A DNA stretch of 63,557 nucleotides, filler included, from Reticulomyxa filosa (taxonomy: Eukaryota > Protista > Foraminifera), in NCBI GenBank assembly GCA_000512085.1. It is 14 parts of 14 records of this genome, joined end to end, with 100 filler letters (N's around TTAATTAATTAA, not from the genome) between each part and the next. Parts side by side here need not be neighbours in the genome. Positions count along the whole stretch, not along the records: positions 11,615 to 20,874 come from ASPP01001535.1; 13 more parts are not named here. One strand, written 5' to 3'. A program made the translations under genes and the position numbers. Positions 1 to 63,557 of the stretch are shown in pieces. Numbering within the stretch: position 1 is the first letter of the stretch; every line of letters begins with the position of its first letter. Under the pieces are notes generated by a model. It ran no database searches. It saw only the letters and a program-made list of their open reading frames with translations, and was not told the origin of the DNA.

Positions 1-14
1 AAAAAAAAAGTACT

Positions 15-1608
15 TTATTGAAAAAGTGGTGAACGAAAGAAGTGCAAAATATGTAAGATTTCGTCAGCGATGACAGAGCCATCATAGTGAGAATGACGAA
101 AGGAATTGTTAGGGATGCTGGGTTGAGCAAGTTTCCAGCGGTACAAAGTTTTGTTTTGATAAACACGAACAATGTCATCAACGCAAGCGTTCATTCCATC
201 TCCAAACATTGTGTGCAGCCATGTCAACATTTTAAGCGGATCAAAAGCGGATTTTTGCGTTGCATTTGCATCTGCATGTACGTCATCATTAAATCGACGT
301 TGGGACTTTAGCATATTGAATTCGTAGCGTTTGGAGGCAATATATTCGTCGTCGTAAAAACGAGTCAAATTGCAAACAATGATGCGATCGAGATTGACTA
401 GTTGAGCAATGTCAATGTTGCCCAAGTAAATCGGAATCCCTCCTCCCAACAATCCCGTGTAAATCTTTTCGCTGGTGTATCCATACGTAATCGTGTTTTC
501 AAAATTGATCGAAAACTGAAAGTCGCGGAAACAAAGCGGCAACAAGTGGTGACTCGTCTTCGGACCATAATTTGTATATTTCGGATTGCGCACGTTGCAC
601 AACAGCGACGGATCTGTGCGCTGCTCCCATAAAGGGGATTGATACCCACCGATATATGTACACTGCGGCAAATGCGAGTACCTCTGCGACAGTACGTACA
701 CCAACAAATGTCGGAACAATGAGTCCATATAATAGCGCGACGAATAAAACGTTTTCGTCGATATCGCACAAAAGTAAATTTTTTCATTGTTATTATTATT
801 ATTGTTATTATTGCTAGAAATGATCAAATTGCTATAATTTATTAGTTGATTGTATAACTCCTTTTGCAACGGCTTAAAACCGTAGGACATGTCCCTTTGG
901 AATATCCCTTGAATCCACAGCACACTTATACAGTCCTGTCTTGGCCATGACTTTGTACGTTGCAAATTTATATCTACGTCGTTACAGTCTCGATTCCGGA
1001 TATTGTTCATTTCGAATAATTCTCCAATCTATTCCATTATCAATGGCTAATTGTATTTCAATGTCAAATACTATCTTTCTTTTTTTTTTAAAAAAAGTGC
1101 TTATTTTTTGAAACTCTTTCTTTTTACACATACAGATATATATGTATATGTATATATAATATAATCCCAATAAGGGTTGTTGATCCAATGCTTTAAATAA
1201 CGTATATTTGTGGACGGCAACACACCGACAGCATGACGGAAAACGGTATTGGACTTGGACGAAGCAGTTGGTCCAATTGGTTGGGAAAAGTTGGAGTGAC
1301 TCCGATTTATTCTGTTTGTACCAACTCATGTAATATGGCTTCACATGTTTGACGATCTGGCTGCAATCCACCGAGAAAATCCATTGGAATTTGTCTTTTG
1401 TCACGTCCAGTTGTGTCAACTGCTGCTTCGTAAAATCCAACAAGTCTTGATGTGAGTAGTTGCCGGATTTATACGTGCGAGATAACCATGTGTCAGTCGC
1501 TATATTGTGCACTTCCCAATGCTGGTTTGACACTTGCAAACGCTCTATCCATTGCTTGCTATCCACAAATGCCTTGCTATGCGAATATCTTTGAGTTGGG
1601 CATTCACC
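15..1608 (-). CDS. GT10-family (alpha-1,3/4) fucosyltransferase-like protein, spliced; 5' end uncertain
   Basis: ORF 15-1010 contains FQFSINFENTITYGYTSEKIYTGLLGGGIPIYLG, matching the GT10 motif (YKFxLxFENS..DYxTEK..A...G.VPIY.G). Upstream exon ~1200-1608 (ORF 982-1566). AG acceptor ~1029 (aatag|ATT GGA GAA) is in frame with the long ORF. Confidence 0.7.
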
Positions 1609-1904
1609 TAGTAATAAATAATAATGTGGACTCGCATCTCTTTATCGATTCTCATCGATTTTTTAATCATTGTTTTAAATTATTTGTCATTTTTATAATA
1701 TGATAGTTAATGAATTTTATTTTACTTTTTATGGAAGTCGGTATTTGTGTTGTTGGCGGTTGTGTTCTGTTTTTTACAAGCAGAAGAAAAAGTTATATGC
1801 AAGAGCTACTTATTTCGTATTAAACACAAAAGACAATACTATAAAGTAATTCTTTCATTTTAACGAAATTATTGAATATTTCACTTATAGTTCCTTTTAT
1901 CAAA

Positions 1905-2004
1905 NNNNNNNNNNNNNNNNNNNNNNNNNNNNNNNNNNNNNNNNNNNNTTAATTAATTAANNNNNNNNNNNNNNNNNNNNNNNNNNNNNNNNNNNNNNNN
2001 NNNN
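1905..2004. other. Artificial contig linker (44 N + TTAATTAATTAA + 44 N). It recurs at 9936, 11515, 20875, 22890, 24047, 25716, 39691, 41453, 47600, 50669, 53152 and 61847
   Basis: Identical 100-bp structure 13 times. The 12-mer is palindromic and gives stop codons in all six frames. Confidence 0.99.
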
Positions 2005-2280
2005 TTTTGCAATCTTAAAAAAAAATCAACCACTATAAAAATTTTAATATACTACTATAAAAAAAAATTTCAAGTAGTAAAAATGTTTCTTTCTTGACTA
2101 TACTTGTTTCGAAATCTCTAATCTCGATTTCCAAAAAACTTTCAAAACCACTTAAATGTCGATGTATCTTGTAATTTCAAACGTTTTCGCCTTTTTGACA
2201 AAAGTTAATATCGATGAAGATGTTGAAATAATTTTTTTTTTTGAAATCAACATTGCAAATACCAATATGCAAGTAGCAGT

Positions 2281-2990
2281 CTATTAGTATTCCAGAATAA
2301 CATCAACGGACTCAAACATTAGAACAAAATTTGCATCGGAAGCAGCAAGCATTTGAGCAAGAATTACAATCTGCTATGAAAATGACTGAATATATTGTCA
2401 TTGGAGGAGGTTGGAATGCACATCATCTTGCATGGTTGGATCAGAATGCCGACGCTGTGGTTGAATGTATTCTTGAGTTTATTTTGTCCAATGGATTACA
2501 TATAATATGCATTACCATTTGATTGTACATTGGTAAACACAGGTCCTTTGGATAAAGTAGTCGAACCTTGGACCAAATATGTTGTTGACGTTGGAGAAGC
2601 GATAATTGGTCTTCGAACTATTTGGAAAGGAAACAAGCCATGGCGGAGCGACAGTTTAAGTCGATTACGAAATAGAGTTTAAAAGTCAAAGAACCACTTT
2701 CGTAAGCAAAGAATACCAAGGAATTTGATGCTGTAAAGAGAGCTGCCAAGCAATTGCAAAGGAAATCTCAATCAGAGTAACACCAACATATTATAGACAG
2801 CATAAATTCGCTGCATGAAGGCAATACAAGGAATTTATTTACCATATTCAAAGCATTAAACACTAATAAGATTTGCATTATTCCAGCATTGGTGAATAAT
2901 GAGACTAATTCAGTATCAATATCATATTCTGAGAAACGTATCTATTGGTAAAGACATTTGCAGAGCCACCTCAGACTGGGATCGTTGTCT
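2281..2990 (+). mobile_element. Decayed non-LTR retrotransposon (LINE) fragment: AP-endonuclease remnant plus linker
   Basis: LLVFQNNINGL (APE N-terminal motif) and IVIGGGWNAHHLAW (cf. GDFNAHH..W), interrupted by stops and frameshifts. 2550-2920 is homologous at DNA level to the reverse complement of ~40200-40552. Confidence 0.7.
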
Positions 2991-4211
2991 GTTCAGATCA
3001 AGTGTAGTGCCTTTGAGAAATTATGCAAATACCAGTTTTTTGTGTTTAAAATATATATATGTATATGTATATCCCTCTTCATCATCATTGTCTAGCTAAA
3101 ATCCAACAGGTGGTAGCAAGAATGCCAAAATACATCGCCCCATCGCGAAGGCCCGAAAACCAAGAAAAATCCTCGAAGACCCTGAAACTAAAGAAAAGGT
3201 GTTTGAATGCCGGAAACCAAAGGAAAGGCCGAGAAACAAATGGAAAGATCCGATACAAGCAAGCAACTATCGAAGAAACGGTCAAAGAAAAAATATTCCA
3301 CCTTTTTGTTTTGTTTTGAGTTTTAGCAGTTTTGTTTAAGGTTATTTATGGTGGTAATTATAATTGTCACAATTTTGATCTACATTCAAACAATTTAAAT
3401 TAAAACTGGCTGCAAAGTTGAAGCTGGAATGTTGTTTGTTGATATTTTGAGATAAGAGTGATATAGTTCTTTATCTCACCTCCATGGACATGATGTGCAT
3501 GTCTTGTAATATCAGCCTAATATCTTCTAACAATCAATAATTTGTAATTTGTATATTTTGTTCACATTTTTTGAATATCCCATTAATCACAAACTTGTAA
3601 TCAGTTAGATTAATCAATCTTCTACAATGTAATAGTAATAATTACTACCATATCCCAATGCAAGTATCATTATTTCAACAGATGGTCTAATTCTTGTTCT
3701 GGAATTTGTGCTATTTTTTTGTATTTGCATATTTTGATTGTTTGATGAAATCATACAAAACTTAAATATAATAATGAAATGAATATATTTGAAGCGCTTG
3801 AATAATGTAGATTTGGCATTCTAAATAAAGCTACAAATTAATGGATGTGTAACACGAAACGATATTTGAAAACTCGAATGATGAAAAAATACGAATTTCA
3901 AATCTTTAAAACATTGTTAACTTAACATCATGAAGATATTCTGAGTAAAAGCATAAAGTGCAACACAAATGATTTGTTGATGAAATTCAATTTTTGCTGA
4001 AATGCGGCAGCTTAAAAGCAACAAGTGGCATTATTTTCTTTTTTCTAACTTTTTTCCATTATTTAAAAGCTAGTGTTCGATCAACATCTATAAACTAGAC
4101 GCTGAAAACAGAAGTTTTTACCTGTCCCCTGGTATCCAGTGTTCAGCACAGGTTAAATTATTTGTTGTCTTGCATTGCAAGTGTCTGAAAATTTTGGTGT
4201 GGTAATTTGAA

Positions 4212-5447
4212 ATGATCCAAACCATTTCCAACGAGTCTAAATCACAAACTTTTGCAGATGGAGGACGTCTTCCTATTGGAGGCTCTCCTGTTGTCTTGGT
4301 GTTTGCAACCTCTCTCGACGAATCATTGGGAGCGATTAAGACGTTCGAAAAAATTGGATTTCAGTGGAGAGAAGGGTTTGCAAATAGTCCCGTTGTTCTA
4401 CCAAATTTTCAAGACTCTGCAACTAAAATTGCAAAATCAACAGCATGCATGAACAACATTGAGTGGATCTGTTCTAAGCCAGGTGATTTGAGCAAATGTG
4501 CCGACGAGAGTGAAAGCGATAACATTACGGTCACCACGCTATTCGAGCATGTTTTGCACATGTTCCCACGCCCGCTGCTTGAGGAAATAGGTTGGTTACG
4601 TATATTGCAAAAAAAATCCATTTTTTTTTTGTAAAGGATAAAATGGAGTAAGTTGTGTATTATGTTGAAGCGTTTTCATGTGTTTGATATAATGAACTAG
4701 ATCACCTGTGTGGAAGTGACACAAATGAAAATTGCGATGACAAGATGGCTCGCATGATCTCTTCAAAACTGTTTGGTCACATTGACAGTTGCATTGAAAA
4801 CAAAAGAGCCCTGGACAATTCATTGAGCATAACACAAAAAGGTACTGGAACATTAATTGGCAAATGTTCTTGTGTTTTTATTGTATCTGAGCATACTTCT
4901 GGGGATTTTCTCACTACAATGAGCCAGAATAAGAGTCTATTTTATTGTTGTCGGTTACAAAAAAAAAAGAAGGGTGTAATAATGGAATGCCAAGATTGAC
5001 CTTAATCGAAAAAGGACGCGAATCACAAAGCCGCTTTGAGTGCCGGAATTGCCCAAAGCATTATGCAGACCGAAAGTCTTTATCTCGGCACATTCGAACC
5101 CACGATCCTGGTTATGGTGGCTGTCCACACTGTGGGAAGAAATTTTCGCGCAAATCGTATTTGGACGACCACATAAGGACACATACAGGCGAGCGTCCTT
5201 TTGCCTGCCCGATTTGCTTTAAGTTTTTTCGCTGCAAGCGCAACTTGAAACAACACCTCAAAGTTTTGTTGGATTCATTTTGTGTTCTTTTGTTGCTCTC
5301 AATACAGTGTGAACAGACAGGACACACAAACGGTTTTGGTGAACACAGACTCATTCTGATAAGCGACCTTTTCAATGCAACCAATGTGAGAAAGTATTTA
5401 AGGCACATCAAAGTTTAGTCAAGCATATCAACAACAAGCATAGGTAA
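4212..5447 (+). CDS. C2H2 zinc-finger protein (4 fingers), spliced; start uncertain
   Basis: Fingers CRNC..HIRTH, CPHC..HIRTH-TGERPF, CPIC..HLK. Intron 5263-5348 (aaa|GTTTTG...acacAG|ACT), then last exon THSDKRPFQCNQCEKVFKAHQSLVKHINNKHR* ending at 5447. Confidence 0.85.
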
Positions 5448-7892
5448 ATTTAAACATAAAAAACTTTCCAGCACAAATCCAGTGTAGTAAGCGAATTCAA
5501 TCAAAAGAATCATTGAGTCTTGGATTGGCCAATTGTTTTTTTGGGCTTTTTTTAGTATTTTTATTGTTTTCGTTTTTTTTTTTTCTTCATTGTTCGTGCC
5601 CTAGTTTTTTTCCTCCTGTATATTGAGTGCTACTTCCTTGCAAACAGGAACGCAATTGGGTTTTCTTCTGTGTGAGTTGTTTTTCTGTTGTGTCGTGTGT
5701 ACATTTTATTTGATATATCTATTTGATTGGATTCAATTAGAAATTATAATTTCATTAAGATTGTTGCTGACTGTGTTTGCTGTTGAAAAAGATATCTTAT
5801 CTTTATTTTTACGATATCCGAAATTTGTGCATCGCCGTTATTCGAAACAGAAAAAATAATATGGATTATTTGAATTGCCATGCTTCAAAAAAAAACTTTT
5901 TGGAATATATCCATTTTCCCATCTCAACCATCCAAAGCTGTTTTAAAAATCTTTGTACAAAAATCGAAAGTAGGTGCCAGGCTTTCGCTTCCAACCTATT
6001 CCTTGTCTTTCTATTGCTACAAATCATTTTCAGGGTTCAGTCGATGTACCGGAAAACACTTGAAAGAAGTACTTTGCATTGGATGATAATGTCTCATCAA
6101 TGCTATAAATACCCTTGATTATGTAGGTAAATGATAATTAGGCCCTACTTGTCTATGTCTCAAAAACAAAAAAATGCACATGCAACCGACTCCAGCAACG
6201 TTACATAAAAAATCCATTCAAAAACAGATACATCTACGACACCCAGCGTATATTATGTTTCTGAAAAATTTTTTTTTCAATATGAACGCACTAAAACACA
6301 GAGTCAACAAATCTTTGATACACTCCAAAAACTAGTTATAAGCAGACTTAAACTGCAACAAACATTAAACACATAATTTAATGCTCGGAGTAAATTGTAA
6401 TGAGTGCTTGTCACATTCTCTTATTTTTTTGGCAAAGAAATGTACGGAAAAAATTACGAGAAAACCTTGGTCCATATAATGCAAGCTGTAAACACATTTG
6501 AATGTGAGCACCACAAAAGCAAACCGAGATTTTGAAATTTTTAGGCAATTGTTTTTTTTTTGACCAACACGTTTTTTTGTAGATCTCAACCAATTTTATC
6601 ATGCTGTTATACAGCAGCCTGTGGATGCAAAGCTCGCTGAACTTAGGAATTTTCTGAAAACTTACTTCTTTACTTGTTTTGCTCCTTTTATTTTTGCGTT
6701 TTCTGTTCGTTTATTTTTTATTATTTAACTGTTTTTTGATTTACTAAAATTTGCCCAAAAGTTATCATTCCTATTAGATCTTTTAGCAGCAGTTTCCCTT
6801 TGTAGTACTCATGATGTCGTAATAAGTAATTCTCGCACTACAAGTGAACTTTGGAACCCTTTATTCTAACAACACTACTCACTTTCACGACTTGTCTTTT
6901 CTCTTTCACTTGTTGAATCTTGTTGTTTATTGTTTCTTTTATTTAAATCATTAATCTTTTGTTTTAAATTGCTCAAAAGAGCGAAAACCTTACGTATTAC
7001 AGTTTGCACACCTCTTTCAGCAGCAGGAAAACCCACACCTTCACTCGACATCACACAAAGCAAATTTTATTAGGAACACCGTAGGGGAGTGTTAGAGTGT
7101 TGCAGATTTGCCCGTAATCAAGTTCTCTTAAAATGTATACACATGAGAAAAACAAGGAGTCATCTGATCTCATATCCCAGTCTTTTTATGAATCCATGTG
7201 CCGCGACCACAGCAAAATATGTTTTTTTGAAGTGTTCATCCTGGAAAGTCTTTGCACACTTACAAATTCAATTTTTTATTAAAACGATCTTATAAAAATG
7301 TAATTAACAATAATTACAATTGGACTCAATAAAGCAAAAATTAGTATTAAAACCCCACACAATGCATAAATTGTCGAAAATTACAAAAGAGCTGAACATT
7401 ATTTTGAAATGGATCGCAAGAGAAATTTTGTATTTGAACAGCAAAAACTGTTGAAGGTTAAAAATATGTACGCCAAATCAAATCGTTCTTCAAAAACGTT
7501 CTTTCACAAAGTAAAACGATTATTAAAAATAAAAATTGTATTTGCCTTGTGATAATATAATTACCATCAATTTTTGCCTTAAATCCAGTAAAAATAGTTC
7601 GTTGTAACTCAAAATCAAAAAACAAAAATCAAATAACAAAATATTTTAATTTCGACCAAATAACTACAAGGGTCATATAAAAAACACCAAAAGCGGGAGG
7701 CACATTGTCTGTTGAGAACGAAAAATTTTCACAGAAATGATTAAACAAAAAGCCACTACCGAAAGAATTACAGAAAAAAATAGAAATAAAAAACAAAATT
7801 TTTTTTACTCAAAAGTTTACAACTAACGATAACATAAGAACAAAACTATTAATAACGAAAAGAAAGTTGGCACGACATCTCAAGAAATCATT

Positions 7893-9935
7893 TTAATGCG
7901 ACCAAGACCAGTTACGAGGTTTTTGTTCAATACTATCACTGCTACTACTGCTGCTACTGTCACTGCTGCTGTCACTGCTGCTGTCACTACTGCTGCTGTC
8001 ACTGCTGCTGCTACTGTCACTGCTGCTGCTACTGTCACTGCTACTACTGCTAGATTCCGAGACTGAAATTGGACAAGATTGAGTGTTGCATGGAACAGTT
8101 CCATGGCTGCTGCCTGGACAATTTTCAACTTGAATATTTTCATCACACACACTAACACAACGTCTGATGCGTGCCTGTTGACCTCCGCCGCATGGAGCAC
8201 TGCAAGAGCCAAGGAGTTCCCAATCTGTCCATTGTCCGAAATTGCAGGAGTCTTTGCAAGGATTGGGTACAGAGACAAATGAATTGGTTGTGGTTAAGGT
8301 AGATGCACATCGATAACCTCCGCCTAAAGTAGCATCACCATTATCAGATATTGAAATATTTCCTTTCAAAACAATTTGTAAAGATTGCGATTGTCCAGCT
8401 TTGATATCCAAGAATTCAAAATGCCAATAATTGGATTGAATAATAGCAGTAGGTATTGTTTCCAAAGTAATTGAGCGAAGATATCTATCAGATTGTGGTT
8501 CGCAATCACATCCCAAACGAATGGTAACATCAGTTAATGGTGCAGGAGAATCATCAAGTATATTGCATGATGGATTAGGTAATGTTGCACTTGTGTTAAC
8601 ACGCCAAGATATTGTAGTTGTATCAGTAGCAATATTATAATATGATTGAATAAATTGAATAGACCATTCAGTATGTTCAACTGAGTCACAAGCATCCCAA
8701 CACATATTTTTTAAGAATAAAGGATCACGATTATCACATTCATTTCCTTCATTTGAATCACTATTTGATGATGAAGATTCAGAAGAATCCCAAGACCATT
8801 CATGTGGATGAGGAGGATATATTTCTTCACATATATTAGGAATCATTATTGTATCATTCACACATCTTTCATCTTTTCCAAATAATTGATAACGTCCTGG
8901 TTTTAATGTTGCATGTCCTTTTAATGAAATTTCAAAATATTTACATTGTCCAGGTTCTACCTCCAATTCCCAAACCCATCCTCGATCTAATTCCGTTGTA
9001 AATCCATCTGGATCCATGTCTTTTGTTACAAAGTCAATACAAATATCACAATTGCAAGGAATTTGTAAAAATAATTTGTCTAATTCCACTGGCAATGCAT
9101 TAGGATTGCAACTGCTGAATGGATTTCGAGCATACACACATACTTGATATTGGACATATGTACGATCTTTGTGAACATCAAATTTGTAATTTGTCAATTC
9201 CAATTGCCATTCTGCTTCACTTGCATCACATGCACACTCTGGCGTTACAATGTGAGGAGGTGGAGGAATACAAACTGTCGGTGATAAAGTTGGGGATATT
9301 GTAGGAGAGAGTGTTGTTGGTTTCTTTGTTGGTGACTCTGTTGGATGCTTTGTTGGAGGACTTGTGGGTCTCTTGGTCGGTGGTGTTGTTGGCTTTCTAG
9401 TCGGAAGCTTTGTCGGACCTGGTGTTGGACTATAGGTTGGACTGTCAGTTGGGCTATAAGTTGGACTGTATGTCGGAGAATAAGTTGGACTATAAGTTGG
9501 ACTGTAGGTCGGACTATAAGTAGGACTGCCAGTTGGTGAGTAAGTCGGAGAATAAGTTGGACTATTTGTTGGAGCATTGGTTGGAGAATAAGTCGGGGAA
9601 TATGTAGGACTCTCTGTTGGTGAATATGTTGGACTGTACGTCGGCGAATATGTAGGACTCTCTGTTGGTGAATAAGTTGGACTATTCGTTGGACTGTACG
9701 TTGGACTGTATGTAGGGCTGTAAATCGGACTGCCTGTTGGAGAGTATGTTGGGGCGTTGGTTGGTGAATAAGTTGGAGAATAAGTCGGGGAATACGTAGG
9801 ACTCTCCGTTGGTGAATACGTTGGAGAGTAAGTTGGACTTTCTGTTGGGGAATACGTCGGGCTCTCTGTTGGTGAATAAGTTGGACTCTCTGTCGGTGAA
9901 TACGTTGGGGAGTATGTTGGGGAATATGTTGGAGA
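7893..9935 (-). CDS. Mucin-like SPT(Y/E)-repeat protein with two Cys/Trp domains, a thrombospondin type-1 domain and a Ser/Asp-rich tail (5' partial)
   Basis: The frame reads open from the contig edge 9935 to the stop at 7893 (680 aa). It has xSPT tetrapeptide repeats, TSP1 motif [27 protein letters not shown]...CPG...PCNTQSC, and a tail [12 protein letters not shown]... Confidence 0.85.
9300..9935 (-). repeat. Coding 12-bp degenerate tandem repeat ([12 protein letters not shown]; PT-repeat type)
   Basis: Minus strand reads TCT CCA ACA TAT TCC CCA ACA TAC TCC CCA ACG TAT TCA CCG ACA GAG..., with synonymous divergence between units. Confidence 0.9.
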
Positions 9936-10035
9936 NNNNNNNNNNNNNNNNNNNNNNNNNNNNNNNNNNNNNNNNNNNNTTAATTAATTAANNNNNNNNN
10001 NNNNNNNNNNNNNNNNNNNNNNNNNNNNNNNNNNN

Positions 10036-10169
10036 TTGCCATTGCGCTGGGCAATGCACCGTACAGCGCCGAGGTTGTCCATGCGTTGCAGGGCAGGGCT
10101 GACGACGCGGCCGACATCGTGCGCGAATCGGTGGCCTGGGCCTTGCAGCAACAGCAACAAAAAGCCTGA
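10036..10169 (+). CDS. queG: Epoxyqueuosine reductase QueG, C-terminal end (partial, bacterial contig; missed by the ORF track)
   Basis: The frame from 10038 reads AIALGNAPYSAEVVHALQGRADDAADIVRESVAWALQQQQQKA*, matching the QueG C-terminus (AVALGNAP...VREHVAWAL). Confidence 0.8.
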
Positions 10170-10199
10170 AGGTTGGCCGCAGCGGGCCAAGCTTCAGGC
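10164..10199. terminator. GC-rich hairpin between convergent queG and GNAT genes (putative bidirectional terminator)
   Basis: GCCTGAAGGTTGGCC-gcagcg-GGCCAAGCTTCAGGC gives a 14/15-bp stem. An A-run lies on the left flank, which is a U-run for the minus-strand transcript. Confidence 0.55.
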
Positions 10200-10219
10200 G
10201 GTGACGGGCCTTGCGGCGC

Positions 10220-10677
10220 TTACAGCGGCTTGGTGAAGTGAAACGCGTAATGCTGAAGCCCAGGCGGAAGTACAGCTTGTGCGCCTGCGTGCGCCAGGTG
10301 CCGGAATCCAGCACGATGAAGCGGCAACCGGCGGTGCGCGCTTGCGCCTCGCACCACGCCAGCAGCTGGCTGCCCACGCCTTGCGAGCGGGCGGCCTCGT
10401 CGCTGACCAGGTCGTCCACGTACAGACGCAGGTCCTCGTAGGTATTTTCGTACACCCGGTACAGCGCCATGCCGACCGGCCGCCCGTCACTGTCAAGCGC
10501 GGCCACCAGGCGTGCGCCGTAGTGGCAGACGCGCTGCATCTTGGCCAGGTAGGCGGCGCCGTTGTCCGGCAGCATCGGTCGCAATTGCCGATGCAGCACA
10601 CACAAGGCATCGGCCAGGTCGGCGCGGAGGATGTGCCCGCTGTCGTCGCACAGCGGCACGATATCCAGCGCGGTCAT
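10220..10677 (-). CDS. GNAT family N-acetyltransferase (bacterial); 1-nt deletion near the 3' end
   Basis: LYVDDLVSDEAARSQGVGSQLL...LDSGTWRTQAHKLYFRLGF. Restoring one base at ~10247 gives the expected ending ITAFHFTKPL* (TAA at 10220-10222). The start overlaps the upstream stop (TGATG). Confidence 0.9.
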
Positions 10678-11096
10678 CAGGCCGGGCGCGACGGGGCAAT
10701 CACCAGCGATTCGCCTTCCAGTACCACTTTGCCTTTTACCAGGCAGGCGGTGGCAAACTTCACGCGCTTTTTGGCCGGGTCCAGCTCGGTGACGGTGACG
10801 CGGGCGGTGACGGTTTCGCCGATCTTGACCGGGGCTTTGAATTTGGTGGATTGCGACAGGTAGATGGTGCCGTTGCCCGGCAGGCGGGTGCCGACCACGG
10901 TGGAGATCAGGCTGGCGGTGAGCATGCCGTGCGCGATGCGGCTCTGGAACATCGAGCTTTCGGCGTATTCCTGGTTGATGTGTACCGGGTTATCGTCGCC
11001 GGATACGGCGCTGAACATCAGGATATCGGCTTCGGTAATGGTTTTGGCGTACTCGGCGGAATCGCCGATCTGGATGTCTTCGAAATAGACTGTCAT
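10677..11096 (-). CDS. phaJ: MaoC-family (R)-specific enoyl-CoA hydratase (PhaJ-like)
   Basis: FSAVSGDDNPVH...RIAHGMLTASLISTVVGTRLPGNGTIYLSQSTKFKAPVKIG. ATG at 11096 is preceded by an AAGGAG RBS (11102-11107). Confidence 0.9.
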   Translation of the reverse strand: MTVYFEDIQIGDSAEYAKTITEADILMFSAVSGDDNPVHINQEYAESSMFQSRIAHGMLTASLISTVVGTRLPGNGTIYLSQSTKFKAPVKIGETVTARVTVTELDPAKKRVKFATACLVKGKVVLEGESLVIAPSRPA

Positions 11097-11191
11097 CACA
11101 ACTCCTTTGCGGAAGGCGGTATGCAACGCCAGCCCAGCGCCGGCGCCACTTTCAAGGTGTTCCTGCCGTTTTTCTGCTTATGACATGCTCA

Positions 11192-11205
11192 ATGTTGCGC
11201 TGCAT
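11192..11205. promoter_or_regulatory. Possible PhaR-type operator upstream of phaJ
   Basis: ATGTTGCGCTGCAT fits the TGCRNYGCA pattern on both strands. The motif is short, so the call rests mainly on context. Confidence 0.3.
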
Positions 11206-11300
11206 TCTGACACGCTTTGCCCCAAATGCAAATTGCGGGGAAATGGCGTAATATCTGCACACCCCTGTTGTACTGCAGTTTTTTTTGTGGTCAGTTTACC

Positions 11301-11320
11301 AATTAAACGCTCGTTTGACT
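11301..11320. promoter_or_regulatory. Putative PsrA/FadP-type (TetR) fatty-acid-degradation operator upstream of etfB
   Basis: AATTAAACGCTCGTTTGACT is an imperfect palindrome resembling CAAACGnnCGTTTG. etfBA is an established PsrA-regulon member in proteobacteria. Confidence 0.6.
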
Positions 11321-11394
11321 TGGCGGCGCGCTACAATGCAACCGCTGCCCGCTCGGGGCGAGTCGTTGAAACCTGAAGAGTCTGCTGGAGGAAT

Positions 11395-11514
11395 ATGAAA
11401 AGCTCTAGTCGCTGTGAAACGCGTTGTCGATTACAACGTGAAAGTACGCGTCAAGGCCGATGGCACCGACGTGGATGTGGCCAACGTCAAGATGTCGATG
11501 AACCCGTTCGACGA
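11395..11514 (+). CDS. etfB: Electron transfer flavoprotein beta subunit, N-terminus (partial; one extra A after ATGAAA)
   Basis: GGAGG RBS at 11387. Removing one A gives [39 protein letters not shown], the canonical EtfB start. Confidence 0.92.
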
Positions 11515-11614
11515 NNNNNNNNNNNNNNNNNNNNNNNNNNNNNNNNNNNNNNNNNNNNTTAATTAATTAANNNNNNNNNNNNNNNNNNNNNNNNNNNNNN
11601 NNNNNNNNNNNNNN

Positions 11615-11815
11615 CTTCACACCTTTCAATTGAGACAAATAGCCATATTTCTTGATTCGTTCTTCAACTGACTCGTTAGAAGAACGTTTTGGAATAGTAG
11701 CTGCGTATTTGTGAATAATCTTTGCCAGTATACCTCCGGTTCCTTTCAGCAAATTTGTTATTGCTTCCTTGCTGACCATTCCATCCAGAGCTTTATACAG
11801 CTCTTTCAATGCCAT
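11615..11815 (-). CDS. Hypothetical protein, runs off the contig end
   Basis: Open frame MALKELYKALDG...LSQLKGVK up to the linker; no recognisable motif. Confidence 0.35.
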
Positions 11816-12610
11816 ATCTTCTGGGAAATAAACTCTAAAGCGAGAATTAGTTGTTTTTTTTACAATTTATTCTCGCATTGCATTGGCTACTTCGAACACC
11901 GCACTAATAGCAGAATTTGAGATTGCATCTCCTGTTAAACATGCAATCAAACAGATTTTGTGTTTCCTTGTGAAATCTTATATTTCATATGCTTGTAAGA
12001 TAAACGTTTTGAAGATTTGTCAAATTCTAATTGCAAGTCGCCAACGATGCTATCTTCAACTTCTTTCATCTTCGACGTGATTTACTCAAACATATCCTTC
12101 GACTCATCATTCTTCAACGACTACACAAATGCATCTATGTACTATTTTCACTTATAAGTTTTTTTAGTCATTATATTTGAATAAAAATTATATATATTTA
12201 TTTTTTAAAAAAAACAAACAATATAAGTTGTAATATAAAATATAATTCAACTTAACTTATTACTTGCGACTAATCAATGCTACAACTTGGTCGCCATTAT
12301 TATTATAAAAAAATAAAAATAAAAAATAACTTAACAATATAATAATAATAACAAAACCAAATAACAAAACCATAATAACAATAACATAATGACCATATAA
12401 TAATAAATTAATAACAATCATTACGGTAGGTCATACACATTCCCAATGTATCGACGTAAACATGACGCCATTCACAAATATCACATATACGTATATGTAT
12501 TTATATACGTTATTGTCCATGCGTTTCGAAAAGCCCTATACGAATAAAAAAATGTGATTGATCAATGTCATTTTTTTTTCATCTAAAGTACATAAAAAAA
12601 AAAAAAAAAT

Positions 12611-12985
12611 CTAACTAATATCGATAGTGGTATTGCCATTGTTGATTGGGGATACGTTCTGAAGTTGATATGTAAAATGGTTTGTAAAGATAGCACGATC
12701 AATTGTATAACCACTACCACCACGATTGGGTTTTTCACCTTTGAATTTGATTGCGTCCTCTTTCATGTGCACCACTAATTTTCCTTTCTCCACTGCAATT
12801 CAATAAAAATTCTTTTCTGTACACACATTTTTTTGTTTTCTTTTTTTAGTCTTTTTTTTTTTCGTCTTTTTTTTTTTTCAGAAAATAACTGTAAAAGTTC
12901 ACAATTGACTGATCTATTGTCGCCAATCTTATCCAACACTTTCGAGATTTTAGTTTTCCAAAGAATAAACTCTTGTTTTGCAACA
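12611..12985 (-). CDS. Small spliced hypothetical protein or gene fragment
   Basis: Protein-like ORF 12611-12793 preceded by a poly-A intron-like tract and a short upstream open segment; no family recognised. Confidence 0.25.
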
Positions 12986-13607
12986 TCTATTTTTTATAGA
13001 ATAAACAAAGAGTTACTCCGTTTTTGTTTCTTAAAAAAAGGCAAAAAATTGCTTGTAATACTACTTGCAAATAACCTATTAAGTGATTGTTTAACAAGAT
13101 TTAACGTGTTGTCAACTTGAGACTAGAATTTGACTGGGATTCAGAATGTAAGCACTTGTTATTTTGTAATGATAAAGGCTTATCTATTTCATACAATCAA
13201 TACAACAACAGCTTTCATTTTTCTCATGTGCGTGTTTGCACCACACTCAGAACATTTTCTTCTTATTCTTTCATTTGTGTGAATTCTTTTATCATCTTTT
13301 TTTGGTGGAGAAAGTCATCCAAAAGGGCCTGTTTCACAACAAGTGTACAAATATTCAATAAATGGGAAACACGTGGACTTGTCCACTTTTAAAACATTTC
13401 ATAACGCAAAAAAAAAAATGAAACAATAAAATTTGTTTTTCTTCGCTGTACAGTTTTTTGTCACTCCATTGATTCTATTTCATCTATTTAATTTGTTGTT
13501 ATTCTGTGATTGTACTAGTTCTAGTTGAAGTACAGCGAAAGAAAGGTTGAAACCTTTTTAGGAACAGACTCCAACAGCTTCGAACAATTTTTAAGAAATA
13601 AAAAACA

Positions 13608-14070
13608 ATGGGACTTTGCTGTAGTGGAATAGATGCGAATCTTGCTGCCCATTCTGCGACAATACACTCGTTTCAGAAGACGTCTGCACCGAAAGAAGTG
13701 GACACAGTAAAAGGACAAGACAACAAACAGGAGTCAACAATATCACGTCCGTCGTATGGCAGTAATAGTTGCCCACAGCAAACATTTTCAAAAGAGGCCG
13801 TCCATGTCATGTACGACTTTTGGACAGATCACATTAAGTCACTTTCGGCCGAAAAAAAAACAGTTTCGTGTTGAAAACAAAGAAAGCGTTTTTTTGGTCA
13901 ATGCAATCTTGTGTTATTCTGTTTGTTAAAAGGAATATGTGTTTTAAACAGCAAATCGGAGTATTGCTATACAGTCACCTGTTTTGCAATTTGGTTCACT
14001 CTCGACAAATTTTTCTGAGTTGTGGAACCATTGAATCGGTTGGTTGGAAGCTGTTGGATCATGTTCGATT

Positions 14071-14106
<36 letters not shown>

Positions 14107-15067
14107 TTTGCGACCAAAAAACGGAAAAACAAAAAAAATGTTGCACAGATACAGCAAATGATACGGATACTTCATGAACATCCTGAAAACGAATGGATAA
14201 AAGAATTGCAACAGTTAGGGTCAACACATCGCCAATGGGGCATTCGCTACGGAAATTATCAACAATTTTTGCAAGCATTGCACTCGACCTTTGAAGAACA
14301 CTTTCAGGAAAGCAAAGTGTATTCACTGCGAATTAAATATTCCTTGGAAAACATTTTCACCAATGCAGCAGTCACAATAACAGGCCAAAATTTTTCAATA
14401 CTGTTTCGTGATCGTGTTGATGACTTTTTGTCGCTTGAGTTTCTTGACTCATTGGAAATTTGTTTGTCACATGCTACTGGTATGTTGCTTTTTTTTTTTT
14501 TTGTGTTTTTTCATACGAAGCGAATTTTGTTGTACTTGTTGTTTGTGAACTTATGTGTGTGTGTCGTGTTCGGTACATACATAGGCCGAGAATACTTTAA
14601 TCGGTATTTGGAACAATCATTTTGCACAGAATACGTAGTTTTTTTACGTAGTTTTGATGACTTCAAGAGACTAGCGTCAAGCATGGACCGGTTCGAAAAG
14701 GCGTCGAAAATATACCAAGAACACTTTTCTCTTTCTGCTGTTGCACACATTAACGTACCTGAGCATGAACACGTTCTACAGGTGTGAATAAATACTCTGT
14801 GTCTTCTTATGACTCACTTATAACAATCGCAAACATGTTTATTTGTTCCAACTTTTTTGAGAACAGCTCGAATCAACATTACATTTCTTTGCTGAAAAGT
14901 ACAAAAATGGTGAAAAGCCCAGTGATGAACTATCATTGGGTATGGATGCCGAACTGTTCGATAACCTTTATCATGATATAAAAAAGGGTATTGAACAAGA
15001 CATTTGGCCAAACTTCGTTGCAGCAATTCACTCGATCAAAGAAATTACTCGACCTCAATCTATTTAG
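13608..15067 (+). CDS. N-acylated globin-RGS fusion protein (364 aa; exons 13608-13862, 13952-14062, 14149-14479, 14585-14781, 14867-15067)
   Basis: All four introns are GT-AG and phase-compatible (total 1095 nt, no internal stop). N-terminus MGLCCSG. Globin motifs: W in helix A (DFW), LLYSHLF (B), RQIF (CD1), LGSTHRQWGI (F8 His), NYQQFLQALH (G). RGS motifs: SLEICLSHATGREYFNRYLEQSFCTEYVVFL..DDFK, KIYQEHF..HINV, LFDNLYHDIKKGIEQDIWPNF. Confidence 0.88.
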
Positions 15068-16046
15068 GTATTGAATTTCTTTTTTCAATTCAGATATTTA
15101 AGGAAATATATTTCTTATCTTTTAATTGTTGTGGATAATTTGGTTATCTTTTGGATCAAATAACTCTGACTCACACATCGCGTTCTCTTTTTTTTCTATT
15201 TTTTTGATTGTTGTGTGTGTGTGATTATTGTTCTAATTGTTGATATTATTACTTACTAAACTAACTCACCTCCTTTTTTTTTTCTGATTACTTGCCATTT
15301 TGATCATAAAAACTTATTCGTGTCCATTTTTGGCATCAAGTTATTGCAATTTGTGAAATAGTACAATCGTAATAAATATCCAAAATTAACTGCTCCAAGT
15401 ATTACTAAAAAAAAACCTTTGAAGCTTTTTAAAAATATAAATTGTCAACATATAAATTAATACATCAAATACGTACCGCACTGACTTTTTCAAAAATTAA
15501 ACAGGTAATGATTTGAGAGAAATTGTACAAAATACAAACAAAATCACTTTCATACGTCTTTTCATGCAAAGTTTCGTTGGTTTTTGGGACTTTTCGAACA
15601 ATCTGCTAGCCTGAAAGCAAGTACTCCGCAAGAAAACACGAAGAAATTCCGCACATCAAACGGACAAAAAAGACTATAGCTTCATCAAATGATGTGAAGA
15701 AATTTTTACCTTAAATTTTTTGTTTATGAAATTTTCTGAAATTTTAAGACTTAGCTGTTTATACATTTCATGCAAGTATTTTGTTTGTGATGTTAGATTA
15801 AATGAAAAACAAAGTGTTAAATTTGATGTTATAATTTTGTTCATTTTGACATATATTTATGTTTTGTGGTTGATTATGTTCCATTGATGTGATGTCCTGA
15901 TCACTATCTTAAAAAATACAAATTAATATTACAGAAAAGTCATTATTGATCGATATGTTGATATTTATCCAATTATATTACAGTATTGTTCAGCTTATTA
16001 AATACATTGAATTCAAAATACTATCTGACTGCCAATTTACAAACAA

Positions 16047-16112
16047 TACATGTAGTGACAAAAGTACAGATACATGAAATTTGCATCTTATATGTGAAAA
16101 ATCAACATTTTT
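16047..16112 (+). repeat. Dispersed repeat (TIR-like end), homologous to 48318-48420
   Basis: Both begin TACATGTAGTGACAAAAGTAC and share GCATCTTAT and AAAAATCAACATTTTT. Confidence 0.65.
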
Positions 16113-16569
16113 TGTCAATTACAAGCATTTCTATATTGTGTATGTGTTGGCTGTTACTTTGGCTTGTGTAGGGCAAGCCCTTATCACACATGGCTGAACG
16201 CCTATGGAACTGAGGAGCTCCCTTTGGGTTAAACCTCCTCAGCAAACTACCTCTTACTTGTTTTCTCTTTTACTTCTTTTGTCTTTAACTTTCAGTAAAT
16301 AAAAGTAAATTAAAGAATAATTCACTCTCATTGAGAGTAACACTATCCCGTATTACATTTAGTGAAGCTACTCACTGTAGACTTCCTACACTTGCACAAA
16401 GCGTAATACGAAAATATTGCTATATTTTGTTTGTTTTATTTTAAAGCTCTTTTACTTTTTTTTACAGTAGCGTCCAAAAAAAAGTTAGCCTACCGAAAAA
16501 TCAGATTATTTAAAAAGTTATTTTTTATATTTGTCCACTTAAGTTACAAATCTGTAATTTTACATACAT

Positions 16570-17352
16570 ATTGAACTTATACTGTTGTTAAATTGACTAA
16601 AATTTGATAGTTATATCTTTGTTAGTTTAGAAAATATAATTTTGTAGTTAATAAAAAAGTTCACTTTTTGAATAGCTATTGATCTAATAAAGGCTTACAA
16701 TGTCAAAATATGTACTTTTTTTCACAAAACACTTTATTTATAATCCAAATCATAAAAAATAATCTCATTTACCATTTGGTGGAATCACCTTTAGCTTGGA
16801 TCAAGTCATATATTTTATTTAGCATAGAATCAATTAGTTTTTCACACAAACTAGCTTTGATATTATACTATTGATTGCTAAACTAATCAAAAAGATCTTC
16901 GTATAAACTTTACACTTTACGATATACTATATGTCTAAATAAGATTTATACTATGACTGTTCACAGGCAATTTAATCAAATGTATTTCATTCTCTTCAAA
17001 CAATCTTTATGTATATATTGATTTGTGACATTCGTAATACTACGTTCACTTCTTAGTATATCGACGTCTATGGCCTTGTCAAATTAAGTGATATAATTTA
17101 CAATTACACTAAATTATTCTTTACATGTTTATTGCTGATGTGAATTTGTTTTCTCAAAAAAAGATTTTTTGTTATATGAAATCAATGAATGAACTTCCGT
17201 AAGTTCAAAAAAGTGAACTTTTTTATTAACTACAGATTATTTTCTAAACAAACTTCAAAAGCTAATTTTTTAAATTTTGATTCTAATTTTCAATTCTAAA
17301 ATGCAATTGTATTAATTGGTTCATTTAGTAAAATTTTACAGTTTATGTTCAA
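16570..17352. mobile_element. Degenerate inverted-repeat (MITE/foldback-like) element
   Basis: 16625-16672 (GTTTAGAAAAT..TGTAGTTAATAAAAAAGTTCACTTTTTGAA) is the near reverse complement of ~17204-17249. An outer pair at ~16570-16605 and ~17320-17352 also matches. Non-coding. Confidence 0.55.
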
Positions 17353-18445
17353 TTTTGCGTTGTGTTATTCTTTTGTTATTTTGCACTTATAAAATTTATA
17401 ATGTGTAAAAAAGAACAAAGATATGGTAATTGAAAATTGTAGAAGAATGAATTGCATTTTGAAACATTTGAAAATGTATATTTATGATGTAGCTCATATT
17501 TTCATATAGATCTTTTTGTAATACAAATTATTATTAATCAAATGATATTTTTTAAAATTATTATATAATGAAAAAAATTAAATATGAGTATATTTTGTTT
17601 GAATTCAACTTCAATAGCAACTCATAAACATTAATATCACATGACAGATATTGTCAAGTGGTAATTTACGCGTTTGGTAAACTTGGCCAAAATCGGCTGA
17701 GAACGAACAAGATTTCACTTTCCAAATGAAACATACATTAAATTTAAGAAAAATTAATTTTACTTTATATATCAATTTCTGATTTCAATCCACTTATAAT
17801 ATTTTCACGTAAAAAAATATTATTAAAATGTTGACAGTGTTCATAATGAAACATAATGGCTTATTAAATATAGTGTGATTATATATTACATGTATGTTTA
17901 CAGATCTGAATTGCATCGTATTGGACTATCTTTACAATAAGATTCAGCTTTTTGCACAAAGCAACAAGTTATACATATAAAATGTATTCACCGCCGTCAC
18001 TATATCTCACTAGATCTGGTTAACATAGTATATCAAATCGTTTACCAATATTCCACAGCATATTACTCTTTTTTTCAAACACATGAAGTTTAAGTAGTCT
18101 TAAGTTTTAAATAAAGACATAAAAATTTCAACACAATAATTAAAGAGGTACTAGTTGGTCACTTTAAATTTTTTCTCACAGACCCTTTTTTTGATTCGTT
18201 GCTTTCCTTTTTTTTTGTAGGAAAAACCCAAAAAATTGAGGTGCACTTACTGATTGCCTTCCTTTGGCTTTTCCATTGAAAAAAATGTTTCAAACGTCAA
18301 TCAGTTAGCAAATGAACTCATCAAAACACAAAACACTCAGCCCAATTAAAACCCAAATATGACGCTATTATTCATCCAGATTTCATCACTTCCTCCCTTT
18401 CACATGAAAGCAACATTCAGCTTTCGGCTTTCGTATTATGCAAGC

Positions 18446-19152
18446 TTACTTATACGAGACTCGGTCACAAGCAACATACCCTTTTTGAAACTCACCACCT
18501 TTAAACACTGCAACGCCAATTACCCCTTTTGTTTTTTCACAATCGCTCAATGGTTGAGCTGACAGCAATTGTTGCAGTGCGAAAAGCAGTTGTTGTTGTT
18601 GACTGTTTTGATCTTTCGTTTTATCGTCCAAATCGATGTTGATGTCTGCCGAAGATAATTGAATGCTGGGACCACTGCAAGCTAAATATTTTATGTGGTA
18701 ATCTTCAAAAGGATACGTCACATTTTCAATGCTCACTTCAATCTTGTCGTCAGCTTTCTTGCTGCCTCCACCGCATATATTGTCAAAGTCATTTTGATTC
18801 TCTATCTTCCACCAATCATTCACTAATTCACACTCTTTTCCAGTGTAGCCATGAATCTTGCTCTGAGGGCATTCCAGTTTGTTTGTTTTGTTTTGTTTTG
18901 TTTTCTATGACATCTTTGATGACAATCCCAAAAGGGAGCAATTCTATTTTATTCCTTTTTTATGAAAAGTAGCCAAACTTGGGATTGGATATGTGTTGCC
19001 GCCCCTTTCTTGAAGATTACTGCGTCGCACATTCGACATCGAACATCTTTACTGTTGGTGTTGTCTGTCTCCTTTGGGACGTCAGTTATCAAATTAAGAG
19101 ATTTTTCTGTTTCTTGAGTTACGTCTTCTTTTGACAAAGGAGCTTGTGCCAT
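18446..19152 (-). CDS. MSS4: Mss4/RABIF-like Rab chaperone/GEF (intron 18863-18978)
   Basis: NSKDVRCRMCDAVIFKKGAA...WWKIENQNDFDNIC...KYLACS...DCEKTKGVIG...YVACDRV matches the Mss4 pattern (CxxC, W.V.DMF.FEN, FL.CADCE.GPIG, YVA.ERV). Confidence 0.8.
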
Positions 19153-19489
19153 GAGATTTCTTTTATTGGTAGAATTTATCTCAAATAAAAACAAAAATTT
19201 TTTTGTTTGTTTCGCCTCCTTTTTTTTTTAAAAAACACAAAAAATGCTCTGCTTTTTCTTGCTACTATTAAATTAACAACGAGACTTGGCCATCAAGTAA
19301 AGAACTGAAATTTTCAATTTGTTTCCGTTTCGGAAAGAGAAAGTAGTTTCTAGCAACTCCATAAATGCATTTTTTAAAATCAACCTTTGTTCGACAATAA
19401 CTTACACGCAGAACAAATAATAACAACCTTAAAAAAGACAATGAATCATGATAGTAATATTGATGTAAAAAAAATTTGAAAGACGACAT

Positions 19490-20839
19490 TTAAAATCTCT
19501 TTTGTAGCGTGGGTAATGTTCTGCCCCACCAAGGGCCTTGAAATGATGCCACCTTGGGTCGTATTTTTTGTAAAGGGATAGTCAATCGCATAAAAATGTT
19601 TTCAGCCCCAGAAGCATCAGTTTCGGAAATTTTTTCAAATCCTTGACAGTTCAAAATTCCTTCGATTCTATGTTAACACAAAGTATTTGATATATCTTTG
19701 TTTATGCACATCTCGTATTGTTGTTCGAGCATTTTTTTTCTCCCCTTCCTTACGCTAACATGTTTACGGGTAAGTGGAGATCATCTTTAAGGTATTCGTT
19801 CAGCGAGCTTATTTTAATAGTCCAACCTCCAATACGAAGTGCCATCAAACAGAGCAAGCCACTCAAACGCATTCGCTCGCTGTTTTTCAAATAGAAACTG
19901 CCTTTTGTAAAAGTTTCAACTACTCTCTGAATAAATGGATCATCAAGAAAGTGAAAGAATTCCAAGAATGACTCGGACAATAGCTGATAGCACATTTCAT
20001 ACACAACCAAAGACTTTAAGGAATCCTCATGATCTTTTTTCATTTCCTCTGAAAAATTTTGATATTGTTTATGCACGTGCTGAAAGAATTTCGATGCGTT
20101 TTTCCTTGTGAGTTCCAACAATCAAACATATACATACACACACACATATGCAATTCCTTCATACTATACTTCAGAAACTGTAATCAAGACTGGAAGAGAA
20201 AGAAATGAGCTCTGTCAAAGATCGGAGACAAAAGATAAAGATATATACGGATATAGATACAATTCCATTTCTACTCATAAAACGTACAGTTCTCCTGGGA
20301 AAGTTTCCCAGTATGGCAAAATCGATTCTATATGTATTTCGTTTAAAAACATATTTGGTAAAATTAGTTTGAGTTCATAAATTTCGTCGCCAGTTGTTCC
20401 ATCTTTGTTGCATGGAAATTCTGTTTTTATTTGTTGAGTTTGTGTTTTCGTTTCATGTTTGTGTGAAAGAACATATCCGGAACATTCCTTCTTTTATATA
20501 CATATATATTTATTAAAAAAAAAAGCAACAACAACAAAATACTACATACCAAAAACAGAAAAGCTGTTCTTGGTCGATTGATATTGATAAATGCAAGTAT
20601 AATGCGAATCGTCAGATTTCAATTGCTTTTGCCGAGGTTCCATCATTAACGACGTTGTTTTGCCTTGATCGGCGCTTATCTGTTCTGCATTCATCTGCGT
20701 GTAAGATCTCTTCAGTATTCCCCCTTTCGCGGATATTTCGCTTTCGTCTTCGCTTTTATTCTCACTTTCATTTATATTTATATTTTCGTCTGCGTTCGGT
20801 CCCTGTTTCCCACATTACATTGTGCGACTTTGCGATTGA

Positions 20840-20840
<1 letters not shown>
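19490..20840 (-). CDS. RPA49: RNA polymerase I subunit RPA49/PAF53-like protein, multi-exon, 5' end uncertain or partial
   Basis: Exon peptides FPCNKDGTTGDEIYELKLIL, LLCLMALRIGGWTIKISSL..LKDDLHLP and MRLTIPL echo A49 motifs (PP.N..A..P.DVY.L..II; ILALH.D.F.V....L..DLKL; A.L.LPL). The last exon ends with TAA at 19490. Confidence 0.6.
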
Positions 20841-20874
<34 letters not shown>

Positions 20875-21738
20875 NNNNNNNNNNNNNNNNNNNNNNNNNN
20901 NNNNNNNNNNNNNNNNNNTTAATTAATTAANNNNNNNNNNNNNNNNNNNNNNNNNNNNNNNNNNNNNNNNNNNNTTCAAAGAGACATTTGTTGATATTAT
21001 CAAATCGAAAATTTATTTCATATTTTATTCTACCAAAATAAAAATTATTGTTATATGAGATTTTCTTTATGAAAAAAAAAACACTAGTTAATGACAAACT
21101 ACTTTGTTGCAAAATGAAGAAATAATTAATGATTCAAGTAGATTAACTGTTTTTTCACATTGCGAGTTTCTACACAAAAAATTGGCCATGATTTGTTGCT
21201 TTTAATTTGACACGATCTTTGCCTTTTTTTTTTTACACATAACGCAATAATTAGTTTCGGTGATCTCTTTTTTTTTCGTGCACACTCAAAAATCATTAAA
21301 TGAAAATTTTTTTGTATCAAAAACAGAAAATGATCTCATTCTCATTACATTAAAAAGGTAATCCCATGTTTTCTTTTTAGAAGCTTTTTGTCTACACTTG
21401 AACTTTTCACACAAACGCACTGAACTTGGTTACAAATTTTCTTGTTAAGCCTTTTTCTCACTTTTCACACCAATCCACAGTATTTCTTTTATATTTAATT
21501 TGTTTATGCTGTCTTTTAGTGCTAGGTTATACATTGAATACAGAATAATTAATTGTGAAATCTAAGATATTTGTAACAATCGTTTTTATTTGTATTACAA
21601 TAAATTCGATATCTTTTTTCTACTCCAAAAAATATGAAAAGTAGAGGGAACGTAAGACTAAAAAACTGAGGATATCTTCAGAATTGAAATTTTGAAACTG
21701 AAACAACCCACAAATTATTGATAGTAAGAAGCATAATC

Positions 21739-22858
21739 ATGGCAACGGAAAAGACAGTTTTTTTAGGAGCAGTGCTCCTGACAGTCTGGGCTTGGTTTGT
21801 CGCGTTGCCAATTTTGTTGTACTGGTTGTATCGCTACCGAAGCGTCTCGTCTCACCCAGTAATAAACAAGCGCTACAGTGTAATTGTGTACATAGTGAAC
21901 GCGGTGGCAATGGTGATGTTTGCAGTGGAGCGAGTGCTGTTGATCTGGTTGGTGGCAGCAGGTACGATTAGCGAAAAGTCAACCAAAGCAAGAATATTGG
22001 TATCATTTCAAAAGTTGTTATATTTTGCGTGTCTGCATGGACTGATCTCTCTGTACTTTATACGAACTTGGTTGATCGTATTCGATATCAATTGGAGCGT
22101 GGCCACACAAAGACAGTCGTGGCGAGTGCATTTGGACCCAATTAACGAGCAAAAAGGAAATTGGTATATTCAAACCAAGCCTACGTACGGCAATCTTCGA
22201 TGGTTGGCAAAGCGCGTTTTCATCGCATATGTGTGTTCCGTGACTCTGGCAATGTAACATTCTTATTTTCTATTTTTTTTTTTTTTTTTTTTTACATCTC
22301 ACGTATACATTATATATGTATATAAATGTGTATGTGTATATATTTATTTATTTATGCATATTATGTCCATACTTTTTTTTTCTCTCCTCTTTGTATCCTC
22401 CTTGGCTTGCCATCCAACAATAAACAAACGGACGAATAGGTACCTTGTTGAAACAACAAAGTTAATCAAGGTATACATCGCCGACATTGTATTACTGCTA
22501 ATTCCAGTGTTCGCCACGGTGATATTGTATTATAAGTGTCCGGCATACCATGACACGATTGGCGTGTCAAAAGAGCTGCGAGTGTTCCTGCTAAGCGCGC
22601 TGATAGGCGCCATCGCGTACATCGCCATCACCGTCAGCGTGCCTTTCGGTGATCAAATCTTTGGGTTTCTGTTCCGAGGCTTCCTCGTTATCACTGTGTT
22701 GGTGGTTATGGTATTGCAGTCGACCGCCTATGTCATATGGATCACTAGGGATCTACGTAGGTTTAGTCGCATGTCCGCCATTGAAAAGGGTAGAAAAACT
22801 ATACCGCGCAACAGCGCAGAGACTGGTGGCTTTATTATTTCTTTGGGTATTTGTGTCT

Positions 22859-22889
<31 letters not shown>
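21739..22889 (+). CDS. Seven-transmembrane protein resembling the receptor moiety of 7TM-RGS proteins (3' partial; intron 22254-22439)
   Basis: Seven hydrophobic segments after splicing. HPVINKR after TM1, IRTWLIVFD at TM3 and YHDTIGVSKELR before TM6 (DxxxIxxEL-type motif). The contig ends in an intron-like (TA)n tract. Confidence 0.65.
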
Positions 22890-24146
22890 NNNNNNNNNNN
22901 NNNNNNNNNNNNNNNNNNNNNNNNNNNNNNNNNTTAATTAATTAANNNNNNNNNNNNNNNNNNNNNNNNNNNNNNNNNNNNNNNNNNNNATTTTTATTTT
23001 CTTAATTTTTGATAAAATTTAATTAATTTAATTTTTAATTTTAATTAATAATGATAATGATAATTCACTTCCCAACTTCAGCATTTTCCTATTCAGATGA
23101 AATTTCATAAATGATTCACTTTAAATTCATTCTTGAGATTGCAGAATGGCCCCTGATTTTTCATAACGAAAAATATATACAATTTGCATATTCTTTTAAA
23201 TAACTGCACAAACATTTGCTATTGCCATTCAAACCAATATTTCAAACTTCACTGCTTATCTTTCAAATATTTTACTCAAATCAATGAAAACAAATACACA
23301 TGTAACACTTACAATGGATAATGCCCATTTAGAAGTACGTAGATCATTTTACACAGACTACGTGCACAACAAAATGGTAACATACTATCTATGTAGCAAA
23401 AGAGAAACATTATTTATATTTAATGATTTGATATTGGTGATCACTCTATACAATATATTTATGCAGTTTGCAGTTTGAAAATAAACATTAATCAGATGAA
23501 AAGAAAGAATATATAAACTTGAGAATATCCGAACCTTTCCAAATAACGGCCGTCGTCAGCATAAGAAGGTTGTAAGCGTCATAACTGTTACTTCAGTATC
23601 TACTCTTCTGTTAACGCGGTCTCACTGCCGGTAACAGCAAGGGAGAGACTCTATTGTATCCATCTGCAGATGGGCACTGCCACCAATCCTGCAAGTGTGA
23701 GTTGTTCGATGATACCTTTACGCAAACTTTCAACGACGATGATATCGCCGTTGATGTGGCCCATGTTTGCTGACATCATCGATTCACCTATCGCACGTCT
23801 TGTTGCGAAGATTTGTTGCAACGTAGTAAGTGCTGACAGCTGACTTGAATAGCTCCAATGTAACACAGAAATCCATTATTCCACATTATAATATCTACCA
23901 TAAATAACCAAAATGATACATGACCCCATAATCACGATATCTTCGATCCTGATTGTTTCACAGCTTCAAAATTTCAGCTTTCAAAATAACTAAAACGAAA
24001 AAGTTTGTTTAACTTTGCTGGAACGAAATTGACACAAAATAAACAANNNNNNNNNNNNNNNNNNNNNNNNNNNNNNNNNNNNNNNNNNNNTTAATTAATT
24101 AANNNNNNNNNNNNNNNNNNNNNNNNNNNNNNNNNNNNNNNNNNNN

Positions 24147-25715
24147 GTGTGTGTGTGTGTGTGTGTGTGTATTGGGTTGTAATGTGAAGCATCCATCGAC
24201 AGCACCTTTGAGAATTGACATTAGTGCCACTGACATACATGTCGGCCACAAACTGGCGGTAGAGACGCCACAGACACCCGAGACGCCTGCGTGCGTGGTG
24301 CAAGGAGATGGGAACTATGGCCACGGCCATGGCGACAACCACACCAACCATAGCGGAGAAGGGGACAATACCAATGACGACGACGACGATGACGACGACG
24401 AAGAAACCATATCGGGCACTGGACAAATAAAACAGATGCTGCTGCGGTCTATACCCAGGCCAACTGTGCACCGTCGAAGCCACACCATCAGCCAAGATCA
24501 CGACATTGAAGATATCTCCAATCCCAGTCTCAAACATCACAGCCATTCCAATTACGTCCCTGTGCAGACCCAACACCACAATACCAATAATAACAATAAC
24601 AATAATAACAATAACAATAACAATAACAATAATAACAATGGCAATAATAACAATAACAACAGCAATGACAATAAAAAGAAAAGCAAAAAAAGGGGCAGCA
24701 CAGGCCATTTGATCGAAAAATCTGGAGACACAACACGTCGTGTCGATGGTTATTTTCTTTGCTCACATATATTTATATATACATATATGCATATATGTAC
24801 ATATTTAAAAATAAAATAAAATAAAATAAAATAAATGAATAAAAGGACGAAAACTTGGCATCGGTGTGTCAATATCCAACGAATATGTGAACCGTGAGGA
24901 GTATATGAAGCGACAGTACCCAACTCAATATCGAGATCGACATCGAGCATGGATCCAATGGACCCGACAACTGACCACTGTGGACAAAGAGTCGCTCTCG
25001 TCGATATGGTCGTTGATTGATTTTGCTCGAATGTCCTTGGGTCGTTATTGCGGTTGGCTGTGGTTTCCTCTCCAGTCCGGCTTTGGCTTTACCTCCACGA
25101 GTGTCACCAACAGACCGGAACAGGCTTATTACGATGAACAACAGGTTTTTTTTTTTTTTTTTTAGCTTTTACAAAATTTACATATATATGCATATATGTA
25201 CATATATGTTATAAAGAAAGTGGTATGGAGCAAAAAATATGTGCTGGCAATGGATTTCAATTTGTTTTTATTTGATCAAAGTATCAATCCACAAAACGTG
25301 CAAGACACATTGGAATATGAGCATTTGGTGTTGTCATTGGCGTGCATTCAAAAGATCATCCCGGATGAGCACAACGAATGTCAGTTTTATTTGCATATCC
25401 AGGACAACGCCAGCAGCCATTCCCCGCTTGCAAACGATGAAAAGCACCAGCACGACCGAAGTGCGCCCAGCAAGTACTTGCGATTTCGGTGTGATCACGA
25501 CCAGCAAAGGAACGAGTGGTGCAAGGAGTTGGAATACCAATGCGATATCATGCGGCAGTTGAAGAAATTGGCTTGCATCAAATTGGAATGTGCCGATGCC
25601 AATGGCTTATTATACCTTCCCATCCCAATCATCGCAAATGCAAGGCAGCCAATTATCCAACATTACGAAAACAATGGTATTGATATTGTATCCCTTTTTT
25701 TTTTTTTTTTTTTTT
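24147..25715 (+). CDS. PH-domain protein with poly-Asp and poly-Asn tracts (partial, spliced)
   Basis: YCGWLW (b1), VWSKKYVLAMDFNLFLF (b2-3), LSLACI, YLRFRCDHDQQRNEWCKEL (C-terminal helix with W). (AAT/AAC)n at ~24580-24670. Confidence 0.7.
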
Positions 25716-25834
25716 NNNNNNNNNNNNNNNNNNNNNNNNNNNNNNNNNNNNNNNNNNNNTTAATTAATTAANNNNNNNNNNNNNNNNNNNNNNNNNNNNN
25801 NNNNNNNNNNNNNNNAATAATAATAATAAAATAG

Positions 25835-27126
25835 AAATGTCCCACCTCCACCTTCGCAACCTCCGCCAGAGTATGTTGACGGCTACGACTCTGATGAAAG
25901 CATGTACGCGCCGCAGTTTGGACATCCCTTGAGCAATCGCAGCAACCGCATATTTTCACTGGACGACTCGATCTTGCGAGACTCGCAAAAGGACATGAAC
26001 GCGGCGTTTGAGGAGCTGAAGGCGGAAAAAGAGGCGAAGCACAACGCAGGGGAGCGAAAACAAAAGCAGAGACTGCGTCAAACGCAAGTGCAAGGCGCGC
26101 AAGCGCAGCTGCAAATTGGATTGCCCGACAAAGAAGGAGAGCTGACGGAGGCAGAGTTTTATAAAAAGTATTGGATTGAAGCGGGAAAGCTGGGCGAAGG
26201 GTCTTTTGCGCGCGTGCGCAAGATCACTCGAAAGCATGATCGAAGAGCTTTTGCGTTGAAAGTGATCAAAAAAGCTGGGAAAACGAAAGAGGATTTGGAT
26301 GCGTTGCAAAAAGAAATTGAGATTTTGAGAAAGCTGAATCATAAGAATGTGGTGCGATTGACCGATTGGGTGGAAACGAAAAAAAGAATTTATATGGTGG
26401 TCGAGTTTTGCAATGGCGGGGACGTATTCGAACGTATACTGAAACAGAAAACGTTTAGTGAATGGGAAGCTGGGCATGTGGTTCGACAAGTAGCCGAAGG
26501 GCTGGAACATATCCATTCCAAAGGCATTGTCCATCGAGATTTGAAACCGGACAATTTAATGTATTTTGGATAACTCTGCGAAAGCCGAAATTAAAATTAT
26601 CGACTTTGGATTGGCTGGGGATTGCTCCAAGTCCCCTTTGAGCACTCCTTGCGGTACTGCCCATTATGTTGCGCCAGAGGTGCTGTCTCAAACTCCGTAC
26701 AATACCCAAGCTGACATGTGGTCGTTAGGAGTCATCATTTATATGCTTTTGTGTGGATTCCCTCCGTTTTTTGACGCCTCTGGAAACCAAAAGCGCTTAT
26801 ATCAGTTGATTAAGTCCGCAAAGTTTCGATTCCCTAGTCCTTATTGGGATCACATTTCTGATCAAGTCAAGGACCTCATCAGGTCCCTGCTCGTTAAAGA
26901 ACCAAAGTCTCGAATGAGCGCTACGCAAGTGTTGGCCCATCCATGGGTGTCTGGCAAGGCCGCTAAGCAAGACATGGGCGATTTGTACATGGAACAAATG
27001 AAATTCTTCCAGTCCTCGAGGCATTTCACAAATATGAAACTTGGTCAAGAGGACACAAAAAAAGACGCAGAAAAAAAACCTCTCAACATTTTTGCAAAAC
27101 AAGAGTATAGCGTCTACAATGACTAA
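25835..27126 (+). CDS. CAMK-group (CaMK1-like) Ser/Thr kinase, 5' partial; one extra T at ~26565
   Basis: GEGSFARV, ALKVI, HRDLKPDNL, IIDFG, TPCGTAHYVAPE, DMWSLGV. Removing one T joins LMY to LDNSAKAEIKIIDFG. Confidence 0.93.
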
Positions 27127-27529
27127 AAAACTAGGCTCTAACAATTCAAGTCTTTTTCTCTTATTTTAGTTTATATTTGTGTGAATAGTAACCACCCAAA
27201 AGTAAACCGTTGTATATGTTTGTCCCTCCTTCTCTCAATGTACAATTGTGTTTGCTTATGTAACAAACATTTTATTTTCTGTGTTTTTTAACGTAGAAAC
27301 TCTCTTATATTTGATGCTTACAATGTTAGCTTCTGCCACACTCTACTTTTTTCTTCTTCTTCTTCTTCGCTTTCGCAAAAGATTCGCTTTTTTTTATTTT
27401 TGAAGAAAACTGCTAATAGTTGACATAATGCATGTAAATTTCCCTCGACATATATGATTTACTTTGAAAAGAAATGCAATTTTTTTTTTAAGTAAAAAAA
27501 AATTACAAATGATTCGGTGATACAACACA

Positions 27530-29465
27530 CTAATAAGCTCTCACTTGAAAAAAGTCAAATGCCAATGGTTGCTTTCGAAACAGTTTGTGCCGCAACAATC
27601 GTTGCAAATAGTTTTGCAATAAAACTCTTCTCTTTTCAATGAAGCACGGATTGAAATGATTTGTGAACAACTTCCAATGCTTTGGCGGCAACTTAGGGAT
27701 GCGTTCCACCATCTTTGTCACCAACACAAGCACATTGCATATACACAAACGTATTTTCATCAAAGAATCCAATCAAACAGTGAAAAAAGGGTGCACGTTA
27801 CAAAAACTCTGCAAGCTAGTCTTTTTTTTTTTGTTTGTTTGGTTAGGTCATTAATGGCATACATCTGGATGACTTCGTGCAATATCGTTATAAAGATTGT
27901 CGTGGAACTCAACAAAATCTTGATATCTTTTCAATACTATCAAAACATAGATATGACACGAAATAAAAGCAAATGGAATAATGTGTAATGTGACATATAC
28001 CAAAAAATACAACTAACCGACCCACTCAGCAAAAGATCGTCGATTATTCGAATTGAACAAATGAATTTGATAAATTGTATGTGCCTTTCTTAAAGTTTGT
28101 GCTTGCGGAATGAGCACGTTCGTGATTTCGTCACTCTTTGCGTTATGACCACATTGTATACATATGTTCATGGATTTATTATCAATTAGTCGCTCATGTA
28201 TTCAATATCATAGGGTTTAGGCAAGTGCAAATAAACAAACAAAAAAATCAAAAATGAAACTTCGTCAACGTCTTTCATCGCAATATTTGTGTACATATCT
28301 GACATGTTTTCTGAGCCAATACTCAAGTGTTTAGTTTCCACTTTCACATCTTTATCTTCGTTTTCATCTTCTTCCTTTGAATCATCATCATTGGCTCCAT
28401 TTTTTGTTTTGTTTTGTTTTGTTTTGTTAAAAAAAAAATAATTTTTTAAAATTGTATTGGATACTCACGTGTCCTCCCAATTGTCTATTATTTCAATCTT
28501 TTTATGTTGTGCTGATTGTAGAAGCAACTTACTGTAACTATGTGATTCCTCTTGTTCAGTTACATCACCGCCGTCCTCGTGTTCTTCTGTTCCCAAGTAG
28601 TTTTTTTGTATATATTATTATTATTATTATTATTAAATCATTTCCGCCGACCCAATCATCAAATACAATGTTGTTTTTTTTGTTTTTGAATAATGGCAAA
28701 AAAAAAATTATATATATATATATATGTATATAAATTACTTCAATGAAATATGCAACAACACCTGGGGTCAATAGCGTAATAAAGGGCTGCGCATATCGTA
28801 AATCCGGAATTTGTAAAATTCTGATCAAATAATTTTCCAACAGCGCACGCCGATTTTCCACAAAATCTTCTGTTTATTCATTCGTCGAGCGTTATATAAA
28901 TTTCTTCTCTACTTTAGTTATTGAAAAAAAAAAAAAAAAAACCAAAGTATACCATTAAAGTGATTTGTTAAAAATTTAATGTGCTTTTCTGGAAATGGTG
29001 GCAGCATTACTGAATTATCTGTGGCAAAAAAAAAAAAAAAAAAGGGAGTGGAGGGAAAAGAAGTTATGTTGTTTCGATCCTTGAGTGATTCAGTTTTTTC
29101 TACCTCTTTTTTTTTTTTTCTTAAAAAGTGATCAACAACTTTAAAAAAAAAAAATAAATTGCAATTCATGCATTTGAAAGTAAAAAGAGGTAGAAGGATA
29201 AAAAAAACGGTTAAAGCGTGCCTGAAGATTTTAGTCCTTCGACCAATCGCTGCATGGCTTGATGCAAATTGTAGAAAGATTCATAACGCAATAATCGGTT
29301 CCATCGAAATTTGTCGTTTGATACGTTCACTTCATACACTACCACATTCTCAAACACACTGAAACTAGGCACACGGACCTGAGTGATGTCGCAACCTTTT
29401 TGCAATGAACGAATCACTGATTCGCATCGGTTATCCTTATCTTGCACCAAATGTGGTGATGCCAT
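27530..29465 (-). CDS. Protein with two tandem PX domains, multi-exon; 3' end uncertain
   Basis: PX1: VYEVNV..LRYESFYNLH..LPPFPEK..FVENRRALLENYL. PX2: IYQIHL..KRYQDFVEFH..IPKLPPK..FIEKRRVLLQNYL. Both copies share (F)TNHFN. Confidence 0.85.
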
Positions 29466-30001
29466 TTGTCATTCAGTAATATATATATATATGCTCACTT
29501 ACAAGGAAAGAAAATTAATTACGCTGAACTCTGTTTTTTTAATTTTACACTAGAACTAATTTCAGAAAGTTTCAATTTAATTTAAGTATAATTTGATTAC
29601 GTTCAAGGAATTTGTTTGGTACCTATTTATATTTCCTTAAAATAAAGTAAACAGAAGAACAATATGCCGAGGTTCACATCTAGGTGCTACAAGCACACCA
29701 GACAAAATAATCTATGCACACATTTTAAATTTGTGCTTGAAATGCTTCGAGACATTATTCTGTAAAATATATCTTTCCATTAATTTGCTGTTTTTTTTCA
29801 CTAAGCTTTGCTTTGATTTGGAAGATTTTTTAAGAAAAATCTAATAATGCGAGAATTGATTCAAATTTCTAATCAATACTTTAAATAAAGAGATTTAGAT
29901 AGAAGAATTTTAAAAAGAAAAAAACAAATCAAACATTAAAACACAGAACTCTTCATAAAATGTATATTGCAAATTTTAGTGTCACCTTTCACTGTGTGCA
30001 A

Positions 30002-31015
30002 TTAGTTGGAATCTCCATTTTCAATTCTGCAAAAGGAATTTTGTTTAGTAGAAGGGATGTAAGTAATAAATGAGCCATTCGTGACAAATTCTCCAGGACA
30101 AATGACTTGGGTATCATTATACAAATATCGATATTCAGTGTGAGAGTCTGCCAAAATCAAGGTTGTGGGTGGTGGATAAAGCATCAAGGCATGATCAAAG
30201 TTGCACATGATCGGCCTGGTCGTCAAGGGCAAAGGACATAAATGGGCTTGATCCAATATTGTCCGAGCCAAGTGATGGCTAATATCAGTGCCTTGTTGTG
30301 GTTTCATATTGGGGACAATGACACATTTGCGACGCATCTTTTTTTTTGTTTGTTTGTTCGTCCATCGTCACATTTAACATTGGTACTGTGCCTTACAAAA
30401 AAAAAAAAAAAAAAAAAAAAAGACAAAAAACTTTTTGCAACAAATCGTCTCTGAAAATGACAATTTCTTGAGTGCAATAATAAATGCGACACGGATTGGA
30501 CGGGAAATGTACACGTAGTTTGGAGTGCAATTTTTTGGTTAAGGAGGGGGGAAAGCCGGGTTGAGGTAAGACATTGCCGACATTGGGATCATTGGGTCCA
30601 GGAATGAACACAAATTCGCTCGAGCTTACCAATTTCGGGTACTTGCAAATCAAGTCTGCTAAGTTGTCAAACAAGTTGGCCAAGCGCTTCATATCTTTTG
30701 CATTGCATCCAAGCCGTTCTTTGCTGAAGTTTCCCATCAACACAAACAGCGAAGGGAGAACACTTAACGAAGAATATCCATCAAACATTTTGGTCAGGTA
30801 GTCAATAATCTTTGATATTTTTTGTGTTTCCTTTATTTAAGAGTGACATCGAAAAGAGTACCACTACTATGCATATGATTTGATATATATATATATATGT
30901 ATATAGAACAAACTATGCATATTTTGCAATATGCATCTTAACTATGCTCTGATCTAAATACACGTTTGAAAGGAACACGAACATATTTGTTTCCTTCTTT
31001 TCGATTAGTTCCAGC

Positions 31016-31050
<35 letters not shown>

Positions 31051-31986
31051 GTGTGTGTTGGCTTTCTTTTCATAGGCATTTCTTTTTTTTTTTTTTTGTA
31101 ACGACAAAGAAGTAATAAAACTTTGTGTTTCTTTTCAAATGGAACAAAGTCCAAAATTGGAAACGTTTTGAGCGCGTCTTCTCTCGTTTGATAAGCTGGG
31201 GTCCCCAATGTGTTGGCTTTGAATATCCCGTCCTTGTTCATGGAACCTTGGGCTAACACATAGGACCCCCACGTGAACAGCCCCTCGTGCTTTGCCGCGT
31301 CTTTGATGTCAATTTTCACTGATCCGTTCAAATCTTGCAAAAACATACTCCCTTCTTCCAACTCGCACAACATCCCAAAGATACATACTTCGTCGTGTGT
31401 TCCCACCAACTCCGTCGTCCCTGTTATTGTTCTTTCCGTCTGTTTAAATGTCGACTTTGTAAACAACTTGTTTCGCAAGGTTCGTTGTAACAACACTTCG
31501 TATCTGTGTCGGTACATTGCCATTTGATCTTGTGCTCCTTCGTGAGTTGGCCCTTTGCTTATTGCCACAAATTGCTTTCCTACTCGCTTGTAAGAATATC
31601 GTGGCAGATCAAATGCGCTTTTTATTTGGACCTTTTCATAACTTTTTTTTTTTTAATACAAAAATATATATTTATATGTACACATACATACATGTGTATA
31701 AGAATAAAAAGTCAGCGAAAATTGCTAGAAAATACCTTGCTTGCTTCGTGTTTTGTTTAAATTGGTCAATAATTGGTCTCAAGTCCTCAAGCGAAACAAT
31801 TGGAGACGTGAGATTCCTCGTTACTACTAATCCGCTCACTTCATCTATTAGCTCCTCCACTGGTTTTTCGTCACTTCCATCTTTTTCTTCACATAGTTCC
31901 ATAATCCCCTTAAGAGCATCCTTTTGCAGTGACAGGCCTAATCTCTTGAATTTTTTGGTTATTTCACGGTTCAACTTAGAAGTCAT
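30002..31986 (-). CDS. POLE2: DNA polymerase epsilon subunit 2, multi-exon
   Basis: RYEVLLQRTLRN, LQDLNGSVKIDI, GLFT.GS.VLAQG, MFVFLSNVYLD, FVLMGNF, FVFIPGPNDP..LPQP, SNPCRIYYCTQEIVIFRDDL, TILDQAHLCPLPL..PI..FDHAL.LYPPP..LILAD. Confidence 0.95.
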
Positions 31987-32679
31987 GCCTCACTATTTGA
32001 TGGAAAAGGATACTACACCAGTGCTTTTTTCTTTTCTACTTTTTTTGTTGTATAAAATGTACTTTATTTCCAGTCTTTGAAATGAGTTCTGTAAAATGAA
32101 TCATATGACTTTTGAACCCTTCACATTCAGCGCATTCCATACTAAATCATTCAATGCTTCTTGTAATCCTTTGGCTTGCTTTGGCCAAATAGCATTCATT
32201 AATTTGATGCTCTTAGAATATTTGTAATCATTTAGAATGAAAATACTACAATAACTGGCGTTGCACATATTGCAACTATCTTTTCTTTAATGATCGGATT
32301 ATACATAGTATATTTCAGTTTACCTGGAAAATATTGATGCTAATAGCTGAATATAGTTTTTGATCCAACAATGTGTTTCCGCCATCTTTTCCTTTTCATC
32401 TTGTCTTTATGTATCTTTTATTTCCTTTTGAAATTTTTTGTTTTGTATAATGTATTTACTGGAATAATTTCCACGTGTTATTTTTGATTTCGTGCTTGTT
32501 GCGACAGTGAATTGTGTTCATTTTTTTGAACTACACAATTGATAATTTGAACATTCACAAACACAATTATCAGTCTTTCTTTTTTTCTGTTGTTCAGCTA
32601 GCTAAACTGTTACACATTGAATTTGAATAACAGATAGTACTTTGTTGAGCGAATGTTACCTTGATGTTATGTCATATAT

Positions 32680-34126
32680 CTGTAAAATGCAAAAGAATGT
32701 TGAAATCTAAAACGGTATCTTATATAGATTATTGATTTTATTCACGAAAACAACATAATATTTTTAAATATAATTTTGGTTTTTATTAAATATTTACTAA
32801 TTATTTCAATATTTTGTCCTTTTTTTTTCAGTTTAATATTTGAGATTTTCAATCATTTTGACTTTTTTTAAAAATGACTAAAAGAGTTTAGAATTTTAAC
32901 AGTGTTTGGTGTTGAACTATTGAGCCAGTAATGTAATTTGTGCATAGTTGCAAAAAATTTCATTTAAGTTATAAATGTACACGTAAATGGAAGCTTACGT
33001 TTAATGATGAAGGTGTTATTAAGAATAAGATAATAAAATGGTATTCGTTAAAAATATCAATTCTTTTTAAAATACTTTATCACTTATTTAGCTGTAGTGT
33101 ATTTAACAGTAACAATATTTGTAACAAGACGTTGGATTAACAATTATGCGTATGAAGATTATATTGGATGATATAACTTCTAATAGAATGTCTATTTTTG
33201 TACTTTTTTGCAAAAGCAAGTTTTGCATTCTTATTTTTTTCTGTTAAAAATAGCTTTTGATTATTGGAAAAAAGTACTTTTCTATGATGAAAGCAAATTA
33301 ATTTAAATAGTAGTTATTGAGTGTGTCATATTTTGAATATGACAATAGCACAACTTACCGAAAATACAATAATAAAAATTAGTTGAAGACTTATAATAGT
33401 GTTGTATTGATTTGAAGTGTTATGACATAGATTTTATGTAAAATTGATGAAGTAGTCAATGAATATATATACAAAGAAACATTCAAATCAAAAGAAGTAC
33501 TTTGAATTATAATGTGAAAAAATTGACAAAGATACTTGCATAAACTTAAAAATCAATGCTAGTGCGAATATAAGCGTTGTGCAATGCAAGTGGTGATTTA
33601 ACTAAATGATAATTTTTAATAAAAAATCACTAAAAAAAATTTTCAGTTATTGAGTTTTTGAATTAACTTAACTTGTTTGGCAATGGACAAAAAAAATGAA
33701 AAAAACTAATGATTAGTGACAAAGTAAATATTAGTAAAAAACAATCATGCCTTTACAATACAAACTTTGAAAATAACATTAAATTTTACAAAAAAAAATT
33801 TTTGAAAACAAAAAATCGAGTTTTCTCAAAAACTGTGCAGCGTAGAATGATAATTTTTTTCATATACTCGGAAAATGCTTTAAAAAAGTTAGCAAGTTTC
33901 ATTGATACGATACACCAGTATTGTCAACTTTTTCCCGAAAATTTTCAAAAATCAAATATTCAAATTTTTTAAACAATTAGTAAATACTTAATAAAAACCA
34001 AAATCATATTTAAAAAATACAATGTTTGTATTTTAAAAAATTTTATCTTGACGTTTTTTTATGAAGAAAATCAATTATCTTTATAAGATGCAGTTTTAGA
34101 TGTCAAATTTCTTTTGCATTATACTA
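32680..34126. mobile_element. Non-autonomous DNA transposon (~1.45 kb) with ~140-170 bp degenerate terminal inverted repeats
   Basis: 32680-32820 aligns with the reverse complement of 33960-34126 (ATGCAAAAGAA..TTGA.ATCTAAAAC.G.ATCTTATA.AGAT.ATTGATTTT...TTTTGGTTTTTATTAA.TATTTACTAATT). There is no internal transposase ORF. Confidence 0.7.
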
Positions 34127-34594
34127 AATTAATATCTTAAATATATTCTAATTTATCAATTCAAATCATCATTACTTCTTTTTTCTTATAATCTGGGTCA
34201 CTTAATAACATGAAATGTTATTATTCATTCAATTGTTCATAATTTCGTTAGTCTTCGCTGTTGCTATGATCTATAATTAACAGTAATTTCTTATTTTTTG
34301 TAATTTTGACAATTTCACAGTTTGCAAATTATCATCCAAATTTCGAGATAATCGAATTGGACTGTTTATATTAACATTAACATTGCATTCTGTCGAAAAT
34401 GAAACACCAATTTTGGAAGATATTCTTTCAATAGTCTGTTTTCTTCGCTTGTTCGCACGTTACAATGCTTTGTTCAGCTCATGAACAGACGATTTGATTC
34501 TATTCTCAGTGACATTGTTAAACTTTTAGTAACTTGTTCTAGTTTTTGCTGTTTTTTTTTTTAAATTTTGCTTCAGTATTGTTTATCCCGACAT

Positions 34595-34646
34595 AACTAT
34601 TTGACATTATCTTTGCTTAGTAAGCAAAAGATAATGTCAAATAGTT
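34595..34646. repeat. Near-perfect 52-bp palindrome
   Basis: AACTATTTGACATTATCTTTGCTTA-G-TAAGCAAAAGATAATGTCAAATAGTT; the arms differ by one base in a T/A run. Confidence 0.9.
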
Positions 34647-35656
34647 GAGTTTTTTTAAAATAGCAATTTGAAATTTTTTCAAAGTGTGTTGGTATTTTAA
34701 GAAAATATCGCTATATCATTAGATATGTTGCTAGAAAGTGTGTAATCAGTGACTTCAGTATGGTTATGTCAAAATCTTTATACAAAAGAGCTGTCGCTAG
34801 AAAGATAGCCAATTTAAGCATAAGAAAAGGTTCATGCTCGAGTTAAGTAAAATTGTTAGTTGGATATGATTTAACAAGTGCGAAAGCAGCAACAAATTTA
34901 AAAAAGGAATTATATGATAGTAAGAAATACAGTTTAGTACAAACTATAATAATAATGATTAAAAAGAAAACTAAACTTGGAAGAGACCAATATTATTTAT
35001 ATACTATTATGTTTACAAAACTATAAGAATTATGTCATAAATGATTTAAAGGAAGTTATCTTTCAGATTATACAACTATTTTCAGAAAGTGACAAAAAAA
35101 TAAATTATATATTTACATAAAAGATCAATGTTTTATTGACTCAACTTGTGTTTGTTTTGGTGAAAATACTGTTATGCATAATTATATGATTTCTGTTTTT
35201 TCTTTTGCTTACGCAGATACTTGAGTGACAAATCAAACTCAATAGTTATTAAAATTTCAATAACAAAACAGAAAAATTTTATTTATTACGACGCGGATAA
35301 CAATTTCAACGCAAATTCTATTTAAAAAATTACAATATAAATTTTGATCTTTAGAGCAACAGAAAAACAAATTTAAATTACAATGGCAATAAAAGCAAAC
35401 AATGAAAAAATGCAATAAATTCAAAAAATTAAAATTTGCAAAAATTCGTGATTGTGTTTAAAAAAAAAATTAGGCTTAAATGTTTGCTTTTCATTAAGAA
35501 AATCGATAATCTTCATTGTAGTATTTAGGAGTTCATTTTTTTTCAATATCTATTATCAGTAGTTTTATGTCAATAGAGTTTAAATTATACATAATAACTT
35601 GTATTTCGTCAACCAAAAAGAGAAAAAAATTCAACTGCTTTTGAGTTTTGTAAATA

Positions 35657-36804
35657 ATGAGCAGACACCCAGTCTTTGGAGCTAATTTTGTAAAAATTAC
35701 AAAAGTAAAAACAAAACTCTTTCTCAGAATTTAATATTTGACCAAGATCATGTGGACATTAGTGCCAGTGCGGTATGTTTTTGAAGAAAAAATGTTCATT
35801 GAGGTTGCAAGCTTTTTGGCTTTAGTGGAAAAAGAGAATATTCTTTTACGTTTTGTTGTAGAGTTTTAAACAATTATCCTTAAAATGTATTGTATATTTG
35901 ATATTTCTTACAAAATCTGTGGGGTCGTTGGACGGCAAAAGCACTCCTTGGGTGCTCACTATTCCAACACACTTTTCTGGGTGTCAACTACTTTTGAACA
36001 CATTAGAGCCACATCAAGTCAATTCAGGTCAGATAAGCGAAGACGCCAATATTTTCATTCTTGCCCCTGAGAAAATAGATTTCGTTGGTGTCAGTCCAGA
36101 AAGCAATACAATGGCCCCGATTACATCAAACGATCGTGAATGGCAAGCAAACAAAATTGGAACTTGCTCTATTCCAACGAATGATATTGAAAGAAGCAAG
36201 AATTTGCATTGGTCTTTTGTTCAGCTTTGTGACAAAGCAATTGCCCAGGAAAACACTGTGGAACATAAAATAAGAAATGAAAACACCTGCAATGAACACA
36301 ATAATAAGACAGCGATTATTAATATGTCCAAACCAGGAGTGACGTCGTTGAACATGATCATACCAGATCAGCAACAGTCACACGGCCAAATAAGTACTGT
36401 AATTGGCTCGAAATTGATAAGTAGGCCGATGGAAAGTGGTATGAGAGTTGGCCCAGAGCGAAACCGTAGACATTATTGTATGTGGTGCCACGTCTCTTAC
36501 GCTCGTAAAAAAGATCTCAAAAGACATTTGCGAGTACATGATCCAAACACTCCGGGGTGCACAATTTGTGGCAAGAAATTTGCACGTTTATCCTATTTGC
36601 AGGATCATATCCGGACACACACAGGAGAAAAACCATTTCAATGCGACACATGTGGTAAACCTTTTTCCTGCAAACGCAATTTATATCAGCATTTAAAAGT
36701 TTAGAAACCAAATAGCAAGATAAACAAATTTAAAAAAAATCTTTTGGACATAAATATCATAGGTTCATACCAACAAGAAAAAATTAAAATGCTTCCCTGT
36801 ATAG
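35657..36804 (+). CDS. C2H2 zinc-finger protein (3 fingers), paralogue of 4212-5447; 5' exons tentative
   Basis: CMWC..HLRVHDP, CTIC..HIRTHTGEKPF, CDTC..CKRNLYQHLK. Intron 36699-36762 then VHTNKKKLKCFPV*. Confidence 0.85.
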
Positions 36805-37145
36805 CAACGCTTTTGATGGGTCAGGCCAATGCATGGACGAACCTATTTTACCATATTGAGATTTTGGACTATTCACCTTTTTTCTCCATAAATAACTTTT
36901 TTATATTTTTGTAATTGTATTTTGTAGTTATTATATTATCTGTATTTATTTGGTCAGCGCGACAAGCTCTTTACGGAACACAAAAATTTTTTGAATGAGG
37001 TAGAAATTTTTTTTGACATCGATGTATTATTTGGTAAAAAAAAATTACAAACTGAAACCAATTCTGCACAAGTTCTAGTACAAAAAAAGAAAAATATTTC
37101 CAAACGACGCAACAACAATTATTAAAACAAGATTTTTTTGTTATG

Positions 37146-39689
37146 TCAATATTCATCTTCTGGTTGCGTATCTTGGTTTAAATCATCTCTCCCGGGTTCA
37201 TCTGCATTTATAGACAACGTCTCTGTGATAGCCAACAAAAGGCGCTCTTTCATTACTTCTTTATTGGAATACTTGGGTAACTCTAAATGGAAAAAGCAAG
37301 TGTGAGCTTTTGGAAGCAGTTGATCTACATTTGTTCCACTCTTCATTACAGGTTTAATTAAAAATCGCAAGCGTAAACGTGCAAACTCTTCATCGTCATT
37401 GGGTAATCGCTCTTGTGCCCAAGTGAACCTAACAAATTTGCGCTTATTTTCTGGGGATAAGCTGTGCAATATTTCCCAAAACCACTTGATGTAGTCACTG
37501 TCAGGATCAATATCTTTGTCATATATAGTATGTCTTCGTAACAAATCAATATTGACATCTGGAACACCACAAATTAATCTCTCAAGTTCTTGCCACGTGA
37601 AGAGAGATAACACATGGATGGGCACAATTTTGTGGATACCTCGACGAATGCATTCGATATGTGGCATGTGTTCATTCAATCTTACCTGATAAACCAACGA
37701 AACATATTCTCTTCGGTTTTCAAAATTGACAGGGATTTGACTACCGTTAGGTTTTAGTTCTACCAATGTCATGTCCGACAACGTGGTCATAAATGTCTCT
37801 TTTATCTCATTTTCAAACAAGTTCTTTTTTTCTGTTGGATAGTTCCAAATCTCTTCCAATCCTTTGCATAAAGCGGTATCGATCTCGTACAGATCCTTTC
37901 GTCCACAACTGATTCCAACTAACGGTTTCCAAAAAAATGCAGGTAACGACAAATTGAGCTTTACACCAGTGCGTAAACACATACCAATCAATTTTCCCAA
38001 AAACTCAAACATTCCAAATTGCTCCTCTTTTAAATTGGCACTGTCTTTAGCCGACTGAATATTTAAACCTTCACTGACTCTCTGTTTGTCCCCATCATGT
38101 TCTGTGGCTCCACTTTTCGGATCCGCATCAACCGCTCCAGAAGAGCCATCTCCAGTTGCGGAGAGCAGCAAACTTGGATGGGAAGGACGAATAATGTATT
38201 TGTCTTTATTCATCAAATCCAATTGTGGTTTACGGCCATTTGGAGTCAAATGGAATAAGTAGGACTCTGGACTTTGTAATTCACTGCTGACATCGCTGAA
38301 ATACTGTCGATAAGGACCAGTGTCTCCCTCGACAAATTGTCCAATTAACTCCAACACAAATGCAACGAATGGATCTGCTCCTTGGGGTTTGGGTGGTCGC
38401 AGTTGCGAATTATCGACACGAGACAATTGCTGATATCCAAAACCAAAGTTGGATTCTGTGGCAAAGTCAAGTGATCCAATGGTGGACATTTTGTTCAGCA
38501 ATTTCATTCGATTCATTCGAACCACAGCTTTCTTTTCAACAGGCTCACAAGTTGCATCCATGACATTTTGTAAGAAGTCGGTTTTTACTTTTGTGAAAAT
38601 GTAATTGTCACCGACAATACACAGCAAATGTGCCAACGAAGAAGGTGTTTCATAATTGGACAAATCCACAAATGGCAGTATTTGAGCAATCACTGCATTC
38701 AGACATTGGAATGCACTGAAGCGTAAGCGAAGCATTTCAACGGGCGTGTATGGTTTCAAATTCAGCAAGTCACGCAATGTGGGATCGCTTTGCACTTCTT
38801 CAGGAGACACGTGTCGAACGTGCACCGGTCTTAACTGTTGCAAAGAGTGAAATCCCAACTTTTCAGCAATTTGATTGCAATGCTTTAGGAACAATGCGTC
38901 GAAATGAGGGTATTGTTGGACAATCTTCTCTTGGAAGGAGTATTGCTCAGCCAAAGCAATTTCGAAACTGTTGTGGAATCGCTTGGTGCTGTTATGGTCG
39001 TATCCATTTTCAAAGACCCAATCCAACAAAAGTTTTGGATTGATTCCAATCAATGTCGTGAGAATGTCAAACAATTTCTCCAGCGAAATCAAATCATTTG
39101 CATTGTTAATTTCAAACTGTTCGCACAATGACGACAGCATCTCTTTAGTATCTTCATTCGATGTTATTTTGTTTACAAGCTCTTCTCTCGTTAATTTCAA
39201 GTTCCCTTCATCCTTTGCTTCTTCTTGCTTTTCACCAATCAATATTTTTTGAAATAGCTCCTTCCATTCGTTTTTCAATTCTTCTTTTACGGTACCCTTA
39301 TCATTGGCTGCTTGGGATTGTGCCTTTTCAGATGCTTTGTCTTTTTGTGTTGGTGTCAAAAAGATATATTTCAAAAATATATCTCTGGCGACACAGAAAT
39401 CTGGTAATTCCGAAAAAGCCATCACTTGTAATTCGCTGAAAATAGGCTCTACAATGTAACGATCCTCATTTTTCGAAGACTTGTCACTTGTCGTCTTTTG
39501 TTCTTCTTTTTGGGGTTGTTGAGGAGTATTCACTGCTGTCTTATTTTCGTCTCCATTGACTAACGGAGCTGCTTGCTGTTCTGGTTGAGGTTGGGGTTGA
39601 GATTGAGATTGAGGTTGAGGTTGAGGTTGAGACTGTCCTTGTGCCTGAGGTTGCCCTTGTGCCTGATGTTGCTCTTGTGACTGAGGTTG
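37146..39689 (-). CDS. HECT E3 ubiquitin ligase (HERC-like C-terminus), 5' partial
   Basis: EGDTGPYRQYF, FEFLGKLIG, LERLICG, FWEIL, FVRFTWAQERLP and catalytic LPKAHTCFFHLELPKY. The frame stays open through a QP-rich tract to the contig edge. Confidence 0.95.
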   Translation of the reverse strand, partial: QPQSQEQHQAQGQPQAQGQSQPQPQPQSQSQPQPQPEQQAAPLVNGDENKTAVNTPQQPQKEEQKTTSDKSSKNEDRYIVEPIFSELQVMAFSELPDFCVARDIFLKYIFLTPTQKDKASEKAQSQAANDKGTVKEELKNEWKELFQKILIGEKQEEAKDEGNLKLTREELVNKITSNEDTKEMLSSLCEQFEINNANDLISLEKLFDILTTLIGINPKLLLDWVFENGYDHNSTKRFHNSFEIALAEQYSFQEKIVQQYPHFDALFLKHCNQIAEKLGFHSLQQLRPVHVRHVSPEEVQSDPTLRDLLNLKPYTPVEMLRLRFSAFQCLNAVIAQILPFVDLSNYETPSSLAHLLCIVGDNYIFTKVKTDFLQNVMDATCEPVEKKAVVRMNRMKLLNKMSTIGSLDFATESNFGFGYQQLSRVDNSQLRPPKPQGADPFVAFVLELIGQFVEGDTGPYRQYFSDVSSELQSPESYLFHLTPNGRKPQLDLMNKDKYIIRPSHPSLLLSATGDGSSGAVDADPKSGATEHDGDKQRVSEGLNIQSAKDSANLKEEQFGMFEFLGKLIGMCLRTGVKLNLSLPAFFWKPLVGISCGRKDLYEIDTALCKGLEEIWNYPTEKKNLFENEIKETFMTTLSDMTLVELKPNGSQIPVNFENRREYVSLVYQVRLNEHMPHIECIRRGIHKIVPIHVLSLFTWQELERLICGVPDVNIDLLRRHTIYDKDIDPDSDYIKWFWEILHSLSPENKRKFVRFTWAQERLPNDDEEFARLRLRFLIKPVMKSGTNVDQLLPKAHTCFFHLELPKYSNKEVMKERLLLAITETLSINADEPGRDDLNQDTQPEDEY

Positions 39690-39790
39690 CNNNNNNNNNN
39701 NNNNNNNNNNNNNNNNNNNNNNNNNNNNNNNNNNTTAATTAATTAANNNNNNNNNNNNNNNNNNNNNNNNNNNNNNNNNNNNNNNNNNNN

Positions 39791-40552
39791 TTGAGGCATT
39801 GAGATATTTGTCTCCATACAAAGCTCAAGGACCAGATAATATCCATAAGCAGATGCTTAAGAATAGTGGTAATGCAGTGATTGATTCATTGGTATTTCTA
39901 TTTGGATGGAGTTTTCGAATGGGCTATATGCCAATTGAATGGGAAAAGGCAAACATTGTGCATATTCACTATTCTTAAGCATTTGATTGTGGATGTTATG
40001 AGACAAATGTCTCAGTGACTCAATGACCTCCTCCTTTAATGTCACTTTGATGGATATCAAATGACCAAATACAACTTTCATCCAATTCCAATGGCTTGGA
40101 TATCGCCACTTTGAATCTAATATCTTTTTCTACCATCTTTGGGAGGTTGAGGTGGCTCTGCAAATGTCTTTGCCAACAGATACGCTTTCTCTGCATCTGG
40201 TCTTGCCACTGAATTGGTCTTCTTGTTCACCAATGATGGAATAATACAGATTTTGTTGGTGTTCAATGCCTTAAATTGTGTAAATAGATTCCTGGTGTTC
40301 CCTCATGCAATGAGTCAATACTTTTTACCATGTGCTGATGTTTTTCAAATAACAATTTCCGTTGCAACTGCTTGGAAATTCTTTTATATAGCAGTAAATT
40401 CATTGGTGTCCTCTGATTACGAAATCTGTTCTTTGATTTTGAACTATCTTTCGTAATCGATATAAACTGTCACTTTCCATATTGTCATTATACCAATGGT
40501 TGCCTCCAGCTTCAACAGCACATTTGATCCAGATTCAACTGCTTTGTCCATT
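39791..40552. mobile_element. Decayed LINE fragments in opposite orientations (plus 39791-39968; minus 39969-40552)
   Basis: Plus strand: EALRYLSPYKAQGPDNIHKQMLKNSG...PIEWEKANIV (RT-proximal KAPGPD motif). Minus strand: EEVIESLRHLSHNIHNQMLKNS, preceded by sequence homologous to 2550-2920. Confidence 0.8.
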
Positions 40553-40849
40553 TTTTTTTTTTTTAAGCTTCGCACTGGGAGGGCGTGAAGGTGTCCTCCA
40601 CTCATCACTGTTTTTAGTCCTTTCCTCATCCCCAAAGTGCAAACAAAAGCACGCTTGGTCCAAAACAGGACATGGCACTAAATAAAACAAAAGAAAAGTA
40701 CAATTATAACCAAACAACCAATTGGGCGTTTTTTGCAATAATCTAAAAAAGAAACATTTGCACCAAAATCTTAAAAAATAAATTTGATAAAAATTATCTT
40801 AAATAATTCTTTCAGCGCAACGATGAACTTCACAAGTTCTTTGACAACT

Positions 40850-41340
40850 TTTGTTCTTGTTTCAGGTTCCCATGTCTTGTCTCCAATCACCAAACTTCTC
40901 AGATTCGATGTATTGAATTGAAAATGCGGCAATAATTTTTAATTGCTGCTCGCCATAAATATCTAAGTCCTTGATAATGTGGACATTCCATCAGGAAATG
41001 TTCCACAGTCTCTTCTTCATTTTCACACCATTTACAACTGATGAAACAGATCTTTTGATCTTGAACAGGAATCCATTTAACCCCAATTTGGCTGTAATCA
41101 TTCTGCAAACGTATCTGCGTTCATGCACCTCCAATCGGTGCAAAACAATCTTTTCAATGACTGCGCTTCAATTAGATTGCGTAAATACCGTTTGGGACAT
41201 TTGTGGTTCCATTTCATTTCACTCATTTGTCTAATGTCGATTCCACTCTTATGTGAAAAATGGATTCCAGAATGTCCTTTGATCCAATAAATCTCAGGAA
41301 CTCCAAGCTCTTTCTGGCTGCACGTTTTTTTTTTAGATAG
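40850..41340 (-). mobile_element. Decayed LINE 3' part: RNase H end and Cys/His motif
   Basis: YWIKGHSGI (cf. WVPGHSGI.GNE) and CKWCENEEETVEHFLMECPHYQGLR (Cx2C..ETVEH...C.P), with frameshifts. Confidence 0.75.
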
Positions 41341-41552
41341 GTTGCAGCGGGGCGTGTCAAGTGCTGGACTACTATCTCGCTTCATCCTCAACTCGCACTG
41401 CTTTTGCTATCTCTACCTGCACAAATTCAGGTCTTTCAAGTTAAAAGAGCACNNNNNNNNNNNNNNNNNNNNNNNNNNNNNNNNNNNNNNNNNNNNTTAA
41501 TTAATTAANNNNNNNNNNNNNNNNNNNNNNNNNNNNNNNNNNNNNNNNNNNN

Positions 41553-44450
41553 TCTCTCTCTCTCTCTCTCTTGATTTGAAATGATATGTACACATCGTGA
41601 TACCAGAGTCCGTGACGGAGTCACAAGATTGCAAAAATTTCCATAGCATTTGCAATCCAAACCAGTGTGGTTTGTCACTGTTTGATGTCTCTTTTTCTTG
41701 CATGGCATAAGCAGTCAACGAATAGGCTTTGATTAAATCCAGCAATTGGCTGTCAATTTCATTCGATGGTGTCTTTTCGATTTCTCGAAACAAAAACTTT
41801 AACGTTGCAAGGTCCAACTTTTTGCTTATTTCTGCGATATGTTCGTATATGATGTGTCGAATGCTCTGTTTTATTTGCGTATGTGTATGCGCACTTTTTT
41901 TTGTAAAAAAAAAAAAAAAAGAAAAGAAAAGGGGGACTCAACTTCATGTGTGCCACCAGTAGTCAACGCCCACAGCAATTTCAAATGCTCTTTGGTCAAT
42001 TGGTTATTGTATCGAAACAAATAGTAAATGGGAAGGACGCGACGTACCAATTCGAGATGTACTGTTGTGCGATCCAATATTTTCTCCAATACCTTGTTTT
42101 GCTCAATCCATTGCTGAAGCCACTTGGGGTCTGCAAAGGTGTTATTGTAAACTGCCTCTCTGTCGGGTGATGGGAGTCTCTTTTTATTTTATTAATATGT
42201 AAAGACATAAAGGTATATCTTTTTGCTGTTGCTATTGTTGATAAAAACATCAGACTTGCAAAGTTTTTTTTAAAAAAATAAAATAAAATAAAATAACCTT
42301 GAGGCCCTTTTGCCATTTATCTTTTTCTAAGACAAGTTCAATGTATTGCATAATTTCAGTCATTCCGTTGATTCGCTTTGGTGCAAACGGACAGCATATT
42401 TGGCGAAGTGAGGCTTCGAGTCTTATGTTTTCTTTTACTTCCAATATTTTCATTAAATTGAATTTCTGCCAAACACATTTTTTATTTGTCGTTGATTGTC
42501 ACTCAAAGTGTACATATTGAAATATACACGTACATACATATATAATATATATACATATACATATATATGTATATATATATGTATATGTACATATATATTA
42601 TATATGTATTTCTATAAAGTGATTAATGACATTGATCAAAATGCAATTGAACACTTTCAAGATTTTGTCGACTATATTTCGATTCAAATCTTTGACAGCA
42701 CTATCAGGCAGTCCATTGAAATAACACTGCAGCGAAGTAGTCAATCGTAATACATAATGATCCAAAAAATCAGTGTTGAAATAGTCACGCAACTATATTT
42801 CCCAGATTCATATATACACATATACACATATATATATATATGTATATACCAAAACGCCGAGCATTATGTTTATGCAAGATGCACGTGATGCATGTGCGTG
42901 CCAACAATCAACAAGAAGAAAATATATGTGTGTGTGTGTTGTGAGAAGGAGGAGAAGAGAAAGGAAAGGATAACTGATGCTAAACACTGCAACATTTGAA
43001 TAAGACAATCAAAGTTAATTGGACATTGAGAGCCTCCAATGCGTGCCAACAAAGCATCAAATCCACCAATGTGTCCAAAGTAGTTGATATTGTGCAATTG
43101 AAACCAAGACAATTCCTGACAAAGCAATGGGTCTCCGACAAAAGAAAAGTCTTGCAAGTACGAAGTTTCCGTGTCCAGTTCCCACAACGTGTGAATCTGA
43201 GATAAAGAGTTATTCAGTTGCGCTTCCATTTGAGTCGCCGTCATTGCTTCTTGAGGAAACACTGTTTTGGACTTGAGTTTATTTTTCCTCCTCTTCCTCT
43301 TTTCGTGTCCACCACTCCTCGAGTCTTTTCCCAACACGTCTTTTTTGCCATCAGTCGAGCCGACATTAATGTGGGGTGAGCCTTTGTTTTCGCTTGACGT
43401 TATTGACGTTGTCGGATCTACGTCTCGTGATTGGCTTTGCACTTGCGTCTGAGATGGCACTGGCGGAGGTGCAGTCGCATTCTGATTTTTTAGCTCTTTT
43501 GATGACATTTCGTCTTTCAATTCGTCAGCTTGTTTCTGCAGCATTCTTAAATATTGCAACTTTTCAATGCTATACATATATGTATATGTATATGTATATA
43601 TACATACATAGTATATCATCCCATCAAAAAAAAAAAAATAAATAAAATCAACCAATCAATCAAACATAAAACAAAACAAAACATAGCCATTTCGCCAGTT
43701 CCAAGCGACTCAGAAGTCCATTCTCCATTGACATTCGCCATTCCACATTTGTCATAAAAACCTTTTGTGTTTCTAGATGCAGACCCCAATGCTTTTTCCA
43801 ATATTTGAAAACAAGGGATGTCCTTTTTTTTATAATAAAAAAAAAAAAAAAAAAAAAGATGGTTGTTTTGGTCAACCAATCAAAAAAACAAATCATCACA
43901 AAAAAAAAAAAAAAAAAAAAAAAATATTTCTAAACGAGATCGATACAAAGCTTGCAATAACGCAATGTCAATTTAAAAAATGCATTGACTGCAAATTCAC
44001 TCGTTTTGGCCGGCTTCATCTCCAAAAAGTGATCCAACAAAGATGGTACGATATGCTTTGTGAACCCAATCAATTACACATACACATATACGTAAATAAA
44101 TAAATCAATAAGCATACTTATCTATATATAAAATGACAATAACAATTGAAGGACTTAACAATAAGAAGACAATCTTGTTGTGGTGAAAAACATGGTGGCT
44201 TTGCAAACTCCCCATAATTGAGTGCATTTTTATAAGGCGGATCAATACTTTCCAACTCTTTTAAACAACATTTGATGCATTCACACACACTACGCAAGTA
44301 ATCCCTTGGGTCCTCTGTTTGCAATAATAGCACTTGCAAATTTGTCAGGTATGGTACAATGTTCTCATCTTTTCCATCACTCCATAGTGTTTTGATATCT
44401 TCTGTTGACAGTTTCCATTCCTTTTCCCTCGTTTCATTTTTAACGTCCAT
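41553..44450 (-). CDS. USP9/USP24/USP34-like large deubiquitinase, N-terminal helical region (3' partial, multi-exon)
   Basis: HNINYFGHIGGFDALLARI, KRINGMTEI, WIEQNKVLEKIL..VHLELVRR..LTKEHLKLLWA...HE resemble the FAF/USP9-24-34 N-terminal region. The catalytic domain is not in the window. Confidence 0.7.
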
Positions 44451-45252
44451 TTTTTGTTATTTTTGCTGTTGTCTTACTCCATTTTATCATATTTCATGCA
44501 AATACAAAAAAAAAGTCAAGTCTTACGACTCACGTCCATTGCTGATTTATGCACTCAAAATTCACGAGATAAACTTATAATGTGCTAGAGCTAGAGCTCA
44601 ATTGCAGTGCGATCCTGAAGGAAAATTATGGAGCAGAATGATAATGACCAATACACTTGTTATCACCCCCTTTTAATATTTACTACACAACCAGGTGAAG
44701 GTGTAGTCTATAAACCTTCTTTCACTGTCAGCGAAAAATTTTTTGCACTATAAAGTATAACACTTTATATTTTAAGTTTTCTTTTTCTTTGCTAAATTTT
44801 GACCAATTGCTTCTTCAATTTACATAATTTTGTCTTAATAAATAAAGCCTGAGACCAAGTTAAACAAAAAAAAACAGGCTTTGTTGATATATAATTCTAA
44901 ACTTCTCAGCTTGCAACTTATGAAGCAAACAAGAAGTGAATCTAATGCTGGCTTTACTCAACGTGCTAAACTCAGTACGAATTTTCAGATGTCTTGATTA
45001 TCTGATGCAATAAGCATATGCCGTTAATCGACTTGTTGCAAAAAATTTTGCTTCTAATTCATATCTCTTTTAATTACTCCATTATTGAAGTTTATGTACG
45101 TTTTCCTAGGTTAAGCGATTCCTATTGGCCCACTTTTTGTAAAACTGAAACGTTTATTTTGTTTAGTGTCACGGCTTAAGTGTTGAGTCTTGTGACAGGA
45201 GTAAACGAGAAACGCAGCACAAAAATTAATGCAAAATAACTTAAGTAAGAGT

Positions 45253-46224
45253 ATGTTTCGTTCCTGTTGTCCTACCCTTCGTGGCAATTTCTCTTGGGCA
45301 TTGTCTCTCCAACGAAATTTTTGTGGAAATGTTCATCCGTTGGCAAAAGAAGGCTTTGGCAAAGTGTCCTCTCAATATGAAAAGGTTTGGGATTGGACAA
45401 ACCATGTACAAACAAAAAACATTTTCGAAATAAAATCGTAAAAACACGATAGGCAAGGCCAACCTATCCAGTAGAGGCGACTGACTTGTTAACAAAGTTG
45501 TCCTTTCCGACAACGAAATCTGAATCAGTTAAATTGATGGATATTGGCGCAGGTAGCGGCAAGTTTACGTCCGTGTTAGTAGAGAAATTTCCAAAAAGTC
45601 ACATTTATGCAGTCGAACCTGTATCAAACTTTATTGACATATTAAATACAAAATTTGGTTCGAACAAAAATGTGTCAATAATTCAAGATGAAGTATCTCA
45701 TTTGTTATCCAACAGTGCATTCAAAAGGAACAGCCTTGACGGTATTTTTGGTGCGCAATGCTTCCATTGGTTTGCAACCCGATCATCATTGGAAGTATTC
45801 CACGCTTTATTGAAACCGAAAGGATACTTGTTCTTGATATGGAATCGGCAAACATACGACGCGAACAACTTCCTGAAAGAGCTGAAAAGCCAAATTATTC
45901 CCATTTATGATGACGAAGAAAAATTGAAATCGATCAAGTATACCAAATTGAGACCTCATATTTTGGACCTCTTTGCTCCTAATGATCTATTCTCAAGGGT
46001 TACTAATTTTATTACTTTCAAGGATGCTGTCGTCCAACGTGGGAAAATTGATATTGTTATTGACCGTGTATTGTCCAAATCTACATTTGGAGTAAGATCT
46101 CCTCAAGAAAGAAATGAAATTACAAAAAATGATTCAAGATTTGGCCATTAAACATTATGGTACCCTCGATGGTCAATTTGAATTGCATTACGATACTGAT
46201 GTTCTTATGACACAAAAATTGTAG
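45253..46224 (+). CDS. Class I SAM-dependent methyltransferase (Tmt1/Crg1-like); intron 45385-45452; one extra A at ~46128
   Basis: YEK|ARPTYP, MDIGAGSGKFT, YAVEP, GAQCFHWF, LLKPKG.L.LIWN. Removing one A extends the protein to ..FELHYDTDVLMTQKL*. Confidence 0.88.
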
Positions 46225-47503
46225 TGCAACATACACATTGTTAAAAAAAAAGTAAAACAATAAAAATAAAAATATGAACTGGATTTTTTTTTATCATTGC
46301 ATACATAATTTCGGAGAACAAATGTTATTCTTTTTTTTTTTTGTGTTTTCAACAGGATTGAAACACAATAAAATGAGGTGAAATGTTGAACATTTTTTCT
46401 TAGTCTCGATACATTCTTGCAACAATAAAAAATTTCTTTTTGCTTGTTAAAAAAATAAGAAGTGCAAAAAGTTACAAATTCACCTTGCTGTAAGGATTTT
46501 TCTTCTGATCAATGTAGCAAATTAATGATATTCTCGCATATGCGAGAGAAAAAAAACTCTAAACAAGCTGACCAAAAACTCCAAGGAGTTAACCAGGTCA
46601 GACAAAGGAGAGAACGATATATAATGTACAAAAATCATATTAAAACAAAACGACTACAACATTGGACTATTTGGAAGGAGTAAATTCTTTTGTTTTTTCG
46701 GTAGTGCGTATTTCGCAGCTTCTTCTACCTCACGCTGAACCCACCACAACTTTCATTGAGCTTGAACATTAGAAGATTTTTTCACTCTTCCAACTCGCGA
46801 CGTAAAAAGTCCAGGGTTTGCTCCAAATAGGCCTTTTGTTAGCAAATCAACAAATGAAATTTGCTTTGTCTGGATAACCTGCCCACATAATGTTATCAGG
46901 AAAACTCTATGTTCGTCAATTGAACAATGAGCCAGACATATTATGAACATTAATGTTAGTTAATATCATTATATATAAATACAATTTCTAACTACGTATA
47001 GTTTCTATATGATAATATTATGTATGGAGTAACTGTATAATCTTTTCTTATTGATATGTCCTCTGCCTGAAGCTGGACTGGTGAAAGAAAGTGAGCTTAT
47101 ATGCATTATGTCCTAATTACTGGATAGATTGACTGCCTGCGTAAGTACTGTTAGTGAAAGACTTTGGCGCTCATATAGCAGACAAATCCTTTAATCTGAC
47201 TGAAGCTATCATGTTATGACATATCTATGTGTGCTTGTGAACAATATAGTCGATGTAACATCTGCTAAGTATGAATATCAGCATATGCATATATGTCCGG
47301 CCCTTGCGCGAGACAAATTAACTGAAATTACTGTTTAACCATTGAACACTGTAGCACCACATGTGCATACAATAAGATAGATAGTAAGTACTATAGTTGT
47401 CACCCAAAAGTAGTACTTATGATATATTAATATTTATTCTATATATGAAGCACATAATCTTGCCATTCGATCGATAGCGATACTAACGCCAACGGCAAAC
47501 TAC

Positions 47504-47599
47504 TACATTATATTGCAAAAAAAAACTGACATACCTAAATGGTACTATATGAATAAAATCGATTTTCTCCATGAAAAATAAAGATTTAAACCTAATTTT
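47504..47599 (+). repeat. Copy of the TIR family of 32680-34126 (truncated by the contig end)
   Basis: TACATTATATTGCAAAAAAAAACTGACATACCTAAATGGTACTATATGAATAAAATCGATTTTCTCCATGAAAAA resembles the TIR consensus. Confidence 0.55.
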
Positions 47600-47844
47600 N
47601 NNNNNNNNNNNNNNNNNNNNNNNNNNNNNNNNNNNNNNNNNNNTTAATTAATTAANNNNNNNNNNNNNNNNNNNNNNNNNNNNNNNNNNNNNNNNNNNNT
47701 TTTTTTTTTTGCAAACTAATATAAAAATTTATATTTTGAAAATTTCAATAAAACAAGCAAACTAAGAAAATGAAAAATAATATACTCATACGTATTGAAT
47801 TACATTATTTTAATTTTAAAGAATTAATCACTTACACAAACACA

Positions 47845-48040
47845 CTAGTAGTACAAACACGTGCTTTGATAATATCTTCGTCAGTAGGGACGTAATCAGT
47901 TGCTGATTAATATTTCGCTTTTATCATAAAATTAATCTAAATTATCCGATAATAAAAACGCTAAACATATTCTTTTGAATTTATATTGAATTTCATTTAG
48001 TTTCCAAAGTAAACTAATCGATTTGTCCAAACATACAATT
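47845..48040 (-). pseudogene. G-protein alpha subunit pseudogene fragment
   Basis: The minus strand gives LLWKLNEIQ..F / FLLSDNLD*FYDK / ATDYVPTDEDIIKARVCTT, corresponding to the G-alpha helical domain end and switch I (YxPTxxDILxxRVxTTG), with an in-frame stop and a frameshift. Confidence 0.7.
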
Positions 48041-48317
48041 TTCACTTGAAAAAAAACTGAAAACTAAAAAAAAAGTTTAATGTATGAAAATTTATATAAC
48101 GTAATGGAACAATACAATAATAATGTTCAGTACTACATCAACTGTAGTGCAAAAATAATAGCATATAAATGCGTACTTATCTTACCTTAAGCATGGACTG
48201 ACCTAAAACTGGAGTTATGTGGTTTTAACATGACATATGCTTTCTGCTTCAATTTCATAAAAATATTTATTATTTCGAACAAACTTTATCTGGATAATTG
48301 TAAAATGTTATAAATGG

Positions 48318-48420
48318 TACATGTAGTGACAAAAGTACTGACACACCAAAATGGCATCTTATGAAGATAATCGATTTTCTAAGTCAAAAATCAACATTTT
48401 TCAAAATTTTTTAAAATAAT
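48318..48420 (+). repeat. Dispersed TIR-like repeat, related to 16047-16112 and the 32680 family
   Basis: TACATGTAGTGACAAAAGTACTGACACACCAAAATGGCATCTTATGAAGATAATCGATTTTCT. Confidence 0.6.
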
Positions 48421-49854
48421 AATATCAAATTTGAACAAGTTTTTTTTCAACTCACAATATTGTCTTTAGACATTTTTGATATATCAAAAAAAATTGATAA
48501 TGAATTTACAAAGGAAATTGACATTGTTTTTATATCGATCACTCTTTCGAAACATTAAGAAATTGTAATCACTCAATTAAAACATATAATTCATCATCCA
48601 AATCTGCACCTGTTCTTGGATAACATATTTCAATCAAAGTCTCTGTATTTCGATAATTATTTATACTTTTCATTCTTCTACCTTGTCAAATACGTTCAAT
48701 TGCATTTCGTTACGCTCAAAAACCTCAACACAGTTTTTCAAATTCATTTCAGTTTTCTGAACAAATATAGGTGGAGTTCATTCGTTGAAACAACTAAATG
48801 ATTGATTAGCTAGTAATTTCACTATTAAATATTTGATTCACAATTGCCTTCTCTTGTGCTGACTGGTCACACAATGAATTTGATATATACAAAAATTGTT
48901 ATTTGCTATCATTTTCACATATAGCAATTAATTTCACTGTCATTAAACACATATTGACGTTAATTGATGTTCTGATATAAAAACATAAAACGCATTGCAC
49001 AAACTCTTTTATCGAAAGAAAAAATATCAATTGCGTGAATATGTGCATGATGTTTACTACCTTCTTCCAATTCATAAATCGTTTTTATTTGTTTTTGTGG
49101 ATCGACCTCTTTTTTTGCGTTGTGTCTACGATTATAATTTCTTGTTTTGTTTCTACTAAAAATCGCATTGCCTGAACTGCAAGTTATATGCGATATAAAT
49201 AAATAAATATGATATTGTTGTAAAAAATAGTTATTTACACCAACGTCTGTTAAATGCTCCATATTTTCTCGGATGTTTCATCTTTTTAGTATCGGGTCAA
49301 TAGACCACTACTTAATTTGGCAATCAGTAGATACGAATGCAAACTGGTCAAGACCTAAAAATCCACACTTTTTTTAAAAGAAACATTGGACAAAAGCCGA
49401 TTTCTTGGGACAACGATTGTCAAAATATCGCAAAATAAACAACACTGACGAAAAGAAGGCTGATGAAATGACAATCAAAGAAAAGCAACAGAATGTCATT
49501 GTAAGTATTAAAGTACCAAGTGCTTCTGAGCAGATCAAGATAATTGAAGTTATCCGTCTTTATTTTGAAAATCTAGTTTGTGTAATATCTAAGATAAATG
49601 TTAAGTATTTGAGATGAAGATAAAATAAGAGTAGGTGAAAGAATCTCAATATTAATGTACTTCAAATTGTATGTGCAATGTAGTTACAATTTCAAAGTGT
49701 GCTTCTTTATTATTTTAAATACAACAAAAATTGTGTTATGTCTGATATAAATTACCTACTTGAGGTTTTTTCAGTGTTTGTAAAAATGTTATACTTGATG
49801 AAAGCGATAGTTAATTAATTTTTTTTTAAGAGTAACCTTTGGATATGCCGCAAT

Positions 49855-50668
49855 ATGAGTGCGCCCAAGCATATAACTCTGAATACGCTTTTTTTGAGCA
49901 GATTAAGCATTAAATCATATCTTTTTTCCGGCATCTTTTTTGTACTTGTCCTTTTTCTGCTGTTTTCGCGCGTTTTTTCTAATCTTGACTATCCTGGGGC
50001 GTTTCCTGTTGTAAATATACAAAATGGAGAAGCATATTTCAAATTGACGGACGCTGCACAAAAAAAACGGCATCAAAACGAGCCAAATGAGTCCAAAAAT
50101 GCAGGAGCGAATGGGAATCAAAATATTTCTGTAGAATCACTCTTTTGTCCAGTAATTCCTTCCACAAAACAAGTATTTGACGGACATTCTTCAGCAGCAG
50201 CAGCGATGGACAGTAAAAAGAAGTGGTCACGAAAATATGAGAAATTACTGGGAGACCTACAACGTTTGCAATATCCATCCGAGTGTAATCTTTTCGAAAG
50301 TGGCAATAAATATGTAATTTACAAGTTTCAATGTTTTTGGGGTTTGATTTCGCAAATTCGTTCAATGTGGATACCGTCGCTAATGTTGTCGATGTACTTG
50401 AATCGCACCTTGTTGTGGAATGACAGAAAAATATGGGGATGGGCCCCCGAAAAGGTATGCAACACAAGCAATTACAATTGCTATTTCACCCCCATTTCCA
50501 ACTGTACCGAAACCATTCTTTTGTCGTCCATTGAAAATGCAAATCCAAGTGTAAAACGAAAAAATGTCACACGATATGAAGTACTGACGAGTCGACCTAT
50601 CTTTAACAATCGTTATTTATGTGTATTTATATGCGTATATATACATGTACATATATATATATATATAT
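49855..50668 (+). CDS. Type II membrane GT23/FUT8-like (alpha-1,6) fucosyltransferase, 3' partial
   Basis: N-terminal TM segment. LQRLQYPSEC..CFWGLISQI..SMYLNRTLLW..CYFTPISNCT parallels FUT8 LQNPKDC..CGYGCQL..AYGTQRTLIL..FRPVSETC. Confidence 0.65.
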
Positions 50669-50768
50669 NNNNNNNNNNNNNNNNNNNNNNNNNNNNNNNN
50701 NNNNNNNNNNNNTTAATTAATTAANNNNNNNNNNNNNNNNNNNNNNNNNNNNNNNNNNNNNNNNNNNN

Positions 50769-50846
50769 GTTGTTTTTTCACGAAGAAAATCAATCATTTC
50801 TATAAGGTGCCGTTTTAGATGTCAACTTTACTTTCATTCTACTGTA
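50769..50846 (-). repeat. Best-preserved TIR end of the 32680 family (TA|CAGTAGAATG...)
   Basis: The reverse complement reads TA-CAGTAGAATGAAAGTAAAGTTGACATCTAAAACGGCACCTTATAGAAATGATTGATTTTCTTCGTGAAAAAAC. Confidence 0.65.
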
Positions 50847-53251
50847 TGATGAGCATTGCGAAGACAGTGATTCATCTATTGATCTGATATTAAAAAATCC
50901 AGTTCTAAATCAAATCAATTAACTAGGATCTCTTATGAAAATATCAACCAATCAATAATATCACCACATTAATAGAAATCGAATATTATGAAACTGGAAT
51001 TCGTGGTAAAGAAAAGCAGATCATATTTTACGTTATCGAGGCAAAGGCTTTTGAAGCTTGGACATTCCAGATCCATCTATATCACAGTCTTTTTTTTCTC
51101 ACAAATTTAATCCTTGAAAATTTTTTTAATATAATTTTTTAAAATTTGGAACCCAATTGGATGTCATAAAAATGAATTTGATTTTGAGTTGGAAGACGAA
51201 CTTAATTGTTATCTTAATTTAATTTTTAAAATAAAAGAGAGCATTTACAAATTTAAAAAGTTGATATTGTTGCTTTAGATCAAAATCATTTACAATTGTC
51301 AACAACAAAACAAGTTGGATTACTTTGAAGACAAGTTTTACTTCCATATTCTCAATATTTCAAAAATTTCTCTCCTTGACTCCTTTTGTCCTAACCTCTC
51401 GTTCGGATGTGCATTTAATTGTTTTGTTTGATTGATATAGTATTTTTTTATCAAAATACTCAATTATTGCTTGTTTGCTCGACAAATAAAATAATAAAAG
51501 TTCAACTTCTTTTTTTTTAAGTTATTGAATGATTTTTGAAACAAAAAATTATTGGAAAGCCCTTTTGAACATGTGAATATTGGAGGAACACACTCCAAAG
51601 AGCTGTCCTTTGACATTGGTGGCAAAGTAGCTGGGGTACCATTTGCAGTGGAATGGCGTAGATGCATGCCACTGCAGTTGAGGTATGTTATGGACAGCTT
51701 GTTGGATATTCCAAGTCGAAAATTGATCATGTTGAAACTTCATGTTGGTGTGAAGATATGACATATTATCTGTCGTCACTGCAAACCACTTCTTTACTTT
51801 TTTCGGCTGTTCTGTTGTTATACTTTCTTCCTATTTAAACTCGCTCACGTGAAGTATAATCATTATTCGACCTTGTTTCGGTTCTAATAATTTCCATTAA
51901 CTTTGCAAAATTTTACAATCAGTTGTTAATTTGCCGTTTTTAGTCGGTGATCTCCATTGTCAGGCTCCACCTTTTTTTTTTAACTTAATATATGATCCAA
52001 TTAAAAAAAATGTATGTATTATAACATGTGGGAAATTGAAAATAATCCGATCGAAAAACTCCAAGTGATCTTTCTTAGCATGATCTTTATCTTTTCAAGT
52101 AGGTTATGTTGGGTTGACACTGTAAAAGTCAGCTCCAAGTTGGCGGCATCGACTCCATATAAAATGATAGAGTGACTCAAGTTACTGTTACCATGTGCGA
52201 TTTTGATACCATCGTTGACATATCTTTGGAGCGGTAACGTGTAGCGATTAACTCCAGCGACTTCGATTAGCAAATGTGTAGACAAATATATACCAAACTT
52301 CTCGAGAACGAAAAATTGCCATCTCAACAACTAGTATGCGTGTAGGAGACGAAGGATCGTTTTTATCTTGTAAGTACAAATGTTTAAAATAGTTTATTTG
52401 CTCTCGGTAAAGGGACAGCATAAGAAATTGCAAGGTTGGTCATGATTTTGTTTGTTTTGGCAATGTGGAGTGAGAGCCAAAGTACAATGCAAAGATTGAT
52501 GTGCATACTTCGAAACAAACTCATTCCAACTTTGCTTTGAAAAGTGTGCGCATTTGATTTTGAGAAAATTTTAGTATTCATCCGCTGCTGCAGAGTATAA
52601 GCTCGAAACGGATTTTAATGACGTGTCAAAGGATACGTCGTTCGTATGCCACTCATGCAAAACAACAGCGTTTTTTCAAAATTCAAAGTGGATCTGCCTT
52701 TGCAAATAGCATCTAGTTTTTGGACGTGTACAACGGAACACAAATGCAAAGAGTGGTGAAATATTTCTAAAATGGACTTTGTTATCTCATCAAAAGAAAA
52801 AAATCGTTGGGATAGCTCAAAGTCAGTAAAGCGTGTAATTGACGACACAATCCGAACTCTATAAATTGGTATAACAAAATTTAATTTGTTATTGCAAGTA
52901 CTGCCATTTGAGTCAATGTTTGGTGTTGTTTTGGAGTGGCCTTGCTTTTGTTTGGTCTGTATCGTCCATTGATCGTGTTGACGTTTGACGTATAGCAAAA
53001 TCAATTGCAAGGATAGCTGATTTGTCTCTTTTGAGGGCAAAAGCAGGTTGTTGTGGATAATCTTTTTCACAAACTTTTCTGGAGTGGATATTATTATTTT
53101 TTTCATTAATGTCCATTAATTGCTTTTTTTGTCTTGCATCTTTCGTACAACNNNNNNNNNNNNNNNNNNNNNNNNNNNNNNNNNNNNNNNNNNNNTTAAT
53201 TAATTAANNNNNNNNNNNNNNNNNNNNNNNNNNNNNNNNNNNNNNNNNNNN

Positions 53252-53820
53252 TCCTCCTCTTTTCTGCTTCAATTAATTTTTGTTTCAAAATAGATTAAAA
53301 AACAAAAAACAGCAATAATAATAATTTTGTTAAACATTTTTTTTTTTGGGTTGTTGAAAGTGAATAATGCTCAGAGAGATAGAGAGGAAGAGATTAAATA
53401 GGATATAAAGGTCGTGATGCATTGTTTCATACTTTCGGTTTTAGTGGCCAAGTAAACAAGTGATATTGAACACGCTTTCATAGTGATCCCTCTTTCTTGT
53501 TCGTCTGGACTATTTTTTTTTGCAAGGCAAAGCAAATTCATGTTGAGATTACATTACATCAACAGCTTCTTTTGCTTTCAACAAAAAAGTCAGGCAATAG
53601 AATGCCAAACTCACAACTATTCAAACAGATTAATAACTAACCGGCTGTCCATGTAACGCAGCTTTCCTGCTAATTTTGATGATATAATCCCGTTCCATGA
53701 AATCAAATGGTCCGACAACGTCGTTTTTCCATGATCCACGTGGGCCAAAATACACACATTACGGATATTTGCTGTTTCAGATTGTAAGCTTATTATCTCT
53801 TTCAACGTTATTTGTGGCAT
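53252..53820 (-). CDS. EFL1: Elongation factor-like GTPase EFL1/Ria1, N-terminal part (3' partial)
   Basis: [43 protein letters not shown] | [17 protein letters not shown]. The NGIIS..LAG.LRYMDSR segment is EFL1-type rather than EF-2. Confidence 0.9.
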
Positions 53821-54415
53821 TTTTATATTATTCTCGGCAATAATTCTCAAAATAAAACAAAAATAATATTTGTCAAGTTTTTTTTAAACAAAAAAGGTGG
53901 TTTCTTCCTTTATGTGTCCAAACGAAGATTTACTGTTAAATTGAATCAATACATTGTGCTCTGATAGTGTTGCAGATGAAAACTCTTTCTGTAATTCCTT
54001 GTTTTGAGAAGGAGCTATGAGATCGTCAATAAAATACAAACAACTTTTTCCCTCATCCTCTGATAAGTTGGTTCATTGTTTACATGAAACTGAGGTCCCA
54101 TAAATTTGGAGGGCGTTTAACAAGCTTTTTCGTCGTTTAACAGATAGTTGTACTGTCATCTTACGTGTTTTTTTATTCCTAAAATTTATTTAAAATTATC
54201 GGAGAATTACTCATAATGAACGATAATTAGTTATTCACATCTTTTATTAACAAAATGACGAAACCTTAATATTTACGAATTAATTGCTACATTTATTCTT
54301 TCATTAAGTAATTTATTGCATTGTGAGTCTATTAAATTGTTTTGAAAAAACTAACTAGTACTTAATCGTTCAGTTTAAAGTTAAACTTTTTAAGGGAAAG
54401 AAAAATAGTATCAAC

Positions 54416-55087
54416 ATGACAATGATGGCTCGTCGTGTACGAAAGGAATTGAAAGATTTTATTGAAAAAGGTCCAACAATTCCAGAATATCAATTCAGCT
54501 TTGCTCTAGTAGAGGAAGATAACGTAACACTACTGAAAGCAATTTTATTAGGTCCAATTAACACTCCATATGAAAATGGGATATTTGAATGTATGATAAC
54601 ATTGCCTACTACCTATCCATTTTCATGTCCAAAGCTAGATTGGAAAACTCCAATTCATCATATTAATTTTGAATCTTCTGGTCAATCATATCATATTTGC
54701 TTTGATTGGGGTTGTTCTTGTAAAATGGATCAATGGAGCCCAGCAAAAACGATAGACAAGCTTCTTTGCACAATATATTCATTGTTTTACTTTCCTTGTG
54801 CCCCTAATCGTTATGGAAAAATTAAATATTCAAACAACACACGATTAAAATACAACTATTTGGCAGCACAAGAAACATTTGAAAAAGCAAATTCAAAAGA
54901 TAGAGGTGCTCAAATAGTTGAAAAATATGAAACTTATTGTAAACAATTTGAAACTTTTGACAAATATTTGATATATTGCAAAGAGTTAATAGAGCATTCC
55001 TTTCAAATCTTTGAACCAAAACAGTTAGTTGACAACGGAATACTTGTTTTAATTATTGAATATGTTGATATTTTTGATGTTGTGTGA
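54416..55087 (+). CDS. Ubiquitin-conjugating enzyme E2 (UBE2D/E-like, divergent) with C-terminal extension
   Basis: ARRVRKELKD, ILLGPINTPYENGIF, PTTYPFSCPK, TPIHHINF..HICFD (catalytic Cys), QWSPAKTIDKLL. Confidence 0.88.
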   Translation: MTMMARRVRKELKDFIEKGPTIPEYQFSFALVEEDNVTLLKAILLGPINTPYENGIFECMITLPTTYPFSCPKLDWKTPIHHINFESSGQSYHICFDWGCSCKMDQWSPAKTIDKLLCTIYSLFYFPCAPNRYGKIKYSNNTRLKYNYLAAQETFEKANSKDRGAQIVEKYETYCKQFETFDKYLIYCKELIEHSFQIFEPKQLVDNGILVLIIEYVDIFDVV

Positions 55088-55919
55088 TTCTGTTGATTCA
55101 GTTTTTCTTTTATCATCAATGTATCAAAATAAAATGTGATCGTCAGTCTTCATTTTAAAATAACATACTGATTAACTTCATCTTTAAAAACTCACAACAG
55201 TATTAACCAAACATTTTTTTAAAAAAAGCTTGTGAACTTTTTGTGCGTGTGACCCGAACGAGAAACTCTTGTTTTAGAAAAGCCTTTTTCACTTTTTGTT
55301 GCTTCCATACACCAAAAGGAAAATGGATTGCATCATCTTTTTTTTTTTGGTAAGAATTCTTTTCTTTTGAATTAGTTCGTCACGCGACTATTCGTTGGTG
55401 AAAAAATACTTTTGTTGCGCCTGAAAATTAAAAAGTTAATCTATTTTTTTTTATATATTTATTTATAATGATGTAAAATTTACACTTTGACACGACATGA
55501 TAACTTCATGCTGCCACTGATTTTTAAAAAATATACTTTTTCCAATTGTTTTATTTTTTTCACTTGTTTAAGATTTTAAATACTTCATTTGAACTGAAAT
55601 ATAGGTAGTGCTGGTCTCCATTTATGACAGATTGGAAAAAGAAAGTGTAACATTATTCAATAAGCAATCCCCATTACATCAATAAAAAAAAAATGTTCAT
55701 TGGGGTAACCCAAATAGATATGCGCAGTACCTTTTACTTGAAAGCAAGTAATTTGGCCAGTTTTTCGATTATCAACTTGGTTCCTCTGCCAATAGATAGG
55801 CAGTCGTTCATCTTATCGGACAATGCCAAATGTGAAGCACTAAAATCATTTTCTGCTCAATCTGTCAATGTGAGCAGCTTGAACAATGTAATCGGAAACC
55901 AGACGGAGGGACGACTCTA

Positions 55920-56261
55920 TCATCCTTCGGATGGACTTAGATTTGCAGAGAAACGGGCCAATGGTTTTGTAGGCCCATGTTCAAACGAAGCATTAAGTGA
56001 GATACACAATTGTAGCGATAAGGACGCTTCGTTCCACAGTTCTCTCCCAAAACTTATGCCTTTCATTTCATGCCAATTTTTTTTTTGTGGTCTGACTCTT
56101 TCACACTCGATTTTTTGTCGTTTGTAGAGAATATATTCTTCTTGCTCCCTTAATTTTGCAATCATGTACTCACTTGCAAATTGTTCAATTCCTGTCTCTC
56201 TAATTATTGGTCTTTTTGCCTCATGTAAATGATCACGAAAGGGTTGGTCCCACCAGTTCAT
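55920..56261 (-). CDS. Hypothetical protein (probably an exon of a spliced gene)
   Basis: 113-aa protein-like ORF (ERVRPQKKNWHEMKG..F.REL); no confident family. Confidence 0.4.
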   Translation of the reverse strand: MNWWDQPFRDHLHEAKRPIIRETGIEQFASEYMIAKLREQEEYILYKRQKIECERVRPQKKNWHEMKGISFGRELWNEASLSLQLCISLNASFEHGPTKPLARFSANLSPSEG

Positions 56262-56845
56262 TGCTCTATGTAACCGAAAAATTTAAACAATTACTGTTAA
56301 CTATTAAGTTAAAAAAACAAAACCAGTGAATCATTTTTAAAATACTTACTGATTAATTTCTTTTTGGACTTATCATTTATTGTTTATTGCTTTCCCAAAA
56401 TCTGAATGGGTGGTTTGTAACAACTCGGTATGCTATATACTAAATTTGGATCATATCTTTTTTATATTTAAAAGCTTTCCAGCACTTCCACGTAAGACAA
56501 AAAGTAACTTTCTAAGCAAAAGTGTTATTTAATTGCATAAATGCTACATTCACGTTTTCAATTTATTCGTTATGAATACGACAATGATAGATAACATCAC
56601 AAATTTCAAAATAAAAAGATTGCCTTTATTCAAGTGGTTTTTGTTTCAATAGATTTTTTCCAACACATAGGAATACCTATTTTAGCAATGCTTTCAGCCA
56701 TTCCTTTAATGTATCAAACAAAAGAGTACAAAAAAACTAAACCAAGAAAAGTGGAAAACTTTAGACTTTAAACAGCTTGAATTTTTTTTTTCAAAAAAGA
56801 TCCTTGAATTTCACAGAGTAAGAATTTTTTAAAAAAGGAAGAAAG

Positions 56846-57514
56846 ATGTCGTTAGATAATCGTCGTTTGGGTAGCAAAGGTGATACAGCATTTGCAAATA
56901 TGGACAAAATAAGTTGTGAATTGTTTGTGATGACGTACGGTGCTTTGGTAACCCAGTTGATAAAAGATTTGAAGGATATTGACGAGGTGAACTCAAAATT
57001 GGAGGAGATGGGTTACAGTATCGGGTGTCGATTAATCGACGAATTTCTGAGCAAATCGCAAACCCGAAACTGTAAGAATTTTCACACAACATGTGAGATG
57101 ATAGCGAAAGTGGGTTTGAAAATGTTTTTAGGAGTGGAGGGGAATATCCGAAAAAGCACCCCAACAAACAATGTAGCAAATACTTCATCTTTTTCCACAT
57201 CTATGACCACCAGTGTGTCCACATCCAATTTGGGGACCGCCACACCCAGTAGTACAAGTGATGACATTAGCAATTGTTACATTTTAGAAATCCCAAACAA
57301 TCCGTTGAATGACTTTGTCGAACTGCCCTCGCAGTTTAAAAACAAACTCATTTACAGTAACATTTTGTGTGGGGTTATTCGCGGGGCGCTCGAAATGGTA
57401 CAACTCAAGGTTAACTGCAAATTTACCACTTGCAAACTCAAGGATGATGATTGCGACAGAATACAAATTGAATTGGAGGAAATCTTGGAAGATGTCTTTG
57501 AAGATGATGATTAA
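56846..57514 (+). CDS. BET3: TRAPP complex subunit BET3/TRAPPC3
   Basis: ELFVMTYGALVTQL..VNSKLEEMGYSIGCRLIDEFLSK..C.NF..IAKVGLKMFLG; NPLNDFVELP..LIYSNILCGVIRGALEMVQL. Confidence 0.96.
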   Translation: MSLDNRRLGSKGDTAFANMDKISCELFVMTYGALVTQLIKDLKDIDEVNSKLEEMGYSIGCRLIDEFLSKSQTRNCKNFHTTCEMIAKVGLKMFLGVEGNIRKSTPTNNVANTSSFSTSMTTSVSTSNLGTATPSSTSDDISNCYILEIPNNPLNDFVELPSQFKNKLIYSNILCGVIRGALEMVQLKVNCKFTTCKLKDDDCDRIQIELEEILEDVFEDDD

Positions 57515-58547
57515 AACAATATATCCATCGTCCTTGATATTGTGTCCATTCTTTTTTTTTTGAAAATGCAAAATAAAATAAAAAATAAAAAAAGGGAAGC
57601 CACAAAATTTCATATGAATTTTGTTGTTGCAATATTTCCATTATCAGCGTTACAAAAACCTTTCCTCCCCTCTTCTCACTTCCCCTAATAAAATACTTTT
57701 TTTGGGAAGAGGGGAGGCACACTTGTGAACTTTCATATATAAATTTTCTTTTTTAGATAAATTAAATACGTCACAACAGCTTTATTCTCAAAGAAAAATA
57801 CTGCAGCTTAAATATCTGAAAAAGTTTACACTGTGAAGGGGATACGACACTAGAACATGTATTTTGTTCGTGCTGTTCTAACGTTTGAGATTATCACTTT
57901 TTTGTAATGCTCATTTTTGTAAAGCTACTGGACACTACCAGAATGTTTCATTCTTCCATTATAATTTTTCCTGTTCGTATATTTTTATAATATAAAAAAA
58001 AGTTGGAGATATTTTTCAAAATGGATCGAAGTATACACTTTGTCGAACTAGTAAGCGAGAAAGAGGAACTACTTATTTAGTGAAAATTTAAAATATTTCT
58101 TCTCTTTGTGATCTATCTTTCAAATTCAGCGCTTTCACAAAAATATATTGGCCTACTCAATGTTTTATAGATCTTTCTCGAAGAAACGACAATCGCTTCC
58201 ACATGCATTAGAGAAGAGAAATTTTTAAAATTTTATTGGTCATTTTCAATTGTGGTTTTCGTAACCAAAATAAAATAACAAACAAATAATTGTAAAAAAA
58301 AGCAAATATCAGATTTAGTTGATGAAATAGGCAATATCAACAAAGATAACTTTGGAAAATAAAGGCAAGCATAATCTTGAATAGTTTAAAGAAAGCACAA
58401 TTCGACAACAAACAAAAGGACTGATTGTAAACAATGAAAGAGAGTATTGTTTAGTAAATGTGAACGGAATACATGTTTTAAAAATTTAGTGTTACGGTTT
58501 TTTATTTCAATACTCGTGTTCGAAATAGTAAGATAGTTAGTAAAATG

Positions 58548-59796
58548 CTAATTTTTTCCCCCATCATGTCTCTTGTTCATAGTCCAGATAAAGGCTCCCA
58601 TGACAAACGACACAACCAACAAAAACAACAACAACAAGCAGCGATTTCTTCTGGCAGTGACCGCATAAGCAGCAGCCTTGTTAAGATGTTTCATGCCTTC
58701 CATAGCATTATCTTTGATATTGAGAACACTGTATGACAGCTTCTCAACCTCGGGCTGCTGAGAATCTACTAAAAAGTCCATTTCCTCGAACATGCCTTTC
58801 ATTTCGGCTAACTCTTCTTTGATGTAATTCATTTTTTCTGTGTGTTCTTCCAACAGTTTACTATCGTCATGAATCGTCATATCCATGTCCGTGTGCAACT
58901 GTTGTTGCAAGCCTTTCACGGATGAAGACACATTGGGATTTACACTACATTGCAATGCATTCATTCATTCAATTTTGTTGTTGTATTTTTTTTGCGTCCA
59001 ATTCCATTGTAATTCATCATTCCCACCCCCCCTTTCTTTTTTCAATTACACAAATACATATAACAAAACAGACAAATATAATCCACTCACTTGGTGAGCA
59101 ATGGTATCGATTCTGAATCTGCTTCCAGTGGTCGATAACTTTGTTTTTTATTTATTTATTCGTTTATTGTTTGTGGCTGACTTTAATAAGCATTATACAT
59201 ACATACATACATATACATGTATATGTATATAATGTATTGCCTGACAAAAAAATAAAAGTACAAACAATTTAAAAAATAAAAAAAAGGAGGGGTATATGGT
59301 GTCCAAGTAACTCGTATGGTTTCGTATTCGCAAATTTATATGTTGCTGTTTGCAATAATGCGCGAAATTGTTTCACGTAGTGTCCGAGTTCATTTTCAAC
59401 TTCCTTTTTTTTTTTTTTTTTTGTAAAAAATGCAAAAATAAACAATTCAATTTTGAATTTTGTCTGTTCCCTCTTTTTTCGAACATTCCTAAAAATCATT
59501 ATTAACTGGTCTCGCATTATGCATATTGGAAACCGCTGCTGTGGCTTGTTCCAATTTACTTTTTACATCGGATCTCAACGCTAAACTATTTTTTTTTTCA
59601 ATTTCTTTTTTTTACAAGTTTGGTCGCAAAAAAAAAAAAGTTCACACGAGACAATTTTTTTCGTTCTTCTGACGTATCATATGATCCACCAACGGAATTC
59701 ACTATTTTTTTCATCAATGCCAAACTTTCTCCAATTTCACGTAACGTTGGAATCACTTCCCAGGACTCGACATCACTTTAATTTTTGTCGTGGCAT
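58548..59796 (-). CDS. Syntaxin (Stx7/SYP2-like Qa-SNARE), multi-exon
   Basis: N-terminal VGGSYDTSEERKKL (cf. LGT..DT.ELR.KL). SNARE heptads IKEELAEMKGMFEEMDFLVDSQQPEVEKL..GMKHLNKAAAY, then a C-terminal TM segment. Probable 1-nt indel near the start. Confidence 0.8.
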
Positions 59797-60560
59797 AGAA
59801 TAAGTTTTTTTTTGTTTGCATGATATAACCTTGCCCAAGGAAATCGAAAATGACTTTTTTGAGGGGGAAGGCACGTTTAACAACTACAGAGAAATTTACG
59901 TATATATTAAGCAAACTATGAAGTCAAATAATTATCTTGCTGAGCCATTTTGATTCCTTTTTAGAATACACAGGTTTGGAACGGATGTCAGCCCAGTTAG
60001 ACCTTCAAAGGGACATCATTTAAACAAAGAATATTTCTTAAGGTTTATTTTTTAACAAACTTGTCTTAGAAAACAAGGTTTGAAGCAATATTAGAACAAA
60101 ATAAAATAATGTTTGCCTCTTTTGTAAAAATTGAAATCCTTTATTGTATCGGTTATATTTTATGTATGTATGCAATTTATTTAATAAGCACCGAAATAAA
60201 ATAATCGTTGCTTGATAACAAATATATTTTTAAAGACATTTTAATTCAAAACTGAGTTAATGCAAAGAAAGAAAGATTTATGCTGCAGCCCTTTGGAAAG
60301 CATCGAAAGACATTCGAATTATGTGATAATGTAAAATATTTCAGCGATCAAGCTGTTGTATCTTATTCAAATGATGACATAATTTTTAGTGTGAGCCCAA
60401 ACTGTCAGTCTAAATAAAGGAATTACTATCTATTTTTAGAAAATAAATATGTGTTCATCCTTTGATACAAGAGCGTAAGTTTAGTTTCAACACAGAAAAT
60501 ATTAAATTGCTTTATCCTGTTATAAAGCCTACATAATTTTTTAAGCTGGATATAAGCAGC

Positions 60561-61740
60561 GTGAAAGTAGAAAAGACAACGGACATGCACAATGCAAGCC
60601 CTTTCCAAGCATTAGCTCCTCCACCAGTTCCACTTCGATATGCTCAATGTATAGCGCACAAGTACGAAATTCTTATTTGTGGCAGTTGTAACAATTCAGA
60701 ATGTTATTCCTATGATACTATCAAAAAGCAGTACAAATACATTTGTTCTTATCCAGAGGAGATTGCATTAGACAGACATTGTGTGGTGAAGTATGTGGAA
60801 GAAAACGACAAAAAAAATGAGATCACATTATTATCTTTCGGTGGTCAAGGTATGGAAAGAGCGAAGCACACACTGGTGATGAAATATATAAGTGTTTGGG
60901 ATGATGAAAGCGTTAAAGCACACAGCAATGAATGGCATCCTTTGGTCGATAATACCAATAAAGTGGTTACCATTGGCAGAAAGGTAGATAATTATAAAGG
61001 TGCACTTGCAACAATTGGGGGAAGCAATAACAATGTATTGTTTATCACTTATTATCCAAGGAATATTAGTATATTTGATTTGACCACATTTGAATATATC
61101 AAACACGATATTGTGCCAATTGAAAATTGGCTAGTTTTTTATTGCTTTGTATCAAAGAAGAAAAATGAGTTATCAGGGACGAATGCAACAAACAAAAAGA
61201 TGAGCGAAATGATGTTATTTTGTCAAAATGCAGGGCTGTCAATTGAATATGATGATGAAGACAGCAACAAGTGCGAATATGCACCACAATTAGATCTCTT
61301 GATTCTTATGCATGCGTTTGTATCGATGATTTTATCCTGTTTTTTGGGGGCAAAGATCGCCATTGGATTGACATTGCAAAAGAGGTACACAAGTATTCAA
61401 TGACCGAAAATACATGGATGCAATATGAACAAACTTTACCAATTTCATTGCCTGATTGTGTGGCTGTATTAATTGAAGATACCATGTCTGTGCATATTCT
61501 TGGGGTAATGCTATCAAACAAAAAGTGGACGTGAAGATGGAGATAATGACAATGATGAGGATGAAAATGAAGATGAAGAGTTGAAGGATGTTGTGTCAAT
61601 ACATATATGCACAGACGTAAATGAGTGGAGAAAAGGAGAGCAGCGAGGCGTTGTCGATGATACAGAACTAATCAAAATTGAGGAAATAAAAATACAATTG
61701 GCAGCAATGGGACAAGATTTGGATATCAACAAATTAAGAG
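60561..61740 (+). pseudogene. Kelch-like beta-propeller family member with frameshifts
   Basis: PFQAL..PVPL..AQC..HKYEILICG..CYSY..YKYICSYP..HCVVK..ITLLSFGG..HTLVMKYISVW..IGGSNNNVLFITY. The frame changes at ~61270 (continuing YACVCIDDFILFFGG) and again at ~61505-61535. Confidence 0.7.
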
Positions 61741-61804
61741 TCGAGTTTGTGTATCTTCTTTTCTTTGTTAAGTATTGTTTCTGAAAGGATGTTATGTAGC
61801 ACAT

Positions 61805-61846
<42 letters not shown>

Positions 61847-61946
61847 NNNNNNNNNNNNNNNNNNNNNNNNNNNNNNNNNNNNNNNNNNNNTTAATTAATT
61901 AANNNNNNNNNNNNNNNNNNNNNNNNNNNNNNNNNNNNNNNNNNNN

Positions 61947-62895
61947 GTGTATACCAATGAATAGGAATTGCACCGTATAATGGCAAAATGATAGCCGAAG
62001 CTAAAAATGTATACCAATGAGCAGGAATTGCATTACATAATAGCAAAATGATAGCTAAAACTAAAAATATCAAATAGATGTTGCAATTATTTTGATACAC
62101 TTTGAATAAGTTGTCGTTATTGTTTTTGCTTTGTTCAATTTCTGATTTTAATGTTTGATTTTCAACTTGCAATTTTGCCAACTCTTCCTATTTTTATGAC
62201 ACATATATATATATATTCGTTTATTATTATTTTGTAAACCTAAGAAACAAGAGATAACAAACTTGAGAATGTTGGATTTTTTGTTGTAATGATTCGACAT
62301 GCTTGACAACCAAATCGAAATGACGTTTCTTCTGTAAAACCAAATGTTCCTCCAACTCTTTCTTCAAACATGAATAATCACATCCAAAAGATTGAAACCA
62401 ACATGCAAGCGGTTTCAATGGACAGGACTTATTTAAGTGATCATTTACTTCTTTTATATTCCCTTTGAAATTACATCTTGGTCTTATTAATGTTTTTCCT
62501 TCTTCCCTACTTTCTGATATCTTCAAATCTTGTTGGAATTGATGTGGACATATCACAGTTAAATTGTTGATTTGTCGCTGCAACAATTTTACGTTATGAT
62601 ACTCACAACTACTGTGTGAATCGATTGGACAAGTGTTGCCATTATTATCGAGAAATTGCTGCAAACAATGCTTTCCAACGATCGTTGATTCATCCATATT
62701 TTCATGTTCAGGACAGGCAATTTCAAGCGGATGATTTGCAATTTGTTTGCAAATTAAACAAATTAAATGGTTAATTTGTTTTTCTTCATTTAATTGAACT
62801 ATCCAGTCCTTATTAAAACACGACTGGGCAAAGGAAACTGGAACCACTCCGGTTTTCATTTTTTCTTTTTTTTTTTTGTTCTCTTCTGCGTTCAT
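61947..62895 (-). CDS. RING-like/TRAF-type zinc-finger plus coiled-coil protein (3' partial)
   Basis: SCFNKDWI..LICLICKQIANHPLEIACPEH..CLQQFL..CPIDSH..LTVICP..CNFKG..DHLNKSCPL..CWFQSFGC..C..L.EH, then an intron and a coiled-coil exon ~62090-62186. Confidence 0.8.
61948..62069. repeat. 60-bp degenerate tandem repeat (2 units visible, cut by the contig edge)
   Basis: TGTATACCAATGAATAGGAATTGCACCGTATAATGGCAAAATGATAGCCGAAGCTAAAAA followed by TGTATACCAATGAGCAGGAATTGCATTACATAATAGCAAAATGATAGCTAAAACTAAAAA. Confidence 0.8.
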
Positions 62896-63557
62896 CTTTT
62901 TTCCTCTTTAAGGTTTGATTATCAATCTTAAAGATTATGATTTTTTTAGAGTTTTTTTTTAAACGTGATAATTCCTGTTTCTTCAGTTAACCCCTTATCT
63001 TGAGAAAACATTTTTACAACCACTCAATCTTTTTTAGATATTTGAGATAAAGATATTTGTGATAGATTTTTCTCAAAAAAAACCTTTGTGGCTTGCATGC
63101 AAAGGGGAAAAAAAATTAACAAAAGCCCTTTAGAATCTTTTTTGTATATGAAGCCATGCAATACCTCTTTTGAATGGTATAAAAAAAATATTATGCCTAC
63201 ACACAGAAACTAAAAGAAAATCGCATCAAAAAGGATACCGTTAAACTCAAAATACATAATCTCAATGTATGTTTAAAAATAACAATACCAACAATTGAAC
63301 AAAGTTGTTGAAATAGCGCATGATTATAAGTAGAAACCTCACTTGTGGCAATTTATCAGAAAAATTTTGAATATTCTCAATAAACATGTTCTTACAAACA
63401 AAATTATTACATGTCAGTGCCGTTTTGCAATCTAATCTGGATATTTAATAGGAATTGTTTAAAACAATCACTATATAAATCAAGGAATAAACTATTAATA
63501 TTGGAAAACGACATAAAAGTCAATGGCATTGCATAATAATTTAAAAGAGAATTTATT

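What the first reader, a model, noticed from the sequence alone, without database searches (positions are those of the whole stretch)
13608..15067. Lipid-anchored globin-RGS fusion: candidate haem/O2(NO)-sensing regulator of G-protein signalling
Seen: splicing four canonical, phase-compatible GT-AG introns joins five exons into an uninterrupted 364-aa protein. The ORF track shows these only as separate fragments. The order is MGLCCSG, a ~50-aa polar linker, a 3/3 globin (helix A Trp; B LLYSHLF; CD1 Phe; proximal His in LGSTHRQWGI), then a complete RGS domain. Established: MGxCC is a myristoylation plus palmitoylation signature, as in G-alpha subunits and membrane globin X. RGS domains are GAPs or effectors for G-alpha. 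Globin-coupled sensors are known with MCP, GGDEF, kinase and adenylate-cyclase outputs. Inference: I know of no described globin-RGS architecture. It would couple O2/NO/redox state directly to heterotrimeric G-protein timing at the membrane, which is plausible for a sediment-dwelling foraminiferan facing steep oxygen gradients.
Basis: partly seen in the sequence, partly recalled or inferred. Interest (0 to 1): 0.92.

Follow-up and report, generated by a model that had tools for sequence, protein, structure and literature searches.

The report
Lipid-anchored globin-RGS fusion protein, foraminifera
This Reticulomyxa filosa gene encodes a probably membrane-anchored protein that joins a haemoglobin-type domain to a regulator-of-G-protein-signalling domain. 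The combination is conserved in many foraminiferal genes, I found it in no paper, and it could link oxygen or nitric-oxide sensing directly to G-protein signalling.

Summary
Window 13608-15067 (+) is Reticulomyxa filosa gene RFI_01537. Five exons joined by four GT-AG introns of 85-105 nt give a stop-free 364-aa protein. The GenBank model (390 aa) is mis-spliced. The exon borders are supported by foraminiferal transcript proteins and by identical intron positions in a paralogue.

- **RGS domain:** exon 4 alone passes Pfam RGS (33.4 bits, cut-off 23.9).
- **Globin domain:** it is below the Pfam cut-off exon by exon. A family profile hits only globins in the PDB (best E 3.4e-16). The AlphaFold model of the window's own segment covers all of Hell's Gate globin I (Z 16.1, rmsd 2.0 Å).
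- **Key residues present:** Tyr B10, Phe CD1, His F8, Tyr G5, and the counterparts of RGS4 Glu87, Asn128 and Asp163.
- **N-terminus:** MGLCCSG fits the myristoylation pattern and carries two cysteines.

The architecture is not a one-off. About 40 protein clusters carry globin plus RGS, and most complete ones start with MG. Every named source is a foraminifer (Nonionella, Bolivina, Ammonia, Elphidium).

Haem binding, GAP activity, coupling between the domains and expression in R. filosa are all inferred, not shown. Three R. filosa paralogues have Tyr at F8.

The parts
13608..13862 (+). Exon 1 (phase 0). It holds the start codon, the MGLCCSG acylation motif (13608-13628), a polar linker of about 55 aa, and globin helix A with the FW motif.
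   Evidence: There is an in-frame TAA 9 nt upstream. The exon end matches paralogue L001, where the sequence runs ...EEKT|GT. The N-terminus fits PROSITE PS00008.
13863..13951 (+). Intron 1, 89 nt, GT-AG, with an in-frame stop.
   Evidence: The position is conserved in L001.
13952..14062 (+). Exon 2. It encodes globin helices B and C and the start of helix E. Tyr B10 is the codon at 13970-13972. Phe CD1 is the Phe of RQIF.
   Evidence: An alternative donor at 14072 would add three residues (VRL).
14063..14148 (+). Intron 2, 86 nt, GT-AG. It contains a run of 33 T at 14073-14105.
14149..14479 (+). Exon 3. It encodes the rest of helix E, helices F, G and H, the linker helix and RGS helix 1. The proximal His F8 is the codon at 14227-14229. 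Tyr G5 lies 10 residues after it.
   Evidence: Pfam Globin scores 19.9 bits on this exon alone.
14480..14584 (+). Intron 3, 105 nt, GTATGT...AG. It is in frame and stop-free, and the GenBank model wrongly retains it.
   Evidence: It falls as a 35-residue gap against P0006, P0069, P0070 and P0003.
14585..14781 (+). Exon 4 (enters in phase 1). It encodes the RGS core. CTEY is the counterpart of SEEN in RGS4. Asn at 14752-14754 is the counterpart of RGS4 Asn128.
   Evidence: Pfam RGS scores 33.4 bits against a cut-off of 23.9. The alignment to RGS10 is gapless, E 2.3e-4, and the exon also matches RGS2, 14, 3, 5 and 4.
14782..14866 (+). Intron 4, 85 nt, GT-AG, with in-frame stops.
   Evidence: The position is conserved in L001.
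14867..15067 (+). Exon 5. It encodes the C-terminal RGS helices, with the family-invariant Trp, and the TAG stop at 15065-15067.
   Evidence: tblastn with P0069 gives E 3e-8, P0004 2e-12 and P0002 1e-16. The homologous part of P0006 lies within the stretch that superposes on RGS3, RGS8 and RGS4.

Best explanation
Shown: RFI_01537 encodes a 364-aa, two-domain protein. Its N-terminus (MGLCCSG) matches the signal for N-myristoylation of Gly2 and offers Cys4 and Cys5 for palmitoylation. After a disordered linker of about 55 residues comes a complete 3-on-3 globin of the flavohaemoglobin-like single-domain type. This globin carries Tyr B10, Phe CD1, His F8 and Tyr G5. A strongly conserved linker helix leads straight into a canonical RGS domain that keeps the counterparts of RGS4 Glu87, Asn128 and Asp163. 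The same architecture recurs in about 40 foraminiferal protein clusters.

Inferred: the protein sits on the inner face of a membrane next to lipid-anchored G-alpha subunits. It binds haem through His F8. Ligand or redox state at the haem (O2, NO, or ferric versus ferrous iron) changes the globin conformation. The change passes through helix H and the linker helix and alters how well the RGS domain binds G-alpha-GTP and speeds its hydrolysis. G-protein signal duration would then depend on oxygen or NO.
For: Gene model.

RGS domain:
- Pfam on exon 4 alone.
- Gapless alignment to R4- and R12-type GAP RGS proteins, with Asn on Asn128.
- The homologue model superposes on RGS3, RGS8 (from its G-alpha-i3 complex) and RGS4 at Z 15.5-15.7, rmsd 1.9-2.0 Å, over 125-127 residues.

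Globin domain:
- The family profile against PDB sequences gives 63 hits, all globins, best E 3.4e-16.
- The model of the window's own segment reaches Z 16.1 over 131 of 131 residues of 3s1i.
- The Nonionella homologue passes both Pfam models, Globin 27.8 bits and RGS 48.8 bits.
- F8 is His in 37 of 39 aligned family members, and Trp A12, Leu F4 and Gly FG are also conserved.

Fusion conserved in transcripts of Nonionella, Bolivina, Ammonia and Elphidium.

The junction segment between the domains holds nearly all the invariant columns among the closest relatives.

N-terminal MG in 31 of 48 family sequences, most of the rest being fragments.
Against: - No experiment or spectrum shows haem binding.
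- On the window's own exons the Pfam Globin score is below the cut-off (19.9 against 22).
- The three R. filosa paralogues have Tyr at F8 and Glu or Asp at the Asn128 position. The lineage therefore tolerates loss of both canonical residues.
- Four RGS4 contact positions differ in the window protein: Ser85 to Cys, Asn88 to Tyr, Ser164 to Ile, Arg167 to Asn.
- I could not test whether foraminifera have G-alpha subunits.
- No RNA evidence exists for this gene in R. filosa.
- The globin is not of the sensor (S) lineage used by bacterial globin-coupled sensors.
Confidence: 0.55

Rival explanations
1. The globin is a membrane-anchored enzyme or protector, for example a NO dioxygenase, a nitrite reductase or a guard against reactive oxygen, as proposed for globin X. 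The RGS domain only docks it at G-protein or receptor sites, or acts constitutively without regulation by the haem.
For: Tyr B10 and Tyr G5 are typical of flavohaemoglobin-like globins, which turn over NO. The best structural and sequence match is a single-domain bacterial globin, not a sensor globin. Globin X is an acylated membrane globin with a proposed protective role (PMC7475203).
Against: The fusion and the junction helix are conserved over about 40 clusters, which suggests the two domains work as a unit. No reductase partner domain is present. The RGS keeps the Asn128 and Glu87 counterparts, which matter for action on G-alpha.
Confidence: 0.2
2. The globin fold here does not bind haem. 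It would resemble the non-haem globins of RsbR or the photoglobins, and would serve as a dimerisation or protein-binding module for an ordinary membrane RGS protein.
For: Three of the four R. filosa paralogues have Tyr instead of His at F8. Non-haem globin families are known (PMC8717448, listed). The window's own exons do not reach the Pfam cut-off.
Against: The window gene itself keeps His F8, Phe CD1, Tyr B10 and Tyr G5. F8 is His in 37 of 39 aligned family members. On the quick tree the Tyr change is confined to one derived R. filosa sub-clade.
Confidence: 0.17
3. The fusion is an artefact. The locus would be two adjacent genes, or a decaying pseudogene, wrongly joined by splicing on paper.
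For: No R. filosa RNA run was listed. The GenBank models of all four paralogues are visibly mis-spliced.
Against: Single transcript-derived ORFs from four other foraminiferal genera carry both domains. Exon 3 itself runs from the globin E helix into RGS helix 1 with no break. All exons are intact, and their borders are shared with a paralogue that is 41-63% identical across the five aligned exon segments.
Confidence: 0.03

Closest known systems
Bacterial and archaeal globin-coupled sensors (HemAT, and globin-diguanylate cyclase, globin-kinase and globin-adenylate cyclase chimeras)
   Same: An N-terminal 3-on-3 globin is followed by a C-terminal signalling output domain, and the haem ligand state is thought to control the output (PMC7475203).
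   Different: The output here is a eukaryotic RGS domain, which is absent from the list of known outputs. The globin matches the flavohaemoglobin-like single-domain lineage (best hit 3s1i; Pfam Globin in 37 members against Protoglobin in 12), not the sensor lineage. The protein is lipid-anchored and eukaryotic.
Hell's Gate globin I of Methylacidiphilum infernorum (PDB 3s1i)
   Same: It is the best match by both sequence profile and structure: E 3.4e-16, and Z 16.1 (window model) to 17.9 (homologue model) over the whole chain. It shares Tyr B10, Phe CD1, His F8 and Tyr G5.
   Different: It is a free single-domain bacterial globin. It has Gln at E7, where the window protein has Val, and it has no lipid anchor and no output domain.
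Globin X (vertebrate and invertebrate membrane globin)
   Same: Both are globins with an N-terminal Gly2 myristoylation plus Cys palmitoylation signal (PMC7475203).
   Different: Globin X has no RGS or other output domain. I did not test orthology.
Neuroglobin acting on G-alpha-i
   Same: It is a globin whose redox state affects heterotrimeric G-protein signalling. [quoted passage not shown]
   Different: Neuroglobin is a single-domain protein that acts in trans as a dissociation inhibitor. Here a bona fide RGS domain is covalently fused, and the expected activity is GAP.
Canonical GAP-type RGS proteins (RGS4, RGS8, RGS10, RGS16)
   Same: Exon 4 shows significant gapless sequence similarity to them. 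The homologue model shares their fold at Z about 15.6. The counterparts of Glu87, Asn128 and Asp163 are kept. From my own knowledge: several RGS proteins of this type are also membrane-targeted by N-terminal palmitoylation.
   Different: Ser85 is Cys (39 of 40 in the family). Asn88 is a hydrophobic or aromatic residue (Tyr here). Ser164 is Ile and Arg167 is Asn. There is an extra loop between the late helices, and an N-terminal globin.

Membership tests
Globin (Pfam PF00042, 3-on-3 fold) | Sequence match to the family model above its curated threshold | tested here: inconclusive
   The window's exon 3 alone scores 19.9 bits against a cut-off of 22. The GenBank model scores 17.1. The closest transcript-derived homologue, P0006, scores 27.8 bits, and 37 of 63 relatives match at E<=0.001. 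A family profile that includes the window sequence hits 63 PDB sequences, all globins, best E 3.4e-16. The joined 364-aa model was not scanned.
Globin (Pfam PF00042, 3-on-3 fold) | 3-on-3 alpha-helical sandwich with helices A, B, C, E, F, G and H | tested here: met
   The AlphaFold model of P0001:58-240 has pLDDT 84.3. The top 50 Foldseek hits are all globins or globin-containing proteins. VIA-align gives Z 16.1, rmsd 2.0 Å, over 131 of 131 residues of 3s1i.
Globin (Pfam PF00042, 3-on-3 fold) | Proximal His F8 and Phe CD1 in register | tested here: met
   In the profile alignment to 3s1i, LGSTH falls on LGRRH (His82, F8), RQIF on Phe43 (CD1), and LLY on Tyr29 (B10). F8 is His in 37 of 39 aligned family members.
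Globin (Pfam PF00042, 3-on-3 fold) | Binds haem | not testable with these tools
   This needs expression and spectroscopy.
RGS domain (Pfam PF00615) | Sequence match above the curated threshold | tested here: met
   Exon 4 alone scores 33.4 bits against a cut-off of 23.9. The stop-free read-through 14149-14781 scores 34.7. phmmer against PDB sequences gives RGS10 at E 2.3e-4, and also RGS2, 14, 3, 5 and 4.
RGS domain (Pfam PF00615) | Nine-helix RGS fold, complete | tested here: met
   This was tested on homologue P0006, which is 39% identical over exons 3-4. Residues 234-382 reach Z 15.5-15.7 and rmsd 1.9-2.0 Å over 125-127 residues of RGS3, RGS8 and RGS4. Exon 5 of the window aligns to the C-terminal part. 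The window's own RGS domain was not folded, because it has no single reference.
RGS domain (Pfam PF00615) | G-alpha contact and GAP residues as in RGS4 (Ser85, Glu87, Asn88, Asn128, Asp163, Ser164, Arg167; the residue list is from my own knowledge of the RGS4-G-alpha-i1 structure) | tested here: inconclusive
   Glu87, Asn128 and Asp163 are kept. Cys, Tyr, Ile and Asn replace Ser85, Asn88, Ser164 and Arg167 (and the exon 5 alignment).
RGS domain (Pfam PF00615) | Accelerates GTP hydrolysis by a G-alpha subunit | not testable with these tools
   No foraminiferal G-alpha sequence was available by reference, so no complex prediction was run.
Globin-coupled sensors (S family) | N-terminal globin plus C-terminal signalling output domain in one chain | tested here: met
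Globin-coupled sensors (S family) | Globin of the sensor/protoglobin lineage | tested here: not met
   The best sequence and structure matches are a flavohaemoglobin-like single-domain globin, phytoglobins and neuroglobin. No HemAT, protoglobin or sensor globin appears among the 60 listed of the 63 PDB hits. Pfam Protoglobin matches are fewer and weaker than Pfam Globin matches. It works like a globin-coupled sensor but is not a member of that lineage.
Dually acylated (myristoyl + palmitoyl) membrane proteins | Met-Gly start that fits the N-myristoylation pattern, with a nearby Cys | tested here: met
   MGLCCSG fits PROSITE PS00008 and has Cys4 and Cys5. Of 48 family sequences, 31 start with MG, 18 fit the pattern and 8 have Cys at positions 3-7. 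Actual lipidation was not tested.

The most novel reading that the evidence does not exclude
Foraminifera possess a large, lineage-specific family of lipid-anchored haem sensors in which a globin directly gates an RGS domain. The lifetime of heterotrimeric G-protein signals at the membrane would then depend on O2, NO or redox state. This would be a eukaryotic counterpart of bacterial globin-coupled sensors with a previously unknown output. It would also be a candidate for how these protists sense and move along the steep oxygen and nitrate gradients of sediments.
Probability: 0.45. Interest if true: 0.88.

Novelty: new variant of a known kind. Interest (0 to 1): 0.8.

Why it matters
Haem-globin sensors fused to signalling outputs are well known in bacteria and archaea, where the outputs are chemotaxis, c-di-GMP, kinase and cyclase domains. 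I found no described case with an RGS output, and the outputs listed in a 2020 globin review do not include RGS.

How foraminifera sense oxygen and nitrogen oxides is, to my knowledge, unknown, although many of them thrive in hypoxic or anoxic sediment. This gene family gives a concrete candidate that can be expressed. It consists of two small, well-understood domains, both with standard in-vitro assays: Soret spectra and ligand kinetics for the globin, and single-turnover GTPase assays for the RGS domain.

The work also corrects four mis-spliced GenBank models. It shows a natural contrast within one genome: the window gene keeps His F8 and the Asn128 counterpart, while three paralogues have lost both.

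Tried and rejected
- **RNA evidence:** The look-up of sequencing runs listed no run.
- **Single-sequence search of exon 3 against PDB sequences:** no hit. A four-paralogue profile gave only weak globin hits (E 0.055). The 36-sequence profile was needed.
- **Pfam on exons 1, 2 and 5 alone:** no family.
- **ESM Atlas:** the feature search gave no usable hit. The shape search returned only RGS clusters with other partners (PDZ, DEP, EF-hand), and none with a globin.
- **Literature:** searches for globin plus RGS, Reticulomyxa plus globin, and Nonionella plus globin found nothing relevant. One search was badly framed and uninformative. The R. filosa genome paper is not held. Two papers that mention Reticulomyxa say nothing about its G-alpha set.
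- **Alternative intron-2 sites (donor 14072, acceptor 14154):** considered and judged less likely from homologue and paralogue alignments, but not excluded.
- **His in LLDH as the distal E7 ligand:** rejected. The profile alignment places it at E14, where the family has Met, and puts Val at E7.
- **Joined model:** the joined five-exon protein was not sent to any search or folding tool. Exons were searched apart by reference, together with the stop-free genomic read-through 14149-14781 and the GenBank model P0001. The exons were concatenated only inside one script, to count length, phase and stops.
- **Complex prediction with G-alpha:** not run, because no foraminiferal G-alpha was available by reference.
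Full report
**What the locus is.** The piece (window 11615-20874, 9260 nt) is a contig of the naked freshwater foraminifer Reticulomyxa filosa. A search with the stop-free stretch that covers exon 3, intron 3 and exon 4 returned GenBank protein RFI_01537 (P0001, 390 aa) on a 9260-nt contig. It also returned paralogue RFI_04280 and an environmental fragment. A second search added paralogues RFI_19592 and RFI_29246.

**Gene model.**
- The exons are 13608-13862, 13952-14062, 14149-14479, 14585-14781 and 14867-15067. They sum to 1095 nt, which is 364 codons plus TAG with no internal stop.
- The four introns are GT-AG, 85-105 nt long and markedly more AT-rich than the exons.
- A TAA lies in frame 9 nt upstream of the ATG.
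- The GenBank model is wrong in several places. It reads most of intron 1 as coding sequence, leaving only a very short gap after exon 1. It retains the in-frame, stop-free intron 3 as 35 residues. It also reads the region after exon 4 in a wrong frame and so loses half of the RGS domain.

- Transcript-derived proteins from other foraminifera align to exons 2-5 in order, and an exact 35-residue gap falls on intron 3.
- Exon-by-exon tblastn onto the genomic locus of paralogue RFI_19592 (L001) loses similarity at the same four borders.
- Reading that locus shows exon 1 ending ...AAA ACA|GT, as in the window. It also shows a strong GTACGT donor directly after the codon homologous to the window's His codon at 14060-14062.
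- No RNA run was listed for this organism, so the junctions rest on comparative evidence only.
- I used the exons by reference, the read-through 14149-14781 and P0001. The exons were joined only inside the counting script.

**RGS domain.**
- Exon 4 alone scores 33.4 bits on Pfam RGS, against a cut-off of 23.9.
- It aligns without gaps to RGS10 (E 2.3e-4) and to RGS2, 14, 3, 5 and 4. All of these are GAP-type RGS proteins. No RGS-homology domain of the GRK, axin or RhoGEF kind was hit.
- In that alignment the window's ...HINVP lies on ...QVNVE. The Asn at 14752-14754 is therefore the counterpart of RGS4 Asn128.
- CTEY lies on SEEN, so Glu87 is kept, Ser85 becomes Cys and Asn88 becomes Tyr.
- In exon 5...IEQDIWPNF lies on RGS4 ...MEKDSYRRF by way of the family alignment. 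Asp163 is kept, Ser164 becomes Ile and Arg167 becomes Asn.
- The residue list for the RGS4 contacts comes from my knowledge of the RGS4-G-alpha-i1 structure.
- The AlphaFold model of the Nonionella homologue P0006 superposes on RGS3, RGS8 and RGS4 at Z 15.5-15.7, rmsd 1.9-2.0 Å, over 125-127 residues. P0006 is 39% identical to the window over exons 3-4.

**Globin domain.**
- Exon by exon the signal is weak. Pfam Globin gives 19.9 bits on exon 3, below the cut-off of 22.
- Exon 3 alone found nothing in PDB sequences.
- The evidence became decisive once relatives were collected. A profile of the four R. filosa globin segments (A2) was searched against 1.84 billion representative proteins and found 67 proteins at E<=0.001.
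- Pfam on 63 of these gave Globin in 37 and RGS in 29. The closest non-Reticulomyxa relative, P0006, passes both models, with Globin at 27.8 bits and RGS at 48.8 bits.
- A 36-sequence profile whose first row is the window's own segment (A5) hit 63 PDB sequences at E<=0.01, all of them globins. The best were Hell's Gate globin I (3s1i, E 3.4e-16), a globin fused to a Roadblock/LC7 domain (1.1e-12), plant non-symbiotic haemoglobins (from 3.6e-10), neuroglobin (from 1.8e-6) and flavohaemoglobins (5.7e-4).
- The near-gapless alignment to 3s1i maps the window residues as follows: Trp in helix A, Tyr B10 (LLY), Phe CD1 (RQIF), Val E7, Lys E10, Leu E11, His E14, His F8 (LGSTH) and Tyr G5.
- The AlphaFold model of P0001:58-240 still contains about 30 residues of retained intron. 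Even so it has pLDDT 84.3. Its top 50 Foldseek hits are all globins or globin-containing proteins. It covers all 131 residues of 3s1i at Z 16.1 and rmsd 2.0 Å.
- The globin is therefore real, complete, and of the flavohaemoglobin-like single-domain type rather than the sensor/protoglobin type.

**The architecture is a family.**
- Local HMMs for the two domains show about 40 of the cluster representatives carrying globin followed by RGS.
- Every member with a named source is a foraminifer: Nonionella stella, Bolivina argentea, Ammonia sp. or Elphidium margaritaceum. These come from transcriptome-derived protein sets. The fusion therefore exists on single messages.
- Of 48 family sequences, 31 begin with MG. 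Most of the others are 5' fragments or have an internal MG aligned to the common start. Eighteen fit the PROSITE myristoylation pattern, and eight, including the window gene, have Cys within residues 3-7.
- In the model of P0006 the first 83 residues are disordered, which fits a flexible tether.
- Family-wide conservation: Trp in helix A in 32 of 33, Tyr or Phe at B10 in 31 of 34, His F8 in 37 of 39, Met E14 in 35 of 39, a His in helix G in 37 of 39, an invariant Tyr before helix H, and in the RGS part an invariant Cys, an invariant Glu (Glu87) and an invariant Trp.
- Among the closest relatives, nearly all invariant columns lie in the stretch that links globin helix H to RGS helix 1. A junction that transmits a signal would be expected to look like this, but that reading is an inference.

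**Variation inside R. filosa.**
- In a quick maximum-likelihood tree the four R. filosa genes form one clade (support 97). That clade is sister to the Nonionella/Bolivina P0006 group (support 98).
- The window gene is sister to the other three R. filosa genes (support 98). This is a quick tree with midpoint rooting, and the retained-intron residues inflate the window branch.
- Those three genes have Tyr at F8 and Glu or Asp at the Asn128 position. The window gene keeps His and Asn.
- The window gene thus looks like the canonical copy. The paralogues may be haem-free or ferric-locked variants with an altered RGS surface.

**Mechanism.** Shown: the domain order, the fold, the pocket residues, part of the RGS contact set, the acylation motif and the conservation of the fusion. 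Inferred: membrane anchoring next to G-alpha, haem binding through His F8 with Tyr B10 stabilising a bound ligand, and ligand- or redox-dependent control of GAP activity through helix H and the linker helix. I put this at about 0.55. The main rivals are:
- a membrane globin enzyme or protector that uses the RGS domain only for docking (0.2);
- a non-haem globin module on an ordinary RGS protein (0.17);
- an artefactual fusion, which is essentially excluded (0.03).

**Comparison with known systems.**
- The protein works like a globin-coupled sensor but fails membership of that lineage, on both globin type and output domain.
- A 2020 globin review lists chemotaxis, kinase, diguanylate cyclase, adenylate cyclase and gene-regulatory outputs for such sensors, and not RGS. 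The same review describes globin X as myristoylated and palmitoylated (PMC7475203).
- Neuroglobin is reported to act as a dissociation inhibitor for G-alpha-i/o (PMC4842972). That is a functional precedent for a link between a globin and G proteins, but in trans and without an RGS domain.
- No paper combining a globin domain with an RGS domain was found.
- The ESM Atlas shape search returned RGS clusters with PDZ, DEP or EF-hand partners only.
- These are negative results from limited libraries. InterPro architectures could not be queried.

**Verdict.** It is a new variant of a known kind: a chimeric haem-globin sensor with a new, eukaryotic output. It is family-wide in foraminifera, and its function is untested.

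Noticed in passing
window 13608-15067; proteins P0001, P0002, P0004, P0005: The GenBank models of all four R. filosa family members are mis-spliced. They retain in-frame intron segments, RFI_01537 reads most of intron 1 as coding sequence, the region after exon 4 is read in a wrong frame, and RFI_19592 has an upstream extension before its MGNCY start. As a result the public records show only RGS or no domain at all.
   Followed up: partly
P0002, P0004, P0005 (R. filosa paralogues); L001 2419-2685: Three paralogues have Tyr instead of the proximal His F8. P0002 and P0004 also have Glu or Asp at the RGS4 Asn128 position; P0005 is cut off before that site. On the quick tree they form a derived sub-clade, so they may be haem-free or ferric-locked variants.
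   Followed up: partly
window 14060-14062 (His codon); column E14 of alignment A4: A Met is conserved in 35 of 39 family members on the E helix (E14 by alignment to 3s1i), and in the window protein it is His. A His in helix G (37 of 39) and an invariant Tyr before helix H are also unexplained. They could line the haem edge or an interface between the domains.
   Followed up: no
window 18446-19194, minus strand: Two ORFs, 18449-18823 and 18952-19194, each give a weak Pfam Mss4 hit (E 0.02-0.03) to successive parts of the model. This is probably a two-exon gene for an Mss4-like Rab guanine-nucleotide exchange factor, running convergently downstream of the globin-RGS gene.
   Followed up: partly
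window 14073-14105: A run of 33 T lies inside intron 2. Intron 3 (14480-14584) is a multiple of three and stop-free, which explains why automatic annotation read through it.
   Followed up: yes
proteins P0006 (Nonionella stella) and P0069 (Bolivina argentea): The two transcriptome proteins are identical over the length they share (100% in the alignment, zero branch length in the tree), and other clusters also mix the two species. This suggests cross-contamination or shared material between the two transcriptomes.
   Followed up: no
proteins P0011 (2352 aa), P0012, P0014, P0024 (3690 aa), P0023, P0028: The globin profile also found very long proteins with up to 9 globin-like stretches and no RGS domain. 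Two hits carry cytochrome b5 and one carries an MCP signalling domain. Their origin was not looked up.
   Followed up: no
window 11618-11815 and 19753-20121, minus strand: There is an ORF cut by the left edge of the piece and a 123-aa ORF on the minus strand. Neither has a significant Pfam family, and I did not study them further.
   Followed up: no
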